The notes under the pieces are model-generated. The model saw only the letters and a list, made by a program, of their open reading frames with translations. It did no database searches and was not told the origin of the DNA. From contig DBOL01000055.1 in NCBI GenBank assembly GCA_002299555.1, positions 1 to 58,091 on the forward strand: 58,091 nucleotides of DNA, in the 5' to 3' direction. Both the position numbers and the translations under genes were made by a program. Origin of the DNA: Candidatus Aminicenantes bacterium UBA647 (lineage in GTDB: Bacteria > Acidobacteriota > Aminicenantia > UBA2199). Of this stretch, positions 1 through 58,091 are shown one piece after another; within the stretch, counting starts at the first letter, position 1; each line of letters starts with the position of its first letter.

Positions 1-1
1 C

Positions 2-853
2 CTTTTTTCTCTTCTTATATGGGGAAAGTTTGACAATTTTTTCCTTATCGTTATCATTTTTGCTTCTTTCTGGTTCACAGCTATCGGATTTGTCGATGAT
101 TATCTTAAAAGTATAAATGGCTCTTCTGATGCCGGAATGTCCAGAAGTCTTAAATTACTATTCCAGATTCTTTTCGGGATCATTTTATCAATATTGGTAT
201 TGTCTCCGGAATCCTCTCCATTTCCTGAAGAGCTTCTAACCAAACTTTATGTACCATTCTTCAAAAATCCGATCATTGACCTTTCATGGTTCTACTATGT
301 TTTCATTGTTTTGGTGGTCATAGGAATTTCTAATTCAATAAACTTTGCCGACGGTCTGGATGGTCTTGCTACAATTCCTGTAGTTTTTCTCTCTTTTGTT
401 TATGCAATATTTGCATATATAATCGGGAACTCAAAGGTTGCTGCATATCTATGGTATCCCTACATTGAGGGTTCAGGGGAGTTGGTTATTGTGCTGGCTT
501 CATTGATAGGGGCTCTTGCTGCATTTTTGTGGTTCAATACTTTCCCTGCTCAGATATTCATGGGTGATACAGGATCACTTTTTCTTGGTGGAGTGATTGC
601 AACTTCGGCAATACTATTGAAAAAAGAGATCATTTTTCTTATAGCCGGTGGTGTATTTGTCATTGAGTTCCTTACAGTTTTTATTCAGGACTATATCGGA
701 ATAAAGTTATTAAAACGACGAATATTTTACCGTGCTCCGATTCACCATACTTTCCAATTCCTCGGAGTTGCTGAATCAAAAATTGTTGTAAGGTTTTGGA
801 TAATTGCTGCGATGTTTACACTTGTAAGCCTTATCACTCTTAAACTCAGGTAA
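2..853 (+). CDS. mraY: Phospho-N-acetylmuramoyl-pentapeptide transferase, 5'-partial (frame open to the window edge)
   Basis: Frame 2 is open from base 2 and includes IGFVDDYLK. MraY motifs NFADGLDGLA, FMGDTGSL and APIHH are present in a polytopic membrane protein. Confidence 0.95.
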   Translation, partial: LFSLLIWGKFDNFFLIVIIFASFWFTAIGFVDDYLKSINGSSDAGMSRSLKLLFQILFGIILSILVLSPESSPFPEELLTKLYVPFFKNPIIDLSWFYYVFIVLVVIGISNSINFADGLDGLATIPVVFLSFVYAIFAYIIGNSKVAAYLWYPYIEGSGELVIVLASLIGALAAFLWFNTFPAQIFMGDTGSLFLGGVIATSAILLKKEIIFLIAGGVFVIEFLTVFIQDYIGIKLLKRRIFYRAPIHHTFQFLGVAESKIVVRFWIIAAMFTLVSLITLKLR

Positions 854-857
854 AAAT

Positions 858-1538
858 ATGGAACACATAAACTCAATAATTATTTTTTTAGGCAAGAATA
901 TTAAAAGTTTTTTTATTTCAATTTTGTTACGCTTTATTGTTTTTACTCTGATACTTACAATTTCAGTTGTTGCGTTCTTTTTAGCCGGCCCCCTTTTTAA
1001 GAATTCAGTTTGTTTTGCTATGATACTTTTACTCATTTTAATTATAAATCATCTTGTGAATCATAAAATATTTATTAAGCACACATTTTCTCTTATGGAA
1101 AGATACAGTGAAGATAGTGTTGAAAAAAATATCAAAGTGAAAAACAGTTCTGATCTTTTCGTAGATATAAAAAGAAAAAAAGTGCTCAGAAGTTTGTTAA
1201 GTTTAAAAACAATTCTTATGTTACCTGCAAAATTTTCCTTTTCCTTATCTTTTATTCTGAATAAATACAGGGCAGAAGGATCCTTTCACCAAAAAGAAAT
1301 TAAAGGTCTGCTTTTAGAACATTATAAACAGATAGTTATTGAAACATTAATAAGCCTGGCCATATCACTTCCATTTTTCCTTATCTCAATTGTGTTTACT
1401 GCAGGTTATGGTTCCGAGCTTTTGGTATTGTCACTGATCCTTGCTATGATATTTTTTTTGTTCATTAAATCCGCACTGATCACTCCAATATTTTATCTGA
1501 TAACTTTCAGGAATCTCCTTCAAAGGATAAGATCTTAA
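858..1538 (+). CDS. Hypothetical integral membrane protein
   Basis: 226-aa ORF with about 4 hydrophobic helices, starting 4 nt after the mraY stop. No motif recognised. Confidence 0.7.
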   Translation: MEHINSIIIFLGKNIKSFFISILLRFIVFTLILTISVVAFFLAGPLFKNSVCFAMILLLILIINHLVNHKIFIKHTFSLMERYSEDSVEKNIKVKNSSDLFVDIKRKKVLRSLLSLKTILMLPAKFSFSLSFILNKYRAEGSFHQKEIKGLLLEHYKQIVIETLISLAISLPFFLISIVFTAGYGSELLVLSLILAMIFFLFIKSALITPIFYLITFRNLLQRIRS

Positions 1539-1555
1539 TATAAAGGCTGATCACA

Positions 1556-2503
1556 CTATTGCTGATGGTTTCCTATCCACAGATCCGGATCCCATCCGTT
1601 CATGACAAACAGGCTTTCACCATTTATTATATTTCTTATATGTATTCTTGAATTCCCCCGGCTACCGAACATATGAACAGCAAACTCTTCATCATTTGAC
1701 CAATTCAGTCTATAGATCTCTTCCTTCTCAGGAGCTTTAAGGGCTTTTACAAACTGCCCGTCTTTGACATTATGGAGATTGTATCTGAAATGGGGAGCAG
1801 GTAACCATGCAGCGTAATTAAGTGGAGAAGCACATGGCCTGCAATTTTGACCTGAAGAGATCTTTATACCTTTGTTATTGCTGGAGAGTTCAGCAACGAA
1901 AATATCTTTCCCATTATTGTAAACTATATATTTACCATCACCGGTAAGCTCACAATGTTTGTCGATCACAGGAAATGGAAAGATTTCTATTACGATCTCA
2001 GGATCATCAATCTTCACTGCAATGCCCGTTCCTGCCTTTGACGGGCCGAAAATATAATTCTTCTCATTAAGTACAATAATACTCCACCTTGTCTCCTTGG
2101 AAGTATCCATCTTTCTATTGCTGATCATGACCTTTTTTCCATGCTCATCAGCAATAAAGATATTCCCCGAATACCTGTAAACAAAAAAAGATCCATCCGG
2201 AGACCAGAAAGGCCTCGGTGTTTTCCCTCTTTTCCACCGTCCTTTACCCCCTTCAACCACAATCCCTTTCAGTTTTTTAACAATCCCATCGTTAAGAGAC
2301 ATTATCATCAAATGGGGAGGGTTTGAATATAAAAGCTTCCCCTCTCTTCCCCGGGCAAACTTTGTCCATTTTCTCCCTATATCAGATGATCCTGAAGTGA
2401 TATTCCCTGTTTCTTCCTTTTTTATTCCTGAATTAAGAAGGAAAAAGAGAATAAGAACCGTGCCGGAAAGAAATAGCAAAGAGAACCTTATATAGCGTTT
2501 CAT
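1556..2503 (-). CDS. Membrane-anchored or exported protein, probable TolB/PD40-like beta-propeller
   Basis: N-terminal hydrophobic anchor; repeats PFWSPDGS, ELTGDGK, LNWSNDEE and C-terminal WDPDLW resemble PD40-type blades. Confidence 0.6.
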   Translation of the reverse strand: MKRYIRFSLLFLSGTVLILFFLLNSGIKKEETGNITSGSSDIGRKWTKFARGREGKLLYSNPPHLMIMSLNDGIVKKLKGIVVEGGKGRWKRGKTPRPFWSPDGSFFVYRYSGNIFIADEHGKKVMISNRKMDTSKETRWSIIVLNEKNYIFGPSKAGTGIAVKIDDPEIVIEIFPFPVIDKHCELTGDGKYIVYNNGKDIFVAELSSNNKGIKISSGQNCRPCASPLNYAAWLPAPHFRYNLHNVKDGQFVKALKAPEKEEIYRLNWSNDEEFAVHMFGSRGNSRIHIRNIINGESLFVMNGWDPDLWIGNHQQ

Positions 2504-2511
2504 TATTAACG

Positions 2512-2540
2512 AATTTAAACTAATTGAACCGCAAAGTCAA
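2512..2540 (-). promoter_or_regulatory. Sigma70-type promoter TTGACT-17-TAAATT
   Basis: -35 at 2540-2535, -10 at 2517-2512, 17-bp spacer. It ends 8 nt before the ATG at 2503. Confidence 0.55.
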
Positions 2541-2550
2541 TCGTTAAATA

Positions 2551-2578
2551 TTGACAATCGGTACATTCCTGTTATGAT
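2551..2578 (+). promoter_or_regulatory. Sigma70-type promoter TTGACA-16-TATGAT with extended -10 (TGn)
   Basis: Perfect -35 at 2551-2556, TG at 2570-2571, TATGAT at 2573-2578, ATG at 2584. Confidence 0.7.
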
Positions 2579-2583
2579 GGAAT

Positions 2584-2973
2584 ATGGATAAAATTATCAA
2601 AAACATTGTACTTATTGGCGCTTCAGCGAATAAATCAAAGTATGGAAATATAATTTTAAATGACCTTTTGAGCAAAGGATATATTGTATTCCCGGTCCAT
2701 CCTGCCCTTGAAAACATTGATGGACTCAAAGTTTTTAAAACTCCCGAAGAAATATCAGAGGATATTGACCTGTTTGTTTTTGTTATCCCTTCTTTAGCAG
2801 GGCTTGAAGTAACCAAAAGACTTTATAGTAAAGGTCACAGAAAATTCTGGTATCAGCCTGGTGCTGAAAGCAACGAAATATCTGAATTCTTAAAAGGTGA
2901 CCCTTTAGTTAAATTCAGTACAATCAGCTGTATAATGGTCAAGACTTCGGAGGAAGGTGACCTCGTTTTCTAA
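2584..2973 (+). CDS. CoA-binding protein (YccU-like)
   Basis: VLIGASANKSKYGN...VFPVHP...WYQPGAES...CIM matches the CoA_binding_2 family pattern. Confidence 0.9.
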   Translation: MDKIIKNIVLIGASANKSKYGNIILNDLLSKGYIVFPVHPALENIDGLKVFKTPEEISEDIDLFVFVIPSLAGLEVTKRLYSKGHRKFWYQPGAESNEISEFLKGDPLVKFSTISCIMVKTSEEGDLVF

Positions 2974-2986
2974 TAAAAGTGATAAT

Positions 2987-5227
2987 ATGAGCAAAAACAT
3001 TTTCAATATTTTCCTGATCTCTTTACTTTTCACACTCAATCTCATCCCTTCCGAGAGAATCTTTGACTGGCCGCTTAAGATCAACAATGGCTATAGCTCA
3101 TCTTTCCAGGAGTTCCGTTCAGGTCATTTCCATGGTGGTATTGATCTGAGGACATTTCAAAAGACCGGATACACTGTGCATGCAGTCCAGGAAGGTCATA
3201 TATACAAAATCCGTTATGTAAGGAGAGGTAGTGGAAAAGGTATTTATATTAAACATCAGAACGGCCTTAGTTCGATTTACTTCCATTTAAAAGGTTTTAC
3301 CGGACCCGTTGAGAAAATAATAAAGAAGCTTCAGCGAATTAAAAAAAAGAAATATTTCGGGAATTATATTCTTCAAAGACCAATTCATGTACAAAAAGGG
3401 GACCTGATCGGCTATTCAGGCGAGACCGGGAGTGGATTCCCACATTTGCATCTTGAAATACGTGATAAAGAAAATGCTCTTTTAAATCCTTTCAGGCTTA
3501 TCAATTTCATAACTAAAGACAAAAACTTACCGATATTGCGAAAGTTATTGATACGAACTATAAAAGACTCATCAATTAACGGAAGAGTAGGGGAGTTCGG
3601 ATTTGCATTTGTAAAAGAAAATGGCGGGAATTATAAAATTCCTGAGAAAATATATATTAACGGTGAATGTGAATTCATACTTAATACTTTCGATATTTCA
3701 GATTCAGGAAAACATGTTGCGCCTTCCAGGATTGAGTTTTTTCTTAATGGAGAAGAAATTTACAATATTGAATTTACACGTTTCACGTATGATGATAATA
3801 ACCAATTAGGATTTGTTTATGACATGTTGTTCTCATCCTCAAGTTCATATTTTTTTAACCTTTTCAACCAGAAAGGATTTGCTTTATCAAAGGAGAGCAA
3901 AACTTCAAAGAATATTTTCAAGTTGACCAGGCCAGGAATAAACAATTTCAAAGTAAATATTTATGATAATTTCAACAATGTTACTACCGGGAGATTTTCG
4001 ATCTTCAGATCTTCTGATCCCGTAATAAATATTGGAGCTTCCGGGCTTGATGATCGAGGGACACACTTAAATATTACAGAGTTTCATCAGGGAACATCTT
4101 CAAAGGTGACATTATCAATATTTGATAAAAATTCCTCCCTGGTATTTAGCAAAAATTTGAAAATCAGTGACATAATAAAAAATGGGACTCTGGAAATCCC
4201 TGAAAACTTAAAAGAGAAGTATTTTTTAGCTGAGTTTACATTTTATCACGGTGACAGGTTGATAACAAAAAAAAGTTTCACATTTAATAATCATGACCTG
4301 AACTTTATAACTAACCTGAAGATCGACAAATTTATAAATAGAAACAGTGTTACTATCAGATTAAAAGGACACCATATTGGATCAAACAATATTATTCTCG
4401 AAGTAATTCAGGGTAATGATAGAAAAGTGTTATTTCCCCAAAATGATTCCATTGGAATATTTTTTAATTTTGAGCCTTTAAATTTCGAAAATGAAGTGAA
4501 TCTGAATTTTTCATTTTTTAATAATCGCAAGTTAACTGCTCAGATACAGAAAAAGATCAACTTGATAAAAATTTCTGATGGCATTGAACAGGTTTTTAGT
4601 CTTAATGATCTTAAGATCAACTTCGCAAAACGATCTGTAAGAGAAGATAAAGTGATTCTGGTTGAGAACGTGTCCCACCTTTCATCATTTCCGGTTCTCT
4701 CTCCTCAATACAGGATTTATCCTCACACATTTCCTTTTCTGGATAGTGTTCATATAAAGTTCAAAAGTTTAGAAAAAGATCCTGAACAGATAGGCATATT
4801 CAAATATTCACTTAAAAGTAAAAAATGGTATTACATAGCGACATCTGTAAAAAAGAGTGAAGGGCTTTTTACTTCCAGGATATTAACAACCGGAATATTT
4901 TCTCTTATGAGAGATATTTACAAACCGGAGATCTACTTTAAACGACCTCGTAAATTAACAGGAAATGATCTTCACCTGTTCAAAATTATTATCACTGACA
5001 AAGGGAAGGGTGTAGATGACAACGAGATCAGGGCTATTTTGAACGGGATACCGGTTTTGTCAGAATATGATCCTGACTGGAACACACTTAATATAGAAAA
5101 TTTCAGTGCTAAGGTTAAAAATGGTTGGAACAAACTTAAAATAAGCCTGAAAGATCGTGCAGGGAACTATTCTTCGAAAGAGACCCGGTTCAAAGTTGAA
5201 AAGTTTGACCGGAATCAGATATTGTAA
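2987..5227 (+). CDS. M23 family metallopeptidase with large C-terminal extension
   Basis: HGGIDL (HxxxD) and PHLHLE (HxH) zinc motifs. The ATG at 2987 gives a signal-peptide-like N-terminus. Confidence 0.85.
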   Translation: MSKNIFNIFLISLLFTLNLIPSERIFDWPLKINNGYSSSFQEFRSGHFHGGIDLRTFQKTGYTVHAVQEGHIYKIRYVRRGSGKGIYIKHQNGLSSIYFHLKGFTGPVEKIIKKLQRIKKKKYFGNYILQRPIHVQKGDLIGYSGETGSGFPHLHLEIRDKENALLNPFRLINFITKDKNLPILRKLLIRTIKDSSINGRVGEFGFAFVKENGGNYKIPEKIYINGECEFILNTFDISDSGKHVAPSRIEFFLNGEEIYNIEFTRFTYDDNNQLGFVYDMLFSSSSSYFFNLFNQKGFALSKESKTSKNIFKLTRPGINNFKVNIYDNFNNVTTGRFSIFRSSDPVINIGASGLDDRGTHLNITEFHQGTSSKVTLSIFDKNSSLVFSKNLKISDIIKNGTLEIPENLKEKYFLAEFTFYHGDRLITKKSFTFNNHDLNFITNLKIDKFINRNSVTIRLKGHHIGSNNIILEVIQGNDRKVLFPQNDSIGIFFNFEPLNFENEVNLNFSFFNNRKLTAQIQKKINLIKISDGIEQVFSLNDLKINFAKRSVREDKVILVENVSHLSSFPVLSPQYRIYPHTFPFLDSVHIKFKSLEKDPEQIGIFKYSLKSKKWYYIATSVKKSEGLFTSRILTTGIFSLMRDIYKPEIYFKRPRKLTGNDLHLFKIIITDKGKGVDDNEIRAILNGIPVLSEYDPDWNTLNIENFSAKVKNGWNKLKISLKDRAGNYSSKETRFKVEKFDRNQIL

Positions 5228-5233
5228 TACTAT
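5205..5233 (+). promoter_or_regulatory. Internal sigma70-type promoter TTGACC-17-TACTAT
   Basis: -35 at 5205-5210 inside the M23 3' end, -10 at 5228-5233, ATG at 5239. Confidence 0.5.
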
Positions 5234-5238
5234 AATTG

Positions 5239-6117
5239 ATGCTCAAAAAACAAATCTCCATCTTGCTCATATTATTTCTTTGTCTTAATTTATCTCCTGT
5301 TTTCGGGTCTGAATCTTATAAAACTGATGATCCCGAAATCGAGAAAAGTAAAAAAGAAGAAAATGTAAATGAACCTTTTTTCAAGGCCATTCTTGAAGAT
5401 GAGGGCGAAATATGGACAGCACCTCTTAGATTCTCTTTGAAAGATTGGGCCCTCGTTGCAGGAATGTCAGTTTTCACTGGTTATCTGATCTCAAATGATG
5501 AATCAATATACAATAGATTTAAATCTTATCAGAATAAGAACAAGTGGGTTGATGATGTCAGTCCCATAATGACCATCCTTGGAGATGGCAATGTAAGCCT
5601 TGGTGTTTCCGGACTTTTCTATCTTTCGGGTTTTCTGATCAAAGACGAAAAGGCAAAAGATACAGGAAAACTTTTATTGATGAGCCTGATTCATTCAGGG
5701 GTTGTGGTTCAGCTGTTAAAACATCTGACCGGAAGACAAAGGCCAGAGGCGGAAAAAGGAGTTGATAGATGGGATGGACCTTCAGGTTTTTTTAAAAGAT
5801 ATAAAGATAACAGGGATATGTACTACGATTCATTCCCTTCAGGGCATACAATCACTGTATGGTCGACTGCTACAGTTATTGCTCACCAATACAATAAATC
5901 CGTCATTATACCTATCTTGAGTTACGGGCTGGCTACTTTGTCAGGTTTATCAAGGATAACTGAGGATACGCATTGGTTGTCTGATGTATTTGTAGGTGCA
6001 GTTCTCGGCTTTGCTATCGGGAAATTTATTTATAAAAAAAGATCCAGAAAATTTATGATTATGCCATTGATTGAGAATGGGAAGACCGGCATAAATGTCG
6101 GCTTTAAATTAAGGTAA
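5239..6117 (+). CDS. PAP2 family phosphatase
   Basis: The three PAP2 motifs KHLTGRQRP, SFPSGH and SRITEDTHWLSDV are present, with a signal peptide. Confidence 0.92.
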   Translation: MLKKQISILLILFLCLNLSPVFGSESYKTDDPEIEKSKKEENVNEPFFKAILEDEGEIWTAPLRFSLKDWALVAGMSVFTGYLISNDESIYNRFKSYQNKNKWVDDVSPIMTILGDGNVSLGVSGLFYLSGFLIKDEKAKDTGKLLLMSLIHSGVVVQLLKHLTGRQRPEAEKGVDRWDGPSGFFKRYKDNRDMYYDSFPSGHTITVWSTATVIAHQYNKSVIIPILSYGLATLSGLSRITEDTHWLSDVFVGAVLGFAIGKFIYKKRSRKFMIMPLIENGKTGINVGFKLR

Positions 6118-6123
6118 ATATAT

Positions 6124-8496
6124 ATGAAAAATATCCAATTAATTCTACTAATGATCGTCTTTATTATCCCTTTGCCCGGGAGCGAAACCAGTTCAAAATC
6201 ATATAATACATTCGATTTTGATGAGTTTATGTTCAGGTATCTCCCCGGAACAATTTTCCCGAATTTTTTTCTCGAGAATTACGCACCGGATGTTACACTG
6301 ATGGTAGAAGAGAATAATAGTTTCTCTCATATTGATAACCCCAGAGTGTATTTCGAGGGTGAATCATATATCAACTTTAACTGGAACTATGATGGCTTTA
6401 ATATAAATTCAGCTATTGATCCCGGCCGATCTGCTATAATTTTCCCTTTCTCCACATATTCCGATTATTCAGTTAAAGGGATGTCAGCAGCAGTTAGCTA
6501 CCCCGGACTTCATATAACTTCAACTGATCATGTTGACAACTATTCTCGTGGGATAATATCATCCGTTTATTCTGATCTGGGATCATACACTCCACTTGGA
6601 CCTGTAATGATCCAGCCGGAACACCCGTCTTTAAGGGATGAGATGCTTTATTCAACAAGAAGAAGAATCGATAATAGTTATTTTATTGATTATATGATCA
6701 ACAGAAAACTTGCAGGAGGAAATATCACACTTGGAGTGGATAATTATTACATTAAAAGAGATTTTAACGATTTCAACAAAATTGATGAACAATTCTCTGA
6801 GAATGGAAATTACCTGATATTCAGCCTTAAATACAAAAAAGATACAAAATACGGGACTTATGAGATACTCGGGGGGATAAATTCCCTGAAAAGAGATAAT
6901 GTCTATGCTGAACTTGGCAGGCTGCCTCAAGAGACAATCAAAAATACACTCAATTCTTTTATCACAGGTTTTAAATATAATAGCAAAAAATTCACTTTTC
7001 TTGCCTCCTTTATTCATGAAAATTCTGATAATGACCCGGCTACACCCAACCATTCTATTGATATTTTTGATAATGACGGAGATGATATTTTTGCACTTAA
7101 TAAATACGGGAGATTGTCTTCTGAGATATTTTCATCTGAATTAACCTATTCTGTTTTTAATAATACAAAACTTGATCTCAGGTTTTTCGGTACATCCAGG
7201 TTAAGTGTCCTCTCTTCTGATGAATATACTGATGAAAATAATACTTTTTTTGCAGGTAATGACCCTTATCAGGTTATTTTGTGGGAAAAAGGTAATGAAT
7301 ATACAAATACAAATTTTAATTTAAATACAGGATTCAGGTTCAATTGGTCGCTAAATGACAGTTCGGTTTTAACAGGCAGTGTATATATGGGAATATCCAG
7401 TCTGGGTTTTACTCTCAAAGAAAATAATATAAGTTTTATCGATGCAGGTTTTAACCTCGGGTTCTTTACTTCTGGCAGATCATCTTCATTTTATCTGAGT
7501 GCAGGAAGAACACCAGGAAAACTTAAGGAGAACATGAATTATTTCCTTGAAAGGTCGGGAGCTTCCGGGTCTATCCATTATTGGACGGATATCAATAATG
7601 ATAACCTGTATCAGGCAGGGGAGGAGACATCATTATACGGCTATACGGGCGGGAGTTATCACACAATTGATACGGATATAAAGAATCCCGTTACAAATAG
7701 TTTGTTATTACTCTATTCGAAAAAAATGTCCGGTAATTTTGTATTTAATCTTAAAGCTCTTTTTAAACAAATCCTCAACAATCCCTGGGTAGAATTTGAT
7801 GGTGATAATGGCTATTATCAGAATATAAACGGAGTAGACCTTTTCTTTGTTGATTCGCCGATAGACAAATTTTCTCTGACAAATGCCCAGTTCGAGAAAG
7901 ACCCTTTTTATGCTGAACTACTTCTGAATTTTACAGGAAAGGTAAATGACAGATGGTTCTTTTCATTTTCCTTTATGGCACATATGGGGATGGGATATAC
8001 TTCCTTCGGTAATGGCCCTAATTCGAATGATATAGGTATTCTGAACGAATCGATGGCCAATCCGAATTCATGGATCAACGGATACGGGAGGGTTGATGGT
8101 GACAGAGGATTTGTGTCAAAATTGTATTTCGGATATTTCCTTTCAAAAAAACTCTTCCTTGGAGTCAGTATAAAATACAGGGATGGTAACCCCTTCGCTT
8201 TTCTCAACAGAGAGTACAATGATGGACAATGGATCTTGTATTACAAGACAATTCAGGCTGAAGATGAAAGGGGGATCAAAGGAGGACCAAGGGAAGACTA
8301 TGTGTCCGATATTAGTTTGAAGTTATCTTATTCTTTCAGGCTATTCAGAAAAAATGCTTCTCTCGGGCTGTCATTCTTCAATGTTCTTGATTTCGGTAGT
8401 GAGATCTCAGAATATGTTTTTTCAGGAGGGGAAAGGTATTCGATGGAATTACAAATACCGAAAAGTATCAGATTGAACCTTTCTTTCGAACTTTGA
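6124..8496 (+). CDS. Large outer-membrane beta-barrel, TonB-dependent receptor (Oar)-like
   Basis: Signal peptide, amphipathic beta-strand pattern, WTDINNDNLYQAGE calcium-loop-like motif and terminal strand IRLNLSFEL. Confidence 0.6.
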   Translation: MKNIQLILLMIVFIIPLPGSETSSKSYNTFDFDEFMFRYLPGTIFPNFFLENYAPDVTLMVEENNSFSHIDNPRVYFEGESYINFNWNYDGFNINSAIDPGRSAIIFPFSTYSDYSVKGMSAAVSYPGLHITSTDHVDNYSRGIISSVYSDLGSYTPLGPVMIQPEHPSLRDEMLYSTRRRIDNSYFIDYMINRKLAGGNITLGVDNYYIKRDFNDFNKIDEQFSENGNYLIFSLKYKKDTKYGTYEILGGINSLKRDNVYAELGRLPQETIKNTLNSFITGFKYNSKKFTFLASFIHENSDNDPATPNHSIDIFDNDGDDIFALNKYGRLSSEIFSSELTYSVFNNTKLDLRFFGTSRLSVLSSDEYTDENNTFFAGNDPYQVILWEKGNEYTNTNFNLNTGFRFNWSLNDSSVLTGSVYMGISSLGFTLKENNISFIDAGFNLGFFTSGRSSSFYLSAGRTPGKLKENMNYFLERSGASGSIHYWTDINNDNLYQAGEETSLYGYTGGSYHTIDTDIKNPVTNSLLLLYSKKMSGNFVFNLKALFKQILNNPWVEFDGDNGYYQNINGVDLFFVDSPIDKFSLTNAQFEKDPFYAELLLNFTGKVNDRWFFSFSFMAHMGMGYTSFGNGPNSNDIGILNESMANPNSWINGYGRVDGDRGFVSKLYFGYFLSKKLFLGVSIKYRDGNPFAFLNREYNDGQWILYYKTIQAEDERGIKGGPREDYVSDISLKLSYSFRLFRKNASLGLSFFNVLDFGSEISEYVFSGGERYSMELQIPKSIRLNLSFEL

Positions 8497-8521
8497 TTTG
8501 CGAGTTCTTCTGTGCTAGAAT
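8493..8521 (+). promoter_or_regulatory. Promoter of tatA-tatC, TTGATT-17-TAGAAT with extended -10
   Basis: -35 at 8493-8498, TG at 8513-8514, -10 at 8516-8521. Confidence 0.5.
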
Positions 8522-8589
8522 CTTCTTATAGAGTAAAATTTGAATTTAACAATATTTAATATAAATCAATTAAGAATAGTAGAGGTAAT

Positions 8590-8943
8590 ATGTTCGGATC
8601 AATAGGTTTCCCAGAGATCGTAATGATAATGCTTGTCGTGTTAATGTTGTTTGGCCCAAAAAAAATGCCTGAAATAGCCAAACTTCTCGGTAATACTCTC
8701 AGAGAATTTAAACGGACAATTAATGATGCAAAATCTACGATCCAGGAAGAGATCGATAAAGCAGATATAGGTGAGGATCTTAAAAGCATTAAGAAAGACA
8801 TTAGTGAAGTTACAAATCTTGAAAAAAGTTTGAAGACCTCAATTAAAGAAGAGTTTAAAAAATTTGATATTACCGAAGATGTAGTGAAAACAAAAAAGGA
8901 GATAGAGAAAGCGGTGGAGGATGACGATGACATCAAAGTTTAG
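8590..8943 (+). CDS. tatA: Twin-arginine translocase TatA/TatB subunit
   Basis: [23 protein letters not shown]...REFK pattern with a charged tail, directly upstream of tatC. Confidence 0.9.
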
Positions 8944-9688
8944 TGATATGTCATTTTTCGATCATCTTGGTGAGTTAAGGAAAAGAATTCTCCTCTCCTT
9001 CGTTTTTATCCTCGTGTTCTTCCTGGTATCATGGACCTTTGTCGACAAACTTTATCATTGGTTTTCGATCCCCGTTCTTCAATTCCTCCCGGCAGGTGAA
9101 AAACTTGCTTTTACATCTCTGACAGAGCCATTTATGATGTACATCAAAATTGCATTCATCTCCGGTGCGTTCATTTCGTCTCCGTTCATTTTCTATCAAT
9201 TGTGGGCATTTATTACTCCCGGACTATATAATAATGAAAAGAAGATGGTAGTACCATTCGTTTTTTTCACAACCTTTTTTTTCATTCTCGGAGGGGCTTT
9301 CGGTTATTATGCTATTTTCCCATGGGCATGCAAATTCTTTCTCGAGGTTGGATCAGACTTTAATGCCATAATCACTATAAATGACTATTTTTCACTTGCT
9401 TTTAGAGTATTAATTGGCATTTCATTAATATTTGAGTTGCCGGTACTATCATTCTTACTTGCAAAAATGGGAATAATCAATTCAAAGTTCCTTATTAAAC
9501 ACTTTAAATATGCAATAGTGCTGATATTCGTTATTGCTGCCGTGATCACACCAACACCTGATATCATTACCCAATCCATGTTTGCCATTCCGATGATGCT
9601 CTTGTATTTATTGAGTGTGTTAATTGTAAAGATCGTTGGTCCGAAAGAAGAAAAAGAGAAGTCAAAAAAAAAGGCTGACAAAGCCTGA
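8927..9688 (+). CDS. tatC: Twin-arginine translocase TatC
   Basis: [25 protein letters not shown] and AAVITPTPD motifs. The GGAGG SD fits the ATG at 8927. Confidence 0.96.
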
Positions 9689-9744
9689 TAAGTATCAGTC
9701 GAAGCCAGCCTTCAAAGTATGCTTATAGTTTAAAAAAATAAATA

Positions 9745-10239
9745 TCAGGTAAAGATTATCTGTCCACCTGCGGCCTTTTCATAGAATTCGCCAATAGTAA
9801 TTATTGAATCCATATCATCATACATGTCTTCTCTTTTTAACTTGAACATATCTACAGCGAGTTTACATCCGTAAATTTTTCCTCCCGCTGCATTTATCAT
9901 ATCAAGAAATTCTTCAACAGGAGGAATATCAAGATCATCCATCCCTTTTCTCATCATAGCTGAGACTCCTGCTTCAACTCCCGGAAGGACTCCGAGAATA
10001 GTGGGGAAGGGTAGTCCACCCGGCATTGCCATAGCCGGATTACCAACAGTTGCCGTGTGAAGTTTGTTCATCTTCTTTTTTGTTATAGCATCAAGGCCGA
10101 AGAAGGTGAAAAATATATTTGCCTCGATCCCTTCCATTCTGGCTCCATTTGTCATAACAAGAGCCGCATAAACATCTTCAAGACTGCCTTTTGCACAAAT
10201 AACCGATACTTTCTTTATTTTTTCTTTTGATTCTGCCAT
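9745..10239 (-). CDS. DsrE/DsrF/DrsH-like (DsrE2-type) sulfur-carrier protein
   Basis: KKVSVICAKGSLE...IFFTFFGL...IYGCKLAVD...QIIFT. The AAGGAG SD precedes the ATG at 10239. Confidence 0.88.
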   Translation of the reverse strand: MAESKEKIKKVSVICAKGSLEDVYAALVMTNGARMEGIEANIFFTFFGLDAITKKKMNKLHTATVGNPAMAMPGGLPFPTILGVLPGVEAGVSAMMRKGMDDLDIPPVEEFLDMINAAGGKIYGCKLAVDMFKLKREDMYDDMDSIITIGEFYEKAAGGQIIFT

Positions 10240-10249
10240 GATCTCTCCT

Positions 10250-10564
10250 TTAAACACAGCCGGATGGCTTGGGTACACCTGATATAAGAGTTGCTTTCTT
10301 CAGTGGTCCATCAGGGAAAAGGTTGTAGAACTCTTTTATATCCACAACACCTGATTTACCCACTTTTCTTATTGAAAGAGTAGATTCATTCTGGAATTCT
10401 TTTTGAATGTATTCGATAACTTCCCAATGTTTGGGAGTAAGCACATCAATGCCATTCTCCTTAGCCAAACCTGCTGCAACCTCTTTACTCCAATCCTCAA
10501 ATTTAGTCATGTAGCCGCTATCATCAACCTCGATTGTGACACCGGCGATCTCTTTTTGTGACAT
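10250..10564 (-). CDS. tusE: TusE/DsrC-family sulfur relay protein (one C-terminal Cys)
   Basis: DDSGYM...DWS...HWEVI...LFPDGP...GVPKPSGCV. Confidence 0.88.
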   Translation of the reverse strand: MSQKEIAGVTIEVDDSGYMTKFEDWSKEVAAGLAKENGIDVLTPKHWEVIEYIQKEFQNESTLSIRKVGKSGVVDIKEFYNLFPDGPLKKATLISGVPKPSGCV

Positions 10565-10582
10565 TAAAATTCTCCTTATTAG

Positions 10583-11242
10583 TTATTTTGTATATTGTTT
10601 AGAGGCGATCTTTGCCATATCCAGCATTACATCGGCCCCTCTTAATACTTCTTTACTCCGCAATTTCCTGAAAACGCTGAAAAGCGATACTTTTCTCTTT
10701 TTTTCAAAATCGTATTTTTCGATCTCTTCAAGGATCTTCTCAATTTTTGAGAGATTTTCAGGTTTTGTAAACCTCTTTACGGTTCTCATTGCCAATACCA
10801 TGGAATTCCCAAAATTTGTTACATCCTCCGGCTCAAAGTTTTCACTTAAAGTTTCAACAATCCCTAAAGATCTTCTTAGAGATTCGAGAATCCCTTTTTG
10901 TTCCAGCTCGTGTATTTTTGAAATGAAATCATCAACTATCTCATGTGCCAGAGGTCCGATATCTTCAGTGAACTCAACGAAACTCTGTAATTGATCAAGC
11001 AGTTTCGAAATATTATTAATATTTCTAAAAGATTTTTTAATCATGCAAAGGAAATCCTGACTTCTGAAATGGAAATCCACTTCTGACATGAAATTTACAA
11101 CTTCATTAAAAGCATCTTTTGCGAACAATGACATATCCTCTTTGAAATCATCTACAGCTTTCAGGCGGTTAGTAAGACTCATTACCTGATCGGTAAGGAA
11201 GTCTATTTTCTCGTTTAATTGTTTGATATCTTCATTCATCAT
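10583..11242 (-). CDS. DUF1641-like protein
   Basis: Helical protein ending KVSLFSVFRKLRSKEV.RG, in the usual DUF1641 position after SQR. Confidence 0.7.
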   Translation of the reverse strand: MMNEDIKQLNEKIDFLTDQVMSLTNRLKAVDDFKEDMSLFAKDAFNEVVNFMSEVDFHFRSQDFLCMIKKSFRNINNISKLLDQLQSFVEFTEDIGPLAHEIVDDFISKIHELEQKGILESLRRSLGIVETLSENFEPEDVTNFGNSMVLAMRTVKRFTKPENLSKIEKILEEIEKYDFEKKRKVSLFSVFRKLRSKEVLRGADVMLDMAKIASKQYTK

Positions 11243-11248
11243 ACATTC

Positions 11249-12481
11249 CTAAACCTTCCACTTTCCTTTAAGGCTCATCTGGGCTTCCAGCGGTGGTTCT
11301 CCTCCTCTCATGAGAATATTCCAATAGATCCATCTGAAAGTCATTTTTCCCCAATGATTCATTTTAGTTTCCTGTAAAAGGGAGAATGGTCCGAAACCGG
11401 GAATTGGAAATTTACCCGGAAGTGGTTCTGTATCGTAGTTGAAATCAATTAAGATCCCCTTACCGAATCCAGATTCTATATAACAATTTGCATGACCATC
11501 AAATTCCGGCATCATCTCCATACCGTCCATTCTTCTTATAAGGTTTTTGATAAGGATCTCAGCTTCGAAATGGGCGACTGAGCCGGCTTTGGAACTCTGA
11601 AGATTTGTTGCATCACCAGCAATAAATACATTATCTTTTATCTTAGACACCAGAGTATGTTTTTCTGTTGGAATGAAGTTCAAATCATCACCGAGTCCTG
11701 ATTCTCCTATTACATCAGCACCCATATTGGTCGGAACTGAAACAAGCAGATCATAATCGATCTCTTTTCCTTCATAGGAATTAATTATCTTTTTTTCTGA
11801 ATCAACTGAGGAAATATTGAAGTCGGGAATTATTTTTATATTTTTCTTCTCAACTATCTCTCCCAGATATTTTGAAGCTATCGGCTTTGTAAAAGCACCT
11901 GACAGTGGAGTCACAAACTCAATTTCAACTTTGTCCCTGATTCCCTGTGTTGTAAACCACCAGTCAGCAAGAAAAACAAATTCAAGTGGAGCTACAGGAC
12001 ATTTTATTGGCATCTCAGCAATATTAACAACCATTTTGCCACCCTTCCAATATCTGAGGAAGTGTGCAAGATCGACAGCGCCTTCAGGAGTATAAAAATC
12101 AAATATCGATTTTTTCCAACCCGGTCCTGTTAAACCTTCTATTTCGTCAGGAGCAATTTTAGAACCTGTGGCAATAATTAAAAAGTCATAGTTGACCTTT
12201 TTCTTATCTTCCAGAATAATCTGGTTCTTTTCAACATCTATTAAATCGATCTTAGCCTGTATAAAATCAACATTATTTGGCAAATAATCCCTTCTCGGCT
12301 TATAAACCATGCTTTTTGAATAAATTCCGAAGGGAATAAAAAGAAAACCGGGCTGATAGTAATGGATACTTGAATGATCAATAATAGTTATAGATATTTC
12401 ATCTTCAGGTATCATTTTTGTCAGCTTGTTGACGATCATTGTTCCAGCTGAACCTGCACCTAAAATAACAATTTTTTTCAT
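11249..12481 (-). CDS. sqr: Sulfide:quinone oxidoreductase (type III-like) flavoprotein
   Basis: GAGSAG Rossmann motif, HYYQPG, IKCPVAPLEF, GDA and FDGHANCYIESG. Confidence 0.88.
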   Translation of the reverse strand: MKKIVILGAGSAGTMIVNKLTKMIPEDEISITIIDHSSIHYYQPGFLFIPFGIYSKSMVYKPRRDYLPNNVDFIQAKIDLIDVEKNQIILEDKKKVNYDFLIIATGSKIAPDEIEGLTGPGWKKSIFDFYTPEGAVDLAHFLRYWKGGKMVVNIAEMPIKCPVAPLEFVFLADWWFTTQGIRDKVEIEFVTPLSGAFTKPIASKYLGEIVEKKNIKIIPDFNISSVDSEKKIINSYEGKEIDYDLLVSVPTNMGADVIGESGLGDDLNFIPTEKHTLVSKIKDNVFIAGDATNLQSSKAGSVAHFEAEILIKNLIRRMDGMEMMPEFDGHANCYIESGFGKGILIDFNYDTEPLPGKFPIPGFGPFSLLQETKMNHWGKMTFRWIYWNILMRGGEPPLEAQMSLKGKWKV

Positions 12482-12492
12482 TAAATCACCTC

Positions 12493-12948
12493 TTATTTTT
12501 TATATAAAAATTTTTTCAGATCATCACAAGAAATAAGTCCCCTGTAAACTTCACAATCTCTGCAGTCAGGATAAGGATACTTACATTTTTCTTTAGTGCT
12601 CCAGCAGGGAGTTTTTCTTGATGTATAGGATTTGCATTCCTCATCTTCATTATCACAACAGGTCCTGATCTTCCAGCAGGGAATAAGTGACATTAATTGT
12701 CGGATTCCCTCAAAGTTCAATCCCTGTTCCTGGATCATTTTCTTTATACATCTAACCTTATCCAACTCCATTTCTGAGTAAATTCTTCTTCTTGTATTTG
12801 TTTTATGAGAAAGGATCAATCCCTCAGTTTCATATTGTCTTAAAGTGTGGACTGAAACGCCAAGACGCTCTGAAGCTATTCCGATTGTGTAGATAGGTTC
12901 GTAATAATTAATCTCAAATTTTGAGTTCTTTATCGTTTTTTTATCCAT
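12493..12948 (-). CDS. MerR-family regulator with Cys-rich (two-CW-type) C-terminal domain
   Basis: YTIGIASERLGVSVHTLRQYETEGL...RRIYS HTH; the C-terminal domain has 9 Cys, including PCW twice and CxxC. Confidence 0.88.
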   Translation of the reverse strand: MDKKTIKNSKFEINYYEPIYTIGIASERLGVSVHTLRQYETEGLILSHKTNTRRRIYSEMELDKVRCIKKMIQEQGLNFEGIRQLMSLIPCWKIRTCCDNEDEECKSYTSRKTPCWSTKEKCKYPYPDCRDCEVYRGLISCDDLKKFLYKK

Positions 12949-12983
12949 ATTGCATAAAATAGTAAATCTATATCATTTAATAT

Positions 12984-13012
12984 AGTTTACATTCTGTAAT
13001 GATACCTGTCAA
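12984..13012 (-). promoter_or_regulatory. Promoter of the merR-sqr operon, TTGACA-17-TAAACT
   Basis: -35 at 13012-13007, -10 at 12989-12984. It overlaps an inverted repeat at 12962-12990. Confidence 0.7.
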
Positions 13013-13101
13013 GTTATAAATTAAATTATATAAATTTTTTTTAATTAATTATCTGTGAATTATATTTGTAGTTTTGTTATACTTGATTTCGGGATATTCA
13101 A

Positions 13102-14295
13102 ATGATTCGGAAAGGGGAAAACATTATCTTTAAAAAAATTAAAAAAAGATCCAAAATTCTCTTCTTTACTACTATAGGTCTATTGTTTATTCTAATATTT
13201 ACAGGACTCATTTTTCTATTTGAGAAGAATCCGGGTTTCAGTAGTTCAAAGATCAACCAAATGTCTTCACTTGTTAAAAAGGTCCGAAATCTTGAAGATA
13301 ATATCCAGACAAATCAGAATGATATATTAATGCTGGTGAAGGAATACAAAGAGAAAACAGGGAAGAACCTCCCAGCTCTGGATATTATTAATCTTTCTGA
13401 GGAAGAGAGACTGCTTCTCGAAGAAAAGATCAACTCTGAATCAAATATTTCCATAAAAAACCTGTTAGCAGAAATTCTTTCAAAAAAAAGTGAGATACTT
13501 GAACTCAATATGCACGTACGGAGCATTGAAAAATTTCTTCCGAAACCACATATAGTTTTTGAAGGTGAGAACCATTATCAGATTGCAATGGATTACCTTC
13601 TTAATGTGAAAGGGGTTGAAAATAAAGAAGCACTTGCACTTGTTGAAAAAACTTTCCTGTTTGAACCGATAGTACCCGGGTTTAAGATATGGAATTTTTT
13701 TTCAGGGGGCGAATTTGGATCATTCATATCACAGGGGACAGCTTCTGTATCTCCAAATGAAGTTAGCAGAATGGAAAAGCGAAAAATAACAGATGCAAGA
13801 GACATAGCCATTGAAGAAAGAGATATCATGGCCAATGATGTTCAACTGCTACGCAATAAAAGAGATAATATTCTAAGGCAGATAAACGCCCTTAATAGTG
13901 AAAAAACTCACCTTCTCAAAAAAATCGAAGAACTCAATATGGAGAATGAGTCTATAGTAAAAACAGTCAATTCCCTCCACTATATAATTGATACCAGGTC
14001 CAATCTGATCAAGGGAGGTGTTCTCAAAGGTGGGTTTCTCAGATCTCTTAAACTACAGGCAATTTCCCCCAGACTATTTTCAAAGTCTGTAGATTTAAGA
14101 TCAGTTTCCACAATTATTCTTGAATCAAAAGATCTGAAAGTGAACAAACTTAGAAGGATAACTGTATTTCCAAAATTCTATAAGAAAAATATTGATTATA
14201 AGATCAGCTTTGAGAAGAATAAAAAATATGCAAAATTAACAATTTTGAATTCTGAAAAATTGAAAAATGAGAGGATCGTTATATCTGTAGAGTGA
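13102..14295 (+). CDS. Membrane-anchored coiled-coil protein of unknown function
   Basis: Basic N-terminus, one TM helix, long heptad coiled coils and a globular C-terminal domain. Confidence 0.75.
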   Translation: MIRKGENIIFKKIKKRSKILFFTTIGLLFILIFTGLIFLFEKNPGFSSSKINQMSSLVKKVRNLEDNIQTNQNDILMLVKEYKEKTGKNLPALDIINLSEEERLLLEEKINSESNISIKNLLAEILSKKSEILELNMHVRSIEKFLPKPHIVFEGENHYQIAMDYLLNVKGVENKEALALVEKTFLFEPIVPGFKIWNFFSGGEFGSFISQGTASVSPNEVSRMEKRKITDARDIAIEERDIMANDVQLLRNKRDNILRQINALNSEKTHLLKKIEELNMENESIVKTVNSLHYIIDTRSNLIKGGVLKGGFLRSLKLQAISPRLFSKSVDLRSVSTIILESKDLKVNKLRRITVFPKFYKKNIDYKISFEKNKKYAKLTILNSEKLKNERIVISVE

Positions 14296-14385
14296 TCGTT
14301 ACGTTTGTTTTTAACAATATATTCATCAATTAGTAATTTATCTGTTATTCTGCTATAATTAAAAAACATTATTAAGGAGAGTAAG

Positions 14386-15369
14386 ATGGTATTATATATA
14401 TACAAATTATTTTTTATTGCATTATTCACTTATATAGGTTATTCATATCCACCGTTTTTGGGAACAACAGCATTGGTTGGAGCAGCTATCGGTGCCGCTT
14501 TTGCATTGGCGTTAATGCTTATCGCTATCAGGGTGAAGAATACAGAATTGAAGTATCTCTGGGGAGTAACAATGGGAGTACTCGGGGGTGCAGTTGTTGG
14601 ATTGGTATTACTTGAAGTTTTCAAATTGATCACTCTTTCTTTTTCAGCATTTATATTTTTTAAATCCCTGTTTTTGATCGGATTCCCTATAACCGGTTTT
14701 TTTATTGGTGTACATAAACCAAATCTGTTTTCCCCCTTGAACATAAAGGAATTCTTCAGGGGAGGTAGTGCATTTACAGATTCATTCCTTCTTGATACCA
14801 GTGCTATCATTGATGGCAGGATAATACAGATTATTGAATCCGGTTTTATTCAGGGTGAGATCATCATAACTCATTTCGTTCTTGCTGAGCTTCAGGCAAT
14901 TGCTGATTCAAACGACCCGAATAAAAGAGTAAGAGGAAAAAGGGGTGTTGACGTAATTGAAAAATTAAGAAATAACACTCAAATAAGTGTAACGATCCTA
15001 AATAAAATTGTATCCCGCGCAAAAGAAGTTGATCAAAAACTCATCCTTCTTGCAAAGGATCAGAATTTTAAGCTTATAACAAATGATATAAATCTGAGTA
15101 AAATTGCAAAGTTGCAGGATGTGACTATTCTCAATATCAATGAATTGGCTTTTGCTTTGAAGCCAATTGTATTCCCGGGTGAACATCTGAAAGTCAATAT
15201 TGCAAAAGATGGTAAGGAAAAGAGACAGGGGATCGGATATCTTGAAGATGGCACAATGATAGTTGTTGACGATGCGAAATCAGATATCGGACTTGAGAAA
15301 ACAATAGAAGTTACATCTGTTCTTCAGACAACATCGGGAAAAATGATCTTTGGAAAAAAGATCAATTAA
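14386..15369 (+). CDS. PIN/TRAM domain membrane protein (YacL-like)
   Basis: TM region, LLDTSAIIDGRI (PIN), GKEKRQGIGYLEDGTMIVV and SVLQTTSGKMIFG (TRAM). Confidence 0.93.
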   Translation: MVLYIYKLFFIALFTYIGYSYPPFLGTTALVGAAIGAAFALALMLIAIRVKNTELKYLWGVTMGVLGGAVVGLVLLEVFKLITLSFSAFIFFKSLFLIGFPITGFFIGVHKPNLFSPLNIKEFFRGGSAFTDSFLLDTSAIIDGRIIQIIESGFIQGEIIITHFVLAELQAIADSNDPNKRVRGKRGVDVIEKLRNNTQISVTILNKIVSRAKEVDQKLILLAKDQNFKLITNDINLSKIAKLQDVTILNINELAFALKPIVFPGEHLKVNIAKDGKEKRQGIGYLEDGTMIVVDDAKSDIGLEKTIEVTSVLQTTSGKMIFGKKIN

Positions 15370-15390
15370 ATTTCCTGTTTACTAAAATAA

Positions 15391-15876
15391 ATGTTAAAGA
15401 TCAGATCCGGAATAGGATACGACATACATCGTATAAAAAGTGGAAACGGCCTATATATAGGTGGTATCAAAGTTTCAAATGATATGGAATTCATTTCCCA
15501 TTCAGATGGAGACGTTCTCATCCATGCACTTTCTGATTCACTGCTCGGAGCAATAGGGGAGGCAGATATTGGTGAATTATTCCCCGATTCAGATCCGGAA
15601 TTCAAGGGAAAAGAAAGTAAATATTTTCTTGAAGCTGTCATGGATATTTACAGAAAAAGAGACATTGAGATCATTAATATTGATTCTGTAATTATTGCTG
15701 AACTGCCTAAGCTTTCTCCATTTAAATCAGAGATAAGGAAGAAAATTTCATCTATTCTCGGTATTGAAACAGACAGATTTAATATGAAATCAAAGACCAA
15801 AGAGAGGGTGGATGATGCTGTCGGTAACGGAGAAGCGATCGAATGTTATTGTGTCTCAATGATAAGGATCTCCTGA
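15391..15876 (+). CDS. ispF: 2-C-methyl-D-erythritol 2,4-cyclodiphosphate synthase
   Basis: GIGYDIH, HSDGDVLIHALSDSLLGA and NIDSVII motifs. Confidence 0.95.
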   Translation: MLKIRSGIGYDIHRIKSGNGLYIGGIKVSNDMEFISHSDGDVLIHALSDSLLGAIGEADIGELFPDSDPEFKGKESKYFLEAVMDIYRKRDIEIINIDSVIIAELPKLSPFKSEIRKKISSILGIETDRFNMKSKTKERVDDAVGNGEAIECYCVSMIRIS

Positions 15877-15893
15877 ACTTAAGGTAAAATAAG

Positions 15894-17204
15894 ATGAGTG
15901 AATTTCCTATAATAATGATCGCTGGTGTGCCAAATACAGGGAAATCTACACTTTTCAACAGGATAATAGGTAAAAGGCGAGCCCTGATACATTCTGACCC
16001 CGGAATGACGAGAGATATATTCAGTGAAAAATTTAATATTGATGAAAGGACATTTATACTTCAGGATTCAGGGGGATTTTTTCCTGTAAATGATATAATA
16101 TCGACCGAAATAAACAAACGTATTTTTAAAGCAGCAGAGAAATCTAATCTAATCATATACATATTTGATGGAAGAAGAGAAATGCTTGGATATGAAAAAG
16201 ATCTTTTTCTGGAAATAAGGAAGATCAATAAGAATATAATTCCTGTTATTAACAAAGTTGATAATCAAAATAAATTTTTTCTTCCTTCATCATATTACAG
16301 CCTGAAAACAGATTTCACCTACATATCAGCAGAGCATAATTTAGGAGTTGGTGATCTGTTGGAAACCGTGGGAACTTTTTTCAAGGACCATCCTGTTTCA
16401 ACAAAGAAAAACACACTTCCGATAATGCGAATAAGCATAATGGGAAAACCGAATGTAGGGAAATCTTCAATAATCAATTATATACTTAATGATGAAATGG
16501 CAATTGTATCCCCAATCCCCGGTACAACCCGTGATTCGGTAAATTTTGAGATAAAGCGCAAAGGTGAAAAATTTATTATTGTTGATAATGCAGGAATAAG
16601 AAAGCTGCAAAAAGTCAAAGAAAGTACTGAAAGTGCAGCAGTTATAAGAGCAGAACGTGACCTTACCAATGCTGATATTGTCATATTTGTAGTTGATATT
16701 TCCAAAAAGATTGATCATAATGATCTGCTGATAGCAAAAAAGATAATCAAATCTGCCAAACCTGTAATAATAGCCTGCAATAAGTGGGATCTTGTTGAAG
16801 AAAAAAGCAAGCTTGATAAACTTTTGGGTCAACTGAAAAGAACTCTTAATTCTTTTTATTTTTCTAAATTTATTATTGTTTCAGCAAAAACAGGAAAGAG
16901 CATTTTTGATATTGTTGATATTTCTTCTGAAATAAATAAATTTACAAGCAACAGGATGTCTACTAAGAAAATCAATGAAATATTTCAATCAACTTTGACT
17001 GAAAAAAAATTCTACACAGAGAGTGGGAAGGGATTCAACCCCAAGTTTGTCTCAATTGAATCCTACAAGCCTTTCTTCCTGAAGATACGATCTAACTCAG
17101 GAAGGCTGAAAGCTGCAGATGAGACGTTTTTAAAGAAGAAACTCAGTCTTAAAATAGAAAATCCCGGAATACCGCTTTTCTTCAAAATCATTTCAAAAAA
17201 TTAA
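15894..17204 (+). CDS. der: Ribosome biogenesis GTPase Der (EngA), divergent
   Basis: Two tandem G domains: GVPNTGKST/PGMTRD/DSGG/NKVD and GKPNVGKSS/PGTTRD/DNAG/NKWD. Confidence 0.92.
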   Translation: MSEFPIIMIAGVPNTGKSTLFNRIIGKRRALIHSDPGMTRDIFSEKFNIDERTFILQDSGGFFPVNDIISTEINKRIFKAAEKSNLIIYIFDGRREMLGYEKDLFLEIRKINKNIIPVINKVDNQNKFFLPSSYYSLKTDFTYISAEHNLGVGDLLETVGTFFKDHPVSTKKNTLPIMRISIMGKPNVGKSSIINYILNDEMAIVSPIPGTTRDSVNFEIKRKGEKFIIVDNAGIRKLQKVKESTESAAVIRAERDLTNADIVIFVVDISKKIDHNDLLIAKKIIKSAKPVIIACNKWDLVEEKSKLDKLLGQLKRTLNSFYFSKFIIVSAKTGKSIFDIVDISSEINKFTSNRMSTKKINEIFQSTLTEKKFYTESGKGFNPKFVSIESYKPFFLKIRSNSGRLKAADETFLKKKLSLKIENPGIPLFFKIISKN

Positions 17205-17791
17205 TGGATCCTGACAAAACAATTGATCTGGTCATCCTGGATATGGATGGAACCCTTTTTACAAGTAATGTTGATTGGAGCTCTGTTAAGAAAAAACTGA
17301 ATGTTCATAACTCCAGCATACTTGAGAAAATTTATAACGAGACGCCGTTTGATAAAGAGGGGCTTAAGTACCTGGAAGCGATAGAAGAAAAGAGTACTTC
17401 AGAGGCAAAAAGGATCGCGGGTTCAACGGAGTTCATTGAAAAGATCAGGAAAAGAGGTATAAAGATATCCCTTGTAACTAATAATTCAAGGAAAAATACC
17501 GATTACCTTTTAAATAAGTTCAATTTATCCTTTGATCTGATCATCACAAGAGATGAAAAAATGTGGAAACCGGCTCCAACAGCATTTCGGTTCTCAATGA
17601 AAAAATTTAAAGCTGAGCCTGAAAATACAATTTCAATAGGTGATAGTGATCTTGACATTGCAGCTTCTGTAAAGTCTGATATATATGACATTTTCATAAT
17701 TAAGGACTCTAACATCAAGGGAGTTTATACTGAAAAAATCAAATATTTCAAGGACTTCCACGAACTTTCCCTAATGATATTTGGAGCTTAA
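17204..17791 (+). CDS. HAD-family hydrolase
   Basis: DMDGTL (motif I), VTNN, KPAP and IGDSDLD; start overlaps the der stop (TAATG). Confidence 0.92.
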   Translation: MDPDKTIDLVILDMDGTLFTSNVDWSSVKKKLNVHNSSILEKIYNETPFDKEGLKYLEAIEEKSTSEAKRIAGSTEFIEKIRKRGIKISLVTNNSRKNTDYLLNKFNLSFDLIITRDEKMWKPAPTAFRFSMKKFKAEPENTISIGDSDLDIAASVKSDIYDIFIIKDSNIKGVYTEKIKYFKDFHELSLMIFGA

Positions 17792-17796
17792 ACAAA

Positions 17797-17822
17797 AACT
17801 ATGTCGACATGTCGACATAGTT
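17797..17822. repeat. Perfect 26-bp palindrome AACTATGTCGACATGTCGACATAGTT, candidate ParB-family binding site or operator
   Basis: Checked base by base as its own reverse complement. It ends 1 nt before the parA -35 box. Confidence 0.9.
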
Positions 17823-17823
17823 C

Positions 17824-17852
17824 TTGACAAACCAAAATATATTATTTAGTAT
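17824..17852 (+). promoter_or_regulatory. parAB promoter TTGACA-17-TAGTAT
   Basis: -35 at 17824-17829, -10 at 17847-17852, then an AAGGAG SD and GTG at 17875. Confidence 0.7.
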
Positions 17853-17874
17853 CATATTCTTAAAGGAGTATAAA

Positions 17875-18630
17875 GTGATAATAACAATCGCAAATCAGAA
17901 AGGGGGTGTGGGCAAAACCACTACTTCCATCAATTTGTCAGCAGCATTGGCTTTCCTGGGATATAAAACATTACTTATAGATCTTGACCCTCAAGCTAAC
18001 TCAACAGTTACTTTTATAGATCATGGAAGTATTGAAAATTCCGCATATGATCTGCTTGAGAACAGTGAGTTGGGATTTGAGGAGGTTGTTAAACCAACCT
18101 CGGTAATAAACCTGTCAATAATTCCTGCAGATATCTCAATGGCAAAACTAGAATCAAAGCTGATCGGTGAAATAGACAGCCATTTCAGACTGAAAGACAG
18201 ACTGGATACTTTCAAATTCAAATACGATTTCATCGTAATAGACACGCCTCCCACACTGGGATTGATAACAATCAACTCTTTTGTTGCCGCTACACATCTG
18301 CTGATACCAATTCAAAGTTCCTATTTTGCACTTGAAGGGACTGACGACCTTCTTGAAACCTTTGAAAAAGTAAGAATAAGGAGCAACCCGAATCTTTCAT
18401 TACTTGGAGTTCTGATAACCATGCATGACAAGAGGGTTGTAATAGCACAGGACAGCGAAAAGCATATCAAAAAATTATTCGGAGACAAAGTATTTAAAAC
18501 CAAAATATCAAGGAGCGTAAGGCTGGAAGAGAGTCCTGCCTATAAAGAATCGATCTTTACTTTTGCTCCCAATTCCAAAGGTGCATCTCAATACAAAAAA
18601 CTCGCCGAGGAGATAGTTAAAAATGACTAA
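17875..18630 (+). CDS. parA: ParA/Soj family ATPase
   Basis: NQKGGVGKTT deviant Walker A, DLDPQAN, IDTPP, and RLEESP. SD-supported GTG start; the TTG in the ORF track is the -35 box. Confidence 0.95.
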   Translation: MIITIANQKGGVGKTTTSINLSAALAFLGYKTLLIDLDPQANSTVTFIDHGSIENSAYDLLENSELGFEEVVKPTSVINLSIIPADISMAKLESKLIGEIDSHFRLKDRLDTFKFKYDFIVIDTPPTLGLITINSFVAATHLLIPIQSSYFALEGTDDLLETFEKVRIRSNPNLSLLGVLITMHDKRVVIAQDSEKHIKKLFGDKVFKTKISRSVRLEESPAYKESIFTFAPNSKGASQYKKLAEEIVKND

Positions 18631-19477
18631 AAAAGTAGGTTTACCGGACTTTGTTAAGTCAAGGCACGATAATCATTTCGTCGAAGAAATATCTTCCAGG
18701 ACAAGAACGTCTATCATTAGAAAGATTCCCGTAGAGAGAATTGTTCCAAACCTTATGCAGCCCAGGAAGGATTTTGGCAACATTGACGAACTTGCAAGAT
18801 CAATAGGGGAGAAGGGCATTCTGGAACCGATACTGGTAAGAGCAAAAGATGGCAAATTTGAGATCATTGCAGGAGAGAGGCGTTTCAGAGCTGCTAAACT
18901 AGCCGGTCTAAGAGAAATTCCATCCATAGAATTTGAAATTCCTGATAATGAAGCTCTCGAGTTATCTATAATAGAGAATATTCAAAGGAAGGACCTTAAT
19001 GTTTATGAACAGGCTTATTCACTGAAATCACTATCAGATATATACGGCTATACTCATGAGGAGATAGCGAAAAAGTTGGGGAAATCAAGGGTTACAATTT
19101 CAGAGCTTCTTCGGATAACCGATCTTCCACCGGATATAATTCAGAAATGTCAGCAATTAAAAATTGAATCTAAAACATTCCTTATAGAGTTGGCAAAAGT
19201 AGAAGATAAAAGTGAAATGTTTGAAATACTTGAAAAATACAAAGAAAAGCCATTCTCCAGAGATGAAATAAAAGAAAGAAGAAAGATGGCCAAATTACCT
19301 ACGCAAAAAACAAAACACAATGAATTCAAGTTCAAGTTCACATCACCGGACAAAAAAGTTAAACTTAATTTCAATATCAGGTCTGAAGAAAATGAAGGGA
19401 ACAAAAAAGAGGTACTGATCTCAGTGCTGAATAATCTTATAAAGGAAATACAAAAAGGCAATATTAAGGATTTGTGA
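18623..19477 (+). CDS. parB: ParB/Spo0J family protein
   Basis: QPRKDF, GILEPILV, IAGERRFRA (CTP-binding), ENIQRKDL and an HTH; 8-nt overlap with parA. Confidence 0.93.
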   Translation: MTKKVGLPDFVKSRHDNHFVEEISSRTRTSIIRKIPVERIVPNLMQPRKDFGNIDELARSIGEKGILEPILVRAKDGKFEIIAGERRFRAAKLAGLREIPSIEFEIPDNEALELSIIENIQRKDLNVYEQAYSLKSLSDIYGYTHEEIAKKLGKSRVTISELLRITDLPPDIIQKCQQLKIESKTFLIELAKVEDKSEMFEILEKYKEKPFSRDEIKERRKMAKLPTQKTKHNEFKFKFTSPDKKVKLNFNIRSEENEGNKKEVLISVLNNLIKEIQKGNIKDL

Positions 19478-19555
19478 TAAAAAACTAACGCAAGTTTACA
19501 TAATATATCTTATCCGAACCAAAACATGTTACTTAACAGCTCAATTGTAAAATCC

Positions 19556-19759
19556 TTACCTGGCATTTTTGGATCTTTTAAGTAACCTGTTGGGAAGAGT
19601 TATTATGGATTTAAGAAGGTCAAATACCGCTCCTACCGCAAATCCGAAAATTCTGAGCGGTAACAACAATATCCATATGATCGGATACAATATCAATGCA
19701 AGTAGAGCTAACGGCCAACTGAAATAGAACAATATCATCCACAGTAAAAATCCTTTCAT
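19556..19759 (-). CDS. Small hydrophobic membrane protein (67 aa)
   Basis: AAGGAG SD before the ATG at 19759; sequence WPLALLALILYPIIWILLLPLRIFG...LPNRLL. Confidence 0.75.
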   Translation of the reverse strand: MKGFLLWMILFYFSWPLALLALILYPIIWILLLPLRIFGFAVGAVFDLLKSIITLPNRLLKRSKNAR

Positions 19760-19868
19760 TTTTTCTCCTTTAATATTTATACTCATATTCGAACATATTA
19801 GTTCTTATATGATTATTTTTCTATTGTCCCCTATCGAATATAAAATATTATATATAACTATTACCAGA

Positions 19869-22442
19869 TTATAAAATATTGTTTATTAAGTGACCTTCCT
19901 TAAAAATAATTTTAAATCCTTTAAAAGTCCGATCTGGTTTCAGGGAAAGATATTGATCATCATCAGATAAATATGAGAATAAAACCGGGAAGATATCTTG
20001 ATTTAAAACTAAATTTTGGTCAAATTTGGACGCTTTTTCTTTGTCCGGCCATCTTATTGCGATCATCGTACCAATTCTATCCCATATAAGATCAGTTGTA
20101 ATATCTTCTCTATTCCAGTTCTTAAGCCCGGTACCATCACCGGTTAGTTGCGGACCGTGATCTCCTATCGCAATAATTATCGCTTGTGGATCATTTTTAG
20201 TGATATTCTCAAAATCCTCTTGCATAAGTTTGTAACTCATTTTTAATCTTTCCATCCACCTTCTTTTTTCTCTTTCATTAATACTACCTGAATTTCCCGT
20301 ATGTCCGGGAAAATTTATATGATTTACAACAAACTTTTTTTCACCATCCTTTAGAGTCAATTCTCTTTTCTTAGCCTGAATTCTCTCAATTGTATGATCA
20401 CCAACAATACCTTCGGTGTCAAATTTCAACTCACCCTGGAAAATTCCTCTCAATAAAACAATGAAAAAATCTAACTCAGAAATTATTTTTTTCTCCTTAG
20501 ATGGATAATACTCTTCAACGAGTTTTCTTGTATTGTCATTTATACTCCCCGTCAAATAATTATTCAATATTTTATATGTTTTATAACCATTACTGTTAAA
20601 TACTCTATTAACTTTTGAATTTCCAGCATATATATCTCTAAGATGTGAAGATGAAAATAAATTTGCATTTGATATGCTTAAAACCCCTCCCATACTTTCC
20701 AGACTAGTGCTCCCTAATGAATATGTATCCTTATACCATTTAAAACCAAACTTAGTAAAAAGAGATTTTATTGTATTAGTTTCGATATTTAAAATATCAT
20801 AGGTTCTTTCATTCATGCTCCCATCATAAACAAGCAAATAAATGCTATTACTACCAGAAAAAGATATTTCAAGTTTATTGTTTGATGATACTTCAATGCT
20901 TTTATTTAAAGTTTCTGATGGAATAAAAATCAAACTTATTGAAAGAACAATGATTAAAGAAAGCCCGAAAATCCTTACTACATTAAATTGCTTTTTGGTT
21001 TTAATTTTTATCGTGAGAAAAAAAGTTGCCAGTAAGATTAACGAAAAATCAATGAAATTTGTGTTATTCCCAGCGTAATAAGCACGAATAATTGGCAATG
21101 AAGTTAACAGAAAAGCGAACAATGATGCAATCATTGCAACTCTTATATTTAGGAATTGTCCATTCGCGATGTATCGAACAAAAGAATATACAATTAATGC
21201 AAATATGGCAAAAATTGCAAAAAATATCAAATAAAATACTCCGGATAAATAATCAGGATTCATCCGTGCCAAATAAATTGCAGGACTTAAGGAAAACATA
21301 AAAACTACAGAAATTGCGGATTTATAATTTATATTTTTTACTGAGTTAATTGATTTATGCTTTGAAGAAATAAGTCCAGTGAAGAAATATACCCATGCTG
21401 TTACATATAAATAATATTTTAGATATATGGTCCTGTCATAGTAATAATTTTTCAGGCAAAACATAATGATTAAGGGTAGTATTAGAACCAACAAATAGAT
21501 TAAAGTGGTAATGGTTTGCTTACTGGTATGATTTTCAATAACGGTAATAGCACTTAAAATTAAAAACGAGATAGTAATAAACAAAAAAAAGTACAAGTTA
21601 CTCGGCATAAGAATTAAAGACATCCCAGTTAATTCTATTGAAAAAATAACATATAGTACCAATAGTGCAAAATAGATTCTTAATAATCCCCGGACTTTTT
21701 TCTTGCTGATAAAATTTATAACTTTATTGTAGTTGTACTTTATTGAAAGAGTATTCTGGTAGTTATAGTTAATTGATTTATTATAATTTAACCTCAGATA
21801 AATTGCGCCTAAAGCAAAAATAATGTTATTGACAGTCCAGTAAATTAACAATGCTGAAGAAGATTTGTAAAGTAATACGAATAAAAATAATGCTATAACA
21901 ATTGATTGATTCCTGGATTTTTTATTAATTTTCGGAATTAAGAATGCAGAGCAAATATTAATAGTAGTCATTAATACAGGTAATAATGATATTGAAAAAC
22001 TGATTATCCCTGAGTGTGATAGTAACAGGTCCGGACGGGACAGATCTTTAATTCCAAGGAAACTAATCCCTTTGAATGCTTCATAATTGTTTAAAATGTA
22101 ATAGGCTGCAAAAAGAAATGGGAGCTGAATAAATATAGGAATTGCTGCCCGTAAAGCCAAAATCGGATGGTAGCTATATCTTTTATACAAATTACTAATT
22201 CTTTGGTGTTTTTCAACTCCGGTTGTTTCTTTATTTATCTTATCAATTTGAGGTTGCAAAACAGCTTGTATTTGTATTTCTCTTTCAGGGAATTTTTTAA
22301 AAAAACTTTTTAAAGAAAACATTAAAATACTTGTAATGATTGATAAGAGAATTAAAGAAGTGCCAAAATTATTTGTTGATGTGTAGAGAAAATTGTAAAG
22401 ATTCTCAATTATTAAAATAAATGGATATAAAATTTTATTCAT
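19869..22442 (-). CDS. Fusion: N-terminal YidC/Oxa1-like domain, multi-TM domain and C-terminal sulfatase/alkaline-phosphatase-superfamily domain
   Basis: YidC motifs: LQPQIDKI, PIFIQLP, DLSRPD, LLIYWTVNN. Metal-ligand motifs of the AP superfamily: LLVYDG, NFPGH, IGDHG. Confidence 0.85.
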   Translation of the reverse strand: MNKILYPFILIIENLYNFLYTSTNNFGTSLILLSIITSILMFSLKSFFKKFPEREIQIQAVLQPQIDKINKETTGVEKHQRISNLYKRYSYHPILALRAAIPIFIQLPFLFAAYYILNNYEAFKGISFLGIKDLSRPDLLLSHSGIISFSISLLPVLMTTINICSAFLIPKINKKSRNQSIVIALFLFVLLYKSSSALLIYWTVNNIIFALGAIYLRLNYNKSINYNYQNTLSIKYNYNKVINFISKKKVRGLLRIYFALLVLYVIFSIELTGMSLILMPSNLYFFLFITISFLILSAITVIENHTSKQTITTLIYLLVLILPLIIMFCLKNYYYDRTIYLKYYLYVTAWVYFFTGLISSKHKSINSVKNINYKSAISVVFMFSLSPAIYLARMNPDYLSGVFYLIFFAIFAIFALIVYSFVRYIANGQFLNIRVAMIASLFAFLLTSLPIIRAYYAGNNTNFIDFSLILLATFFLTIKIKTKKQFNVVRIFGLSLIIVLSISLIFIPSETLNKSIEVSSNNKLEISFSGSNSIYLLVYDGSMNERTYDILNIETNTIKSLFTKFGFKWYKDTYSLGSTSLESMGGVLSISNANLFSSSHLRDIYAGNSKVNRVFNSNGYKTYKILNNYLTGSINDNTRKLVEEYYPSKEKKIISELDFFIVLLRGIFQGELKFDTEGIVGDHTIERIQAKKRELTLKDGEKKFVVNHINFPGHTGNSGSINEREKRRWMERLKMSYKLMQEDFENITKNDPQAIIIAIGDHGPQLTGDGTGLKNWNREDITTDLIWDRIGTMIAIRWPDKEKASKFDQNLVLNQDIFPVLFSYLSDDDQYLSLKPDRTFKGFKIIFKEGHLINNIL

Positions 22443-23694
22443 AATTCTCTTTGAATTTAAGTTGCTGTACTATGGCTGCGGCAGAACACCCGTAGTTTGA
22501 AACAATTGAATCTCTAAGGTTTTTCATGCGTACTACATCAAATTCATTATTTATCTTCAAAATATACTTTTCAATATCTATTAATTCTTCTGAATTTAAA
22601 ACATATCCAATTTCCCTTCCGGCTTCATCTATCAAAATTGAAGATATATCATCTCTCTCGTAACCTGGCATTGCACTTAGAGGTATTTTTAAAGTAATTA
22701 CTGGTTTACAATAAATAAAGGCATAGTCATATCTAAGTGAAGAAGTATCAGAAATCAACAAATCAGCAATACTCATTGATGGATTCGGGTCAATGGCTTC
22801 ATCCCAGCAAATATTCGGAATGTTCTTTAACTCTCTTTTATACTTTTCAATCAGTGATTTTTCTGATTTTAGTGATTGAGGATGAGGCCTGAAGATTATA
22901 TTTACATCTCCTTTAGCAAGCTTTTTTATAAAGCCTGTACCATAATAATTCAATAATCCTTTCTTTCCCCAAGATGAACCAATTAAAATTGTTTTATTTG
23001 GATTTTCATTTCTTGAGCTTACCTTCCCTTTCAAAAGTTCATCTAGATAAGGTAATCCTAATGGAGTCAATTTTTTAGTTTTAATACCCCGCTTTTCCTC
23101 AATTTCTCTAATTGCTTTTTTCTGAAAATCCCCTGCCATATAAACTTCATCGTAAAAATCCAGGGAATGTTTTTTATATATTGAAATATCGCTTACCGAG
23201 TGAAAAAAATGGATCATTCTTTTTATATTTTTTGGTCTGGGGAGATAACCTTCTGCTCCAATATTTGGTGTGGTTGTTAAAAGTATATCTCCTTTTATTG
23301 CCATAAATTTTGCTCTTGAGGATATGCCATACCTGAGAAATTTTGAGTTAATAAATTCATTTTCTATGAGCAATGCCGGATCTTCAATATCTATCGAATA
23401 GTAATAAAAAACAATCTTTGATTTTATCAATTCATCTATTATCGCTCTATAGGAATTCCAATATTGTTTGCCTTCACTAAAAATAGAAATACTTATCTGA
23501 TTCTTTCTTTTCTTTTTTTCTTTCAACTCTTTTTTGTTTTTTCGGATCAATCTTATAATCAATTCCTTCATTCCATAACCTATGGCAACAAATCCTGATA
23601 TAACAATATTTATTAGAGCAGTTCCGGTTCCCGGATCTAAATATGCATAAAGTACACCCGATAAAAGGAAAAGTAATAGAGTAAAAACCAACAT
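22435..23694 (-). CDS. CDP-glycerol glycerophosphotransferase (TagB/TagF)-like protein with signal peptide, YLDPGTG and TM head
   Basis: HFFHS, GLPYLD, GSSWG, FRPHPQS, ADLLISDTSS and KPVI correspond to the TagF-family motifs; 8-nt overlap with the next gene. Confidence 0.8.
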   Translation of the reverse strand: MLVFTLLLFLLSGVLYAYLDPGTGTALINIVISGFVAIGYGMKELIIRLIRKNKKELKEKKKRKNQISISIFSEGKQYWNSYRAIIDELIKSKIVFYYYSIDIEDPALLIENEFINSKFLRYGISSRAKFMAIKGDILLTTTPNIGAEGYLPRPKNIKRMIHFFHSVSDISIYKKHSLDFYDEVYMAGDFQKKAIREIEEKRGIKTKKLTPLGLPYLDELLKGKVSSRNENPNKTILIGSSWGKKGLLNYYGTGFIKKLAKGDVNIIFRPHPQSLKSEKSLIEKYKRELKNIPNICWDEAIDPNPSMSIADLLISDTSSLRYDYAFIYCKPVITLKIPLSAMPGYERDDISSILIDEAGREIGYVLNSEELIDIEKYILKINNEFDVVRMKNLRDSIVSNYGCSAAAIVQQLKFKENYE

Positions 23695-23734
23695 TAAAAC
23701 CCACTTTTAGTAAGATAAATTTCAAACATAGGAT

Positions 23735-23813
23735 TGATGCAAATATGAGAAGTTTTAATACCGGGAATTAAGCAATTGATGAAAAATATCAATTATTGTT
23801 TCCCGTTGCATCA
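23735..23813 (-). other. Nested inverted repeats in the leader of the TagF-like/YidC-fusion operon
   Basis: Arms TGATGCAA/TTGCATCA (23735-42, 23806-13), CGGGAA/TTCCCG (23762-67, 23800-05) and AATTGAT/ATCAATT (23774-80, 23788-94). Confidence 0.6.
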
Positions 23814-24007
23814 GCAGCCAGACCCGGATAAAGATGGTTTTTATTGTCTTTCGTAAGCGTCAAAAACACTCCTTTTCTAATTTTAATTAATTGAAATTAC
23901 TTTTTCAAGTCAGATTTGTGAACATTCATGGGAAGCATGTCAGCAGAATATATTTATACAACAATACTGCAAGAGAATTGTTTGCACACCTTTAATTATT
24001 TCTTTGT

Positions 24008-24973
24008 CTATTTAATTCCAAATATTTCCTTTAATGGATTTAAGAAATTGTCTATTCTGAATTTTTTTATAAGAAATTCAAATGCGGTTTGCGATGTTTC
24101 ACCCCTATACATCTCATCTTCTTTATTCTGAAGTTTATAGATAGTTATTAAGTTTTCGCTGCTTCCCGTAAGTTTAATAGAGAAAAGCTGCTCTGATGCT
24201 TTCAGTTCATTTCTATCATAAACATACTCGTCACATGATAAGTTCGAAATGGTATTAAGTATAGAGTTTACTTTGGAGTTCTCTATTGGTGTTTTATTGA
24301 ATACCCACTCTGTTTCAGATTCCATTCCATTACTATTTCCTGCGCCACCTTCAACTCTTTTTTTAACCGGGGTAATGGATTTATTCAACACATATTCTTT
24401 TCCATCTATATTTAATATTATCTGTTTTATTTTATCTTTTTCAATCAGGAATACTTTCTTGTATCTCAGATCATCAATTGATTTATCAAGTTCTTTATTA
24501 ATCGATCCTGTTGCATGATAAATCCTCTCATCGCCTTTGATCTTAACATTGGTATGATCATACGTAGAAGCTACTTTGCCGGCATCAAATTCTCTAACCA
24601 TTTCTTTTCCGGTGAACACCTTTACGTTTATTTTTCTGGGATCATCAAGTTCATATTTATAATAATTGCCTGATTTAGAAACAAGGGTCGTTAATTTAAG
24701 ATTACAAACAATATTTTTTATTTTATCTATCTTAAAATCATCTGTTTTAAAACCTTCCTCCCCTACTACCCATCCGCCTTTCCTATTCTCCAGATCAACT
24801 ACCCTTTCACCTTTTGAAATTGAAATTTTTGTTATTGTGTTTGTTTTTATATTTACCAATTCAGGTACTTTGTAATGAACTCTGTCAGTTTTCTTGAAAA
24901 GGATATAAGCAAAAGACAAAACAATTACAATACTAATTATAATGATCTCAAAGTTAATTTTTTTTTTACCCAT
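24008..24973 (-). CDS. DUF4340 domain protein (partner of the GldAFG-like ABC system)
   Basis: N-terminal TM, W.V....D..KI, YELDDP and DLRYKKVF; downstream of a GldG-like gene. AAGGAG SD before the ATG at 24973. Confidence 0.8.
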   Translation of the reverse strand: MGKKKINFEIIIISIVIVLSFAYILFKKTDRVHYKVPELVNIKTNTITKISISKGERVVDLENRKGGWVVGEEGFKTDDFKIDKIKNIVCNLKLTTLVSKSGNYYKYELDDPRKINVKVFTGKEMVREFDAGKVASTYDHTNVKIKGDERIYHATGSINKELDKSIDDLRYKKVFLIEKDKIKQIILNIDGKEYVLNKSITPVKKRVEGGAGNSNGMESETEWVFNKTPIENSKVNSILNTISNLSCDEYVYDRNELKASEQLFSIKLTGSSENLITIYKLQNKEDEMYRGETSQTAFEFLIKKFRIDNFLNPLKEIFGIK

Positions 24974-24983
24974 TTTTATCTCC

Positions 24984-27182
24984 TTACTTATCCTCTGAAT
25001 TAAATATAGCAAATATTTTCCTTCTTCTGTTGTTCCTTCTGATCCAGACTACAATACCGAAAATAACAAACCCCAGAGGAAGACCAGCAATATTCAGAAC
25101 TTTAATAAAAGTTCTGGTAAATGATTTAGTATCTGATACAGGATTGAACTTCTGCTTTTTCCCTCTCATCTCTGCTATTTTCTCTTTCCCGTTAAGATAA
25201 TCCAGAATATTAAGGATGAACGTTGAGTTTGGTGATAATCCATTCTCATCGACCAGATTATTTTTAATTAATTCTGAAGATCCGATCACAAATATCCTTG
25301 CTGCTTTTCCTGTTTTCAAGATCTCACTTGTACTTACAAATTCATTTTTTATCAGCTTTTCAACTTTTTTGTCATCTCCCTTATCATCTTCTTTCTCTTT
25401 TTTCACAGGTTTTTCAGGAATGGTCTTATCTGCAAAATAACTCGAGAACTTCCCCTCGGCAATATATGCGAGATCCATTTGTGATTTTTCTTCATCTGAT
25501 TGCGGAGGCTTTATCATCATAGGCATGAGGTTGATCTTACCCTTCATCTCCCAGGATCTGGAGGAAGACGAAAATACTTTTGAATATTTCACTCCCTCTC
25601 TTTTCTCGATCTCCAAAGGTGATACTTTTATAGCAACCAGATGTTTAATATTTTTCAAAAACCCGAATTTATGATTAATATTTTCATTTTTGATAACCGG
25701 AGCAAAATATATGGGCATCTCATTGTTATTCTGATCCCTGTTAACATAACAACTCTCATCCAGAAGATAAGATTTTTTCGAAGTTATCCCGTAATGAGAG
25801 ATGAGTTTATCTATTCCAGTATTTAAAGGCATATAAACAGGCTGCCTGTAACCATACATTTGCTGACTTTGCTGCTGTTTTATCTCTCTGAATGAGTCAA
25901 TCATTATTGCCAGGGAGCCACCTTTCATTAAAAACTGATCTATCATGAATAGTTCCCAATCAGTAAAATTTTGAGTCGGCCCGGCAACTATAAGAGTATC
26001 AATATTATCCGGAATTTCCCCTCCATCTTTAAGACTTACTTCTTTCAGGGTGTACTCTTTATTAACCAGTGATTTAAAGTTTGAGATCTCAGATTGAGGC
26101 TGCTGCTGAAACATCTGCATCTGAGGTGAGGTCTGGGCAGATATTGACAATGTTCCATTTGAAATAAGGTAACCGATATCTTCATTAATGTTTATTACTT
26201 TATCTATATTGTCATTAATGAAAGTTTCAATTTCTTCATCACCTATTATAAAATATTCTTCCTGAATACCTTTGTTCGTAAGGTTCAGTTTTTTTGACAT
26301 CAGATTTTTCTGGACAGAGATCCCGTCGTATTCAAGGCCGATTGCGATCACTCCTCTTCCAGGATCAACTGTTTTTCCTTCGGGAGATTTTAACTCCGGC
26401 CACTCTATACCCATATGTTTGAATCCGGATATAATATTCTCAGGAACGGATCCTGAAGAAGGATCATATGACCTGATTTCCAGTTTTCCATAAACCTTAT
26501 GATTCACTTTCTCAATTATTTTTCCTATCCTTGATTCGATCTTGTCAAGATCCTCCAACTTGATAAGCGGGGCTATTAATGACAGAGAGGATGAGTTGAG
26601 GATGTTGATCTTGATATTCTCTTTAAGTTTAAGTAGAGCTGATATTTTATTGCTCAATTTCTGTATCGTCGTTGTTATCTTATATTCAAGATCTTCAGTA
26701 GAAATTATAGCGGGGATCTTCTCGACAAGATCTCCGTGTATAAATACCATCCCCATGTAAGCTTTCTGTATCTTTGCTTCATCCTGTTCAATTTTTTGAA
26801 CATTTACCGGATAGATTCCGTAACTTTTTGCAATTTTTCTGTTTTCTTCAGCTTTTTCGCTCAAATCACCCTCTTTAGCATTTACATCATAAAACCTGAA
26901 ACTAAGATTCTTATTCGAGTTGATCTCATATTCCTCCAGTATGTCATGAAGATATCTCTCAACATTATTATATGGAGAAGGGAGATTCTTAGAGAAAAAA
27001 ACATTGATAGTTAAAGGTTCAGTTAAAGAATTAACTGCCTCTTCTGAAGCATCGGAAAGTGAATAAAGTCCGCTCGATGTAAGATCTGCCCTGAAGTAGA
27101 TACTTCCTGCTGCAACGTTTATTAATAAAAGCATTATCAGATATAATCCGAATTTGTAATATTTATTTTTATTTTCATTCAT
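24984..27182 (-). CDS. GldG-family ABC-system auxiliary protein
   Basis: RADLTSSGLYSLS, GMVFIHG, LEYKITTTI, LIVAGP, DQFLMKGG and a C-terminal TM helix. Confidence 0.88.
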   Translation of the reverse strand: MNENKNKYYKFGLYLIMLLLINVAAGSIYFRADLTSSGLYSLSDASEEAVNSLTEPLTINVFFSKNLPSPYNNVERYLHDILEEYEINSNKNLSFRFYDVNAKEGDLSEKAEENRKIAKSYGIYPVNVQKIEQDEAKIQKAYMGMVFIHGDLVEKIPAIISTEDLEYKITTTIQKLSNKISALLKLKENIKINILNSSSLSLIAPLIKLEDLDKIESRIGKIIEKVNHKVYGKLEIRSYDPSSGSVPENIISGFKHMGIEWPELKSPEGKTVDPGRGVIAIGLEYDGISVQKNLMSKKLNLTNKGIQEEYFIIGDEEIETFINDNIDKVININEDIGYLISNGTLSISAQTSPQMQMFQQQPQSEISNFKSLVNKEYTLKEVSLKDGGEIPDNIDTLIVAGPTQNFTDWELFMIDQFLMKGGSLAIMIDSFREIKQQQSQQMYGYRQPVYMPLNTGIDKLISHYGITSKKSYLLDESCYVNRDQNNNEMPIYFAPVIKNENINHKFGFLKNIKHLVAIKVSPLEIEKREGVKYSKVFSSSSRSWEMKGKINLMPMMIKPPQSDEEKSQMDLAYIAEGKFSSYFADKTIPEKPVKKEKEDDKGDDKKVEKLIKNEFVSTSEILKTGKAARIFVIGSSELIKNNLVDENGLSPNSTFILNILDYLNGKEKIAEMRGKKQKFNPVSDTKSFTRTFIKVLNIAGLPLGFVIFGIVVWIRRNNRRRKIFAIFNSEDK

Positions 27183-27192
27183 TTTCTTTCTC

Positions 27193-27900
27193 CTATTTCT
27201 TCTCTTTCATAACCAGGTTTGCCCCATACAGAGCAATGAAGGAAATTGTTATGAAATACAAAATATCCCTGCTGTCTATTAAGCCCCTGGATATATTTTG
27301 AAAATGGAAATTTGCACTGAAATACTGGAAAAATCCAATAAAAGTATTAGGGATAAAATAGAGCAGGAAATCTGTCAGTAAAGTCAAAGCGAAACATATG
27401 GTCATCCCGGTTATAAATGCAATAACCTGATTACGGGTAAGTGAAGAAGCAAATATACCAATAGCACTGAAAGCAGCGCCGAGAAGGATAGCCCCGATAT
27501 AGCCTCCTATTACCGGACCCCAGTCCAATTCACCAACGAATGATATAGATATTGCATAGATAAGTGTAGGAAGCAGCATGATCACTATAAATGAGATTGC
27601 CGCAAGAAATTTCCCTAGTATTATATCACTGAATTTTACAGGAAGAGTAAGGAGAATTTCGTATGTTCCCAAATTCAATTCCTCTGAAAAAAGCTTCATG
27701 GTTATAGCCGGAACGATAAATGAGAAAGTTATTGGAAGGAGTGAAAAAAACCTCATCATGCTCGCCTGCCTGTTCAAAAAGAACGTTGAAAAGAATAGCC
27801 ATCCTATAACAAGCAAAAATAATGAGATCACAATATATGCAATGGGAGTGACAAAATAACTGTTGAATTCTTTCTTGAAAATGTGTTTTATATTTTTCAT
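27193..27900 (-). CDS. ABC-2 type permease (GldF-like)
   Basis: IFKKEFNSYF.TPIAY, PAITM...EE...GT.E.LLTLP, ILGKFLA and RGLIDSRD. Confidence 0.92.
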   Translation of the reverse strand: MKNIKHIFKKEFNSYFVTPIAYIVISLFLLVIGWLFFSTFFLNRQASMMRFFSLLPITFSFIVPAITMKLFSEELNLGTYEILLTLPVKFSDIILGKFLAAISFIVIMLLPTLIYAISISFVGELDWGPVIGGYIGAILLGAAFSAIGIFASSLTRNQVIAFITGMTICFALTLLTDFLLYFIPNTFIGFFQYFSANFHFQNISRGLIDSRDILYFITISFIALYGANLVMKEKK

Positions 27901-27902
27901 TA

Positions 27903-28619
27903 TTAGCTCCCTTTTGTGATCATTCTGAAAATAGTTTCAAAATTATCTTCATTGGTCGACTTTTTCAAATTTCCGATAGTGTCGTTCGCTTTAATTTCCC
28001 CTTCATCCATTATCACAACTCTGTCACAAGTTGCTTCGGCCTCACTAAGTATGTGAGTTGAAAAAATTATAGTTTTTTCCTTACCTATCCTTCTGATTAT
28101 ATCTCTTGTCTCGACTATCTGATTCGGGTCAAGTCCTGAGGTCGGTTCATCAAGTACAAGAATATCCGGATCCCCCATCAAAGCATGAGCTATCCCAACC
28201 CTCTGCCTGTATCCTTTTGAAAGCTCATCGATCGTTTTATGCATTACATTTTTCAACCTGCATATATCTGAAAGCTCTTTTAAATGAGAAAATTTATTAC
28301 TTTGACTTACATTCCTGATATCTGCAATATAGTTGAGATAGTCATAAACCAGCATATCCTTATAGATCGGAGCTGATTCAGGAAGATAACCGATCATCTT
28401 CTTTATTTCAACCATATCTTCATTTATATCAAAATCTTTCACTTTTATCGTTCCAGATGTTGGCTTAAGATAACCGGTTAATATTCTGTATGTAGTTGTT
28501 TTTCCGGCACCATTAGGGCCTAACAAACCTAATATTTCCCCTTTTTTAACCTCAAATGAAACACTCTTAAGTGCTTTTACATCCCCATAATTTTTTGACA
28601 ACTCAATAACCTGGATCAT
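27903..28619 (-). CDS. ABC transporter ATP-binding protein (GldA-like)
   Basis: GPNGAGKTT, LSKGYRQ, LDEPTSG and STH. The AGGAG SD supports the start at 28619. Confidence 0.95.
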   Translation of the reverse strand: MIQVIELSKNYGDVKALKSVSFEVKKGEILGLLGPNGAGKTTTYRILTGYLKPTSGTIKVKDFDINEDMVEIKKMIGYLPESAPIYKDMLVYDYLNYIADIRNVSQSNKFSHLKELSDICRLKNVMHKTIDELSKGYRQRVGIAHALMGDPDILVLDEPTSGLDPNQIVETRDIIRRIGKEKTIIFSTHILSEAEATCDRVVIMDEGEIKANDTIGNLKKSTNEDNFETIFRMITKGS

Positions 28620-28758
28620 TAAACTCTCCTGTTTGATTACGACATTTTCTAATTCTATCAAATTCATATCCGCTGTCAAGACCGCTATAAGTAAGTTTCC
28701 CAGATGTATGGATTGACTTTCCAAAACAATTAAACTATAAATCATTTTAGGAGAACTT

Positions 28759-29910
28759 ATGGAGAAATTATCCGGCGATGAATTGATCGCACTTATCAGT
28801 TCTGTATTTCCAAGATTAGACAATGACAGGAAGATGGGAATTCTTGTTGACATCCCACGGAGTGATAGTCAGGACAATGATGACTGGAAGAAAAGACGTG
28901 AGATATGCCGGAATTGGTATGCAGAATTAAGAAAAAGCATTGGTTCTATAGGATTGGAAAAGATCGATCTTATCGCCTACCCTGATGTGAAATCCAACAA
29001 TGCAGACCTCCCTGATTCAGGATATATTATTAAGGATAGCTTACCGGAAATAGAAAACGGCCTCCAGGAGAACGGAGTTTTAACCGGGTTCTCTGAAATA
29101 TTCAGGGATTACCAGATATTTCTTGCTCCTACCGAATACTCAACGACCGCACCTTTAAAAAATAGTGCCAAAAAATATGGATTCAGAGCCGCAACGATGC
29201 CGGGATTCTCAGATAAAATGATCCCTGCATTAAGAATAGATTATAATGAGGTATTCAGAAGGGTTAAACTTATAAAGAACCTTCTTGATCCTGCTGTAAA
29301 AGCAGAAGTAATATTTGAAGTTGATGATATAAGTGAATATCGAATGGATTTTGATCTCCGTTTCAGGAAAAGCCAAATGAGTTCCGGCCGGTTCACTGAT
29401 CCGGCAACTGCCGGAAATTTACCCAGTGGCGAAACTTATATAGTCCCTTATGAAGGTGAGCTTGAGGAGAAAAGTGAAACAAAGGGGACTCTTCCTGTTC
29501 AGATAGGAGGCGATGTCCTATTCTATTCCATAATTGAAAACAATGCAGTTGAAGTTCTCGGAAGTGGTGATTCCCTTAAATATGAAGCGGATTTTCTCCA
29601 AAATGAACCGGCTTACGGGAATATGGCTGAACTTGGATTTGGAGTATTGGGAGATTTCGGACTTGAGCCTATAAATGAGATCCTTCTCGATGAAAAACTC
29701 GGGTTTCATGTAGCATTCGGAAGAAGTGACCATTTCGGCGGGATAATCAGTCCGGATAAATTTTCAGCACCTGATAAAGTTATCCATCTGGATCGGGTCT
29801 ATATTCCCAAAATGCAACCGAGAGTATCAGTGAAATCTATCATTCTCCATTTTCCTGACAGAGACCCTGAACTGATTTTTGAGAACGGGAATTATATAGT
29901 ATTCGACTGA
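28759..29910 (+). CDS. Peptidase M29-like (AmpS/AmpT-type) aminopeptidase
   Basis: GNLPSGE, AELGFG, LLDEK and GFHVAFG metal-ligand motifs. Confidence 0.8.
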   Translation: MEKLSGDELIALISSVFPRLDNDRKMGILVDIPRSDSQDNDDWKKRREICRNWYAELRKSIGSIGLEKIDLIAYPDVKSNNADLPDSGYIIKDSLPEIENGLQENGVLTGFSEIFRDYQIFLAPTEYSTTAPLKNSAKKYGFRAATMPGFSDKMIPALRIDYNEVFRRVKLIKNLLDPAVKAEVIFEVDDISEYRMDFDLRFRKSQMSSGRFTDPATAGNLPSGETYIVPYEGELEEKSETKGTLPVQIGGDVLFYSIIENNAVEVLGSGDSLKYEADFLQNEPAYGNMAELGFGVLGDFGLEPINEILLDEKLGFHVAFGRSDHFGGIISPDKFSAPDKVIHLDRVYIPKMQPRVSVKSIILHFPDRDPELIFENGNYIVFD

Positions 29911-32097
29911 TCAGATTTCCAGGTTGGTAAATTCATTTGAAGTTTCAAATTCATATTCAGGATATTCGAAAACGGCCATCCTCGATTCTGTATTACCTAT
30001 TGAATAGCAATACAGACCCTCATAATCGGCCATATCTTCTCCCATTTCGCTTATCTGCCTCAGATATTCACTAATAGTTTTTGACTCTATGATCACAACT
30101 TTCCCCATTTTATTAATTACAGGACTATGTTTTCGGGTTTTGTCATAATCAAACTCAAGGATTCTCCTGCCATACCTTGTTATTCCAATAACACGAAAAG
30201 TCAGACTTTTCCCAACCCCCGGGAGGTTAATAACACTTCGGTCTGAAGCAAGAAATGGAATATTCTTCTGTTTCCTTATATCATTGATATAAGCCCTTAC
30301 CTTTCTGCTCTTATGGGGAAAACTCATTACTTTGTTCTGGCTGACCCTGTCAACTTTTCCCAGATATTTTTCTTCCCTTTGTTCCTGTACAAACCTTGCA
30401 ATAGGAGTGAAACTATGAAAATTCTCCATATATCCTTTTACACTGAATGTATAATAGCAAAGGATTCCGATGTCATTCAATGTTTTTCTAAGTTTCGCAT
30501 TGTGTCCCCTCCTTGACGCAGAAGCAGTATATACATGCTGATTTGTAACTATCCATCCGGAATCAAGGATCATTTTCACAGCTGTTTCGGTCTCTTTTGT
30601 AATTTCAAGAGGGGATTGGAAATGAGTTTGTATTATAAATTGTTTAATGCCTAACTTAAGTGCTTTTTCCCTGAACCAGGCAAGCACGTTACACAATTCA
30701 GGTGTGACACGCTGGGGAATATATGCAAGCAGCCTTGTACCTAATCTTACTCTGACAATTTCAGCATACTTGAAACCGTTTTTTCTCTCTTTATTGTCCG
30801 ATCTTTTAGATATTGCCATTTTATAAATTTCATCTAAAAGTTCCTTTAGAAATTTATCGGAACTCATCAAGGCATCTCCGCCTGTGATCAAAATATCCCT
30901 CAACTGGGAATCATACCTGAAATAATCCATTAATATTTTCTGCTTTTCCTTCCATTTCACTCCAGGTTTCAATTTTTCAAGATCAAAATTCAGGTGTCCT
31001 CTCTGAAAATCATACATTCTCTGACAACTTGTGCAGAGTCCTCCGCAAGCTCTTCCCGTCGAATCAGGAATAAGGATCGCAACTTCAGGATACCTCCTGT
31101 GAACATTCCTGTCCCCCGGCAGGATCCATCCGGCTGCATTCGGCTTCCCGGGTTCTACTATATCCTCTTTCTCCCACGCAACAATATGTCCGAACTCTTC
31201 AATCAATTGTTTACTATAAAAAACGTAATCTCTTATAGGAAGATCTGACCCAATTGCAAAATATGGCGCTCTGACATGTATCAGAGAAAGATAATATGGA
31301 TTTACAAAAAAAGGAATTCCTTTATTTTCAGCATCTTTAAGAATATTAATTGTATCAGGATCAAGTGAATTTCCGAGTAGTTCGTTAAGATCTTCTGGAT
31401 TTCTGACAGCAAACCTTAAATGGAATTTCCAGTTATTCCACCATTCCATCGCCTTAAGATATTTTTGCTCATGTGACAAATTTTCTTCAAACCTGAACCT
31501 TTTACTTGACACTTTGCCACTTTCTATCCATTGGATTATCTTGTTAAGGATCCTCTCTTTGTTCTCTTCACATAATCTTACTATCCTGGTATCAAGTCCG
31601 GAAACATACCTGTTCATCCAGTCAACAACTTTTTTCGGAGGAGTTTTTTTTGGACTCATTTCACCTCTGAACTGTCTGAACAGCATCACCATATCCTCAT
31701 AAAAATCCGGTTTGGCACCACCTGTACCGTAAGTTACTCCAAGCCATATCAATTTGATCGGGTTACTGACAGCTTTTTCCCCTCTCAGGTTCAGATCATT
31801 GAATTCCCTGCCCGCATTCTCAATATAATCCAGAATTCGTATCACTGCAATATCTTTGCTTTCAATTGAGCTTAATATTTTTCCTATGTTTTTTTTTTTT
31901 GTAAAATAATCAAAAGATTTTTGATTCTTTTTTAATTCATCAAGAGCAAGATTTCTTACCCCGACCATAGCCTCTGTTTCATTTCTGGCTCTTCTCATAA
32001 TTTCGCTTAATTTCTTATTCTCTTTTAATAATTGATTTAAAAGTTTATGCGAACTTACACTTATAGCAATTTTATCAAGGTTCTCTATATTGTTCAT
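29911..32097 (-). CDS. Long-form KamA family radical SAM protein (lysine 2,3-aminomutase-like)
   Basis: HRRYP, CGGLCTSC (CxxxCxxC), DILITGGD, RLGTR, THFQSP and PGVGK; SD before the ATG at 32097. Confidence 0.88.
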   Translation of the reverse strand: MNNIENLDKIAISVSSHKLLNQLLKENKKLSEIMRRARNETEAMVGVRNLALDELKKNQKSFDYFTKKKNIGKILSSIESKDIAVIRILDYIENAGREFNDLNLRGEKAVSNPIKLIWLGVTYGTGGAKPDFYEDMVMLFRQFRGEMSPKKTPPKKVVDWMNRYVSGLDTRIVRLCEENKERILNKIIQWIESGKVSSKRFRFEENLSHEQKYLKAMEWWNNWKFHLRFAVRNPEDLNELLGNSLDPDTINILKDAENKGIPFFVNPYYLSLIHVRAPYFAIGSDLPIRDYVFYSKQLIEEFGHIVAWEKEDIVEPGKPNAAGWILPGDRNVHRRYPEVAILIPDSTGRACGGLCTSCQRMYDFQRGHLNFDLEKLKPGVKWKEKQKILMDYFRYDSQLRDILITGGDALMSSDKFLKELLDEIYKMAISKRSDNKERKNGFKYAEIVRVRLGTRLLAYIPQRVTPELCNVLAWFREKALKLGIKQFIIQTHFQSPLEITKETETAVKMILDSGWIVTNQHVYTASASRRGHNAKLRKTLNDIGILCYYTFSVKGYMENFHSFTPIARFVQEQREEKYLGKVDRVSQNKVMSFPHKSRKVRAYINDIRKQKNIPFLASDRSVINLPGVGKSLTFRVIGITRYGRRILEFDYDKTRKHSPVINKMGKVVIIESKTISEYLRQISEMGEDMADYEGLYCYSIGNTESRMAVFEYPEYEFETSNEFTNLEI

Positions 32098-32210
32098 GAT
32101 TATTCCTTTCAACTAAAATATACATCAAATATATGTAAATTTCATATAAAAAATTAAATATTTTACGTATTTTACATATTAACCAAATGCATGATCAGGC
32201 AGGGTATGGG

Positions 32211-33164
32211 CTAAATTTCTTCCAATAGGAGTGATGTTATGATCGGTAATAACAGGTTCGGATTTCCCTGAATACGGTATATTGAAATGTTGTCGGAATC
32301 AGCCAGCTTTTCTATATCTGATCTTACGGAATTATCCTCAATATCGCCTGTAATACCAATGGAAATATTTTTTAAAAGGGAACCGCTTTCAGAACAGAAT
32401 TCCAGAGCATTGATAAGAATATCAAGTCCATTCCGGTCTATGTTCGTGGCAACATAAACACCATCTTTGCAAATATTTGAAATAATCGAAGAGTAAAGAA
32501 TAAAATCTCTGTCGAGAATGTTACCGAATATTTTTCCTTCAAAATTTGAGTGATAATGCAGTTTGCTTGCACCCGGCAGTGAATGGACCACTATCGGAAT
32601 ATTGAGTTTATATCCATTTGCAAGGATGCTGAATTTATTATAACTGAATTTAGAGGTTGAAAGATACTCACCTACTGCCTCTCCGGCACCTTTCTCTTTT
32701 TTATCACCTTCCTTAAAAGCAATATTCATGAAAAGCCCTGTCTCTTCCGCAATTCCGATGACCTCATTATCATTTGTAAAACTATTTTTGTAATCAATGA
32801 ACTTTCCGGATAAAGCGATCTCAAAATCTCTTATTAAAAATTCCTCATTAATTGAAATAGCAGAGATCCAACCACGATGCATCAGGTCAATTATTAAAGG
32901 AGATAATCCGTTTGAGATAATGTCAGGGCTCAAAGATAAAAGGATCGGATATTCACCATTACGTGCAAATTTGATCTTCCTGATCAACTCATTGAGATCA
33001 TTTTTCCCATTTATGGAGCTATTGTAGTTAAGAATAGCTTTCAATCCCACACCGGGTAAATGAGTCTTTAATAGAACTTCAGGATCAAATTTTGATTTGA
33101 AGTTCTCAAGAGTTACACTTTTTGATTTCCTTTTCTTTAATAATGGGAACTTTGAGTATGTCAT
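32211..33164 (-). CDS. Divergent deoxyhypusine-synthase-like fold protein
   Basis: GLSPLIIDLM.RG, DFEIA, AEETG, GAGEAVG and SIL....LNIP..VH resemble the bacterial DHS-like family; several core residues are altered. Confidence 0.55.
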   Translation of the reverse strand: MTYSKFPLLKKRKSKSVTLENFKSKFDPEVLLKTHLPGVGLKAILNYNSSINGKNDLNELIRKIKFARNGEYPILLSLSPDIISNGLSPLIIDLMHRGWISAISINEEFLIRDFEIALSGKFIDYKNSFTNDNEVIGIAEETGLFMNIAFKEGDKKEKGAGEAVGEYLSTSKFSYNKFSILANGYKLNIPIVVHSLPGASKLHYHSNFEGKIFGNILDRDFILYSSIISNICKDGVYVATNIDRNGLDILINALEFCSESGSLLKNISIGITGDIEDNSVRSDIEKLADSDNISIYRIQGNPNLLLPIITSLLLEEI

Positions 33165-33706
33165 TATTCCTTTTTAAGCGATCTGGAATATTTTATTATG
33201 TATTCTATTGCACTGTAAATAGTGAGGAATACTGCAATGTATAAGATAAGGGTACCTATTTTGTGCAGGTATTCCGGATAAGGAAGTTTTTTGTAAATAA
33301 TGAATATTGATATAGAAATGATCTGAAACAATGTCTTGTTTTTTGCAATTTTTGATGCTGAAAACGATGCCTCTTTCATATAAAAATAGAACCTGAATGC
33401 AGTCATGAATATTTCTCTCAGTATAATAACTGCAGCAGCCCATGTTTCGATTTCATTAAGTGAAACAAGCGCAATAAGTGCAGCTGAAATAAGTAGTTTA
33501 TCTGCTATAGGATCAAGAAATTTCCCCAGATCGGTCACCTGATCAAATTTTCTTGCAACATATCCGTCAAAAGCATCTGATATTGAAGCTATAAGGAATA
33601 CTACAAATGCAAAAATCTCTTTATTTTCCATTTCAGTGAGGAGGATAACCAAAAATATAGGGACAAGGAGGATCCTTAGTAAAGTTATTATATTTGCCTT
33701 GGTCAT
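33164..33706 (-). CDS. pgsA: CDP-diacylglycerol--glycerol-3-phosphate 3-phosphatidyltransferase
   Basis: ANIITLLRI and DAFDGYVARKFDQVTDLGKFLDPIADK CDP-alcohol phosphotransferase motif. Confidence 0.95.
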   Translation of the reverse strand: MTKANIITLLRILLVPIFLVILLTEMENKEIFAFVVFLIASISDAFDGYVARKFDQVTDLGKFLDPIADKLLISAALIALVSLNEIETWAAAVIILREIFMTAFRFYFYMKEASFSASKIAKNKTLFQIISISIFIIYKKLPYPEYLHKIGTLILYIAVFLTIYSAIEYIIKYSRSLKKE

Positions 33707-33711
33707 ATTAC

Positions 33712-33740
33712 ATTTTATAATTAATATTTTTAAAAATCAA
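33712..33740 (-). promoter_or_regulatory. pgsA promoter TTGATT-17-TAAAAT
   Basis: -35 at 33740-33735, -10 at 33717-33712, 5 nt before the ATG. Confidence 0.55.
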
Positions 33741-33779
33741 TTAAGCCAATTGCAAAAATCTATTTTTACAATTAGCTTA

Positions 33780-34535
33780 CTATTCAAGATTAATGTTGGA
33801 AGATCTTGCAAGAGTTACTGCATAAATTGCCGATGTATATTTCCTGAGCAAAATTGAACATTTGTTGATAGTTGTGCCGGTTGTATATACATCATCTATC
33901 AAAAGTACTCTTTTCCCTTTGAGTTTTTCCGGATCAACAACAATAAATGCTCTGTTCAAGTTTTTTAGTCTTTGATTATAGTTAAGGGATGATTGTTTCC
34001 CGGTCGTTCTCCTTTTAATAAGATTCCCGACAGATATATCGACCCCGCTCCTTTTGGATATAAGAACTGCAATTTCTGTGACAGGTTCAAAGACCTTCTT
34101 CCTTCCCGGATCAGGTGGAACCGGAATGATAAGATCAAATTCTTTTCCAATACTACTATTTATAATTTCAAGAAACAAACCGGAAATATAATACTTTAAA
34201 GGTTCGATCCCGGATAATTTATAGAGGAGGATCAATTTTCTCATTTTATCCCTATATATATTGTATGATAAATGCTTTTTATATGCGGGTTTGCGGAGAA
34301 TACATTGTCCGCAAATAGAGTTTCCACTGCTTATCTGTATACTGCAGATCTCACATTGACAAGATTCTCTGTTACTTATCTCATCTTTACATTTTTCACA
34401 AATAAATTTTTCCTTGAATGAAGAAAGTATATCGGAACATATCAAACATCTTTTTTGAAAGAGAGAGTTTTCTATTATGTGAATAATCAGTGAATAGAAT
34501 GAACTAAAATGATTTGAGATCAGGTTGGTTTTCAT
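33780..34535 (-). CDS. comF: ComF family protein (zinc ribbons and phosphoribosyltransferase domain)
   Basis: CLIC, CEKC, CEIC and CGQC; YKLSG, PVPP and VLLIDDVYTTGTT. Confidence 0.92.
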   Translation of the reverse strand: MKTNLISNHFSSFYSLIIHIIENSLFQKRCLICSDILSSFKEKFICEKCKDEISNRESCQCEICSIQISSGNSICGQCILRKPAYKKHLSYNIYRDKMRKLILLYKLSGIEPLKYYISGLFLEIINSSIGKEFDLIIPVPPDPGRKKVFEPVTEIAVLISKRSGVDISVGNLIKRRTTGKQSSLNYNQRLKNLNRAFIVVDPEKLKGKRVLLIDDVYTTGTTINKCSILLRKYTSAIYAVTLARSSNINLE

Positions 34536-34638
34536 GGTTTTATAATAATATAGACAGGACTATTTTTAAACATTTTTTACTTTTTTTTCATTAGAAAATA
34601 TGTTAATATTTTTTTACTCTGGAATGTTCATAATATAT

Positions 34639-34711
34639 GCGCCCGTGGCTCAAAGGATAGAGCGTCTGCCTCCGGAGCAGAAGGTTGCAGGTTCAATTCC
34701 TGCCGGGCGTG
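34639..34711 (+). tRNA. tRNA-Arg (anticodon CCG), CCA not encoded
   Basis: Acceptor stem GCGCCCG/CGGGCGT, anticodon arm TCTGC-CTCCGGA-GCAGA, T-arm GCAGG-TTCAATT-CCTGC. Confidence 0.97.
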
Positions 34712-34758
34712 TTTTGCTTGAAACTGATTCAGGGTAAATGATATAAAAGGAGATTTTA

Positions 34759-35496
34759 ATGAAAAAAATTATTTTAATTCTAGTGATTTCTGTTTTCTTA
34801 TTCTCTGTTGTAAGTGGTGATATATACGTTAAAACAAAAACCCACACAGATGCTATGGAGATAATGGGACAGAAGCAAGCCGCAAAAGATGAGATAGTTG
34901 AGCAGTGGATCGGTGATAATATTTATACAAATATCACAGGCAAGCAGACAATGATCATTGATATGAACAAAAAGATGATCTATATTTTGATCCATGGAAA
35001 CAAATCATATGTTGAAACACCTTTACCTCTTGATATGAAAAAACTTCTTCCTGCACAGGCTGTTCAGATGATGTCAATGATGAAACTTACTCTGAAGATT
35101 ACACCCACAACTGAAACAAAAGTTATAAACAACTGGAAATGTGTCGGGTATGATATGGATATGAGTATGATGATGATGTCGATGAAAAGCAGGATCTGGG
35201 TAACTAAGGATGTTCCGTTTGACTGGAAAAAATTCCAGGATATGTTTGGCGTTGAAACATTTAAAGCAACAATGGCATCTATGCAGATCGGCGATGAGGT
35301 TATCGAAGAGATGAAAAAAATCAAGGGTTTTCAAGTTAAAACTGAAATGACAATGACAATTATGGGTCAGAGTGTAAAAATAACTTCTGATGTTATTGAG
35401 ATTGCAAAGAAGAGTGCTCCGGCCGGTGTTTATAAAATTCCAGCTGATTATAAGAAAGAGGCAAAACTTTCAATGGGCGCATTACGCGGTAAATAA
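34759..35496 (+). CDS. Exported DUF4412-like protein, Met-rich
   Basis: AAGGAG SD, signal peptide, IIDMNKK..Y.L......Y, TETKVINNWKC..Y and C-terminal VYKIPADYK. Confidence 0.75.
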   Translation: MKKIILILVISVFLFSVVSGDIYVKTKTHTDAMEIMGQKQAAKDEIVEQWIGDNIYTNITGKQTMIIDMNKKMIYILIHGNKSYVETPLPLDMKKLLPAQAVQMMSMMKLTLKITPTTETKVINNWKCVGYDMDMSMMMMSMKSRIWVTKDVPFDWKKFQDMFGVETFKATMASMQIGDEVIEEMKKIKGFQVKTEMTMTIMGQSVKITSDVIEIAKKSAPAGVYKIPADYKKEAKLSMGALRGK

Positions 35497-35505
35497 AATA
35501 TTAAA

Positions 35506-35534
35506 GGGGCCGGGTTATTCCGGCCTCCTTTTTT
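35506..35534 (+). terminator. Intrinsic terminator between convergent genes
   Basis: GGGGCCGG-gttatt-CCGGCCTC stem followed by a T run; it overlaps the stop of the PqqD-like gene. Confidence 0.7.
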
Positions 35535-35874
35535 CCTCATTCACCTTAATAAATTTGTTCTTAAACATAAGAGCAATAAAATGTTCAACCCTTCTCTCAG
35601 CGTTTAAAAAAGATTCTTCACTTTTTTCTTTCTTAACAATCTCTCCTAACTCTTTAATACTGATCTCTCCATTAATGTTTTTCCAAACAAGAGTTCCTGT
35701 TTCATCAAGATGTATCCTGAAGAACTGATTTTTTCCAAAAAGATCAATTATCCATTTCATAATTCTGTTCCGGGACTTCTCTTTTAATAAATATACTTTT
35801 CCATCATCCCCTGTATCCCAATTGATATTTTTTTCAGGTCTCTGATCTGAAAAATATATTTTTCTTTTTTTCAT
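35515..35874 (-). CDS. PqqD-family (RRE-like winged-helix) protein
   Basis: IHLDETGTLVWKNINGEISIKELGEIV...RVEHFIALMFKNKFI matches the PqqD pattern. Confidence 0.8.
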   Translation of the reverse strand: MKKRKIYFSDQRPEKNINWDTGDDGKVYLLKEKSRNRIMKWIIDLFGKNQFFRIHLDETGTLVWKNINGEISIKELGEIVKKEKSEESFLNAERRVEHFIALMFKNKFIKVNEEKRRPE

Positions 35875-35891
35875 TTAGTTTTATCTCCCTC

Positions 35892-37901
35892 TTATTCCTC
35901 TATTGCTTTCAATGGGATATTTACCATCACGAACCCCAATGCAATTATAACTGCTGTACTGATAATAAATGGTGATCCATCCCATAAATTAGGCACTATG
36001 ACATCAAAAAAAGCGAGAGCAGCAAATAATAATCCCATTAAAGCTTCCCCTGCAATCAATCCAGATGCAAGTAGCACTCCCCTGTTATCAATATAAGAGA
36101 TCTGCTTTTTTGAATATTTCCTCCTCGCAATAATCATATCCACAATCCATCTGATCAGCCCACCCGCAAATATCGCAGCAACTGTTTCGAATGAGAGGTA
36201 CATTCCAACGCAAACAAGCATCGGACTCTTTATCTTAACCAGGATAAATCCGAAAGCCATAATGATTCCCACAATAACAAGAGGCCAGACCATTTCTCCA
36301 CCTACTATCCCTTTTGATAGTTTCGCCATTAGGCCTGCCTGGGGAGCAGCAAGAACATCTCCACCGAAACCCCCTTTATATCCATTAAGTTCTGCCATTT
36401 TCAGATCTCCTGCATTCAGTATGAAAAGTGGTATCCACATTGCCAGGGCAGAAATAATAACCCCAATAAAATCACCAACCTGCATTTTCCAGGGAGTTCC
36501 TCCCAGTATATATCCTACTTTCATCTCCTGAAGAGCAGCTCCTGCAACAGCAGCACTGACACAGATAATTCCTGCACCGGCAAGAACAATAATGACCCCC
36601 TGATCTCCGCTGATACCGATCATCAGCAAAATAAAAGATGTTATAACAATTGAAGTTATCGTTATTCCCGATACAGGGTTATTGGAAGATCCGATAACTC
36701 CAACAAGGTATCCGGAGAGAGTTGCAAAAAAGAAACCTGCGATCATTAGTACTAATGCAACAATCAGAGCGGGAATGAAGCTTTCATCTTTAAATCCCAT
36801 GAACCACCAGAACATAACAAAAACAAATGCCGATAAGAGAAAAATTCCGGATATAACAGTTAGTATTCCAATATCTTTTTCAGTTCTTTTTACTATTTTG
36901 GGAATTGATGAAGTTTTTTCAATATCTTCATCCGGCTTCCTGATACCGTTAAAAATTTTTTTTCTCAATCCGTAAAGAGTATAGGCGGCACTCATAAGCA
37001 TTCCGCCGATGGCAATCGGTTTTACAATATTTGAGAAAACACTTTTTGAAATATCCGACCAGGTCATAACTCCGTCACTGACTAAAGGAGAATATTGAGG
37101 ACCAAGGATCAATATCAGGAGGGGAACGAATAAACCCCAGGAAAGAACTCCTCCCGCAAAATTCAATGCTGCCAGTTTTGGCCCGATTATATATCCGACT
37201 CCCAAAAATGCAGGGCTCAGAGCAGGAGACTTCAGCAAAAACCCCCCACCTGTCTCAATTCCCTTAAATTTTTCCATACTTGTTCCGGGAATTATCTTCT
37301 TCGCAAAAGGTAAAAATTTCTCCCATTTAGGAGAAAGTATATGGAAACTTTTAAGAAATTCTATTACACCCCCTACTCCCATCGCAAAAAACAAATATTT
37401 TGCACCCGAAGTACCTTTTCTCCCTGCTTTATGAATTTCTGATGCAGCCACAGACTCGGGAAAAGGGAGAAGAGGGTCTTCGACCATAACTTTTCTCAAC
37501 AATGTTACAAAAAGGATCCCGGCAATTCCGCCTGCAAGCATTATTGCAGTTGATTTTAAATAGCCATCAAAACTTGCAAAAAATTCCGGCCCCCAGACAC
37601 CGGCAATATAGAAAGCGGGAATTGTAAATATTGCACCACCTGCAACAGCCTCACCTATTGATCCTATAGTCCTTAAAAAATTTTCTTCAAGTATGTTGCT
37701 TCCTTTCCTATGCCTCAGAAATTGTATACCCATGATCGCTGCCGGATAGGTTGCAGCGATTGTTATTCCTGATTTAAGTCCCAGATAAGCGTTAGAGAAT
37801 CCAAATAAGACAGCAAATATAATTCCTGTGAGTAGAGATCGCAGGGTAAATTCCCTCAAATTTTTTTCCGGAGCAATAAGGGGCTTATTCTGAATTTTCA
37901 T
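35892..37901 (-). CDS. OPT family oligopeptide transporter
   Basis: EFTLRS, NAYLGLKSG, ENFLRTIGS, LPFPES, GSSNNPVSG, LGGTPWKMQ, APQAGLM and ASGLIAGE. Confidence 0.95.
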   Translation of the reverse strand: MKIQNKPLIAPEKNLREFTLRSLLTGIIFAVLFGFSNAYLGLKSGITIAATYPAAIMGIQFLRHRKGSNILEENFLRTIGSIGEAVAGGAIFTIPAFYIAGVWGPEFFASFDGYLKSTAIMLAGGIAGILFVTLLRKVMVEDPLLPFPESVAASEIHKAGRKGTSGAKYLFFAMGVGGVIEFLKSFHILSPKWEKFLPFAKKIIPGTSMEKFKGIETGGGFLLKSPALSPAFLGVGYIIGPKLAALNFAGGVLSWGLFVPLLILILGPQYSPLVSDGVMTWSDISKSVFSNIVKPIAIGGMLMSAAYTLYGLRKKIFNGIRKPDEDIEKTSSIPKIVKRTEKDIGILTVISGIFLLSAFVFVMFWWFMGFKDESFIPALIVALVLMIAGFFFATLSGYLVGVIGSSNNPVSGITITSIVITSFILLMIGISGDQGVIIVLAGAGIICVSAAVAGAALQEMKVGYILGGTPWKMQVGDFIGVIISALAMWIPLFILNAGDLKMAELNGYKGGFGGDVLAAPQAGLMAKLSKGIVGGEMVWPLVIVGIIMAFGFILVKIKSPMLVCVGMYLSFETVAAIFAGGLIRWIVDMIIARRKYSKKQISYIDNRGVLLASGLIAGEALMGLLFAALAFFDVIVPNLWDGSPFIISTAVIIALGFVMVNIPLKAIEE

Positions 37902-38083
37902 AAAATTATCCTTTTCGGTAAAACATCGATACAATTATACAGAAAGGAAATAAATTTTATAATAGTTACTCTTATTAATTGCTTGACTAAATTTTATAAT
38001 AATCATAAAAACATAGTATGAATAAATTATCCGGATTTCAAATCCGATATTATTTAAAAACTATTATTCTGTAAGGAGTGACA

Positions 38084-41029
38084 ATGAAAAAAATCTTAAT
38101 AATATTTGTAATTTTTTTAATAACAATATCTTTATCTGCCGCTACACTTGATGATGCACTCAAAAGGATCCATCCTATCTGGGGAGAAGTTGACTGGATG
38201 ATAAGAGAAAAGGCATTTAAGATCAGGCAATCTCTTTTAGAGAACAGTCCTTTCAAAAGTATTCCATTTGAGAATGTTGGTCCGATGGCTCAGGGTGGCA
38301 GGATAATGGATCTTGCAATGGATGAAAGACTACCCACAACCTGGCTTGTCGCTTATGCAACAGGTGGTGTATGGATAACTCATGATGACGGACATAATTG
38401 GAAACCGATTTTCGAGAAACAGCCTTCTTTCAGTATCGGATCACTTGCAGTTGTATGGGGGAAACCCGGAGTTCCTGAAACTATCTGGGTAGGAACCGGG
38501 GAGCCTTCAAATACAAGAACTGTTTATATGGGAGCCGGATTATTCCGAAGTGATGACAAGGGGAATACCTGGACAAGAGCTGCTCTCCCGAATGCACATC
38601 ATATAGCAGATATAACCGTTCACCCGGGGAAAAAAGAGATCGTTTTTGTAGCGGCACTTGGCCCTGTTTATACTGATGGAGGGGAAAGAGGCCTTTATAG
38701 GACACTTGATAACGGTAAGACCTGGGATAAAGTGATCGAATGTCCGCCATTCACAGGAGCTGTTGAGGTGCTGATAGATCATAACGATACTAATATTGTC
38801 TATGCCTGCACGTGGGAAAGGCGCCGTAAAGCGTGGGATTTCAGAGAGAATGGCCCGGGAAGCGGCATATGGAAAAGTATTGATGGAGGGAAATCTTTTG
38901 ATCGTCTTTCAGGTGGCTTACCCAATGGAAAAGGGATGGGTAGGATCGGTCTTGCTCTGAGCTATCAAAATCCTGATCTTATCTACGCACTGATTGACAA
39001 TCAAAATCCAAGACCGATAAGTAAAGATAATCCTGAACCACTATTGGGAAAAGAATTTCTTGAGATCGCAAAAAAAGGGTTTCTGAAACTTTCAGACAAA
39101 AGGATTGATGATTTCCTCAGGCTATACAGTTTTCCGGGGAAACTTAACGCTGAATCTATCAGAAAAGATGAAAAGGATAAAAAATTCAATTTTGATGATA
39201 TGAAGAAACACATAAAGGGATTGGAGAATATCCCCTACTATTGGCCAAAATGTATAGGCCCTGAGTTATATGTAAGTTCTGATGCCGGAAAGACCTGGGG
39301 GAAAACACATAAGGCCGATCTTCGTGGACAGGTTGATTGGGGATATGGAACTGCAACGTACTATTTCGGCCGTATCGCTATTGACCCTTCAAATGATAAA
39401 CGTCTTATCCTTTGTGCTGTGCCACTTCTAAAAACAGAGGATGGAGGCAAAACCTTTGAGTATGCAGACAGAAACGGACATGATGTTCATGCTGATCACC
39501 ATGCTATCCTTTTTAACTCAAAAAATAGTAAAAGGATAATTCTTGGAAATGACGGAGGACTTAACCTCAGCCTCGATGGAGGAGTAAGCTGGAGACCTGT
39601 GAAGAACATACCTGTGGGACAAAGCTACACTGTAACCTTTGATATGTCTAAGCCCTACAGAATATTTACCGGACTTCAGGATAATGGTATCAGTATGGGA
39701 TTTAATAAGAAGATCAAACCTTTTCAGCAAATAGATAGTTGGAAAAATATCTGGGGTGCAGATGGAATGTTTATACAGGTCAATTTAAAGGATAATAATA
39801 CTGTGATCCTTGGTACTCAATTCGGTGCAATGTCACGCCTTGATCTTCACACAATGAAATCAAAAAGAATTCGACCTGAACCTGATTATCCTGAACAGAG
39901 AGCATTTCGGACAAATTGGGTTACACCAATCGTCATGAGCAAATTTCATCCTGATATTTTATACACCGGGACACAATTCGTTCACCGTTCATTTGATCGT
40001 GGAGACACATGGGAGGTAATAAGCCCTGAACTGACCAGTGAAGGACAGGAAGGATCATTCGTTAATATTGGTGGCAATATCTCTTATGGGAATCTATCGG
40101 CACTTGCTGAGAGTACTAAACGTTTCGGACTTATCTATGCAGGGACAGATGAAGGATGGCTTTGGATCACAAAAGATTCCGGTATGAACTGGGAAAGGCT
40201 CAGAAATGGGATTCCAGGGAATAAATGGGTAACTCGTATCGAACCCGGACTCCATAATGAGGCTCATGTTTTTGCTACTTTTACAGGGTTCCGTGAAAAT
40301 GATACAAAAGCATATGTTTACAAAAGTTTAGATTACGGACAGAGCTGGCATTCAATAAAGGGGAACCTGCCTGACGAATGTATGAATGTTATCCGACAGG
40401 ACCCGGTAAATCCAAACCTATTGTTCGTAGGAAGTGACTTTGGAGTTTACACAAGTCTCAACGGAGGGGAAGAGTGGAATGCACTTGGTGTAATGATACC
40501 CAATGTACCTGCATATGATATGTGCATCCAGCCAAGAGAAAAAGATCTTATAGTTGGTACTTACGGGCGTAGTGTATGGGTTGGATCCATTAAGATTCTA
40601 CAGGAATATACTGCAGATATAATGAAAAAAGAGATCCACCTGTTTAAAATTGCTAAACAGGTGCCGAAATGGTGGTGGGAGAAAGAGAAACCGGTCCAGG
40701 TTGGTAAACCGAGAGAGATTGAAAAGCTTAAAGTTTTCTTCCATTCAGACACTTCAGTTAATGTAAAAATATTCTTGAAAAATAATAAGAACAAAATACT
40801 AAAAAGCTGGGAACAGAAAGCAAAGGCCGGTATAAACAGACTTGATTGGGACTACCTTATCGATAGCAAATACAGGAAAAACCTTCCGGAAGGAAGAAGA
40901 CCATTCATACTTCCCGGGAAATACACCCTCGTTATAAGTTCAATGGGGAAATCATCAAAAACAGTATTAATAATTGACAAACCGGAGAAGAGAAAAAACT
41001 GGTGGTCAGAATCTAAAGAGTTACATTAA
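38084..41029 (+). CDS. Exported VPS10/BNR (Asp-box) repeat protein, glycosyl-hydrolase-like
   Basis: Signal peptide; many SxDxGxTW Asp-boxes; GPMAQGGRI and HADHH. Confidence 0.88.
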   Translation: MKKILIIFVIFLITISLSAATLDDALKRIHPIWGEVDWMIREKAFKIRQSLLENSPFKSIPFENVGPMAQGGRIMDLAMDERLPTTWLVAYATGGVWITHDDGHNWKPIFEKQPSFSIGSLAVVWGKPGVPETIWVGTGEPSNTRTVYMGAGLFRSDDKGNTWTRAALPNAHHIADITVHPGKKEIVFVAALGPVYTDGGERGLYRTLDNGKTWDKVIECPPFTGAVEVLIDHNDTNIVYACTWERRRKAWDFRENGPGSGIWKSIDGGKSFDRLSGGLPNGKGMGRIGLALSYQNPDLIYALIDNQNPRPISKDNPEPLLGKEFLEIAKKGFLKLSDKRIDDFLRLYSFPGKLNAESIRKDEKDKKFNFDDMKKHIKGLENIPYYWPKCIGPELYVSSDAGKTWGKTHKADLRGQVDWGYGTATYYFGRIAIDPSNDKRLILCAVPLLKTEDGGKTFEYADRNGHDVHADHHAILFNSKNSKRIILGNDGGLNLSLDGGVSWRPVKNIPVGQSYTVTFDMSKPYRIFTGLQDNGISMGFNKKIKPFQQIDSWKNIWGADGMFIQVNLKDNNTVILGTQFGAMSRLDLHTMKSKRIRPEPDYPEQRAFRTNWVTPIVMSKFHPDILYTGTQFVHRSFDRGDTWEVISPELTSEGQEGSFVNIGGNISYGNLSALAESTKRFGLIYAGTDEGWLWITKDSGMNWERLRNGIPGNKWVTRIEPGLHNEAHVFATFTGFRENDTKAYVYKSLDYGQSWHSIKGNLPDECMNVIRQDPVNPNLLFVGSDFGVYTSLNGGEEWNALGVMIPNVPAYDMCIQPREKDLIVGTYGRSVWVGSIKILQEYTADIMKKEIHLFKIAKQVPKWWWEKEKPVQVGKPREIEKLKVFFHSDTSVNVKIFLKNNKNKILKSWEQKAKAGINRLDWDYLIDSKYRKNLPEGRRPFILPGKYTLVISSMGKSSKTVLIIDKPEKRKNWWSESKELH

Positions 41030-41040
41030 TTTATTATTAA

Positions 41041-42153
41041 TTAAGGAAGTTCTATCCTGTACTTTGACAGAATGACATTTCCATCTTCATCTTCTGTCCA
41101 GATATAGATGAAATCGCCTTCAATCTGGATGCCGTTAATAGTTCTGTCGTTATCAACACCGATCTTACTTCTGTACATAAACTTCCCGCTTTTATCATAA
41201 ATATCAATTACTCTGAGTGTATCGCTATCCGGATCAGATTCAAAAAGATATACATTCCCTTTTCTGTCAATATTAATATCAGAGAAGAAGGAGGCATTTT
41301 TTGGTAATCCATTTATAATATTATTTAATATATTTGCAGGAATATCTCCTAATCTAGTTTTAAGATTTTTTAAATATTTTTCTGATACCTTGTTCGGTTT
41401 TTTCTCCGGATTACTGAAATTGAAAAGCTTTTTTCCTTTAATATCACAAATTGTCAATTCATTCTTATTGTTCATTCCATAATATATCTTTTCATTGCTG
41501 TACCGTACCAGCATCATCGGAGTTATATCCCCTATGACTATCCCGACTGTCATTTGATTCCCTTTGCTCTCCTGAGTAACACTCGCTTTATCGAACGGTC
41601 TGAATGTTGCAATCTCGGTTTTTTCATCTGTTTTTAAGTTAAAGAGGATTATTTTTTCCGTCCCTTTCCCTCTTCTGTCTACAATCACAGGTGCAGATAT
41701 AAAAATGTCTTCATTCAAAAATTCCCTCGGCTTCAACCTTGGAGAGATTTTAATTGTTTTAATATAATGTCCATCAAGATCAAAATAATGAAGCATCGCT
41801 CTATCTGAAAAAATCAATTTATTTCCTACTATCTGGAGTAGATTTCCACCGAAATAATCCCTGATCTCACCCGGACCTTCCCCTTTTTTGCCAAAACTTT
41901 TAATAAAGTTCCCATCCTTATCAAAAATAAATATAAGGGAATTTTTCATATCGGCGACAAATATTTTTCCTGTTTTTGAGATTGCGATATTTTGAATATC
42001 CCCGAAGACATCTTTCCCGGCTGTATCTTTTTCCCAGATCAGTTTTTTATTAAAATCCCATTCCCCTTTAAATGGCTTATCCTGATTAACAACCTGCGAA
42101 AGCAAAATTATTCCTGAAATAAAAAATAAAATAATAAATGTGATTTTTTTCAT
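41041..42153 (-). CDS. Exported 6-bladed beta-propeller (NHL-like) protein
   Basis: Signal peptide and FDKDGNFIKSFGKKGEGPGEI. Confidence 0.85.
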   Translation of the reverse strand: MKKITFIILFFISGIILLSQVVNQDKPFKGEWDFNKKLIWEKDTAGKDVFGDIQNIAISKTGKIFVADMKNSLIFIFDKDGNFIKSFGKKGEGPGEIRDYFGGNLLQIVGNKLIFSDRAMLHYFDLDGHYIKTIKISPRLKPREFLNEDIFISAPVIVDRRGKGTEKIILFNLKTDEKTEIATFRPFDKASVTQESKGNQMTVGIVIGDITPMMLVRYSNEKIYYGMNNKNELTICDIKGKKLFNFSNPEKKPNKVSEKYLKNLKTRLGDIPANILNNIINGLPKNASFFSDINIDRKGNVYLFESDPDSDTLRVIDIYDKSGKFMYRSKIGVDNDRTINGIQIEGDFIYIWTEDEDGNVILSKYRIELP

Positions 42154-42207
42154 TCTTTTCTCCCGCTTTTATAGACGCAAAAATATGATATAAAGTTTAA
42201 AAAAAGA

Positions 42208-43455
42208 TCAGTTGCCGTATTTTCCTATTATCTCTTCTTTAGTTTTATTAAGTATATCGTACTTTTTCCCAACCTTAATAAAAGCGGCAAGAGCCTTCTC
42301 GAGATGTGTCATATCATGTGCGGCAGATAGTTGCGTTCTGATCCTTGCCTGCCCTTTAGCCACAACAGGAAAGAAAAATCCGATCGCATATATACCTTCT
42401 GAATACAGATCTTTAGCGAAATCCTGTGAAAGTTTTGCATTGAAGAGCATAACAGGAACAATCGGTGTTTCACCATCTTTGATAATAAATCCGGCATCGA
42501 TCAAACCTTTTCTCCAGAATTTTGTATTTACTTCGAGTTTATCTCTCCTTTCAGTTGAAGAAGAAACTATATCAATTACTTTGTTTGATGCAGCTACTAT
42601 AACCGGAGCAATAGAATTGGAAAAAAGGTAAGGCCTTGCTTTTTGCCTGCACATTTCAACAATCTCTTTTCTTCCGGACACACAACCACCTGATGCTCCG
42701 CCAAGAGCCTTACCAAGTGTAGTTGTAATTATATCTATCTTTCCGACCACATCGAAGTGCTCATGAGTTCCTCTACCTGTTTTCCCGATAAATCCACTTG
42801 AATGAGAATCATCTACAAAAACCAGAGCATTGTACTTTTCCGCAAGTTCAACTATTTTATCAAGTTTAGCAAGATCTCCATCCATTGAGAATGCACCATC
42901 AGTAACAATAAGTTTTAATCTTTTATCCTCATGGAGGATAAGTTTCTTCTCGAGATGATCCATATTTGAATGTTTATAAGTATCTGTCATCGCTTTGGCA
43001 AGTCTCATTCCGTCAACTATCGATGCATGGACAAGTCGATCTGCTATCATAACATCCTCTTCATTCATAAAAGCTTCAAATACTCCTGCATTTGCATCCA
43101 TACAGGATGGGAAAAGGATAGTATCCTCTGTTCCAAGAAATTTTGTAAGTTTATCTTCAAGTTCTTTATGAATATCCTGCGTTCCACAAATAAACCTGAC
43201 CGAAGACATCCCATATCCTCTATGGTCAAGTCCTTTTCTTGCTGCTTCCACTATTTCCGGATGAGATGATAGACCCAGATAATTGTTAGAACACATGTTA
43301 ATAACATTTTTCTCTTCAGTTCCGGAAGGAAAGATCACTTCTATTTCTGAATCCTGAGGTGCACAAATTATCCTCTCCTCTTTGAAAATACCATCCTTCT
43401 TAATGTTATCAAGTTCACTCTTCAGGTGTCCCTGTTCTTTTGTACTATATGCCAT
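42208..43455 (-). CDS. kbl: Glycine C-acetyltransferase (2-amino-3-ketobutyrate CoA ligase)
   Basis: SNNYLGL, GYGMSSVRFICGTQ, DDSH, TLGKALGG (PLP lysine) and RPYLFSN. Confidence 0.92.
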   Translation of the reverse strand: MAYSTKEQGHLKSELDNIKKDGIFKEERIICAPQDSEIEVIFPSGTEEKNVINMCSNNYLGLSSHPEIVEAARKGLDHRGYGMSSVRFICGTQDIHKELEDKLTKFLGTEDTILFPSCMDANAGVFEAFMNEEDVMIADRLVHASIVDGMRLAKAMTDTYKHSNMDHLEKKLILHEDKRLKLIVTDGAFSMDGDLAKLDKIVELAEKYNALVFVDDSHSSGFIGKTGRGTHEHFDVVGKIDIITTTLGKALGGASGGCVSGRKEIVEMCRQKARPYLFSNSIAPVIVAASNKVIDIVSSSTERRDKLEVNTKFWRKGLIDAGFIIKDGETPIVPVMLFNAKLSQDFAKDLYSEGIYAIGFFFPVVAKGQARIRTQLSAAHDMTHLEKALAAFIKVGKKYDILNKTKEEIIGKYGN

Positions 43456-43464
43456 TATTGTCTC

Positions 43465-43713
43465 CTACACTACATTAAATTCTTTCAACAGAACTAAGAT
43501 ATTATCAACTGAATCAAAGGCATCCGGAGTTGCTTTTGCATCCGGTATCTGTATTTTGTATTTTGTCTCAAGAAATCTTTTTAAAGATACCATTGAAAAA
43601 GAGTCAACAATTCCCCCTGTGATAAGAGGTGAACTGAAATCAAGTTCCATATCTTCATCTTCAAGATATTCTTCTTTAATATAATCTAAAATAACTTCTT
43701 TAATACCACTCAT
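43465..43713 (-). CDS. Acyl carrier protein
   Basis: Acidic 82-aa protein with GIVDSFSM phosphopantetheine-serine motif. Confidence 0.9.
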   Translation of the reverse strand: MSGIKEVILDYIKEEYLEDEDMELDFSSPLITGGIVDSFSMVSLKRFLETKYKIQIPDAKATPDAFDSVDNILVLLKEFNVV

Positions 43714-43748
43714 TTTATTCTCCTTTATAAACGTATTATTAATATCTT

Positions 43749-45452
43749 CTAATCATCTTCAAGTGTTGAAGTATCGCCTATTTCTTCACCCCACTCTTTT
43801 GCCCTGAGCATACGTCTCATTATTTTTCCACTCCTCGTCTTTGGTAGTGAATCAACAAATTCGACATCCTGCGGCATTGCAAGTGGTGATAATTTCTTTC
43901 GGATAAAATTCATTATTTCCAGTTCCAGCATATCAGAAGCCTCAACTCCCGGTTTCAACGCTATGAACGCCTTGACTACTTCCATATTTACAGGATCTGG
44001 TTTTCCGACAACTGCGGATTCAGCAACTGATTCATGCTCTAATAATGCAGATTCAATTTCAAAGGGCCCGACAAGATGGCCCCCGGTATTTATAACATCA
44101 TCATCACGGCCTACAAACCAGTAATATCCATCCTCATCAATACTGGCCCTGTCACCACAAACATACCAGCCATTAATAAATTTGCTGTTATATGTTTTTT
44201 CATTATTCCAATAAGCTCTGAACATTGAAGGCCATCCGGGCTTTAATGCTATAAGTCCGACAACTCCTCTCTTCTCTATCGGCTCATGAGTTTTAAGGTC
44301 CAGCACGGTTGCTTCTATTCCCGGAAATGGCTTACCCATCGAACCCGGCTTTATCTCCATCCCCGGATAATTAGTAATAACCATACTTCCGGTCTCAGTC
44401 TGCCAGAATGTATCATGAAATGTAAGTCCGTACGTATCTGTTGACCACAATACAGCTTCAGCATTCAGTGGTTCACCGACACTGCACAAATGCCTTAGTG
44501 AAGATAGGTCAAACTTTTCAACCTCAGATTTACCCTCTTTCATAAGCGCCCTTATAGCTGTCGGAGCGGAATACCAGACCGTTATCTTTTGATCTTCTAT
44601 GAATCTGTACCAATTCTCAGCCTTAAATCCCGAATCAAGAACACATTGAGTTATTCCGTTTGACCAGGGACCTATGATCCCATAGGATGTTCCTGTAACC
44701 CAACCCGGATCAGCAGTACACCAATATATATCATCATCCTTTAAGTCAAGAACATATTTTGATGAAATATATTGCGAAATAAGAGAATAATGGACATGTT
44801 GAGCCCCTTTCGGCTGTCCGGTAGTACCTGAAGTATAATGTAATACAGATGGCGTTTCCGCTTTTGATCTGAAAACATCAAATTTTTCAATTTTTTCAGA
44901 ATCTTCCATTGAAAAAGCTATCTCACGTTCTTGCAAGGGTTTTTTTCCATCGTAATCAACTACAATGATATATTCAAGTCCGGGAAGTTCATCACGGATC
45001 TTTCTCACTTTCCCAAGATGTTTTTTCTGAGTAATTATCGCTTTTGTTTCAGCATCCTCCAATCTTGTAATAAGAGATTCTCCGCCAAAAGCACTGAAAA
45101 GCGGTTGAGCTATACCACCCATTTTCAGTATACCTAGAAATCCGAAATAAAGCTCAGGGATCTTATCCATAAAAAGGCATACTCTATCGCCATTTTCAAC
45201 TCCGGTCTTCTGAAGAAATGATGCCATCGTGTTAGTGATGATACGGCTGTCATTGAAAGTAAATTTCTTAACTTCACCTGAAAATCCCTGCCATATGAGA
45301 GCAACTTTTTCTCCTTTCCCCTGATCACATATCCTGTCGGAACAATACCATCCTATATTTATATCGTCCCCATCTTTATAACCAAGCTCATTTTCAGATA
45401 TATTCCAATTGAATTTTTTCCTGATCTCATCATAAGGTCCCATGTTGTTCAT
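43749..45452 (-). CDS. acsA: Acetate--CoA ligase-type adenylating enzyme
   Basis: YTSGTTGQPKG, WCTADPGWVTG, SVGEPLN, FWQTETG and PKTRSGKIMRR. Confidence 0.88.
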   Translation of the reverse strand: MNNMGPYDEIRKKFNWNISENELGYKDGDDINIGWYCSDRICDQGKGEKVALIWQGFSGEVKKFTFNDSRIITNTMASFLQKTGVENGDRVCLFMDKIPELYFGFLGILKMGGIAQPLFSAFGGESLITRLEDAETKAIITQKKHLGKVRKIRDELPGLEYIIVVDYDGKKPLQEREIAFSMEDSEKIEKFDVFRSKAETPSVLHYTSGTTGQPKGAQHVHYSLISQYISSKYVLDLKDDDIYWCTADPGWVTGTSYGIIGPWSNGITQCVLDSGFKAENWYRFIEDQKITVWYSAPTAIRALMKEGKSEVEKFDLSSLRHLCSVGEPLNAEAVLWSTDTYGLTFHDTFWQTETGSMVITNYPGMEIKPGSMGKPFPGIEATVLDLKTHEPIEKRGVVGLIALKPGWPSMFRAYWNNEKTYNSKFINGWYVCGDRASIDEDGYYWFVGRDDDVINTGGHLVGPFEIESALLEHESVAESAVVGKPDPVNMEVVKAFIALKPGVEASDMLELEIMNFIRKKLSPLAMPQDVEFVDSLPKTRSGKIMRRMLRAKEWGEEIGDTSTLEDD

Positions 45453-45480
45453 TAAACAAACCTCCTAATATTTTAATAGT

Positions 45481-45545
45481 TTGATAGTATTGAATATCAA
45501 TGAAAATTAATAATAATTTATAGAGTATACCCCCATAAAAGTCAA
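45481..45545 (-). promoter_or_regulatory. acs-acp-kbl promoter TTGACT-17-TATAAA plus downstream inverted repeat TTGATA-N8-TATCAA
   Basis: -35 at 45545-45540, -10 at 45522-45517, inverted repeat at 45481-45500. Confidence 0.55.
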
Positions 45546-45578
45546 GAAAATATTTAATTTTAAACGTAAATTATAAAG

Positions 45579-46706
45579 TTATTTTATGACACTTCCGGAA
45601 ATTTTTTCACTTTTTTTAATTCTATACAAAACAATTTCTGAATTTGATAGAAATCTCATTGGAGGGCCCCATACACCCGTACCGGAGGAAGTATAGATAA
45701 AAGAATTTCCTGATCTGTAAAGTCCGTATGGATATTTGTAAACAAGCTGAACTAAAAGGTCCATTGGGGGAATCTGGCCTGCGTGAGTGTGACCTGCCAT
45801 TTGAAGGTCTATCCCCTTTTCCCCATTTTTTTTTATTCCATAAGGCCTGTGACCGATAAGGATATTAAACTTTAATAAGTTCAAGTCATTTAAAATATCC
45901 GCATTGTAACTCGATCTTTTTGATCCGGAGGAAGTATGATCCTTCATTCCAAAGAGAGAAATATTTTCAGTAATATTCACATGCTCGTCATTAAGTATCT
46001 TTATCCCGGTTTTTAAGGCAAGTTCTTTGAAAACCTCAAGGCCTGAATAGTACTCATGATTACCGGTAATGGCATAAACACCATTCTTTGACTTAAGTTT
46101 TTTTAATATGAGGTTGATAGAACTTTTCTCATTAATTCTGCCATCAATAAGGTCTCCGGTTATGACTATAAGGTCCGGAGATAGTTTATTTATCCTTTCA
46201 ACAATCTGTTTTATTGATTCCGGATCTGTAGATTCATCAATATGAACATCTGACAATTGTAATATTTTGTATTCTCCGGACACACCTAATGATTTTGTTG
46301 TTAATATTTCAATTTCTCTGAGAACCGGATCCTTCATATTGTTTATAAACGAGTAGATTGATATAAGTAATGATATAACAATTGCTGACACAACGATTAT
46401 CTCTGATACGGATGGTATAATCACTTTCAGCAGAGTTGCAACTAAGAATACTGCAAAAGTAATTGAGATTAATCCGAGCCAAACATAGCCGTAATGTTTA
46501 ACAAAATGAACATTAAGCATCCGGCTGAGCATTTGCCCTGCAATGATAGAAAAAGCAGAGAGGATGAATATCCACTTTATCCATTGCAAAATTTTAACGG
46601 TCAGGCTGAGGTTTCTTGATATCGTCTGAAATACAAAATAATGTATTCCGAACATTACTCCGGAAAAAACTATAAAAAATACTATAAATGAAATTAATCT
46701 TCCCAT
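45579..46706 (-). CDS. Membrane-anchored metallophosphoesterase (YkuE-like)
   Basis: SDVH, GDLIDG, GNHEY, GHRP and GHTHAGQ; 4 N-terminal TM helices. Confidence 0.93.
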   Translation of the reverse strand: MGRLISFIVFFIVFSGVMFGIHYFVFQTISRNLSLTVKILQWIKWIFILSAFSIIAGQMLSRMLNVHFVKHYGYVWLGLISITFAVFLVATLLKVIIPSVSEIIVVSAIVISLLISIYSFINNMKDPVLREIEILTTKSLGVSGEYKILQLSDVHIDESTDPESIKQIVERINKLSPDLIVITGDLIDGRINEKSSINLILKKLKSKNGVYAITGNHEYYSGLEVFKELALKTGIKILNDEHVNITENISLFGMKDHTSSGSKRSSYNADILNDLNLLKFNILIGHRPYGIKKNGEKGIDLQMAGHTHAGQIPPMDLLVQLVYKYPYGLYRSGNSFIYTSSGTGVWGPPMRFLSNSEIVLYRIKKSEKISGSVIK

Positions 46707-46816
46707 AATTTGAAGTTCATTATAGCTTATACTGAGGCTTTTGAAAATAATTAAACTTAGAACTTTTCTTTTTCTGAAAAAGATTATATACTTCAAAAAA
46801 AAAACAGGAGACATAA

Positions 46817-47857
46817 ATGACTAAAAAAGCTCTTATAATATTGATAGTAATCCTATTTACACTAAGTTCTTTCAGTGGAATACTTTCTGCTGATGACGTG
46901 AAGATCCCGAAAAAAGCTTTAAAACTTGAAAAAAAAGCTGACAAGGCCACAAAGAAAAAAGAGTACGATAAGGCTATGGAATTGTATAAACAAGCTCTTG
47001 AGCTCCACCAGGATATGGAGACCGTACACTATAAGATCGCTTCGATCCATGCATTCAGAAAGAATTACAAGGGTGCCCTTAAGGAACTTAAGACCACTCT
47101 TAAACTTAATTCTGACAATCAAAATGCGAAAAAAGCTCTTATAGATATAACTTTAAAGTATAGCAGCACACTCATGCGTGAAAGGAAAGTTGCCGATGCT
47201 AACAAATTATTTATAGATCTTTCTTTAGTAGACGGATTAAAAGAGATCGATGCAAAACTTTTAACAGAACTTGATTATCGTATCGGATTTAATTTTTTCC
47301 AGCTCCGTAAAACTGAAAAATCCAATGAGTATCTGCTCAGATTTGTTAATGCTCTGTCATCGCAGGAATTATTCAAACAGTTTTATTCAACTGCTAATTA
47401 CCTGATCGGTCTGAATTATTCACAATTAGAGGATATTGCAAATTCAAACAAATATCTTCTGGCTTTTGCTGATATAACTAAAGATGATCCAGACAACAAA
47501 TATATCGGTTTTGCAAAATATATAGTGGGAATGAACAACTTCAATACTCTTAAAGTTAAGATTGATAAAATTGAAAAAGCAAAGAATAGAAAAAATCTTA
47601 AACAGAGCAACAAAAATGTTATGGAACTTGCAAAAGCTGAGACAGGAGTTGAAGAGAATCTTTTGTTTGCAATTGAGAAAAGTCCAACTCTCGAAAATGC
47701 TTATGTATTACTCGGAAATTTCTATTATTTAAAAAAGGATATAGACAATTCAATAAAATATTATAAGTATCTTATTGAAAAATTCCCGGGTTCAGCAGAT
47801 ATTGAAATTTATGAAGTATTTTTAAAAGATATCGAAAGACAGAAAAAAGGGAAATAG
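46817..47857 (+). CDS. Exported tetratricopeptide repeat protein
   Basis: AGGAG SD, signal peptide and repeated TPR-like helices. Confidence 0.8.
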   Translation: MTKKALIILIVILFTLSSFSGILSADDVKIPKKALKLEKKADKATKKKEYDKAMELYKQALELHQDMETVHYKIASIHAFRKNYKGALKELKTTLKLNSDNQNAKKALIDITLKYSSTLMRERKVADANKLFIDLSLVDGLKEIDAKLLTELDYRIGFNFFQLRKTEKSNEYLLRFVNALSSQELFKQFYSTANYLIGLNYSQLEDIANSNKYLLAFADITKDDPDNKYIGFAKYIVGMNNFNTLKVKIDKIEKAKNRKNLKQSNKNVMELAKAETGVEENLLFAIEKSPTLENAYVLLGNFYYLKKDIDNSIKYYKYLIEKFPGSADIEIYEVFLKDIERQKKGK

Positions 47858-47859
47858 TT

Positions 47860-48486
47860 TTAGAACTTAACTTTGCCTTTACTTAAGTTGATGAGAGTAT
47901 TCCTGACATCTTCATAGTGCTTTACGGGGATACTCAGGTCAACTTCAATTCCGTTGTTATCATAGTTCTTGTCTAGTATTTTTATTGAAAACTTCTTTGT
48001 AACTTTCATCAGGTCACTTATAAAATCGTAGGGAATTATTACTTTTTGAGTTCTCTGAATAATTTCCCTTACAATTGATGCATCCTGGACAGACAATTTT
48101 GCCGAATCCCTGTATGCTCTTGCAAGTCCACCTGTCCCCAATTTTGTACCCCCATAATATCTGATTACGCTGATCAATACATTAAAAAGTTCTTTTCCTT
48201 TTATCTCATTTATTATTGGCAGGCCTGCTGTTCCTGAAGGTTCTCCGTCATCACTATATCTCAATTGCTTTTCTTCACCATCCCCTATTCTGTATCCGAA
48301 GCAAACATGAGTAGAATCATAATATTTTTTTTTAATTTCGGTGATAATACTCTCTGCTGTCGCACCATCTGACACAGGATGAATATAAGAGATAAACCTT
48401 GAACCCTTTTCTTTGATCTCATGTGGTCCTTTTGAAGATCTTATGGTTAGAAAATTTTCCAGACCACTCAAAATTGTTTCCCCCAT
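47860..48486 (-). CDS. yigZ: YigZ/IMPACT family protein
   Basis: KGSRFIS, THVCFGY, SDDGEPSGTAG and RYYGGTKLGTGGLARAY. Confidence 0.93.
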   Translation of the reverse strand: MGETILSGLENFLTIRSSKGPHEIKEKGSRFISYIHPVSDGATAESIITEIKKKYYDSTHVCFGYRIGDGEEKQLRYSDDGEPSGTAGLPIINEIKGKELFNVLISVIRYYGGTKLGTGGLARAYRDSAKLSVQDASIVREIIQRTQKVIIPYDFISDLMKVTKKFSIKILDKNYDNNGIEVDLSIPVKHYEDVRNTLINLSKGKVKF

Positions 48487-49772
48487 TCAGACACAAAATC
48501 ATCATATGAAACGAATAAAACAGATATAAAAGCTTTATTAAGATCCATACCTTCACCAAAATTCTCAAGAAGTTCCATCATAGAATATATTCCGTATTTA
48601 TCGATCATGTAGGAAACCGCAGAATGACTTGTCCTGTAGGCAAGAGATACATAGGCAACATTTCCGGAAGGAAATCTTTTCTCCAGATATTTTAGCGGAA
48701 TCGGCTTTTTAATATTCAAGTTAGTTTCATCTGAGGAGAAATATTCTGCAAGTCCTTCATTTATCCATAGTGGACATTTTTGAGTGATCTCTGAGATAAG
48801 TGCATGAGTGAATTCATGAAATATTACACTTCTTAATATATCGTTTTGTCCTGACAAGCCTCTTATCGGCAACCTGATCTTCCCATCATAAAGACCGCCG
48901 GCCCATCCCGGGGCTCTGGTAACATCAAAAAAATCTCTCTCATTATAAAGTATCACAACAAATTGTTTATTAGGAAAATAGTCAAGCTCCTTCCCTATCT
49001 CCCTATAAGCTTCTTTCAAATAATCAGAAACAATTGTTCTTGTCTCATCATGTTCCTCTCTGCTGAACTGGATCAGAAAATTTTCTGTCCCGAGATCTTT
49101 ATATCTCCTCATTACATTTTCTTCACGTTTTAGTTTTGCAATAAGTCTTTTTAACTCACCATCCTGGCCATATTCTGCAGCATCTTCAGCATATTCCAGA
49201 CTTAAGGCAAGATCATTCAATCTGTAGTATGCAAATGCCAGGAATTTCTTTGTTCTGTAAGGATAATGTTCAAGGTCATCAGCATTCTTTAATGAAATTA
49301 CAGCCTCTTCATTCTTATTTGCCCAGTAATAACACATCCCGATTATAGTCAGAAATCTTTTGTTATATTTCAGAAGAATACTATATTCACCAATAGCTTT
49401 ATCGTATTCCTTTCTTTTTGTATAGAAAAGCGCTCTGTTCTGTATAGACCGCAATTCATCTCTTGATATTTTATCTTCTTCTGAATTACTCTGCTCAAAA
49501 CCTATATCTCCTTCCTGAACTTTTAAAAGTTCATCTTCAGCTTTACTCTGAGTAATATCCTCAACAATTTCACCAATACTATCGTCCTTAACATGTTCTT
49601 CTATTTCAGGTTTTATTGTTGTTAAAGGCTGTTCAACAGGTTCACTCTTTTTTTCAACTTTTTGGTAGTAAATGAAACCGGAAGCAGATAAAAGAATAAC
49701 GACCAGAAACATATATGGCAGTACTGATGGATTTCTTTTTTTGTATATTTTTGTACTATAACCGGGAGACAT
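48468..49772 (-). CDS. TPR-containing peptidase MA family metallohydrolase
   Basis: N-terminal TM, TPRs, WAGGLYDG, HEFTH and WINEGLAEY (gluzincin). Confidence 0.85.
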   Translation of the reverse strand: MSPGYSTKIYKKRNPSVLPYMFLVVILLSASGFIYYQKVEKKSEPVEQPLTTIKPEIEEHVKDDSIGEIVEDITQSKAEDELLKVQEGDIGFEQSNSEEDKISRDELRSIQNRALFYTKRKEYDKAIGEYSILLKYNKRFLTIIGMCYYWANKNEEAVISLKNADDLEHYPYRTKKFLAFAYYRLNDLALSLEYAEDAAEYGQDGELKRLIAKLKREENVMRRYKDLGTENFLIQFSREEHDETRTIVSDYLKEAYREIGKELDYFPNKQFVVILYNERDFFDVTRAPGWAGGLYDGKIRLPIRGLSGQNDILRSVIFHEFTHALISEITQKCPLWINEGLAEYFSSDETNLNIKKPIPLKYLEKRFPSGNVAYVSLAYRTSHSAVSYMIDKYGIYSMMELLENFGEGMDLNKAFISVLFVSYDDFVSEWGKQF

Positions 49773-49799
49773 TTCTCCAATAATAGAATATCCGAATGA

Positions 49800-50270
49800 C
49801 TATTTCAACAATTCAGATATCTTTTCCTTCAGCTTTTCCCCTCTCAGACCTGAAGCTAAGATATCTCCTTTTTTACCTATAACATACATAGTAGGGATAT
49901 ATTTTATCTTATATTCAGTGGCGATCTCTCTCCCTTTGGCTTTATCTATGATGTGAACCCAGTTCATTCCATTCTCAGCAACAAATTTGACAGCGTGCTC
50001 TTTGGGTTTCCTTTCCAGTGCAATACTCACAATCTCAAAATCATCCCCTTTGAATTCCTGATAGATCTTTTTAAGGTTTGGTATCTCTTTGATACAGGGC
50101 GGGCACCATGTTGCCCAGAAATCAAGAATAACTACTTTTCCCTTCAATTTGCTCAACTCTACAATGTTTCCATCGATGTCCTTTGCTGAAAAATCAAGAG
50201 CAGGTCCTGACAATGGGAATATATTTACTGAAATAAAAACTATTATTAATATCAAAATTAATTTTTTCAT
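49800..50270 (-). CDS. TlpA-family thiol:disulfide oxidoreductase
   Basis: Signal peptide and LDFWATWCPPC. Confidence 0.93.
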   Translation of the reverse strand: MKKLILILIIVFISVNIFPLSGPALDFSAKDIDGNIVELSKLKGKVVILDFWATWCPPCIKEIPNLKKIYQEFKGDDFEIVSIALERKPKEHAVKFVAENGMNWVHIIDKAKGREIATEYKIKYIPTMYVIGKKGDILASGLRGEKLKEKISELLK

Positions 50271-50408
50271 TTAACTCTCCTAATAATTTCCGGTTAATTT
50301 GTAGTTATATTTTAACACAAGTTGTATTCCTTTTGAAATTCAGTGTATTTCTCATTTTTTTAAGAGATATTTGTTTATATTGTTCTTCATATTTATTAAA
50401 ATGTATAA

Positions 50409-51200
50409 ATGAAGTTTTTATATTCGATAAGGTCAATATTTTCTAATGTATTTAATTTTTTCTTCAAAAGAAAAATTCGCTCTTTCTTTTTACTCCTGTT
50501 CATGATCGTTGTAATACTGACCCTGAACTTATTTTTATCACTTCCTGATGTGAAGGGACTAATAAACGAAATACCGGTCACAACATCAATGATCGATCAG
50601 CGGATCAGTGAAAATTCAGGAGGAAAAATTAAGTTCAGGATACTGAAAAAATGGTCTCCTTTTGTTCAAATACCCCCTTTTCTGAAAAGAACTGTCATTG
50701 TATCTGAAGATATTGATTTTTATAATCATAAAGGTGTTGATTATTATGAATTAAAGGAATCGATAAAAAGAAATCTTCAAGCCGGCAAAAAAGCAAGAGG
50801 TGGAAGTACAATTACACAACAACTCGCTAAAAATCTTTTTCTTACAACAGAGAAATCCTATTATAGGAAAATAAAAGAATTCTTCATAGCAAAAAGACTC
50901 GAGAAACACTTATCAAAGAATAGAATTCTTGAACTTTATCTGAATGTGATCGAGTTTGGCAGGGGAATTTTCGGTGTTGGTGCCGCATCAGAATTTTTTT
51001 TTGGAAAGAGGGTCGATCAGCTGAGCAAGATAGAAATAATCAGATTAATATCTGTGATACCCAAACCACTTCGAGTTACTCCTCTTTCAGACTCAGAATA
51101 TATAAAATGGAGGGCAAACCTTCTTATAAACAGGCTTTATAGAAGCAGATCTTTAAAAGAAGAAGAGTTTATTTTTCTTAAAGATCAATTCAGGGATTAA
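50409..51200 (+). CDS. mtgA: Monofunctional peptidoglycan transglycosylase
   Basis: SEDIDFYNH.GVD, GGSTITQQLAKNLFL, RKIKE and YLNVIEFG. Confidence 0.92.
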   Translation: MKFLYSIRSIFSNVFNFFFKRKIRSFFLLLFMIVVILTLNLFLSLPDVKGLINEIPVTTSMIDQRISENSGGKIKFRILKKWSPFVQIPPFLKRTVIVSEDIDFYNHKGVDYYELKESIKRNLQAGKKARGGSTITQQLAKNLFLTTEKSYYRKIKEFFIAKRLEKHLSKNRILELYLNVIEFGRGIFGVGAASEFFFGKRVDQLSKIEIIRLISVIPKPLRVTPLSDSEYIKWRANLLINRLYRSRSLKEEEFIFLKDQFRD

Positions 51201-51252
51201 TATGCTTCCCTGAAGAAAGACCCTTCCAATCCAAGTTGTTTTTTAAACAATA

Positions 51253-51747
51253 TTAACAATACAGTGAACTTCCTGCATAAGTTCTCATGGTTACACTTTG
51301 AAGAGATCTGAATGTTGCAATCTTCTCTGATTTGAATTCATTTTTTATTTTGTCAAGTTCTCTTGCATATTCATCTGAAGTAAATACTATTTCATGAAAT
51401 TTTCTTGCTATATCACCTGATTCAATAGCTTTTAATATCCCTACTGCCTGATTTGTTGAAATATTATTATCACTAAGGCTTTTAAATTGCCCAATCAGAT
51501 AATTTATCCCTGTCGTAATGGATTCAATTTTAAATCTCAGCATTTCATATTCATATTCTCCACTTACTATTTTACCGGGAACCGATCTGATCCAGTCTCC
51601 ATATTTTAAATTTTTCATTGCAATATTTAGAAATAAACTCTCACATCGGGGAATCCTTTCACCCAATAAAGTATAAATATCAGCCAGTGTTTCCTGGTAT
51701 TGAGCAAGTATCTCTATTTTCTGTCTCTGCCAATCAGATAAATCCAT
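51253..51747 (-). CDS. Hypothetical helical protein, degenerate ferritin/rubrerythrin-like
   Basis: AAGGAGG SD; the helix pattern resembles ferritin-like proteins, but the ExxH ligands are missing. Confidence 0.55.
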   Translation of the reverse strand: MDLSDWQRQKIEILAQYQETLADIYTLLGERIPRCESLFLNIAMKNLKYGDWIRSVPGKIVSGEYEYEMLRFKIESITTGINYLIGQFKSLSDNNISTNQAVGILKAIESGDIARKFHEIVFTSDEYARELDKIKNEFKSEKIATFRSLQSVTMRTYAGSSLYC

Positions 51748-52008
51748 TTTATCCTCCTTTCAAAAAATTTATACTTTTCGGTCTTTAAATATCAGTTGCA
51801 AATAATTTTCCAATTCTGAGAAAACACAGAAAAGCTACTAATAGAACAACTTTTTGATACTTTCAAATAGTGTACACATGAGACTTTTTCATACAGCATG
51901 CAACTATTGTCTATAATAAATCAGTTATTATTATCTGAATTAGTATTAATAATATTGACATTTTTATTTAAACTATGAATAATGAAAAAAGTTTTAAGGA
52001 GCTTATTA

Positions 52009-52497
52009 ATGAAGAGAATTTTAATTTCAATGATTTTGTCAGCATTAATTCTGATACCTGTATATTCTGCAAAATATGTGGGAGCAAAAAAATGTAAACT
52101 ATGTCACAACTCAACCAGACATGGTAAAGCTTATAAAACTCTCTATCATACGAAACATTCAAAAGCTTTTGAAGGACTTGTTAAAGATGGTAAAGCTGAC
52201 GACCCATATTGTTTAGTTTGCCACACTACAGGATTTAATGAAGGCGGTTATAAAATGGGAGCTCCTGATACATATAATTTAAAATTCGAAGGTGTTCAAT
52301 GTGAAGAATGTCACGGCCCCGGATCAGATTATATGAAAAACAATATAATGAAGGATAGAAAGAAAGCTATTTCGAAAGGGTTGAAGATACCAAATGAAAA
52401 ACAATGTATCAAATGTCATGATAAAAAGAAATATCCCTGGGCAAAAAAGTTTGTTTATAAAGAAAGACTCAAGCAAATTGATCACAGATACAGGTAA
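52009..52497 (+). CDS. Periplasmic tetraheme c-type cytochrome (c554-like)
   Basis: Signal peptide and four CxxCH motifs (CKLCH, CLVCH, CEECH, CIKCH); AAGGAG SD before the ATG at 52009. Confidence 0.92.
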   Translation: MKRILISMILSALILIPVYSAKYVGAKKCKLCHNSTRHGKAYKTLYHTKHSKAFEGLVKDGKADDPYCLVCHTTGFNEGGYKMGAPDTYNLKFEGVQCEECHGPGSDYMKNNIMKDRKKAISKGLKIPNEKQCIKCHDKKKYPWAKKFVYKERLKQIDHRYR

Positions 52498-52562
52498 AAC
52501 ACCTATATCTATATTTTATTGCAACTTTTTTTCATTATTTGCGTAAATTAATATAGGAAATG

Positions 52563-52591
52563 TTGACATCTATTAATAATTTTTATAAAAT
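52563..52591 (+). promoter_or_regulatory. csp promoter TTGACA-17-TAAAAT
   Basis: -35 at 52563-52568, -10 at 52586-52591; gives a leader of about 100 nt, typical of csp genes. Confidence 0.7.
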
Positions 52592-52699
52592 AGTATTTTA
52601 AATGCAGGAAATGGATAGAATCAAAGATAATCAAATGTATTCCAATCATAGACTATTCTCAATTTTAACCTGAACTGCAAATTTTTAAGGAGTTAGATA

Positions 52700-52903
52700 A
52701 TGGCAAAAGGTAAGGTAAAGTGGTTTAACGCTTCTAAAGGTTATGGTTTTATTGAAATGGAGGATGGAAATGATATTTTTGTCCACCACAAGGAAATTCA
52801 GACCGATGGATTCAGGACTCTTGACGAAGGTCAGGAAGTAGATTTCGAGGTTCGCCAGGGTGATAAGGGCGACTATGCTGCAAATGTTGTTAAAAGTAAT
52901 TAG
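52700..52903 (+). CDS. cspA: Cold-shock protein, copy 1
   Basis: GKVKWFN..KGYGFI (RNP1) and DIFVH (RNP2). Confidence 0.97.
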
Positions 52904-53073
52904 TTTGTTGTTTATTTTTTAATCACATTAATTCATGTTTTCACAAAAATTGGTTTATTAATCAAACATTAAGTAAGTAAAGGTCAGAAATCATTAATTT
53001 CAAAAGATTCCAAAAATTTCTTAGTCATTATATGGTTCTACCTCTATTTGCAAAATTTTACCGGAGGTAAAAA

Positions 53074-53274
53074 ATGGCAAAAGGAAAAGTAAAGTGGTTT
53101 AACGCATCAAAGGGTTATGGTTTTATCGAAATGGAAGATGGTAATGATATTTTTGTTCATTATGCTGAAATTCAGACAGAAGGTTTCAAAACTCTCGATG
53201 AAGGCCAGGAAGTTGAGTTTGAAGTTCGCCAGGGTGACAAAGGCGACTACGCTGCAAACGTAACAAAAGCTTAG
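53074..53274 (+). CDS. cspA: Cold-shock protein, copy 2
   Basis: Same motifs; nearly identical protein to copy 1. Confidence 0.97.
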
Positions 53275-53288
53275 TTATTAAATACATA

Positions 53289-53310
53289 TCCCGGCCTTAA
53301 TCGGCCGGGA
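53289..53310. terminator. GC-rich hairpin between convergent genes (probable terminator)
   Basis: TCCCGGCC-ttaatc-GGCCGGGA, a perfect 8-bp stem; the U-tract is weak. Confidence 0.6.
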
Positions 53311-53316
53311 ATAGTA

Positions 53317-53787
53317 CTAGTCCCATACTTTCTTAGAAAGTACCTTCAATTCCCCTATTTTACACTCGGGGCAATTAATCTTGGTAATACTATCATTGTA
53401 ATGTCTTAGTCTGTTACCACATCTGGTACAATTATTTATTGTTCTGAAAAGTATTTCTTTATCAGTAAAACAAGTATCACTTGCCTTATCAAACATCCAT
53501 TTTTCCGGTACACTGATCCTTATATAAAGTTGGCTTTCAATATTTCCACACTTTCTGCATTTATAGATCCTCTCTTCTGAGAATGGATTATTCTCATATC
53601 TCGGGTTTTTTATCCATTTCTTATTTTTCAGATCATATTTTTTCAGTATCTTCTTTATCTTTTTTTTTTGTTTAACATTGTACTTTTTCAGTATATTTTC
53701 AAAAGGCACAAAATCTGAGTTTGTTCCGGATTTTAAAAAACAATTATAATTGCAGTTGCAGCAACCCACTTCATAATTTATCCCCAT
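53317..53787 (-). CDS. Cys-rich, probable double zinc-ribbon protein
   Basis: CCNCNYNC, CRKCG, CTRCG and CPEC; very basic. Confidence 0.7.
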   Translation of the reverse strand: MGINYEVGCCNCNYNCFLKSGTNSDFVPFENILKKYNVKQKKKIKKILKKYDLKNKKWIKNPRYENNPFSEERIYKCRKCGNIESQLYIRISVPEKWMFDKASDTCFTDKEILFRTINNCTRCGNRLRHYNDSITKINCPECKIGELKVLSKKVWD

Positions 53788-53868
53788 GAATATTTATTTA
53801 GTATAAAATTTGAAATATTTCCACATTTTTTATTTTTAATCCCATAAATAAATCTCTCTGCTAATAAT

Positions 53869-53877
53869 TGTTATAAT
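53869..53877 (+). promoter_or_regulatory. Consensus extended -10 promoter TGtTATAAT with no downstream + strand gene
   Basis: Exact TGnTATAAT match. Confidence 0.55.
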
Positions 53878-53883
53878 GTTGAA

Positions 53884-53983
53884 GAGCCTTTAAGGGCGGT
53901 TAATGCTGTAGGAGATGACAACCGGTGATCCGAATCAAGGCGACACATTCAAATACAGAATACTTATAAAAGCCCTTATCTGA
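53884..53983 (+). ncRNA. Candidate structured non-coding RNA (family unassigned, strand uncertain)
   Basis: GC-richer patch with nested stems TAAGGGC/GCCCTTA, CTGTA/TACAG and TGAT/ATCA, directly after the promoter. Confidence 0.4.
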
Positions 53984-54008
53984 ATTATGATATTTTATTT
54001 CCCGGGCA

Positions 54009-54623
54009 TTATAGAAAGTAATATGCAAAGCCGAAACTCACGTAATTTCGTGATTCTCCATTTAGAGCGATACCGAATTCAGCGAGAAAATCTGTATCTT
54101 TTGTTATTCGATATTCAAAACCGGGTATAAAGTGGATCAGATCTATTTGTTGACCTGTATTCTTTATCGAATCAAAAGAGAGTTTCAGTCCACTATATAG
54201 TTCAAGTTTATTTGAAGGTTTAGTACTAACTATAATTGCAGTATCAATCCCTGAGCTGTCTGCCCCGGTCTTTGATCCGATCATATGCCATCCGACAGCA
54301 GCCGATACATTCACATTTCTTCCTCTGTAGAACCAATATTCAATATCTATTCCCAAATAGTTAAAGTTTTTGAATACTGCTCCCTTCGCTTCAATGTCAA
54401 TACTGCTTGAAAGGCCGAACCCAACTCTTCCTGCAACTCCCCATATGGAATCTCCCCCATTCTCTCCTATAAGCATGGTCGGAAATACCGTTAGTTTAAA
54501 GTTCCCCGGGTTTATCGTCTCAGCAGAATTCATTAATACACCCTGATAAGAAAACATGTTCGGTGAAACAAAAATGAATATAAAAATAAATAGTATCAGA
54601 ACGATTTTTTTTATCATGATCAC
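54009..54623 (-). CDS. Small outer-membrane beta-barrel protein
   Basis: Signal peptide, amphipathic strands and aromatic C-terminal strand YVSFGFAYYFL. Confidence 0.7.
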   Translation of the reverse strand: MIMIKKIVLILFIFIFIFVSPNMFSYQGVLMNSAETINPGNFKLTVFPTMLIGENGGDSIWGVAGRVGFGLSSSIDIEAKGAVFKNFNYLGIDIEYWFYRGRNVNVSAAVGWHMIGSKTGADSSGIDTAIIVSTKPSNKLELYSGLKLSFDSIKNTGQQIDLIHFIPGFEYRITKDTDFLAEFGIALNGESRNYVSFGFAYYFL

Positions 54624-54744
54624 CTTCCCTTTGTAAGTATTATTATAATCATAAAGTTTTAAGAAACAAATGGCGAATTTTCATTTAAGGTTCAGGAATA
54701 AAAATAAATAAAAAAATTTGGAACCTTGTACTATGTTCACACGT

Positions 54745-54765
54745 ATACTCTATATTACAAAGTAT
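54745..54765. promoter_or_regulatory. Imperfect palindrome ATACTCTATATTACAAAGTAT, probable PadR operator
   Basis: ATACT/AGTAT arms immediately upstream of the padR SD. Confidence 0.5.
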
Positions 54766-54777
54766 TAAGAGGTGAAA

Positions 54778-55176
54778 ATGGAAAATAAGATCAAACAATT
54801 GAGGAAAGGGGTTTTCGAACTTGTCATCCTTCAAGTGCTTAAGAAGGACAAGTATTATGGATACTCTCTAATTAAAGCTATTACAGATAATTGTAATTTT
54901 GATATTAATGAGGGTACTATTTATCCTATTCTTTCAAGGCTTGCAAAGGAAGAGTTGATCAGTTCACAATGGGTAGAATCTTCAAAGGGACCACCAAGAA
55001 AGTATTATATGATCACTCACCGTGGAGATGAGATACTTAAGGGGTTGGGAAAGGAATTCAAGGACCTTACAGATCTTGTAACAAAAACAAAAACCATGAA
55101 AAAGAAAGGAGGTAGAAAATCTATCTCCGAAAAAAAGAAAATATATCCAGCCAGGGAGGTAAAAAATGGGAAATAA
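54778..55176 (+). CDS. PadR family transcriptional regulator
   Basis: QLRKG..EL.IL, YGYSL, EGTIYPILSRL and GPPRKYY.IT. Confidence 0.95.
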   Translation: MENKIKQLRKGVFELVILQVLKKDKYYGYSLIKAITDNCNFDINEGTIYPILSRLAKEELISSQWVESSKGPPRKYYMITHRGDEILKGLGKEFKDLTDLVTKTKTMKKKGGRKSISEKKKIYPAREVKNGK

Positions 55177-55861
55177 ATATCCTGAAAATGTAGAAAAAAT
55201 CGTTGAAGACTATCTATCACGAGTAAGATCAAATATGAAAGGAGTACCCGAAATAGACAGGGATGATTTCATTAAGGAGATAGATTCACATATTTATGAA
55301 TCATTTACAGATGAAAAGAATGGTGATGAGGTGGGGAAAATACTAAAGGTTCTGAAAAAATTTGGTGAACCGGCAGACGTATTCACAAAAAGTGCCCCAA
55401 AGACAATGTACAAGATAGGTAAAGAGAAGAATATTCCTCTCTATATCCTTATTGGTGCTTTGATCGCCATATTCGGACTCCCGCTCGGTTTCGGTGGTCT
55501 GGGTGTCATTCTTGGAATTCTTGGAGTTCTACTTGGAATAGTGGTTGCCTATTATGCAGTGGCAGTAGGCTTTACATTGGGGGGACTCTCAGGAATACTT
55601 ATCAGTATAGTTCATATAGTTGATCCTGAATTTCTTGTAAATCTATCCGGTGAACCTGATATGATCAGAATTGGAGTTCTTGAATTTTCAAACCCCACCC
55701 TTGAGGGTGTCCTGGGAATCTTTATTTCATTCATATTGACTGCTTTAGGTATCTTCCTCCTCTATATGAGCAAGTACATCTTCAGAGGCCTCAGGACTAT
55801 CTGGGAATTATCCTCAAAGAAACTTAAAGAGATCTTAAAAAAAAATAAGAAAAGCAGCTAA
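55166..55861 (+). CDS. DUF1700/HAAS-type membrane protein
   Basis: DYL...D..KEI.SH.......FG.P helical N-terminal domain followed by TM helices; coupled to padR. Confidence 0.8.
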   Translation: MGNKYPENVEKIVEDYLSRVRSNMKGVPEIDRDDFIKEIDSHIYESFTDEKNGDEVGKILKVLKKFGEPADVFTKSAPKTMYKIGKEKNIPLYILIGALIAIFGLPLGFGGLGVILGILGVLLGIVVAYYAVAVGFTLGGLSGILISIVHIVDPEFLVNLSGEPDMIRIGVLEFSNPTLEGVLGIFISFILTALGIFLLYMSKYIFRGLRTIWELSSKKLKEILKKNKKSS

Positions 55862-55885
55862 TATCATAACTTTCAGATAAATGAC

Positions 55886-55911
55886 GGGCGGGCACTCCCC
55901 GCCCTTTTTTT
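55886..55911 (+). terminator. Rho-independent terminator
   Basis: GGGCGGG-cactc-CCCGCCC followed by T7. Confidence 0.85.
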
Positions 55912-55923
55912 CACTTTCAATGA

Positions 55924-56187
55924 TTATTTATTTTTATAAATAACAGAAAGGATAGTAACTGTTCCACAAGCAAGTAAACTGGCTGCCATTCCGGTCAACA
56001 GATACATATCATTCTGAAAATAGCCATGGAGGATCCCTGTGATCTGCAAAATTGAAAAGCCGGCAAAAGTAAGAGTTGACACCCCTTTTGCACTTTTGTT
56101 TTTTATAATCTTGGCAGCCTGAATTACAAAAAGTCCTGCATTTGCCATCAAGCCCATTCCGAAAATGACTGCAATTATATCTTTCAT
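55924..56187 (-). CDS. PQ-loop / SemiSWEET-like 3-TM protein
   Basis: IQAAKIIKNKSAKGVS matches the PQ-loop pattern, with IQ in place of PQ. Confidence 0.8.
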   Translation of the reverse strand: MKDIIAVIFGMGLMANAGLFVIQAAKIIKNKSAKGVSTLTFAGFSILQITGILHGYFQNDMYLLTGMAASLLACGTVTILSVIYKNK

Positions 56188-56213
56188 GTTATTTTTCCTT
56201 TATATATTTTTTA

Positions 56214-56630
56214 TTATTGATCTTCAGATAAAATCTTAACATAAACTTTTCTTGACCTTGGCCCGTCAAATTCACAAAAGAATATACCTTGCCAGGTGCC
56301 TAGTATTAACCTTCCGTTATCAAGGATAAAAGATTGAGACGGGGATATTAAAGATGACAATATATGGGAAGAAGAATTACCCTCCATATGCCTGAAGTAT
56401 GATTTATCCGGAACCATTTCTGAGAGAAACTTGATCATATCCGACTTTACAGACGGATCTGCATTCTCATTTATTGTTATTCCTGCAGTTGTATGGGGGG
56501 TATAAACAAGAACAATGCCATTTCCAATATCTGATTCTCCAACATATTTTTTGACAAGCCCCGAAATATCTTTCAATTCCATTGAAGCAACCGTGCTGAT
56601 CTCAAACATCTTCAGATATGATCTATTCAA
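56214..56630 (-). CDS. yjbQ: YjbQ/UPF0047 family protein
   Basis: PHTTAGITINENADPSV, HMEGNSSSH and LGTWQGIFFCEFDGPR. Confidence 0.95.
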   Translation of the reverse strand: MNRSYLKMFEISTVASMELKDISGLVKKYVGESDIGNGIVLVYTPHTTAGITINENADPSVKSDMIKFLSEMVPDKSYFRHMEGNSSSHILSSLISPSQSFILDNGRLILGTWQGIFFCEFDGPRSRKVYVKILSEDQ

Positions 56631-57192
56631 ATTCCAGTTCTCCGAAAACTTCTGCCTGAAACACCTCTAACTCAACTCCCTTTTTCCATTCATCACTTGA
56701 AAGTCCGGCTTTCATACATCCGTAGGATATATATTGATCAATGTCCCATTCCTGTTCAACGGGGACCTGGGGAAGAAGAAGTCCTCTGTTTCCGCCTTTG
56801 GAAATAATAATTCCATCAACCCCTATCCTGACATCTGCCGGATCTTTGATCTTTTCAGGAATTGTCAAAACCGAGATCTCAATATCAACTTCAGTCAACT
56901 CATCACTCTCAAGGGGAGGGAACCTTGGGTCTTCGAAAGCAGATGACAAAGCGTTCTCTTTAATTGCATTGAACAATGGACTTACCGGAAGAGGATATCC
57001 GATACATCCCCTCAAGTTTCCATTTTTATGCAACGTTACAAATACGCCCCTTTTTGCTTTGAATTTTCCTGAAATTGCTTCCTGAAGATCCTTTTTTCCG
57101 GTCTTTATATATCTTTCTATCGTCTTTCGGGCAATTCCGAGTAACTCTCTTCTCTCCTCAATGCTGAATTCACTTCTCAAATTAGTTTTCAT
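56623..57192 (-). CDS. AMMECR1-domain protein (AmmeMemoRadiSam protein A)
   Basis: GVFVTLH..G.LRGCIG, AFEDPRFPP, EISVLT, GLLLPQV and C.KAG; SD supports the start at 57192. Confidence 0.93.
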   Translation of the reverse strand: MKTNLRSEFSIEERRELLGIARKTIERYIKTGKKDLQEAISGKFKAKRGVFVTLHKNGNLRGCIGYPLPVSPLFNAIKENALSSAFEDPRFPPLESDELTEVDIEISVLTIPEKIKDPADVRIGVDGIIISKGGNRGLLLPQVPVEQEWDIDQYISYGCMKAGLSSDEWKKGVELEVFQAEVFGELEFE

Positions 57193-57538
57193 TAAAAACT
57201 CCTTCTCTGACGACAACTCTTTTCATCCGATCAGAATCGAAATAAGAGATCATGTATTTATCCATTTCCAGAGTTAGAATTAATTTTTCAAAAAAGCATC
57301 CCGCCTGAATATCAATATCTTCGGTCAGAAATACTCCTCCAAACTTCGAACCCCAAAGGTCATAAACATTAATCAGATCTTCATTATTTGGATCTTTATT
57401 AATATTTCCTCGGATAACATCTGTAATGAAAATATATCTGCCGATCCTTTCAGTTTTCAAAAAGCCCGACCCTGAATTTTCAGACAGGGCCAGGAATTTT
57501 AATTTCTCCAACGAATCATTCGCAAATAATATTTTCAT
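57182..57538 (-). CDS. Hypothetical protein
   Basis: 118-aa ORF filling the gap, overlapping the AMMECR1 start. Confidence 0.6.
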   Translation of the reverse strand: MKILFANDSLEKLKFLALSENSGSGFLKTERIGRYIFITDVIRGNINKDPNNEDLINVYDLWGSKFGGVFLTEDIDIQAGCFFEKLILTLEMDKYMISYFDSDRMKRVVVREGVFNEN

Positions 57539-57547
57539 AATTTTAAT

Positions 57548-58090
57548 TTATTCAGTACTCGCTGTCACCCGTTCAAGCTTCTTTATAATGAGGAACATAA
57601 ATGTTGCAGACATAAGGGATGTAACTACCAGAAGTGTATAGGTCTGCCAGAGTTCCAGTGCCGCATAAGGCTTTGCAACCTGTCCGGAAAGCATATTCCC
57701 GATCGCAGTAGCTGCGAGCCATCCACCCTGCATCATCCCCCTGAATTTCGGAGGTGAAACTTTTGCAACAAATGCAAGTCCCATAGGACTGATGAACAAT
57801 TCAGATACAGTAAGGGTGAAATACATGCCTATCAACCAGTATGGAGCAACAAGGAAAGGTGAGGTCCCCCCAATTCCCGCGAGAGATTTCGGGCTGATCA
57901 ATCCGAGTGAAGCAAGTATCATAATTATCCAACCTGCAGCCAGAAGCAGCATACCAATGCCAATCTTCTTCGGAGATGACGGTTCTTTGCCTCTTTTGTT
58001 AAGCCAGGCAAAAAAGGCCACTATCACAGGAGTAAGGAACACCACAAAGATTGGATTAAATGATTGGAACAACTCGGGAGATATTGGATT
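57548..58090 (-). CDS. POT/PTR family peptide MFS transporter, 5'-partial
   Basis: PELFQSFNP, K..IG and SELFISPMGL..V.K..P..F.G.M.G.W; frame open to the window edge. Confidence 0.93.
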   Translation of the reverse strand, partial: NPISPELFQSFNPIFVVFLTPVIVAFFAWLNKRGKEPSSPKKIGIGMLLLAAGWIIMILASLGLISPKSLAGIGGTSPFLVAPYWLIGMYFTLTVSELFISPMGLAFVAKVSPPKFRGMMQGGWLAATAIGNMLSGQVAKPYAALELWQTYTLLVVTSLMSATFMFLIIKKLERVTASTE

Positions 58091-58091
58091 T

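Follow-up and report, generated by a model that had tools for sequence, protein, structure and literature searches.

The perfect palindrome that lies upstream of a parAB operon in this acidobacterial genome is very likely a loading site, here named parS2, for a second ParABS system (ParA2/ParB2) that is separate from the canonical one and marks the replication terminus. This reading draws on what was observed by computation: the sequence of the palindrome, its uniqueness and conservation, its co-occurrence with ParB2, its linkage to dif and the terminus, and the membership of ParB2 in the ParB family. Within 1.7 kb, the window (the whole stretch of 58,091 nucleotides that was analysed) holds parS2, a promoter, parA2, parB2 and dif, in that order (Table 1). 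An earlier reading made from the sequence alone, hereafter the sequence-only reading, had put the palindrome forward as a novel parS-type site and as the cognate loading site of the adjacent ParB. This proposal is well supported, because the site co-occurs with the ParB2 clade, is linked to parB2 and is conserved at dif and the terminus; the covariation of its half-sites and a position equivalent to that of canonical parS lend it further support. Absent from that reading was the key point, namely that a second ParABS lies at the replication terminus, 1.7 kb from dif.

Table 1 Features of the parS2-parA2-parB2-dif region, with positions counted in the window
Feature	Position	Strand	Remarks
26-bp perfect palindrome AACTATGTCGACATGTCGACATAGTT	17797..17822	.	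Outer 4 bp on each side not conserved in relatives
parS2, conserved 18-bp core ATGTCGACATGTCGACAT	17801..17818	.	Proposed ParB2 loading site
parA2-parB2 promoter, sigma-70-like	17824..17852	+	TTGACA (17824-17829), 17-nt spacer, TAGTAT (17847-17852); 10/12 sigma-70 match
parA2	17875..18630	+	Soj-type small ParA ATPase, 251 aa, KGGVGKT; 45% identity to ParA1 on contig C69
parB2	18623..19477	+	ParB-family CTPase-fold protein, 284 aa
Degenerate parS2 relic TGTCAGCAATTAAAAA, inside parB2	19148..19163	+	Codons C-Q-Q-L-K-I; position where other acidobacterial classes keep an intact parS2
dif (XerCD) site GGTTCGGATAAGATATATTATGTAAACT = GGTTCGGATAA-GATATA-TTATGTAAACT	19493..19520	-	Begins 16 nt past the parB2 stop; unique in the genome

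The palindrome, its operon and the origin module of the same genome

The perfect 26-bp palindrome that the sequence-only reading had placed beside the -35 of parAB was borne out; the range given for it, 17797-17829, also takes in the TTGACA hexamer. In the assembly (2.66 Mb, 37.6% G+C, 115 contigs) it is among the top three zero-spacer perfect palindromes by length. Its 16-mer TGTCGACATGTCGACA occurs as a single copy in the window, where 0.09 copies are expected at up to 3 mismatches, and as a single copy in the whole assembly, where the runners-up have 3 mismatches. The ends of the site, TGT...ACA, are those of canonical parS and its interior differs, as had been said: only TGT and ACA are shared with TGTTNCACGTGAAACA. 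It had further been said that a palindrome combined with a tandem ATGTCGAC repeat is very unlikely to arise by chance. Over 200 mononucleotide shuffles of the window the longest arm averaged 8.3, but at least one shuffle gave 13, so that the significance of the palindrome comes mainly from its conservation. The repeat is incidental: it follows from A at half-site positions 6 and 8 and is missing from most relatives, where the TGTCGGCGCGCCGACA form is found. Conservation in relatives is confined to the central 18 bp rather than the full 26 bp, and both the 26-bp extent and the tandem repeat are peculiar to this lineage. Several of the genome's longest perfect palindromes, TTTTTTCTGATCATGATCAGAAAAAA among them, are centred on CTGATCAG or TGATCA (C27:7618-7643, C65:17300-17323, C8:469-490), and these may be sites of another dimeric DNA-binding protein.

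A single base separates the 26-bp palindrome from TTGACA, and 6 nt separate the end of the 16-mer from the -35. A TTGACA-type promoter is also found upstream of parA2 in relatives; the close adjacency of site and promoter, which the sequence-only reading had described, holds in the window but is specific to this genus and not a general feature. The parA2 start is most likely the GTG at 17875, which is preceded by AAGGAG. As had been noted, the ParB encoded downstream has an intact CTP-binding motif: following an N-terminal GLPxxxKxRHDxHFVE, the QPR, GERRFRA and ENIQRKDL motifs are all present, together with a helix-turn-helix, GKSRVTISE, an 'SKT' that replaces 'GHA', and a predicted beta-beta-alpha C-terminal domain. 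The genes flanking the module are core genes (der, ispF and the HAD hydrolase).

The dif site came to light as a conserved 28-bp element when the sequences 3' of parB2 were aligned. In its XerD arm it is identical to B. subtilis dif, and over its whole length it matches B. subtilis dif and E. coli dif at 22 of 28 positions each (reference sequences from PMC3025954). A first dif regular expression (ATAAT-N6-TTATGTNAA, up to 1 mismatch) had given nothing convincing in the window or in congeners; the real dif has GATAAG. The palindrome itself was also considered as dif and set aside, being without the arms of such a site (two of 11 bp around a 6-bp spacer, the XerD arm TTATGTxAA) and multicopy in some genomes, with the true dif 1.7 kb away. 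Just past dif, positions 19556-19786 (- strand) hold an ORF of 76 aa that matches nothing in Pfam and for which two hydrophobic segments are predicted; a similar sequence is present in close congeners (loci L002 and L003) and not in other genera.

A second parAB pair was identified by tblastn in the same genome, on contig C69, with identities of 45% (ParA) and 35% (ParB). A perfect canonical parS, TGTTTCACGTGAAACA, lies at C69:23840-23855, just 5' of the parA1 ribosome-binding site, and dnaA (C69:24772-26067) is found 0.9 kb from the parAB1 module. Since canonical parS, parAB1 and dnaA occur together there, contig C69 was taken to hold the origin module. This module spans C69:22100-26067 and comprises dnaA, an rsmG-like gene, canonical parS, parA1 and parB1, then a bactofilin gene and kdsB, with the rsmG-like gene as the upstream neighbour of parAB1 and the latter two genes as its downstream neighbours. 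The parAB genes of the window are a second system, ParAB2, separate from the canonical dnaA-parS-parA1-parB1. In relatives, canonical parS is present in one or two copies, mostly just 5' of parA1; at the ParB1 loci of 20 relatives that were examined, it is usually within ~40 nt upstream of that gene. With canonical parS upstream of parA1 and parS2 upstream of parA2, each ParAB pair therefore has its own palindrome at an equivalent position.

ParB2 and its proposed site across the Acidobacteriota

ParB2 scores 96.6 bits against PF02195, 149.6 bits against TIGR00180 (cut-off 58.45) and 56.5 bits against PF17762. Among solved structures, those nearest in sequence are T. thermophilus Spo0J (the best match; 1VZ0, E = 4.5e-39), Noc and Caulobacter ParB, and a Foldseek comparison of the ParB2 AlphaFold model (mean pLDDT 81.5) with the Caulobacter ParB-parS structure 6T1F_D gave a TMt of 0.84 and an rmsd of 2.4 A. 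The beta-beta-alpha unit, a candidate C-terminal dimerisation domain, is predicted by the model at residues 234-278, the PDB matches being C-terminally truncated proteins. Across 24 ParB2 sequences, Q46, R48, G84-E85-R86-R87, E118, N119 and R122 are invariant, and P47 and Q121 nearly so.

A tree of 152 ParBs split 78 ParB2 sequences from 74 canonical ones, acidobacterial ParB1 included, with 100% support. All 78 come from Acidobacteriota or from unclassified genomes, and branching within the ParB2 clade tracks taxonomy. In a scan of one genome per species, of which the best 80 loci were kept, full-length relatives were likewise found in Acidobacteriota only, plus one unclassified MAG. The taxa represented among these 80 loci are Aminicenantes, Saccharicenans, Thermoanaerobaculia, Blastocatellia/Pyrinomonadaceae, Vicinamibacterales and Acidiferrales; below the ParB2 relatives in this set, scores fall sharply to the canonical ParBs of other phyla.

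The discrimination between parS and NBS has been shown experimentally to be set by positions 173, 179, 184 and 201, with R173 reading half-site position 1 and R201 reading C at position 6 (PMC7383237). By Caulobacter numbering, R173 is retained in ParB2, whereas the canonical N178 is replaced by an invariant E and the canonical G201 by K or R ('SKS' instead of 'GHAR'). On the DNA side, G1 is common to parS2 and parS, and position 6 of parS2 is C; the inner five bases of the parS2 half-site are CG(G/A)C(G/A), as against TTCAC in the canonical half-site. From these sequences we infer that G1 and C6 of parS2 would agree with the known ParB specificity determinants. The canonical N-terminal peptide LG(R/K)GL is also missing from ParB2, which has GLPxxxKMRHDxHFVE there, whereas ParB1 of the same genomes has LGKG(I/L). 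The only families in which the ParB2 peptide is missing are the two where no ParA2 is encoded next to ParB2, and this pattern suggests that GLPxxxKMRHDxHFVE is a ParA2-specific interaction peptide.

Within the class, a ParB match was found in all 41 relatives and two or more such matches in 39. A scan of this and related genomes for the motif near parAB orthologues, as the sequence-only reading had suggested, had a clear outcome: the pattern TGTCGNCNNGNCGACA is present in 34 of the 41 class genomes (whole-genome scan), usually as one copy on the parAB2 contig, whereas a reversed-pattern control matched in 3 of 41. Upstream of parA2, most class relatives carry TGTCGACATGTCGACA or a symmetric form of it, for example TGTCGGCATGCCGACA, TGTCGACGCGTCGACA or TGTCGGCGCGCCGACA, with 55 to ~170 nt between the 16-mer and the parA2 start.

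Over the phylum, the consensus of the core is ATGTCG(A/G)C(A/G)|(T/C)G(T/C)CGACAT. In a sample of 401 genomes the best ParB2 E-values were bimodal, and the site was found in 185 of 223 ParB2-positive genomes (83%) as against 34 of 178 ParB2-negative ones (19%), the latter being near background, since a control pattern matched in 14-16% of the genomes in this sample. The co-occurrence of parS2 and ParB2 has a Fisher p of 1.6e-39, a value that ignores shared ancestry. The link between parS2 and parB2 takes three forms: the site is found 5' of parA2, within parB2 or at the 3' end of the latter. Outside Aminicenantia, the usual form is TGTCGGCGCGCCGACA, which most often occupies codons 176-181 of parB2 (C-R-R-A-D-I) or the 3' end of the gene. 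The two half-sites covary: among 66 distinct sites, positions 6 and 11 are G6:C11 in 44, A6:T11 in 17 and mixed in 5, and flank position -1 is A in 80% of half-sites. There are 1-6 copies of parS2 per genome, with 4-6 in larger genomes, where they are spread over 50-130 kb.

The remaining 38 of the 223 ParB2-positive genomes gave no match to the pattern; these include most Pyrinomonadaceae-type genomes and a family of loci designated f6. An alternative palindrome was sought in unmatched ParB2 loci (L059-L061 of Pyrinomonadaceae type, L034/L042/L043 in family f6 and L023/L024 in family f2), with nothing convincing found, and inspection of the alignment for covariation of the ParB2 recognition helix with A6 or G6 site type gave no clean pattern. 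One pattern match in genome G108 (TGTCGACGAGGCGACA) and second matches inside parA2 of G003 and G006 (TGTCGACTTGACGACA) are non-palindromic and were therefore set aside as probable chance or coding conservation.

Position at the terminus, competing readings and a possible role

The presence of dif places the replication terminus within the window, where cumulative GC skew has its maximum at about 18-20 kb. The maximum and the site also coincide in two congeners with megabase contigs: in G003 the site lies at 989,684 and the skew switches at 990-1000 kb, and in G006 the site lies at 270,531 and the skew switches at 260-270 kb. In ten closed or near-closed genomes from other classes (G143, G283, G347, G356, G388, G127, G081, G189, G359 and G423), parS2 sites or parB2 are found 0.44-0.50 genome lengths from dnaA, and dnaA is beside canonical parS wherever that motif was found. 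Single-contig genomes carry both ParABS modules, as in G359, where both are on contig C1. The one closed chromosome from the same class, CP070750.1 (G422; 1.8 Mb sampled), has parB2 0.41 genome lengths from dnaA and neither confirms nor refutes the location, because its GC skew is patchy. Unlike the typical origin-proximal parS, parS2 thus coincides with the GC-skew maximum, is 0.1-2.7 kb from dif and lies roughly across the chromosome from dnaA.

A dif-like site was found no more than 1.5 kb from parB2 in 52 of 79 loci. In family f2, parAB2 is elsewhere, on a different contig, and the palindrome lies 0.2-2.7 kb from dif, with two copies flanking dif in G030. Because the palindrome stays at dif in this family when parAB2 is not there, parS2 appears to have been selected to lie at dif and the terminus rather than at the promoter. 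Five sites lie on both sides of dif, over 130 kb, in G143, a genome from the Vicinamibacterales.

The sequence-only reading had left it open whether the palindrome serves as an operator, a second centromere or both, and it is the centromere that fits these data better. If the palindrome were only a transcriptional operator, through which ParB2 or another repressor autoregulates parA2-parB2 with no centromere role, one could point to the 16-mer that ends 6 nt before the -35 in this genus and to ParB-family proteins that are repressors, such as KorB, which is among the structural matches of the ParB2 model. Between genera, however, the distance from the site to the -35 varies from 6 to >100 nt; other classes have the site within parB2 or behind that gene; family f2 has it beside dif, on another contig than parAB2; and some genomes carry 4-6 copies over 50-130 kb. 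An operator and nothing more is therefore an unlikely description of the site. Autoregulation is plausible in this genus, where the site is centred at about -50, and cannot be the conserved function. With ~6 nt between the site and the -35, ParB2 probably has, here, a secondary effect on the expression of its own operon.

It would also be possible for a different terminus-specific protein, whether a MatP-like organiser, a replication-termination factor or a Xer accessory factor, to bind the palindrome, in which case the link to parB2 would be co-location only. Both the site and parB2 do sit at the terminus, and where parAB2 has been relocated the site is still found by dif. Set against this are the 83% of ParB2-positive genomes that have the site and the background level in ParB2-negative ones, the embedding of the site at the same parB2 codons in several classes, an arrangement that mirrors parS upstream of parA1, and the TGT...ACA ends common to parS together with the R173 that ParB2 keeps; a perfect palindrome, moreover, cannot act as a polar fork trap. 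We accordingly give little credence to a different binding protein.

The module abuts dif, and small ParA/ParB pairs with a private parS are typical of plasmids and secondary replicons, which would be expected if parS2-parA2-parB2 were a plasmid cassette or a cassette of a dif-integrating element (IMEX), captured at dif and without chromosomal function. The genome nevertheless has a single good dif, with none on the other side of the module, and the flanking genes are the core genes der, ispF and the HAD hydrolase. The ParB2 tree also tracks taxonomy over at least five classes, with identity that decays with taxonomic distance, and ParB2 groups with chromosomal ParBs and not with RepB or SopB types, all of which makes capture of such a cassette very improbable. 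Finally, that the palindrome is an intrinsic terminator hairpin of the upstream HAD-hydrolase gene, or a product of chance, is scarcely tenable: it starts 6 nt past the HAD stop codon and its RNA folds to an 11-bp stem (-17.6 kcal/mol, z = -5.7), but the hairpin is followed by CTTGACAAACC with no T-tract on the + strand, no terminator was listed there by a scan, members of the 16-mer family are also found within coding sequence and in settings of other kinds, and the exact 16-mer is kept across genera with differing neighbour genes.

Returning to parS2 as the loading site of a second ParABS, we infer from these genomic patterns that ParB2 would bind the site, load in a CTP-dependent manner and interact with ParA2 in carrying out its cellular function. 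In such a scheme, the two monomers of a ParB2 dimer would each read one half-site, TGTCG(A/G)C(A/G), after which ParB2, like canonical ParB, would form a closed CTP-dependent clamp that slides onto the neighbouring DNA, and the resulting partition complex at parS2 would be positioned by ParA2. The two systems in the cell would be kept apart by the inner five bases of the half-site, by residues of the ParB2 recognition region and by the N-terminal ParA-interaction peptide. The most likely role for ParAB2 would be to position or hold the dif/terminus region, for instance at the division plane for FtsK/XerCD dimer resolution, and in late segregation; that the cellular function is to position dif is a conjecture with close to even chances of being right. 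Put as a dedicated terminus centromere, at which a second ParABS loads at parS2 flanking dif and either actively brings the terminus with dif to the division plane or keeps sister termini there, the proposal is a tentative one, which we would rate a little short of an even bet. Were it true, both XerCD/FtsK dimer resolution and the late steps of segregation would be tied to a ParA gradient, and the system would be a ParABS-based functional counterpart of MatP-matS, beside but independent of the origin ParABS.

The likeness of ParAB2 to chromosomal ParABS (Soj/Spo0J-parS of B. subtilis and T. thermophilus, ParAB-parS of C. crescentus) extends to the same small Walker-type ParA, a CTP-motif ParB with a helix-turn-helix and, as predicted for ParB2, a C-terminal domain, and a parA-parB operon, as well as to a few-copy 16-bp palindrome with TGT...ACA ends that lies next to or inside parB; parS lies inside spo0J. 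Apart from the differences in site and protein given above, canonical ParABS is found near oriC, whereas ParAB2 is at dif and the terminus and coexists with canonical ParABS on the same chromosome. Non-cross-reacting ParABS systems, each with a private parS, coexist in Vibrio cholerae (ParAB2-parS2) and Burkholderia cenocepacia (c2, c3 and p1). In these multipartite genomes each system serves a separate replicon near its origin, whereas here both are apparently on one chromosome, at origin and terminus. In Enterobacteria, MatP-matS is a site-specific protein with short palindromes that are confined to the terminus around dif, and it links terminus positioning to division. MatP, however, is of an unrelated, ribbon-helix-helix family without an NTPase partner, and there are 23 matS over ~800 kb as against 1-6 parS2 within 130 kb at most.

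Noc-NBS of Bacillota is likewise a ParB paralogue with a new 16-bp palindrome, acquired via positions 173, 179, 184 and 201, and there too a basic residue at 201 goes with C at half-site position 6 (PMC7383237). Noc differs in having Q173, no ParA partner, an N-terminal membrane helix and many sites that are depleted near the terminus, whereas ParB2 keeps R173, has its own ParA2 and has 1-6 sites concentrated at the terminus; its score against the Noc family (TIGR04285) is 163 bits, as against a cut-off of 315, and its positions 179 and 184 are not basic.

To our knowledge, ParABS systems have been described as origin-segregation machines, the chromosomal exceptions being Noc, in which ParA was lost, or systems of separate replicons. 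A literature search, of incomplete coverage, returned no report of the site sequence, of a terminus ParABS or of a second chromosomal ParABS in Acidobacteriota. What is new here is a putative ParABS with both a new site specificity and a new chromosomal location. If this is true, a vertically inherited, phylum-wide second ParABS with its own parS beside dif would represent reuse of the CTP-clamp and ParA-gradient machinery at the opposite chromosome pole. ParAB1 and ParAB2 would then offer natural co-resident ParB/parS and ParA/ParB-peptide pairs for the study of how specificity evolves, ParB2-parS2 could supply a new DNA-labelling pair for imaging, and ParAB2 would open the study of terminus organisation outside Enterobacteria. 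The parS2-dif pair would also be a practical terminus marker in fragmented acidobacterial metagenome-assembled genomes.

Variant loci

Several loci depart from the arrangement seen in the window. In family f4 (L038/G027 and G032), ParB2 is without both parA2 and the N-terminal peptide; parS2 and the predicted start codon of parB2 overlap, with dif 137 nt downstream. With parS2 at the parB2 start, dif this close and parA2 missing, this family is taken to represent a reduced ParB2-parS2-dif unit. Family f6 (L034/G039, L042/G029 and L043/G034) has a ParB2-clade protein without the N-terminal peptide, an adjacent parA2 or a parS2-pattern site, and in G039 the ParB2-like gene is 63 kb from dnaA; this protein may be an orphan ParB2 with a different role. 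At the f2 locus L033 (G040:C2, ~25900-31900), the relocated parS2 is preceded, at ~30 nt, by a gene for a tyrosine recombinase like xerC/xerD, and dif is 2.1 kb away from the site. Lastly, at L016/L041 (G013:C471), an AT-rich tandem duplication of ~100 bp, followed by a run of N, is found between parB2 and dif, and may be either an assembly artefact or a terminus repeat expansion.

Follow-up and report, generated by a model that had tools for sequence, protein, structure and literature searches.

The catalytic histidines of TagF are H444 and H584, and TagF and TagB, to our knowledge, associate with the membrane peripherally and have no transmembrane head. The YidC substrates that we know of share no common sequence motif and use the housekeeping YidC. 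DltX is a microprotein partner of DltB/DltD in the D-alanylation of teichoic acids. For the phosphonate (Pnt) pathway, which involves PntC-Ppm, Ppd and AEPT/PhpC, the transfer and export steps have been left open, and only LicD-like enzymes, glycosyltransferases or 'sulfatases' have been named (PMC6697681, Rice et al. 2019; PMC8942020, Li and Horsman 2022). The available text of a preprint presents FtaD of Clostridioides difficile as a TagF-like enzyme that uses a non-polyol donor, CDP-N-methylthreonine, made by FtaA–FtaC (bioRxiv 10.64898/2026.02.12.704994).

Here, we analyze a 58,091-nucleotide stretch of DNA from Candidatus Aminicenantes bacterium UBA647 (DBOL01000055.1), referred to as a whole as the window, in which a TagF-like enzyme with a short membrane head is encoded together with a YidC-like fusion protein. 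The head and the YidC-like domain form a pair that is probably part of a machine adding phosphonate or phosphate groups to the cell envelope.

Organization of the two-gene cassette

The cassette with its intergenic edges occupies positions 19787–24007, between a DUF4340 gene and a small conserved transmembrane ORF, at a variable insertion spot. It consists of the head-TagF ORF (22435–23694, minus strand, 419 aa) and the partner ORF (19869–22442, minus strand, 857 aa), which share 8 nt at 22435–22442, where the end of the former meets the start of the latter (tATGAATAA); this overlap suggests translational coupling of the two genes. The GC content of the cassette is 29.5%, as compared with 37.6% for the genome. 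The TagF-like gene was found in none of seven same-genus genomes, and a further 300 sampled genomes of the phylum, two of the same genus included, lack the YidC fusion. The site of the cassette holds only ~270 nt in genome G342 and other cargo in G344. A self-contained, horizontally acquired, envelope-decorating cassette is the best explanation of this locus.

Anatomy and conservation of the head

The translation of head-TagF opens with MLVFTLLLFLLSGVLYA/YLDPGTG/TALINIVISGFVAIGYGM/KELIIRLIRKNKKELKEKKKRKNQ, i.e., a leader followed by A|YLDPGTG, a transmembrane helix and a basic stretch. Residues 1–17 (MLVFTLLLFLLSGVLYA; 23644–23694, minus strand) resemble a signal peptide ending in L-Y-A, which would either be cleaved by signal peptidase I or else form the first helix of a hairpin. 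The conserved YLDPGTG motif (residues 18–24; 23623–23643, minus strand; pattern match at 23624–23646) is predicted to lie on the outer face, and a pattern search returned it as the single occurrence of its type in the genome. It is followed by a small-residue-rich helix (residues 25–42, TALINIVISGFVAIGYGM; 23569–23622, minus strand), for which the positive-inside rule points to an N-out/C-in orientation, and by a basic stop-transfer and linker stretch (residues 43–66, KELIIRLIRKNKKELKEKKKRKNQ; 23497–23568, minus strand), predicted to be cytoplasmic. The AF2 model places a turn at residues 19–20 between two helices, the second of which spans residues 21–51. The initial annotation had read a TagF-like enzyme with a leader, YLDPGTG, a transmembrane segment and a basic stretch here; this description agrees exactly with the start of the ORF, and the product has a TagF-like fold.

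Among 115 homologues, P21 is invariant, and A17, Y18, L19, D20, G22 and G24 are conserved in at least 90%. The anatomy of the head was tallied over 152 distinct heads, of which 109 carry an h-region of the signal-peptide type and 33 (22%) lack the leader entirely. Of the 152 heads, 146 have A or G at position −1, 130 have A, V, L or I at −3, and 106 have a Pro at −7 to −4; judged by the −1/−3 rule and this Pro, 72% of the heads appear compatible with cleavage by signal peptidase I. The 19 residues past the motif have a mean Kyte–Doolittle value of 1.68; beyond the helix, the mean net charge is +2.6, with positive values in 89% of the 152 heads. The consensus thus comprises an optional signal-peptidase-type leader, A|Y-[LIV]-D-P-[GA]-[ST]-[GT], a small-residue-rich helix and a basic stretch, with two motif families, YLDPG[ST]G and YIDPATT, that both contain a conserved Ser/Thr. 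Substrates that depend on YidC only are marked by a short, acidic translocated segment, one helix and positive charges on the inside, and this anatomy, with the predicted topology, can be read from the sequence and recurs in the tally of 152 heads. The layout expected at the outset, a cleaved signal followed by a short external peptide and one N-out helix, fits this tally in its leader with an AxA-type site, acidic outer peptide, helix and basic stretch, although 22% of the heads lack the leader.

A head-only profile of 41 columns, searched against 1.84 billion proteins at E ≤ 1e-3, retrieved 3238 protein clusters, and most of the top matches are proteins of 55–130 aa. The conservation in 115 homologues, the 152 distinct heads, the 3238 clusters and the single copy in the genome place the motif beyond chance. 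The head represents a separate evolutionary module, widespread and undescribed.

The TagF-like catalytic domain

The catalytic domain (residues 67–419 and the stop codon; 22435–23496, minus strand) is a TagF-like GT-B domain that is predicted to be cytoplasmic. PF04464 matches head-TagF with 23.2 bits (cut-off 22.1), residues 257–334 aligning with profile positions 222–291 (70/367), and many head-TagF homologues carry a precomputed match to the same family. The AF2 model (pLDDT 89.8) has the two-Rossmann fold of GT-B enzymes, and the top three Foldseek matches in the PDB are TagF structures (3L7M, 3L7J and 3L7K; E 1e-10 to 3e-10, TM ~0.5), the best being 3L7M at E 9.6e-11. The profile of the 115 homologues gave no match to PDB sequences at E ≤ 0.01, solved TagF included. 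The TagF assignment draws on a weak, partial Pfam match together with the predicted fold. H162, H165, R269, H271, S318 and D323 do not vary within the family, and the domain is probably a transferase for CMP- or CDP-activated head groups.

The partner protein

The partner begins with a YidC/Oxa1-like domain (residues 1–225; 21768–22442, minus strand), a non-housekeeping copy that is recognized by PF02096 (70.2 bits, cut-off 35), by Foldseek against 3WO6 (TMt 0.71, rmsd 3.6) and by a profile match to E. coli YidC (E 8e-16), in which a consensus S is aligned with R366. In the window, Ser38 takes the position of the canonical Arg/Lys of the YidC groove, and this replacement makes the canonical Asp–Arg pairing impossible for the pair encoded here. 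The genome encodes its housekeeping YidC separately, as a 599-aa protein on contig C83 (212.7 bits). A role of the partner domain as the general insertase of the cell is contradicted by this separate housekeeping copy and by the lack of the fusion in the rest of the phylum as sampled (300 genomes).

About nine predicted transmembrane helices follow (residues 226–520; 20883–21767, minus strand; helices at 248–505 in the AF2 model), in a region that is poorly conserved in the alignment of the partner family. The C-terminal part (residues 521–857 and the stop codon; 19869–20882, minus strand) is an alkaline phosphatase (AP)-superfamily domain of the LtaS/EptA/MCR-1 type, predicted to be extracytoplasmic, whose Foldseek matches include EptC 6A82, EptA 5FGN, MCR-1, PbgA and LtaS 2W5R; the partner profile also matches S. 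aureus LtaS 2W5R (E 2e-5). In the family alignment (A2), the D761-H762-G763 triplet is invariant, and the conservation of H714 reaches at least 90%. The candidate nucleophile is a Thr or Ser in YSLGSTSLESM, a column that is not invariant.

Co-occurrence of the head with YidC-like domains

On the evidence of gene neighborhoods, the head tracks specialized, non-housekeeping YidC-like domains rather than TagF, and it does so in four architectures, regardless of what either is fused to. The window belongs to type A, in which head-TagF accompanies a YidC–AP fusion, the two being directly adjacent in 36/44 loci from more than 10 phyla. In type B, a stand-alone mini-protein of 60–100 aa directly precedes a YidC–TagF fusion (L133, L134, L154), and in type C, a YidC–TagF fusion is followed by a head-bearing protein of the Sulfatase family (L169, L144, L166). 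Type D combines the mini-protein with a stand-alone YidC-like protein of 210–230 aa, to which a headless TagF or a sulfatase may be added (L252, L254, L256, L259). L252 and L254 provide mini-protein contexts without an AP-type enzyme nearby. No natural fusion of the head to YidC was found. For heads of the AYIDPATT type, a YidC-like gene lies within 2.5 kb in 50 of the 55 evaluable cases. Conversely, a YidC partner is absent for headless TagF relatives without a mini-protein (L026, L089, L090), and in L089 and L090 these relatives adjoin a YidC-less sulfatase protein.

In an unbiased sample of 121 Cloacimonadota genomes, eight contain both the motif and the fusion, two the fusion only, one the motif only and 110 neither (Fisher p = 4e-10), the lone motif being a chance match inside a secreted protein. 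The two fusion-only genomes come from MAGs that are incomplete, and the head was searched for with a strict pattern. Across 36 pair-bearing genomes, the motif is confined to TagF-like genes or their remnants beside YidC fusions, apart from one chance match in an unrelated gene. Two exceptions occur in Treponemataceae, whose fusions, one or four of them, are encoded elsewhere in the genome and not linked to the single head-TagF gene.

The four architectures, the negative controls and the Cloacimonadota counts therefore uphold both the pairing idea of the initial annotation and the stand-alone mini-proteins that it had described from surface-polysaccharide loci, one of which (L256) does lie in such a locus. 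A distribution of the motif independent of YidC fusions, which would have spoken against the idea, is clearly refuted by the loci and the genome counts. The notion of a dedicated pair is thus borne out by the adjacency, the counts and the headless TagF relatives without YidC, but the partner is not specifically the YidC–sulfatase fusion; as an obligatory partner, this fusion is rejected, since the YidC-like domain is also fused to TagF or stands alone.

The groove position varies with architecture. It is S, T, G, A or Y in the majority of partners of types A and D, the Arg being retained only in L027, L038, L040 and L091, whereas all 67 YidC–TagF fusions, like the housekeeping YidC copies, keep Lys or Arg. 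The residue after the motif Pro follows this charge, with 71 cases of PA heads with Lys/Arg against 0/~33 for PG heads, a relation that is confounded by phylogeny.

Link to phosphonate metabolism

A PntC-Ppm gene lies directly upstream of the pair in 20/44 loci and is present in 25/40 pair-bearing genomes. It is also found in the genome of the window, on contig C48 with Ppd and Fe-ADH genes, and in 6/7 congeners. The phosphonate cluster of this genome already contains a CDP-alcohol phosphatidyltransferase, which leaves the donor and acceptor for the cassette uncertain. In loci of the Vibrio/Colwellia type, genes for a PPDK-like protein and a nucleotidyltransferase lie beside the pair. Both contexts (PntC-Ppm/Ppd/Fe-ADH, or PPDK-like and nucleotidyltransferase) argue for donors other than CDP-glycerol or CDP-ribitol.

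Proposed mechanism and alternative explanations

Drawing on the sequence anatomy, the folds, the co-occurrence over four architectures, the cassette nature of the locus and the phosphonate linkage, we infer a physical contact between head and partner and hold it somewhat more probable than not that the head is a permanent partner subunit at or in the YidC-like groove, in a complex that transfers phospho- or phosphonate groups to the envelope. The helix and the short outer peptide of the head would be permanently lodged at or in the groove of the YidC-like domain, which the downstream gene of the overlapping pair encodes, so that the head would also tether the TagF-like transferase to the YidC-like/nine-helix/LtaS–EptA-like partner; the private YidC-like domain may, in addition, assist the insertion of the head. 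A CMP-activated head group, most likely CMP-2-hydroxyethylphosphonate or CMP-aminoethylphosphonate, would be made by the PntC-Ppm, Ppd and Fe-ADH proteins of contig C48, and the TagF-like domain would load it onto a membrane acceptor in the inner leaflet. The loaded acceptor would then cross the bilayer along the YidC-like groove, a step for which the in vitro scrambling of lipids by E. coli YidC is cited as precedent (PMC11047089), and the outer LtaS/EptA-like domain would hand the group to an envelope acceptor.

The initial annotation had instead proposed an address tag for the enzyme, which would make the head a transient substrate of a private YidC-like insertase, comparable to M13 procoat when a leader is present and to Pf3 coat when it is not, with no lasting complex. 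The head does have the anatomy of a classical YidC-only substrate (a single helix with positive charges on the inside and, ahead of it, a short translocated segment that carries the (near-)invariant Asp), leaderless heads need N-tail translocation, TagF-fused YidC-like domains invariably keep the groove Lys/Arg, and the co-occurrence of the head with YidC-like genes is tight. This proposal is, however, too narrow, because the mini-proteins, which carry no cargo, suggest a subunit that stays with its partner permanently; it likewise leaves unexplained why sulfatase-type proteins beside YidC–TagF bear the head. Moreover, the housekeeping YidC should manage so simple a helix, the groove Arg is missing here, as it is in the majority of partners of types A and D, the (near-)invariant Y, D and P of the outer face have no counterpart in a common motif of the known YidC substrates, and the fusion of the YidC-like domain itself to enzymes fits a structural role. 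We consider a mere address tag unlikely.

The head could also be a covalent carrier or acceptor, by analogy with DltX, in which Tyr18 or the Ser/Thr at +5 would take up the phospho- or phosphonate group and pass it on with the LtaS/EptA-like domain. The (near-)invariant Tyr and Asp, the outer-face Ser/Thr that both motif families conserve, the stand-alone microprotein form and the constant company of membrane transferases agree with such a role, to which we nevertheless assign a still lower probability: its chemistry is pure conjecture, the TagF-like domain lies on the other side of the membrane, LtaS/EptA-type enzymes have a Thr nucleophile of their own and require no carrier, and L252 and L254 have no AP-type enzyme close by. 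Least probable, in our judgment, is that the head merely anchors a TagF subfamily at the membrane, its link to YidC reflecting a common pathway or operon without contact. TagF-type enzymes do have to act at the membrane, operon partners co-occur in any case, any contact of head and YidC is putative, and the Treponemataceae genes are unlinked. Yet an invariant outer motif is superfluous for anchoring, the head occurs in three carrier states (on TagF, on a sulfatase-type protein and alone) and its locus or genome always contains a YidC-like gene as well, headless TagF relatives are paired with YidC-less sulfatase proteins, and the motif residue after Pro follows the groove charge, albeit with the confounding by phylogeny given above.

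Comparison with known systems

Head-TagF shares the GT-B fold and the RPHP and SDTSS-type motifs with TagF, TagB, TarF and TarL (PF04464; S. epidermidis TagF 3L7I–3L7M), and its domain, modeled as cytoplasmic, would similarly release CMP from a CDP- or CMP-activated donor. It differs in covering only 70/367 positions of the family profile, in lacking a sequence-profile match to TagF in the PDB and in its context, which is that of CMP-phosphonate or other CDP-alcohol donors in diderm bacteria and not of wall teichoic acid. A precedent for the use of varied CDP donors by TagF-like enzymes is FtaD, whose donor pathway (FtaA–FtaC) compares with the Vibrio/Colwellia-type loci; as far as the available text of that preprint goes, FtaD acts on O-GlcNAc of flagellin-derived peptides, and no head, YidC-like or AP-type partner is mentioned in it (10.64898/2026.02.12.704994). 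The PntC-Ppm fusion, Ppd and Fe-ADH genes are common to the Pnt pathway and to the genomic surroundings of the pair, both upstream of it and in the genome of the window, whereas a TagF-like/YidC-like/head module is not described in the papers on that pathway (PMC6697681, PMC8942020).

The head resembles M13 procoat in that its leader has an AxA-type site and that a peptide predicted to be translocated, short and acidic, precedes a single helix with basic residues on the inside, and leaderless heads share a short N-out tail with Pf3 coat; unlike both, the head has (near-)invariant outer Y, D and P residues and also occurs by itself as a microprotein. The YidC fold of the partner domain is genuine, but this domain is a private paralogue, fused to an enzyme and without the groove Arg in the window. 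DltX and the head are presumably alike as tiny single-pass proteins with a short conserved Tyr motif on the outer face, whose genes accompany those of envelope-decorating membrane transferases, although we take them to have no sequence relation, and the DltX motif is C-terminal. LtaS, GacH, EptA (MCR-1) and PbgA share with the partner the fold, the GDHG metal site and, as predicted for the partner, an extracytoplasmic placement behind a polytopic region; compared with LtaS and EptA, which have five helices, the partner has a YidC-like domain and about nine helices before its AP domain, and its gene overlaps that of a TagF-like enzyme.

The TagF-like gene and its partner

The TagF-like gene (22435-23694, minus strand) comprises 419 open codons, and its translated start, MLVFTLLLFLLSGVLYA-YLDPGTG-TALINIVISGFVAIGYGM-KELIIRLIRKNKKELKEKKKRKNQ, matches the head claimed in the initial annotation, i.e., a leader, the motif, a transmembrane (TM) helix and a basic stretch. 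In the AlphaFold2 model (pLDDT 89.8), the head forms a helix (residues 2-18), a turn (19-20) and a second helix (21-51). Beyond the head, sequence and model identify the predicted enzyme part as a GT-B enzyme of the TagF type: PF04464 scores 23.2 bits against a cut-off of 22.1, with only 70 of 367 profile positions matched, and TagF, the teichoic acid polymerase, accounts for the three best PDB matches to the model. With a profile of 115 homologues, no PDB sequence was matched; thus, TagF is only a remote relative.

The downstream partner gene (19869-22442, minus strand) overlaps the TagF-like gene by 8 nt (tATGAATAA) and encodes 857 residues in three parts. Its YidC-like domain is recognized by PF02096 (70 bits), by Foldseek against 3WO6 (TMt 0.71) and by profile comparison with E. 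coli YidC (E 8e-16). About nine more helices follow, and the C-terminal alkaline-phosphatase (AP)-superfamily domain, in which the DHG triplet is invariant, most resembles EptC, EptA, MCR-1, PbgA and LtaS. Since a housekeeping-type YidC (599 aa, 212.7 bits) is encoded elsewhere in the genome, the fused domain is a private paralogue. The position of the Arg/Lys of the YidC hydrophilic groove is occupied by Ser38.

Conservation of the head

A homology search with the TagF-like protein retrieved 550 relatives of ~420 aa from many phyla. The motif lies near the N-terminus in 107 of the best 120 of these, and in an alignment of 115 sequences P21 is invariant and conservation reaches at least 90% at A17, Y18, L19, D20, G22 and G24, which shows that the head is conserved and not a product of chance. 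Among 152 distinct heads, 88 have the motif form YLDPGSG and 45 YLDPGTG, and a few are PA or PS variants. A hydrophobic leader is present in 109. Ala (134 heads) or Gly (12) stands at position -1, one of A, V, L or I at -3 (130 heads), and a Pro at -7 to -4 (106 heads). The motif is followed by 19 hydrophobic residues and then by 20 with a mean net charge of +2.6. Judged from composition, this pattern is the signature of a putative signal-peptidase-I site followed by an N-out/C-in helix. The leader is dispensable, since in 33 heads (22%), chiefly of Verrucomicrobiota and Lentisphaerota, the Tyr is preceded by just 3-12 residues. What stays constant is the core A-Y-[LI]-D-P-G-[ST]-G together with the helix.

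Pfam and NCBIfam returned no family for the head or for the related mini-proteins, only sub-threshold noise. A literature search found no paper containing the motif, and a search for YidC, sulfatase and glycerophosphotransferase together gave nothing relevant. One locus (L043:6801-9224) carries a continuous 807-codon frame in which phosphonopyruvate decarboxylase is joined to a head-bearing TagF. If this frame is real and no assembly error, the "leader" would be an internal N-in/C-out helix and the head a hairpin with the motif in its outer turn.

Co-occurrence of the head and the YidC-like domain

The initial annotation had paired the head with the adjacent YidC domain, and this pairing holds beyond the window. 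Of 44 genome loci encoding TagF-like relatives, 36 have a homologue of the YidC fusion right next to the relative's gene, mostly downstream and, in Akkermansia, upstream. For four of the remaining eight loci, the partner-side sequence is too short to judge. At L033 the contig start leaves only the tail of a YidC fusion, and two Treponemataceae loci lack an adjacent fusion, their genomes encoding four and one elsewhere. The relative at L026 is genuinely headless, in-frame stop codons lying directly before its start; no YidC fusion lies within 8 kb of it, and its genome, incomplete at 1.3 Mb, yielded none either. A second headless relative (protein P0056, loci L089/L090) adjoins a 583-aa membrane protein of the Sulfatase family that has no YidC domain. 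Both headless loci were also checked for a head mini-protein, and neither has one.

Of 121 Cloacimonadota genomes sampled without bias, 10 have the fusion, nine the motif pattern and eight both (Fisher's exact p = 4e-10); the ninth motif match falls by chance inside a secreted protein of 1009 aa, and the two fusion-only genomes are incomplete assemblies. Across 36 pair-carrying genomes, the motif outside the pair amounts to two decayed copies beside extra YidC fusions and a chance hit in an unrelated gene (L126). A role as a general tag on many enzymes per genome is therefore ruled out, as only TagF-like genes or their remnants carry the head there. No natural fusion of the head to a YidC-like domain was found.

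One Treponemataceae genome (G301) contains three tandem paralogues of the YidC-like/polytopic/AP-type fusion, of 954-969 aa (L086:5316-14062, contig C16), and a fourth elsewhere. A single unlinked head-TagF gene serves all four, an arrangement that may represent one donor-making enzyme with several acceptor-specific transferases.

Mini-proteins and other architectures

Scanning metagenome contigs for the back-translated motif AYIDPATT yielded 120 stretches with 121 motif-bearing ORFs, 42 of at most 100 aa and 54 of more than 300 aa. The small proteins consist of a leader, SA/YIDPATT, a helix and a basic tail, and proteins of 632-678 aa combining YidC-like and TagF domains start within a few bases after them (L133, L134, L154). 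The large ones (~650-760 aa) belong to the Sulfatase family, possess their own N-terminal head and follow the YidC-TagF fusion (L169, L144, L166). A YidC-like gene lies within 2.5 kb of 50 of the 55 evaluable heads of this type.

A 41-column profile of the window-type head matched 3238 clusters among 1.84 billion proteins, and 94 of the 145 top hits examined are at most 130 aa long without the start of TagF. Their context was read from part of the contigs, several being too short; where readable, these mini-proteins adjoin stand-alone YidC-like proteins of 210-230 aa. Beside the two lie a headless TagF (L252, L256), an unassigned 481-aa protein (L254) or a sulfatase with a phosphonate ABC importer (L259). 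At L256 and L260 the mini-protein gene directly adjoins the start of a headless TagF gene or runs into it, as if the window's gene had been split in two. L256 sits in a surface-polysaccharide locus, a setting that the initial annotation named for stand-alone mini-proteins. In two loci (L253:2046-3287, L254:720-2165), a protein of 413-481 aa with no significant Pfam hit takes TagF's place between the mini-protein and the YidC-like gene; it may be a different class of transferase on the same head/YidC platform.

Head carriers are thus TagF, a sulfatase-type enzyme or nothing else, and carriers of the YidC-like domain are an AP-type enzyme, TagF or nothing else; the two occur together in every architecture found. 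By its distribution, the head is a separate module of its own. Neither the window's genome nor the 44 loci with the window's arrangement contain a stand-alone mini-protein; these were seen only in other lineages, apart from one 88-aa ORF in an Elusimicrobiota genome (L124:5785-6051; G332, contig C18). This ORF has an intact head (AYLDPGTG plus helix) followed by the first TagF residues only, and shares bases with the stop codon of a third YidC-AP fusion. It represents either what is left of a TagF gene or a new mini-protein emerging by gene fission.

Genomic setting and the phosphonate link

The TagF-like gene is absent from all seven congeners, and the YidC fusion was found in none of the other 300 genomes sampled from the phylum. 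The GC content of this two-gene cassette is 29.5% vs 37.6% for the genome. It occupies a variable spot (19787-24450) between a DUF4340 gene and a small conserved TM ORF (19556-19786). The spot is nearly empty in one congener (G342, L128), and in another (G344, L129) it holds two unrelated genes of 310 and 141 aa, whose sequences suggest a WYL-type regulator and a GyrI-like protein. The small 76-aa ORF is excluded as a cassette member, being conserved in congeners that lack the cassette. A promoter and terminator scan performed no better than on shuffled sequence.

A cytidylyltransferase-PEP-mutase fusion (PntC-Ppm) and a phosphonopyruvate decarboxylase precede the pair in 20 of the 44 loci, joined by an Fe-alcohol dehydrogenase in 12. 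PntC-Ppm is present in 25 of 40 pair-carrying genomes, the background being about 5% of bacterial genomes (PMC8942020). The Vibrio and Colwellia loci carry instead a PPDK-like kinase, a class-I amidotransferase and a nucleotidyltransferase. In Treponemataceae and Desulfovibrionales, head-TagF follows a nucleotidyltransferase of the cytidylyltransferase type and a binding-protein ABC importer (L016:2912-7847, L091:1916-5983), which suggests a head group scavenged from outside rather than synthesized. These differing genes indicate that the donor varies, being a CMP-phosphonate in most loci and some other CDP-activated alcohol in the remainder. Unusual CDP donors of TagF-like enzymes have precedent, e.g., in FtaD (bioRxiv 10.64898/2026.02.12.704994).

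The window's genome has a phosphonate cluster on another contig (C48:16104-21308), comprising PntC-Ppm, Ppd, Fe-ADH and two further genes. The Fe-ADH is putatively PhpC-like and would give 2-hydroxyethylphosphonate; by its motifs as read, a 223-aa gene encodes a CDP-alcohol phosphatidyltransferase, and the divergent gene beside it looks like an LPG-synthase-TM/flippase. As the cluster (PntC-Ppm) is conserved in six of the seven same-genus genomes, this genus is likely to produce a phosphonolipid even without the cassette. The absence from congeners, the low GC content and the variable spot point to the pair as a mobile two-gene add-on to an existing CMP-phosphonate pool.

Targeting signal or partner subunit

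The initial annotation read the head as a possible address tag guiding the TagF-like enzyme to a private insertase. Its observation is confirmed and its interpretation partly supported: the pairing stands, and the targeting mechanism is too narrow and the less likely account. Such a tag finds support in the groove Lys/Arg, which is kept in 67 of 67 YidC-TagF fusions accompanying AYIDPATT heads; against it, this residue is Ser38 here and is missing in most window-type partners. A tag would be pointless on mini-proteins that carry no cargo, and YidC-TagF fusions, in which the enzyme is already joined to YidC, nevertheless keep a head. The cell also has a housekeeping YidC, and the outer-face residues of the head are invariant or nearly so, which to our knowledge is not a feature of known YidC substrates. 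Together, these points favor a permanent partner subunit, which would sit at or in the YidC-like groove and, where fused, would also tether the enzyme to the complex. The private YidC-like domain may help to insert the head, an activity compatible with a partner subunit and not required by it.

The groove Lys/Arg is also kept in four partners of YLDPASG heads that have the window's arrangement, and is missing in all partners of YLDPG[ST]G heads. PA heads thus go with Lys/Arg in 71 cases and PG heads in 0 of ~33, a comparison confounded by phylogeny, and Treponema-type PATG heads are exceptions to the PA rule. The possible covariation of the residue after Pro with groove charge is suggestive and hints at a contact between head and YidC-like domain. 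Pairing of Asp20 with the groove Arg is ruled out as a recognition principle for the window, whose groove residue is Ser.

For the function of the system, a three-step model is the most economical, given that the outer domain of the partner resembles EptA and LtaS, enzymes that draw head groups from membrane lipids, and that purified E. coli YidC scrambles phospholipids (PMC11047089). A lipid-linked head group would be synthesized inside, would pass along the YidC-like groove and would be transferred outside. More tentatively, and with the odds against it as a whole, we propose a new two-part device in which the Oxa1/YidC fold would have moved from inserting proteins to exporting small molecules. 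Capped on the outside by its Y-x-D-P residues, the head would complete or gate the groove, through which a lipid-linked phosphonate or phospho-alcohol head group made by the TagF-like enzyme would cross to the LtaS/EptA-like enzyme. The pair would then supply the transfer and export steps for which bacterial phosphonate surface tailoring still lacks a machinery. Given the 2-hydroxyethylphosphonate genes in the window's genome, the product could be a teichoic-acid-like poly(hydroxyethylphosphonate).

Comparison with known systems

Cell-surface molecules are believed to take up about half of bacterial phosphonate capacity, and the steps past CMP activation have been called enigmatic (PMC6697681); phosphonate papers name only "sulfatases", in Selenomonas clusters (PMC6697681, PMC8942020). 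The cassette is a concrete candidate for these steps and is directly testable, since it consists of two genes only and plugs into the host's CMP-phosphonate pool. The pairing of head and YidC-like domain, which holds through four gene-fusion states and thousands of protein clusters, is a classic genomic signature of a physical complex. We know of no YidC-fold domain with a dedicated, sequence-specific partner peptide and of no YidC fold that is a built-in part of an enzyme pathway. The components belong to known families, and neither the head/YidC-like pairing nor the system is described in the literature and domain libraries searched; the present names of the parts, i.e., CDP-glycerol glycerophosphotransferase, YidC and sulfatase, hide the system that they appear to form.

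Follow-up and report, generated by a model that had tools for sequence, protein, structure and literature searches.

A conserved ligase, carrier protein and Kbl gene unit from Candidatus Aminicenantes with a possible carrier-dependent glycine C-acetyltransferase reaction

Among the closest described systems is AasR/AcpR/Spt of Caulobacter crescentus, Sphingomonas wittichii and E. coli B, whose specialised AMP-forming ligase has its own dedicated carrier protein as the sole acylation target and whose clustered alpha-oxoamine synthase prefers the acyl-carrier over acyl-CoA (PMC9386255). It combines a long-chain FadD-like ligase with a serine-using, decarboxylating synthase, the product of which feeds into sphingolipid synthesis. 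A free-standing adenylating enzyme which loads a small dedicated carrier is also the principle of DltA/DltC, PltF/PltL and PigI/PigG, where amino acids are loaded for cell-wall or pigment pathways. The canonical Kbl of the Tdh-Kbl pathway (E. coli kbl-tdh; 1FC4, 7V58) works with free CoA and acetyl-CoA, without a carrier or a ligase. A carrier-dependent Kbl was not found described in a full-text search of the literature.

The stretch of DNA analysed here (the window) comprises 58,091 nucleotides of a contig from Candidatus Aminicenantes bacterium UBA647 and contains, on its minus strand, an AcsA-type AMP-forming ligase of 567 amino acids (45452..43749, a predicted acetate:[carrier protein] ligase), a dedicated carrier protein of 82 amino acids with a pI of 4.2 (43713..43465) and a Kbl-type PLP enzyme of 415 amino acids, termed Kbl1 (43455..42208, a putative carrier-linked glycine C-acetyltransferase paralog). 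The open reading frame list agrees with the initial annotation in that the three genes are co-oriented and only 35 and 9 nt apart. A strong Shine-Dalgarno sequence precedes each of them (AGGAGG, AAGGAG, and TAGGAG). Neither gap contains a terminator-like site, the two terminator-like matches of this region (42922–42942, plus strand, and 42475–42463, minus strand) both lying within the kbl1 coding sequence. A candidate sigma-70-like promoter on the minus strand (45517..45545; TTGACT, 17 nt, TATAAA) ends 65 nt upstream of where the ligase gene starts; it was picked out by eye from its likeness to the consensus and was not reported by the scan tool. Upstream of the operon, neither the window nor any of 25 diverse loci gave a match to a riboswitch or another known RNA. 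The likeness to the ligase-ACP-SPT clusters which had been pointed out initially is borne out, as the locus and AasR/AcpR/Spt share the same kinds of components: a clustered ligase, a dedicated carrier, and an alpha-oxoamine synthase. The triad differs from that system by its AcsA-type ligase, by a Kbl-type synthase for which glycine is the expected substrate and decarboxylation is not expected, by the lack of lipid genes, and by its occurrence in other phyla.

The triad is an uncharacterised unit which is held together in many uncultured bacterial phyla. Carrier and Kbl1 genes are adjacent in 78 of 80 fetched loci and form the most constant pair, and the ligase gene lies upstream within the fetched locus in 62. 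The hosts belong to Aminicenantes, Ignavibacteria, Zixibacteria, Cloacimonadota, Calditrichota, and others, with at least eight phylum labels. The gene arrangement recurs in all 80 loci, far beyond chance. The carrier is thus retained in homologous clusters, its absence from which would have spoken against the proposal of the initial annotation. Within the class, for which 151 genomes were compared, only those with the carrier have the ligase ortholog (at least 67% identity). Genomes of one genus (g7) have carrier and Kbl1, in part with a second, canonical Kbl (Kbl2), without the ligase, which counts against a carrier-dependent Kbl reaction. When 684 neighbouring open reading frames were clustered, Kbl2, Tdh, and AcpS were the only recurrent neighbours, next to lineage-specific genes. 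AcpS is found within the triad operon in at least nine loci of several lineages, directly upstream of the ligase (L058, L064, L071, L078, L081-83, L085, and L086); in two loci (L012 and L037) tdh immediately precedes the ligase gene in an apparent shared operon, and in four more (L008, L043, L046, and L047) it is nearby; and Kbl2 often follows downstream of the triad. Two loci with a ligase-carrier pair devoid of Kbl1 (L040 and L052) had unrelated genes only beside the pair and no other consumer. In the genome from which the window was derived, the tdh, PPTase, and second kbl genes that the initial annotation had looked to are all present, as Tdh (contig C104, unlinked to the triad; 478 bits, cut-off 458), AcpS (contig C52), and Kbl2. 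A second acs is not, the ligase being the sole Acs-like gene here as in most carrier-positive genomes.

The ligase contains the N- and C-terminal AMP-binding domains PF00501 and PF13193, scores 770 bits with the curated acetate-CoA ligase model NF003313 (cut-off 729), and matches B. subtilis-type AcsA (PDB 9G79) over its full length (561 bits, E 3e-167). With short AcsA enzymes it shares the acetate pocket, the hinge aspartate, and the catalytic lysine. The tryptophan signature which had been noticed before is present as DTFWQTETG and carries the gate tryptophan. In the numbering of S. enterica Acs, the pocket residues V310, T311, V386, and W414 and the catalytic K609 are kept in the window ligase and in all 52 carrier-linked copies. 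What sets these enzymes apart from short AcsA is that the gene always occurs with the carrier and that Arg526, which does not vary among four Acs sequences used for comparison, is replaced by leucine in 52 of 52 (A8 motif GGHLVG in the window). In Acs, R191, R526, and R584 are the three conserved arginines of the CoA/thioester step, and Arg526 normally stabilises the thioester-forming conformation (PMC10455477). Arg584, the contact to the CoA 3'-phosphate, and Arg194 are kept in all carrier-linked copies, so that the ligase, which also passes the acetate-CoA ligase model, may still use CoA; R191 is uninformative since it sits in a segment missing from AcsA-type enzymes.

For the carrier, no Pfam family was obtained at E ≤ 0.001, and its best NCBIfam match is the ornithine-lipid ACP model NF052616 with 54.6 bits, below the cut-off of 130. 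Its sequence could be linked to carriers in the PDB by phmmer only (6cxt at 6e-9; also PltL, PigG, and DltC). In the structural model (pLDDT 86.9), helix 2 begins at residue 38, and phosphopantetheine is predicted to be attached to Ser38 in GIVDSFSMVSLK, where this helix starts; the DSF motif reported before lies in VDSFSM. A Foldseek search with the model yielded carriers or carrier-containing complexes for nearly all of the top 50 matches, with PigG among them (TM 0.83, rmsd 1.6), and the carriers of the DltA/DltC, PltF/PltL, and PigI/PigG pairs are the closest structural relatives (TM 0.76–0.83). The protein resembles the partners of stand-alone adenylating enzymes (PigG, PltL, and DltC); the triad differs from these pairs in its predicted cargo, acetate, and in its consumer, a PLP enzyme. 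Across phyla the carrier is 60–93% identical with 28 invariant columns. It is of the PigG/DltC kind and differs from the housekeeping AcpP, which is encoded separately on contig C53 of the same genome.

Assignment of Kbl1 as Kbl-type rather than SPT- or BioF-type, already made in the initial annotation, is upheld by curated models: Kbl1 scores 575.7 (cut-off 460) and 571.9 (cut-off 493) with the Kbl equivalogs (TIGR01822 / NF005394), as compared to 356.7 with the bioF model (cut-off 426) and 327, 269, and 218 bits with SPT models which have cut-offs of 500–670. It is below the cut-offs of the ALAS and CqsA models, too. Kbl1 and E. coli Kbl have 53% identity and presumably share the intermediate 2-amino-3-oxobutanoate, and N50, H136, S185, D210, H213, T241, the PLP lysine K244, and R368 do not vary among 57 Kbl1 and 26 canonical sequences. 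In a tree, the 57 Kbl1 rows form a clade of their own apart from Kbl2 and the solved Kbls (SH-aLRT 99, stem 0.54). The clade is marked by the changes F112M and N135V (numbered as in E. coli) and by a C-terminal tail of 15 amino acids, ILxKTKxxIIxxYG, which is conserved and contains lysine. Kbl1 coexists with the canonical Kbl2 in 11 of 15 triad genomes checked; in the present genome, Kbl2 is closer to E. coli Kbl than Kbl1 is (504 versus 454 bits). Judged by their sequences, carrier, ligase, and Kbl1 all look specialised.

The reading we prefer, with a probability of roughly 0.4, is that the three genes encode a carrier-dependent Kbl reaction in which the ligase loads acetate and Kbl1 condenses it with glycine. 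Inferred here are the substitution of the carrier for CoA, acetate as the acyl group, and the direction of the flux; the reaction proposed is acetyl-S-carrier + glycine <-> 2-amino-3-oxobutanoate, with a leaning towards acetate loading and condensation. AcpS would turn the 82-amino-acid carrier into its holo form, and the ligase would adenylate acetate and load the acetyl moiety onto the carrier's phosphopantetheine thiol instead of, or in addition to, CoA. Kbl1 would then form 2-amino-3-oxobutanoate and free holo-carrier from acetyl-S-carrier and glycine, and the product might be reduced to threonine by threonine dehydrogenase or cleaved by the canonical Kbl2. ATP could keep a private carrier almost fully acetylated, in contrast to a CoA pool that is shared by many reactions, and this would push an otherwise unfavourable condensation. 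This reading is supported by the gene order and its conservation, the specialisation of the paralog, the carrier fold, the acetate-type pocket, the catalytic residues, the linkage to AcpS and tdh, and the precedent of AasR/AcpR/Spt. That a dedicated carrier couples an acetate-type ligase to a Kbl, as first suggested, gains from triad conservation, specialised clades, AcpS and tdh linkage, fold, and the separate AcpP, while the use of the carrier over CoA stays conditional with Arg584 kept. The fact that Kbl1 passes the Kbl equivalog cut-offs counts against carrier dependence. Against the condensation, known Tdh-Kbl pathways operate towards cleavage, and a condensing Kbl1 together with a co-transcribed cleaving Kbl2 would make up a cycle without obvious gain.

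A somewhat less probable explanation uses the same parts with reverse flux, namely a carrier-dependent catabolism of threonine. Here, Tdh would oxidise threonine, Kbl1 would form glycine and acetyl-S-carrier with the holo-carrier thiol, and the ligase, operating backwards, would convert acetyl-S-carrier, AMP, and PPi to acetate, ATP, and carrier. No Kbl1/Kbl2 cycle arises in this scheme, which would conserve more energy than Pta-AckA, and a highly acetylated private carrier could drive the flux. It would suit the linkage of tdh to the triad, the Tdh of this genome, and the membrane H+-PPase, present in 14 of 15 triad genomes as compared to 4 of 14 control genomes and fitting a PPi economy. To our knowledge Kbl is catabolic in every studied case, and reversal of an AMP-forming Acs has reportedly been seen in Syntrophus aciditrophicus. 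Unloading of a carrier to make ATP is, however, without a precedent: we know of no adenylating enzyme which does so, and all ligase-carrier pairs known to us load. AckA, found in 13 of 15 triad genomes, provides an ordinary acetate-forming route to ATP already, leaves no obvious need for a second one and argues mildly against the reverse flux; an argument for ligase reversal from missing Pta-AckA was dropped for the same reason. Zn-type Tdh is missing in five carrier-positive families (f3, f7, f10, f11, and f13), which counts against either direction. A survey of Zn-type Tdh (TIGR00692 and Ignavibacterial Tdh queries) gave no association with the carrier, Tdh of this type occurring in families with and without it. 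Threonine synthase bears on both directions. Its gene thrC is missing in 6 of 9 triad genomes and in 6 of 7 genomes of the present genus; over the 151 genomes of the class it is found in about 80 of the 102 with the carrier and in 23 of the 49 without it. Most carrier-positive genomes accordingly need no second threonine route, which also sits well with threonine breakdown. With thrC commoner in the presence of the carrier than in its absence, and no association of Zn-type Tdh, a replacement pathway for threonine is unsupported, and a general role of the triad in place of threonine synthase was rejected.

It is improbable, though not to the degree of the last alternative below, that ligase and Kbl1 are ordinary CoA enzymes and the small protein a regulator, a chaperone-like partner, or the carrier of an unrelated enzyme. 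Both enzymes exceed the curated cut-offs of CoA-dependent families and retain Arg584, Arg194, and the catalytic residues, the cell may need its only Acs-like gene for acetyl-CoA, and the carrier lacks a Pfam match; against this stand a carrier which is so similar across phyla and lies between both enzymes in almost all loci, a ligase ortholog occurring only where the carrier does, the invariant clade-specific changes in both enzymes, the additional canonical Kbl2, and the AcpS sharing the operon in several lineages. Very unlikely is the start of a lipid or small metabolite (sphingoid-base-like or an aminolipid) from a longer or different acyl group with Kbl1 as a decarboxylating alpha-oxoamine synthase, for which the layout resembling AasR/AcpR/Spt (PMC9386255) and the weak ornithine-lipid ACP match would speak, but the acetate pocket does not vary, its Trp414 gate included, SPT, BioF, and CqsA models are far below their cut-offs for Kbl1, no lipid gene (reductase, acyltransferase, or other) recurs beside the triad in 80 loci, and an SPT-like enzyme is encoded elsewhere in the genome, on contig C83.

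Returning to the carrier-dependent Kbl reaction, it is doubtful, though conceivable, that a private acetyl-carrier pool replaces acetyl-CoA in a widespread, so far unrecognised C2 branch and enables either ATP-driven synthesis of 2-amino-3-oxobutanoate and threonine from glycine and acetate or substrate-level formation of ATP from AMP and PPi. Being insulated from CoA, such a pool could have its acetylation state set far from that of CoA. If the carrier replaces CoA, there is a protein-bound form of a textbook reaction, the sole Acs-like enzyme in many genomes may make no acetyl-CoA, and central C2 and amino-acid metabolism joins the long-chain sphingolipid starters in drawing on a private thioester pool; if ATP is formed during threonine breakdown, the ligase would be the first adenylating enzyme to unload a carrier for making ATP. 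In public annotation the three proteins go under the names 'acetate--CoA ligase', 'acyl carrier protein', and 'glycine C-acetyltransferase' and are therefore taken for CoA enzymes of the usual kind when the metabolism of Aminicenantes, Ignavibacteria, Zixibacteria, Cloacimonadota, and their relatives is reconstructed.

Two further candidates were considered and set aside. Long open frames had hinted at fusions of ligase and carrier, but the two are separate genes in the fetched loci, the frames being stop-poor read-through in high-GC sequence. A membrane metallophosphoesterase upstream of the triad (45579..46814) is syntenic in close relatives only and was not counted as a fourth member. Locus L078 is interrupted by masked sequence.

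Three genes on the minus strand of the window, encoding a ligase (45452..43749, 567-aa ORF), a small carrier protein (43713..43465, 82-aa ORF) and a PLP enzyme termed Kbl1 (43455..42208, 415-aa ORF), constitute a real, widely conserved gene unit. All three are co-oriented, the gaps of 35 nt (ligase/carrier) and 9 nt (carrier/Kbl1) having been described accurately in the initial annotation, and each has a strong ribosome-binding site. No terminator-like sites occur in the two short gaps, and by eye a TTGACT-17-TATAAA match can be read 65 nt upstream of the ligase. A scan for carrier relatives with one genome per species yielded 181 stretches, and the best 80 loci were analysed. Their carriers are 60–93% identical to that of the window, and their labels include Aminicenantes/Acidobacteriota, Ignavibacteria, Zixibacteria, Cloacimonadota, Calditrichota, Eisenbacteria, Gemmatimonadota, Omnitrophota, Chloroflexota and Myxococcales. 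The initial annotation had suggested surveying cluster conservation; the carrier is retained, with a Kbl-type gene directly following it in 78 of these best 80 loci. For 62 of the 80, the fetched locus also contains the ligase, upstream of the carrier; most of the others are cut by contig ends or show a few inserted genes. Within the class of the window the carrier is present in 102 of 151 genomes, and a ligase ortholog (at least 67% identity) was found in carrier-positive genomes only, the carrier-negative families yielding none at this threshold. A full-text literature search found no published description of the unit, which is apparently undescribed so far. Among known systems it is related to the Tdh-Kbl node and to alpha-oxoamine synthase systems that depend on a carrier; the function proposed here is a clear hypothesis, and cheap to test.

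A Pfam search of the 82-aa protein gave no match. Among solved type II carriers it matched 6cxt (6e-9), followed by PltL, PigG and DltC. AlphaFold, given 28 orthologs, predicts a carrier fold (pLDDT 86.9) in which helix 2 starts at Ser38 of the invariant GIVDSFSMVSLK. Carrier proteins, or complexes containing one, make up nearly all of the top 50 Foldseek matches of this model, PigG being the first (TM 0.83). As an ordinary AcpP (63% identity to E. coli AcpP) is encoded elsewhere in the genome on contig C53, the protein, which is acidic (pI 4.2), is an additional, dedicated carrier.

The ligase contains both AMP-binding domains, passes the equivalog for AcsA-type acetate-CoA ligases (770 bits, cut-off 729) and has as its nearest solved structure the 572-aa AcsA entry 9G79 (E 3e-167); carrier-linked ligases are publicly annotated as 'acetate--CoA ligase'. 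Alignment to S. enterica Acs, whose numbering is used here, confirmed the short-chain signature with its tryptophan noticed at the outset: V310, T311 and V386 of the acetate pocket and the gate residue W414 are found in the ligase, likewise the hinge residue D517, G524 and the catalytic K609. Only nine positions differ invariantly between 52 carrier-linked ligases and four canonical Acs sequences. Among these is Arg526, replaced by leucine to give the motif GHLV in the 52 carrier-linked copies and kept in a long canonical Acs from a carrier-positive genome. In Acs, the conformation that forms the thioester is stabilised by Arg526, which is in contact with the phosphate of the adenylate (PMC10455477). 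Arg584, which contacts the CoA 3'-phosphate, and Arg194 are kept in the carrier-linked ligases, which speaks against CoA use having been lost entirely.

The PLP enzyme passes both Kbl equivalogs (575.7 vs 460 and 571.9 vs 493) and stays below the cut-offs for BioF, three SPT models, ALAS and CqsA, in agreement with its first assignment as Kbl-type rather than SPT/BioF-type. Its identity to E. coli Kbl is 53%, and every active-site residue is kept. A maximum-likelihood tree (87 sequences) places the carrier-adjacent Kbl1 proteins in a single clade (57 rows, SH-aLRT 99, stem 0.54), separate from the canonical Kbl2 and from four solved Kbls; Kbl2 is more similar to E. coli Kbl than Kbl1 is (504 vs 454 bits). 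Clade-invariant replacements in Kbl1 are N135V, beside the PLP-stacking histidine, and F112M (E. coli numbering). The conserved C-terminal tail of 15 residues with two lysines is a candidate docking surface for the acidic carrier.

The unit is most simply read as running a Kbl reaction that depends on the carrier, in which Kbl1 would interconvert acetyl-S-carrier plus glycine and 2-amino-3-oxobutanoate plus HS-carrier, and the ligase would connect the carrier to free acetate. We infer each of its parts: that the carrier takes the place of CoA, that the cargo is acetate, and which way the flux runs. A direct precedent for the logic of ligase, private carrier and alpha-oxoamine synthase is AasR/AcpR/Spt, where the ligase is a specialised one that charges no carrier but its own, and the synthase favours the resulting acyl-carrier (PMC9386255). 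The initial annotation had offered condensation and reversal as alternatives; its carrier-dependent Kbl chemistry stands as the best reading. Of the two directions, loading with acetate and condensation with glycine is mildly favoured, with a probability of roughly 0.4. To our knowledge all ligase-carrier pairs load the carrier, and AckA, encoded in 13 of 15 triad genomes, already provides an ordinary ATP-yielding acetate route, which speaks for condensation and against the opposite direction, cleavage with reversal of the ligase. Such a reversal is somewhat less likely. In its favour, an H+-PPase occurs in 14/15 triad genomes as compared to 4/14 controls, some loci show linkage of tdh and triad, and most carrier-positive genomes have thrC. 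It would also avoid the otherwise gainless cycle of the co-transcribed Kbl1/Kbl2 pair, and the Kbls studied so far are, as far as we know, catabolic. Two gene contents fit neither simple flux picture. In three genomes that are complete on one contig each (G096, G135, G139), Kbl1 is the sole Kbl and Zn-type Tdh is missing, and one genus has carrier-Kbl1(-Kbl2) without the AcsA-like ligase (loci L091, G055:C15, and L092, G077:C52), its genomes encoding, on a different contig, an Acs of the long canonical type (SGHRIG, DTWWQTETG). A threonine pathway replacing thrC was dropped, thrC being found in most carrier-positive genomes.

Clustering of 684 neighbouring ORFs yielded only three metabolically meaningful companions, Kbl2, Zn-type threonine dehydrogenase (Tdh) and AcpS; the idea of further conserved pathway genes was dropped. 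Kbl2 lies directly downstream of Kbl1 in about 25 loci, Tdh immediately precedes the ligase gene in L012 and L037 and is close by in four further loci, and AcpS is the gene just before the ligase in L058, L064, L071 and L078 and, among loci from the survey of the class, in L081-83, L085 and L086. An association with Zn-type Tdh, ligase-carrier fusion proteins and riboswitch control were likewise tested and dropped. A search of the window's own genome, also proposed initially, located Kbl2 (C4, 613 bits, above cut-off), Tdh (C104, 478 vs cut-off 458), the PPTase AcpS (C52) and AckA (C42), and no second Acs; its best thrC-like gene is a threonine/serine dehydratase on C82.

In the window's genus (G000, G016, G045, G067, G073 and G099 among its genomes) the triad is present in 7/7 genomes, as is Tdh (one copy truncated), and thrC has no match above E 1e-35 in 6/7, which could mean that these bacteria are auxotrophic or that they use the triad anabolically as a local solution. 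A YdfG-like short-chain dehydrogenase (L094:1318-2163) lies 2.7 kb upstream of Kbl2 in G074, where Zn-type Tdh is missing. L-allo-threonine is oxidised by the YdfG of E. coli, and the gene may offer another route to 2-amino-3-oxobutanoate. A third alpha-oxoamine synthase of the window's genome (C83:39928-41109, minus strand, 393 aa) best matches a Bacteroidota-type serine palmitoyltransferase model at 546 bits, below the 640 cut-off, a hint that an Aminicenantes genome may encode chemistry of the sphingolipid or sulfonolipid kind.

Upstream of the ligase by 126 nt, and co-oriented, is a membrane-anchored calcineurin-like phosphoesterase (45579-46814, minus strand) with weak LpxG/YaeI similarity; it is syntenic with the triad in the closest relatives only (L003-5, L017, L051) and therefore probably outside the unit. 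The triad is further flanked by a DUF5128 six-bladed beta-propeller (41041-42153, minus strand), with paralogs on contigs C55 and C50, and by a 983-aa secreted BNR/sortilin-Vps10-like protein (38078-41029, plus strand). A 680-aa multi-pass membrane protein (35892-37934, minus strand), putatively of the oligopeptide-transporter type, is also a neighbour of the triad in closely related genomes (neighbour family 9). A tRNA-Arg(CCG) at 34638-34712 (plus strand) is the sole tRNA and the sole Rfam match in the window.
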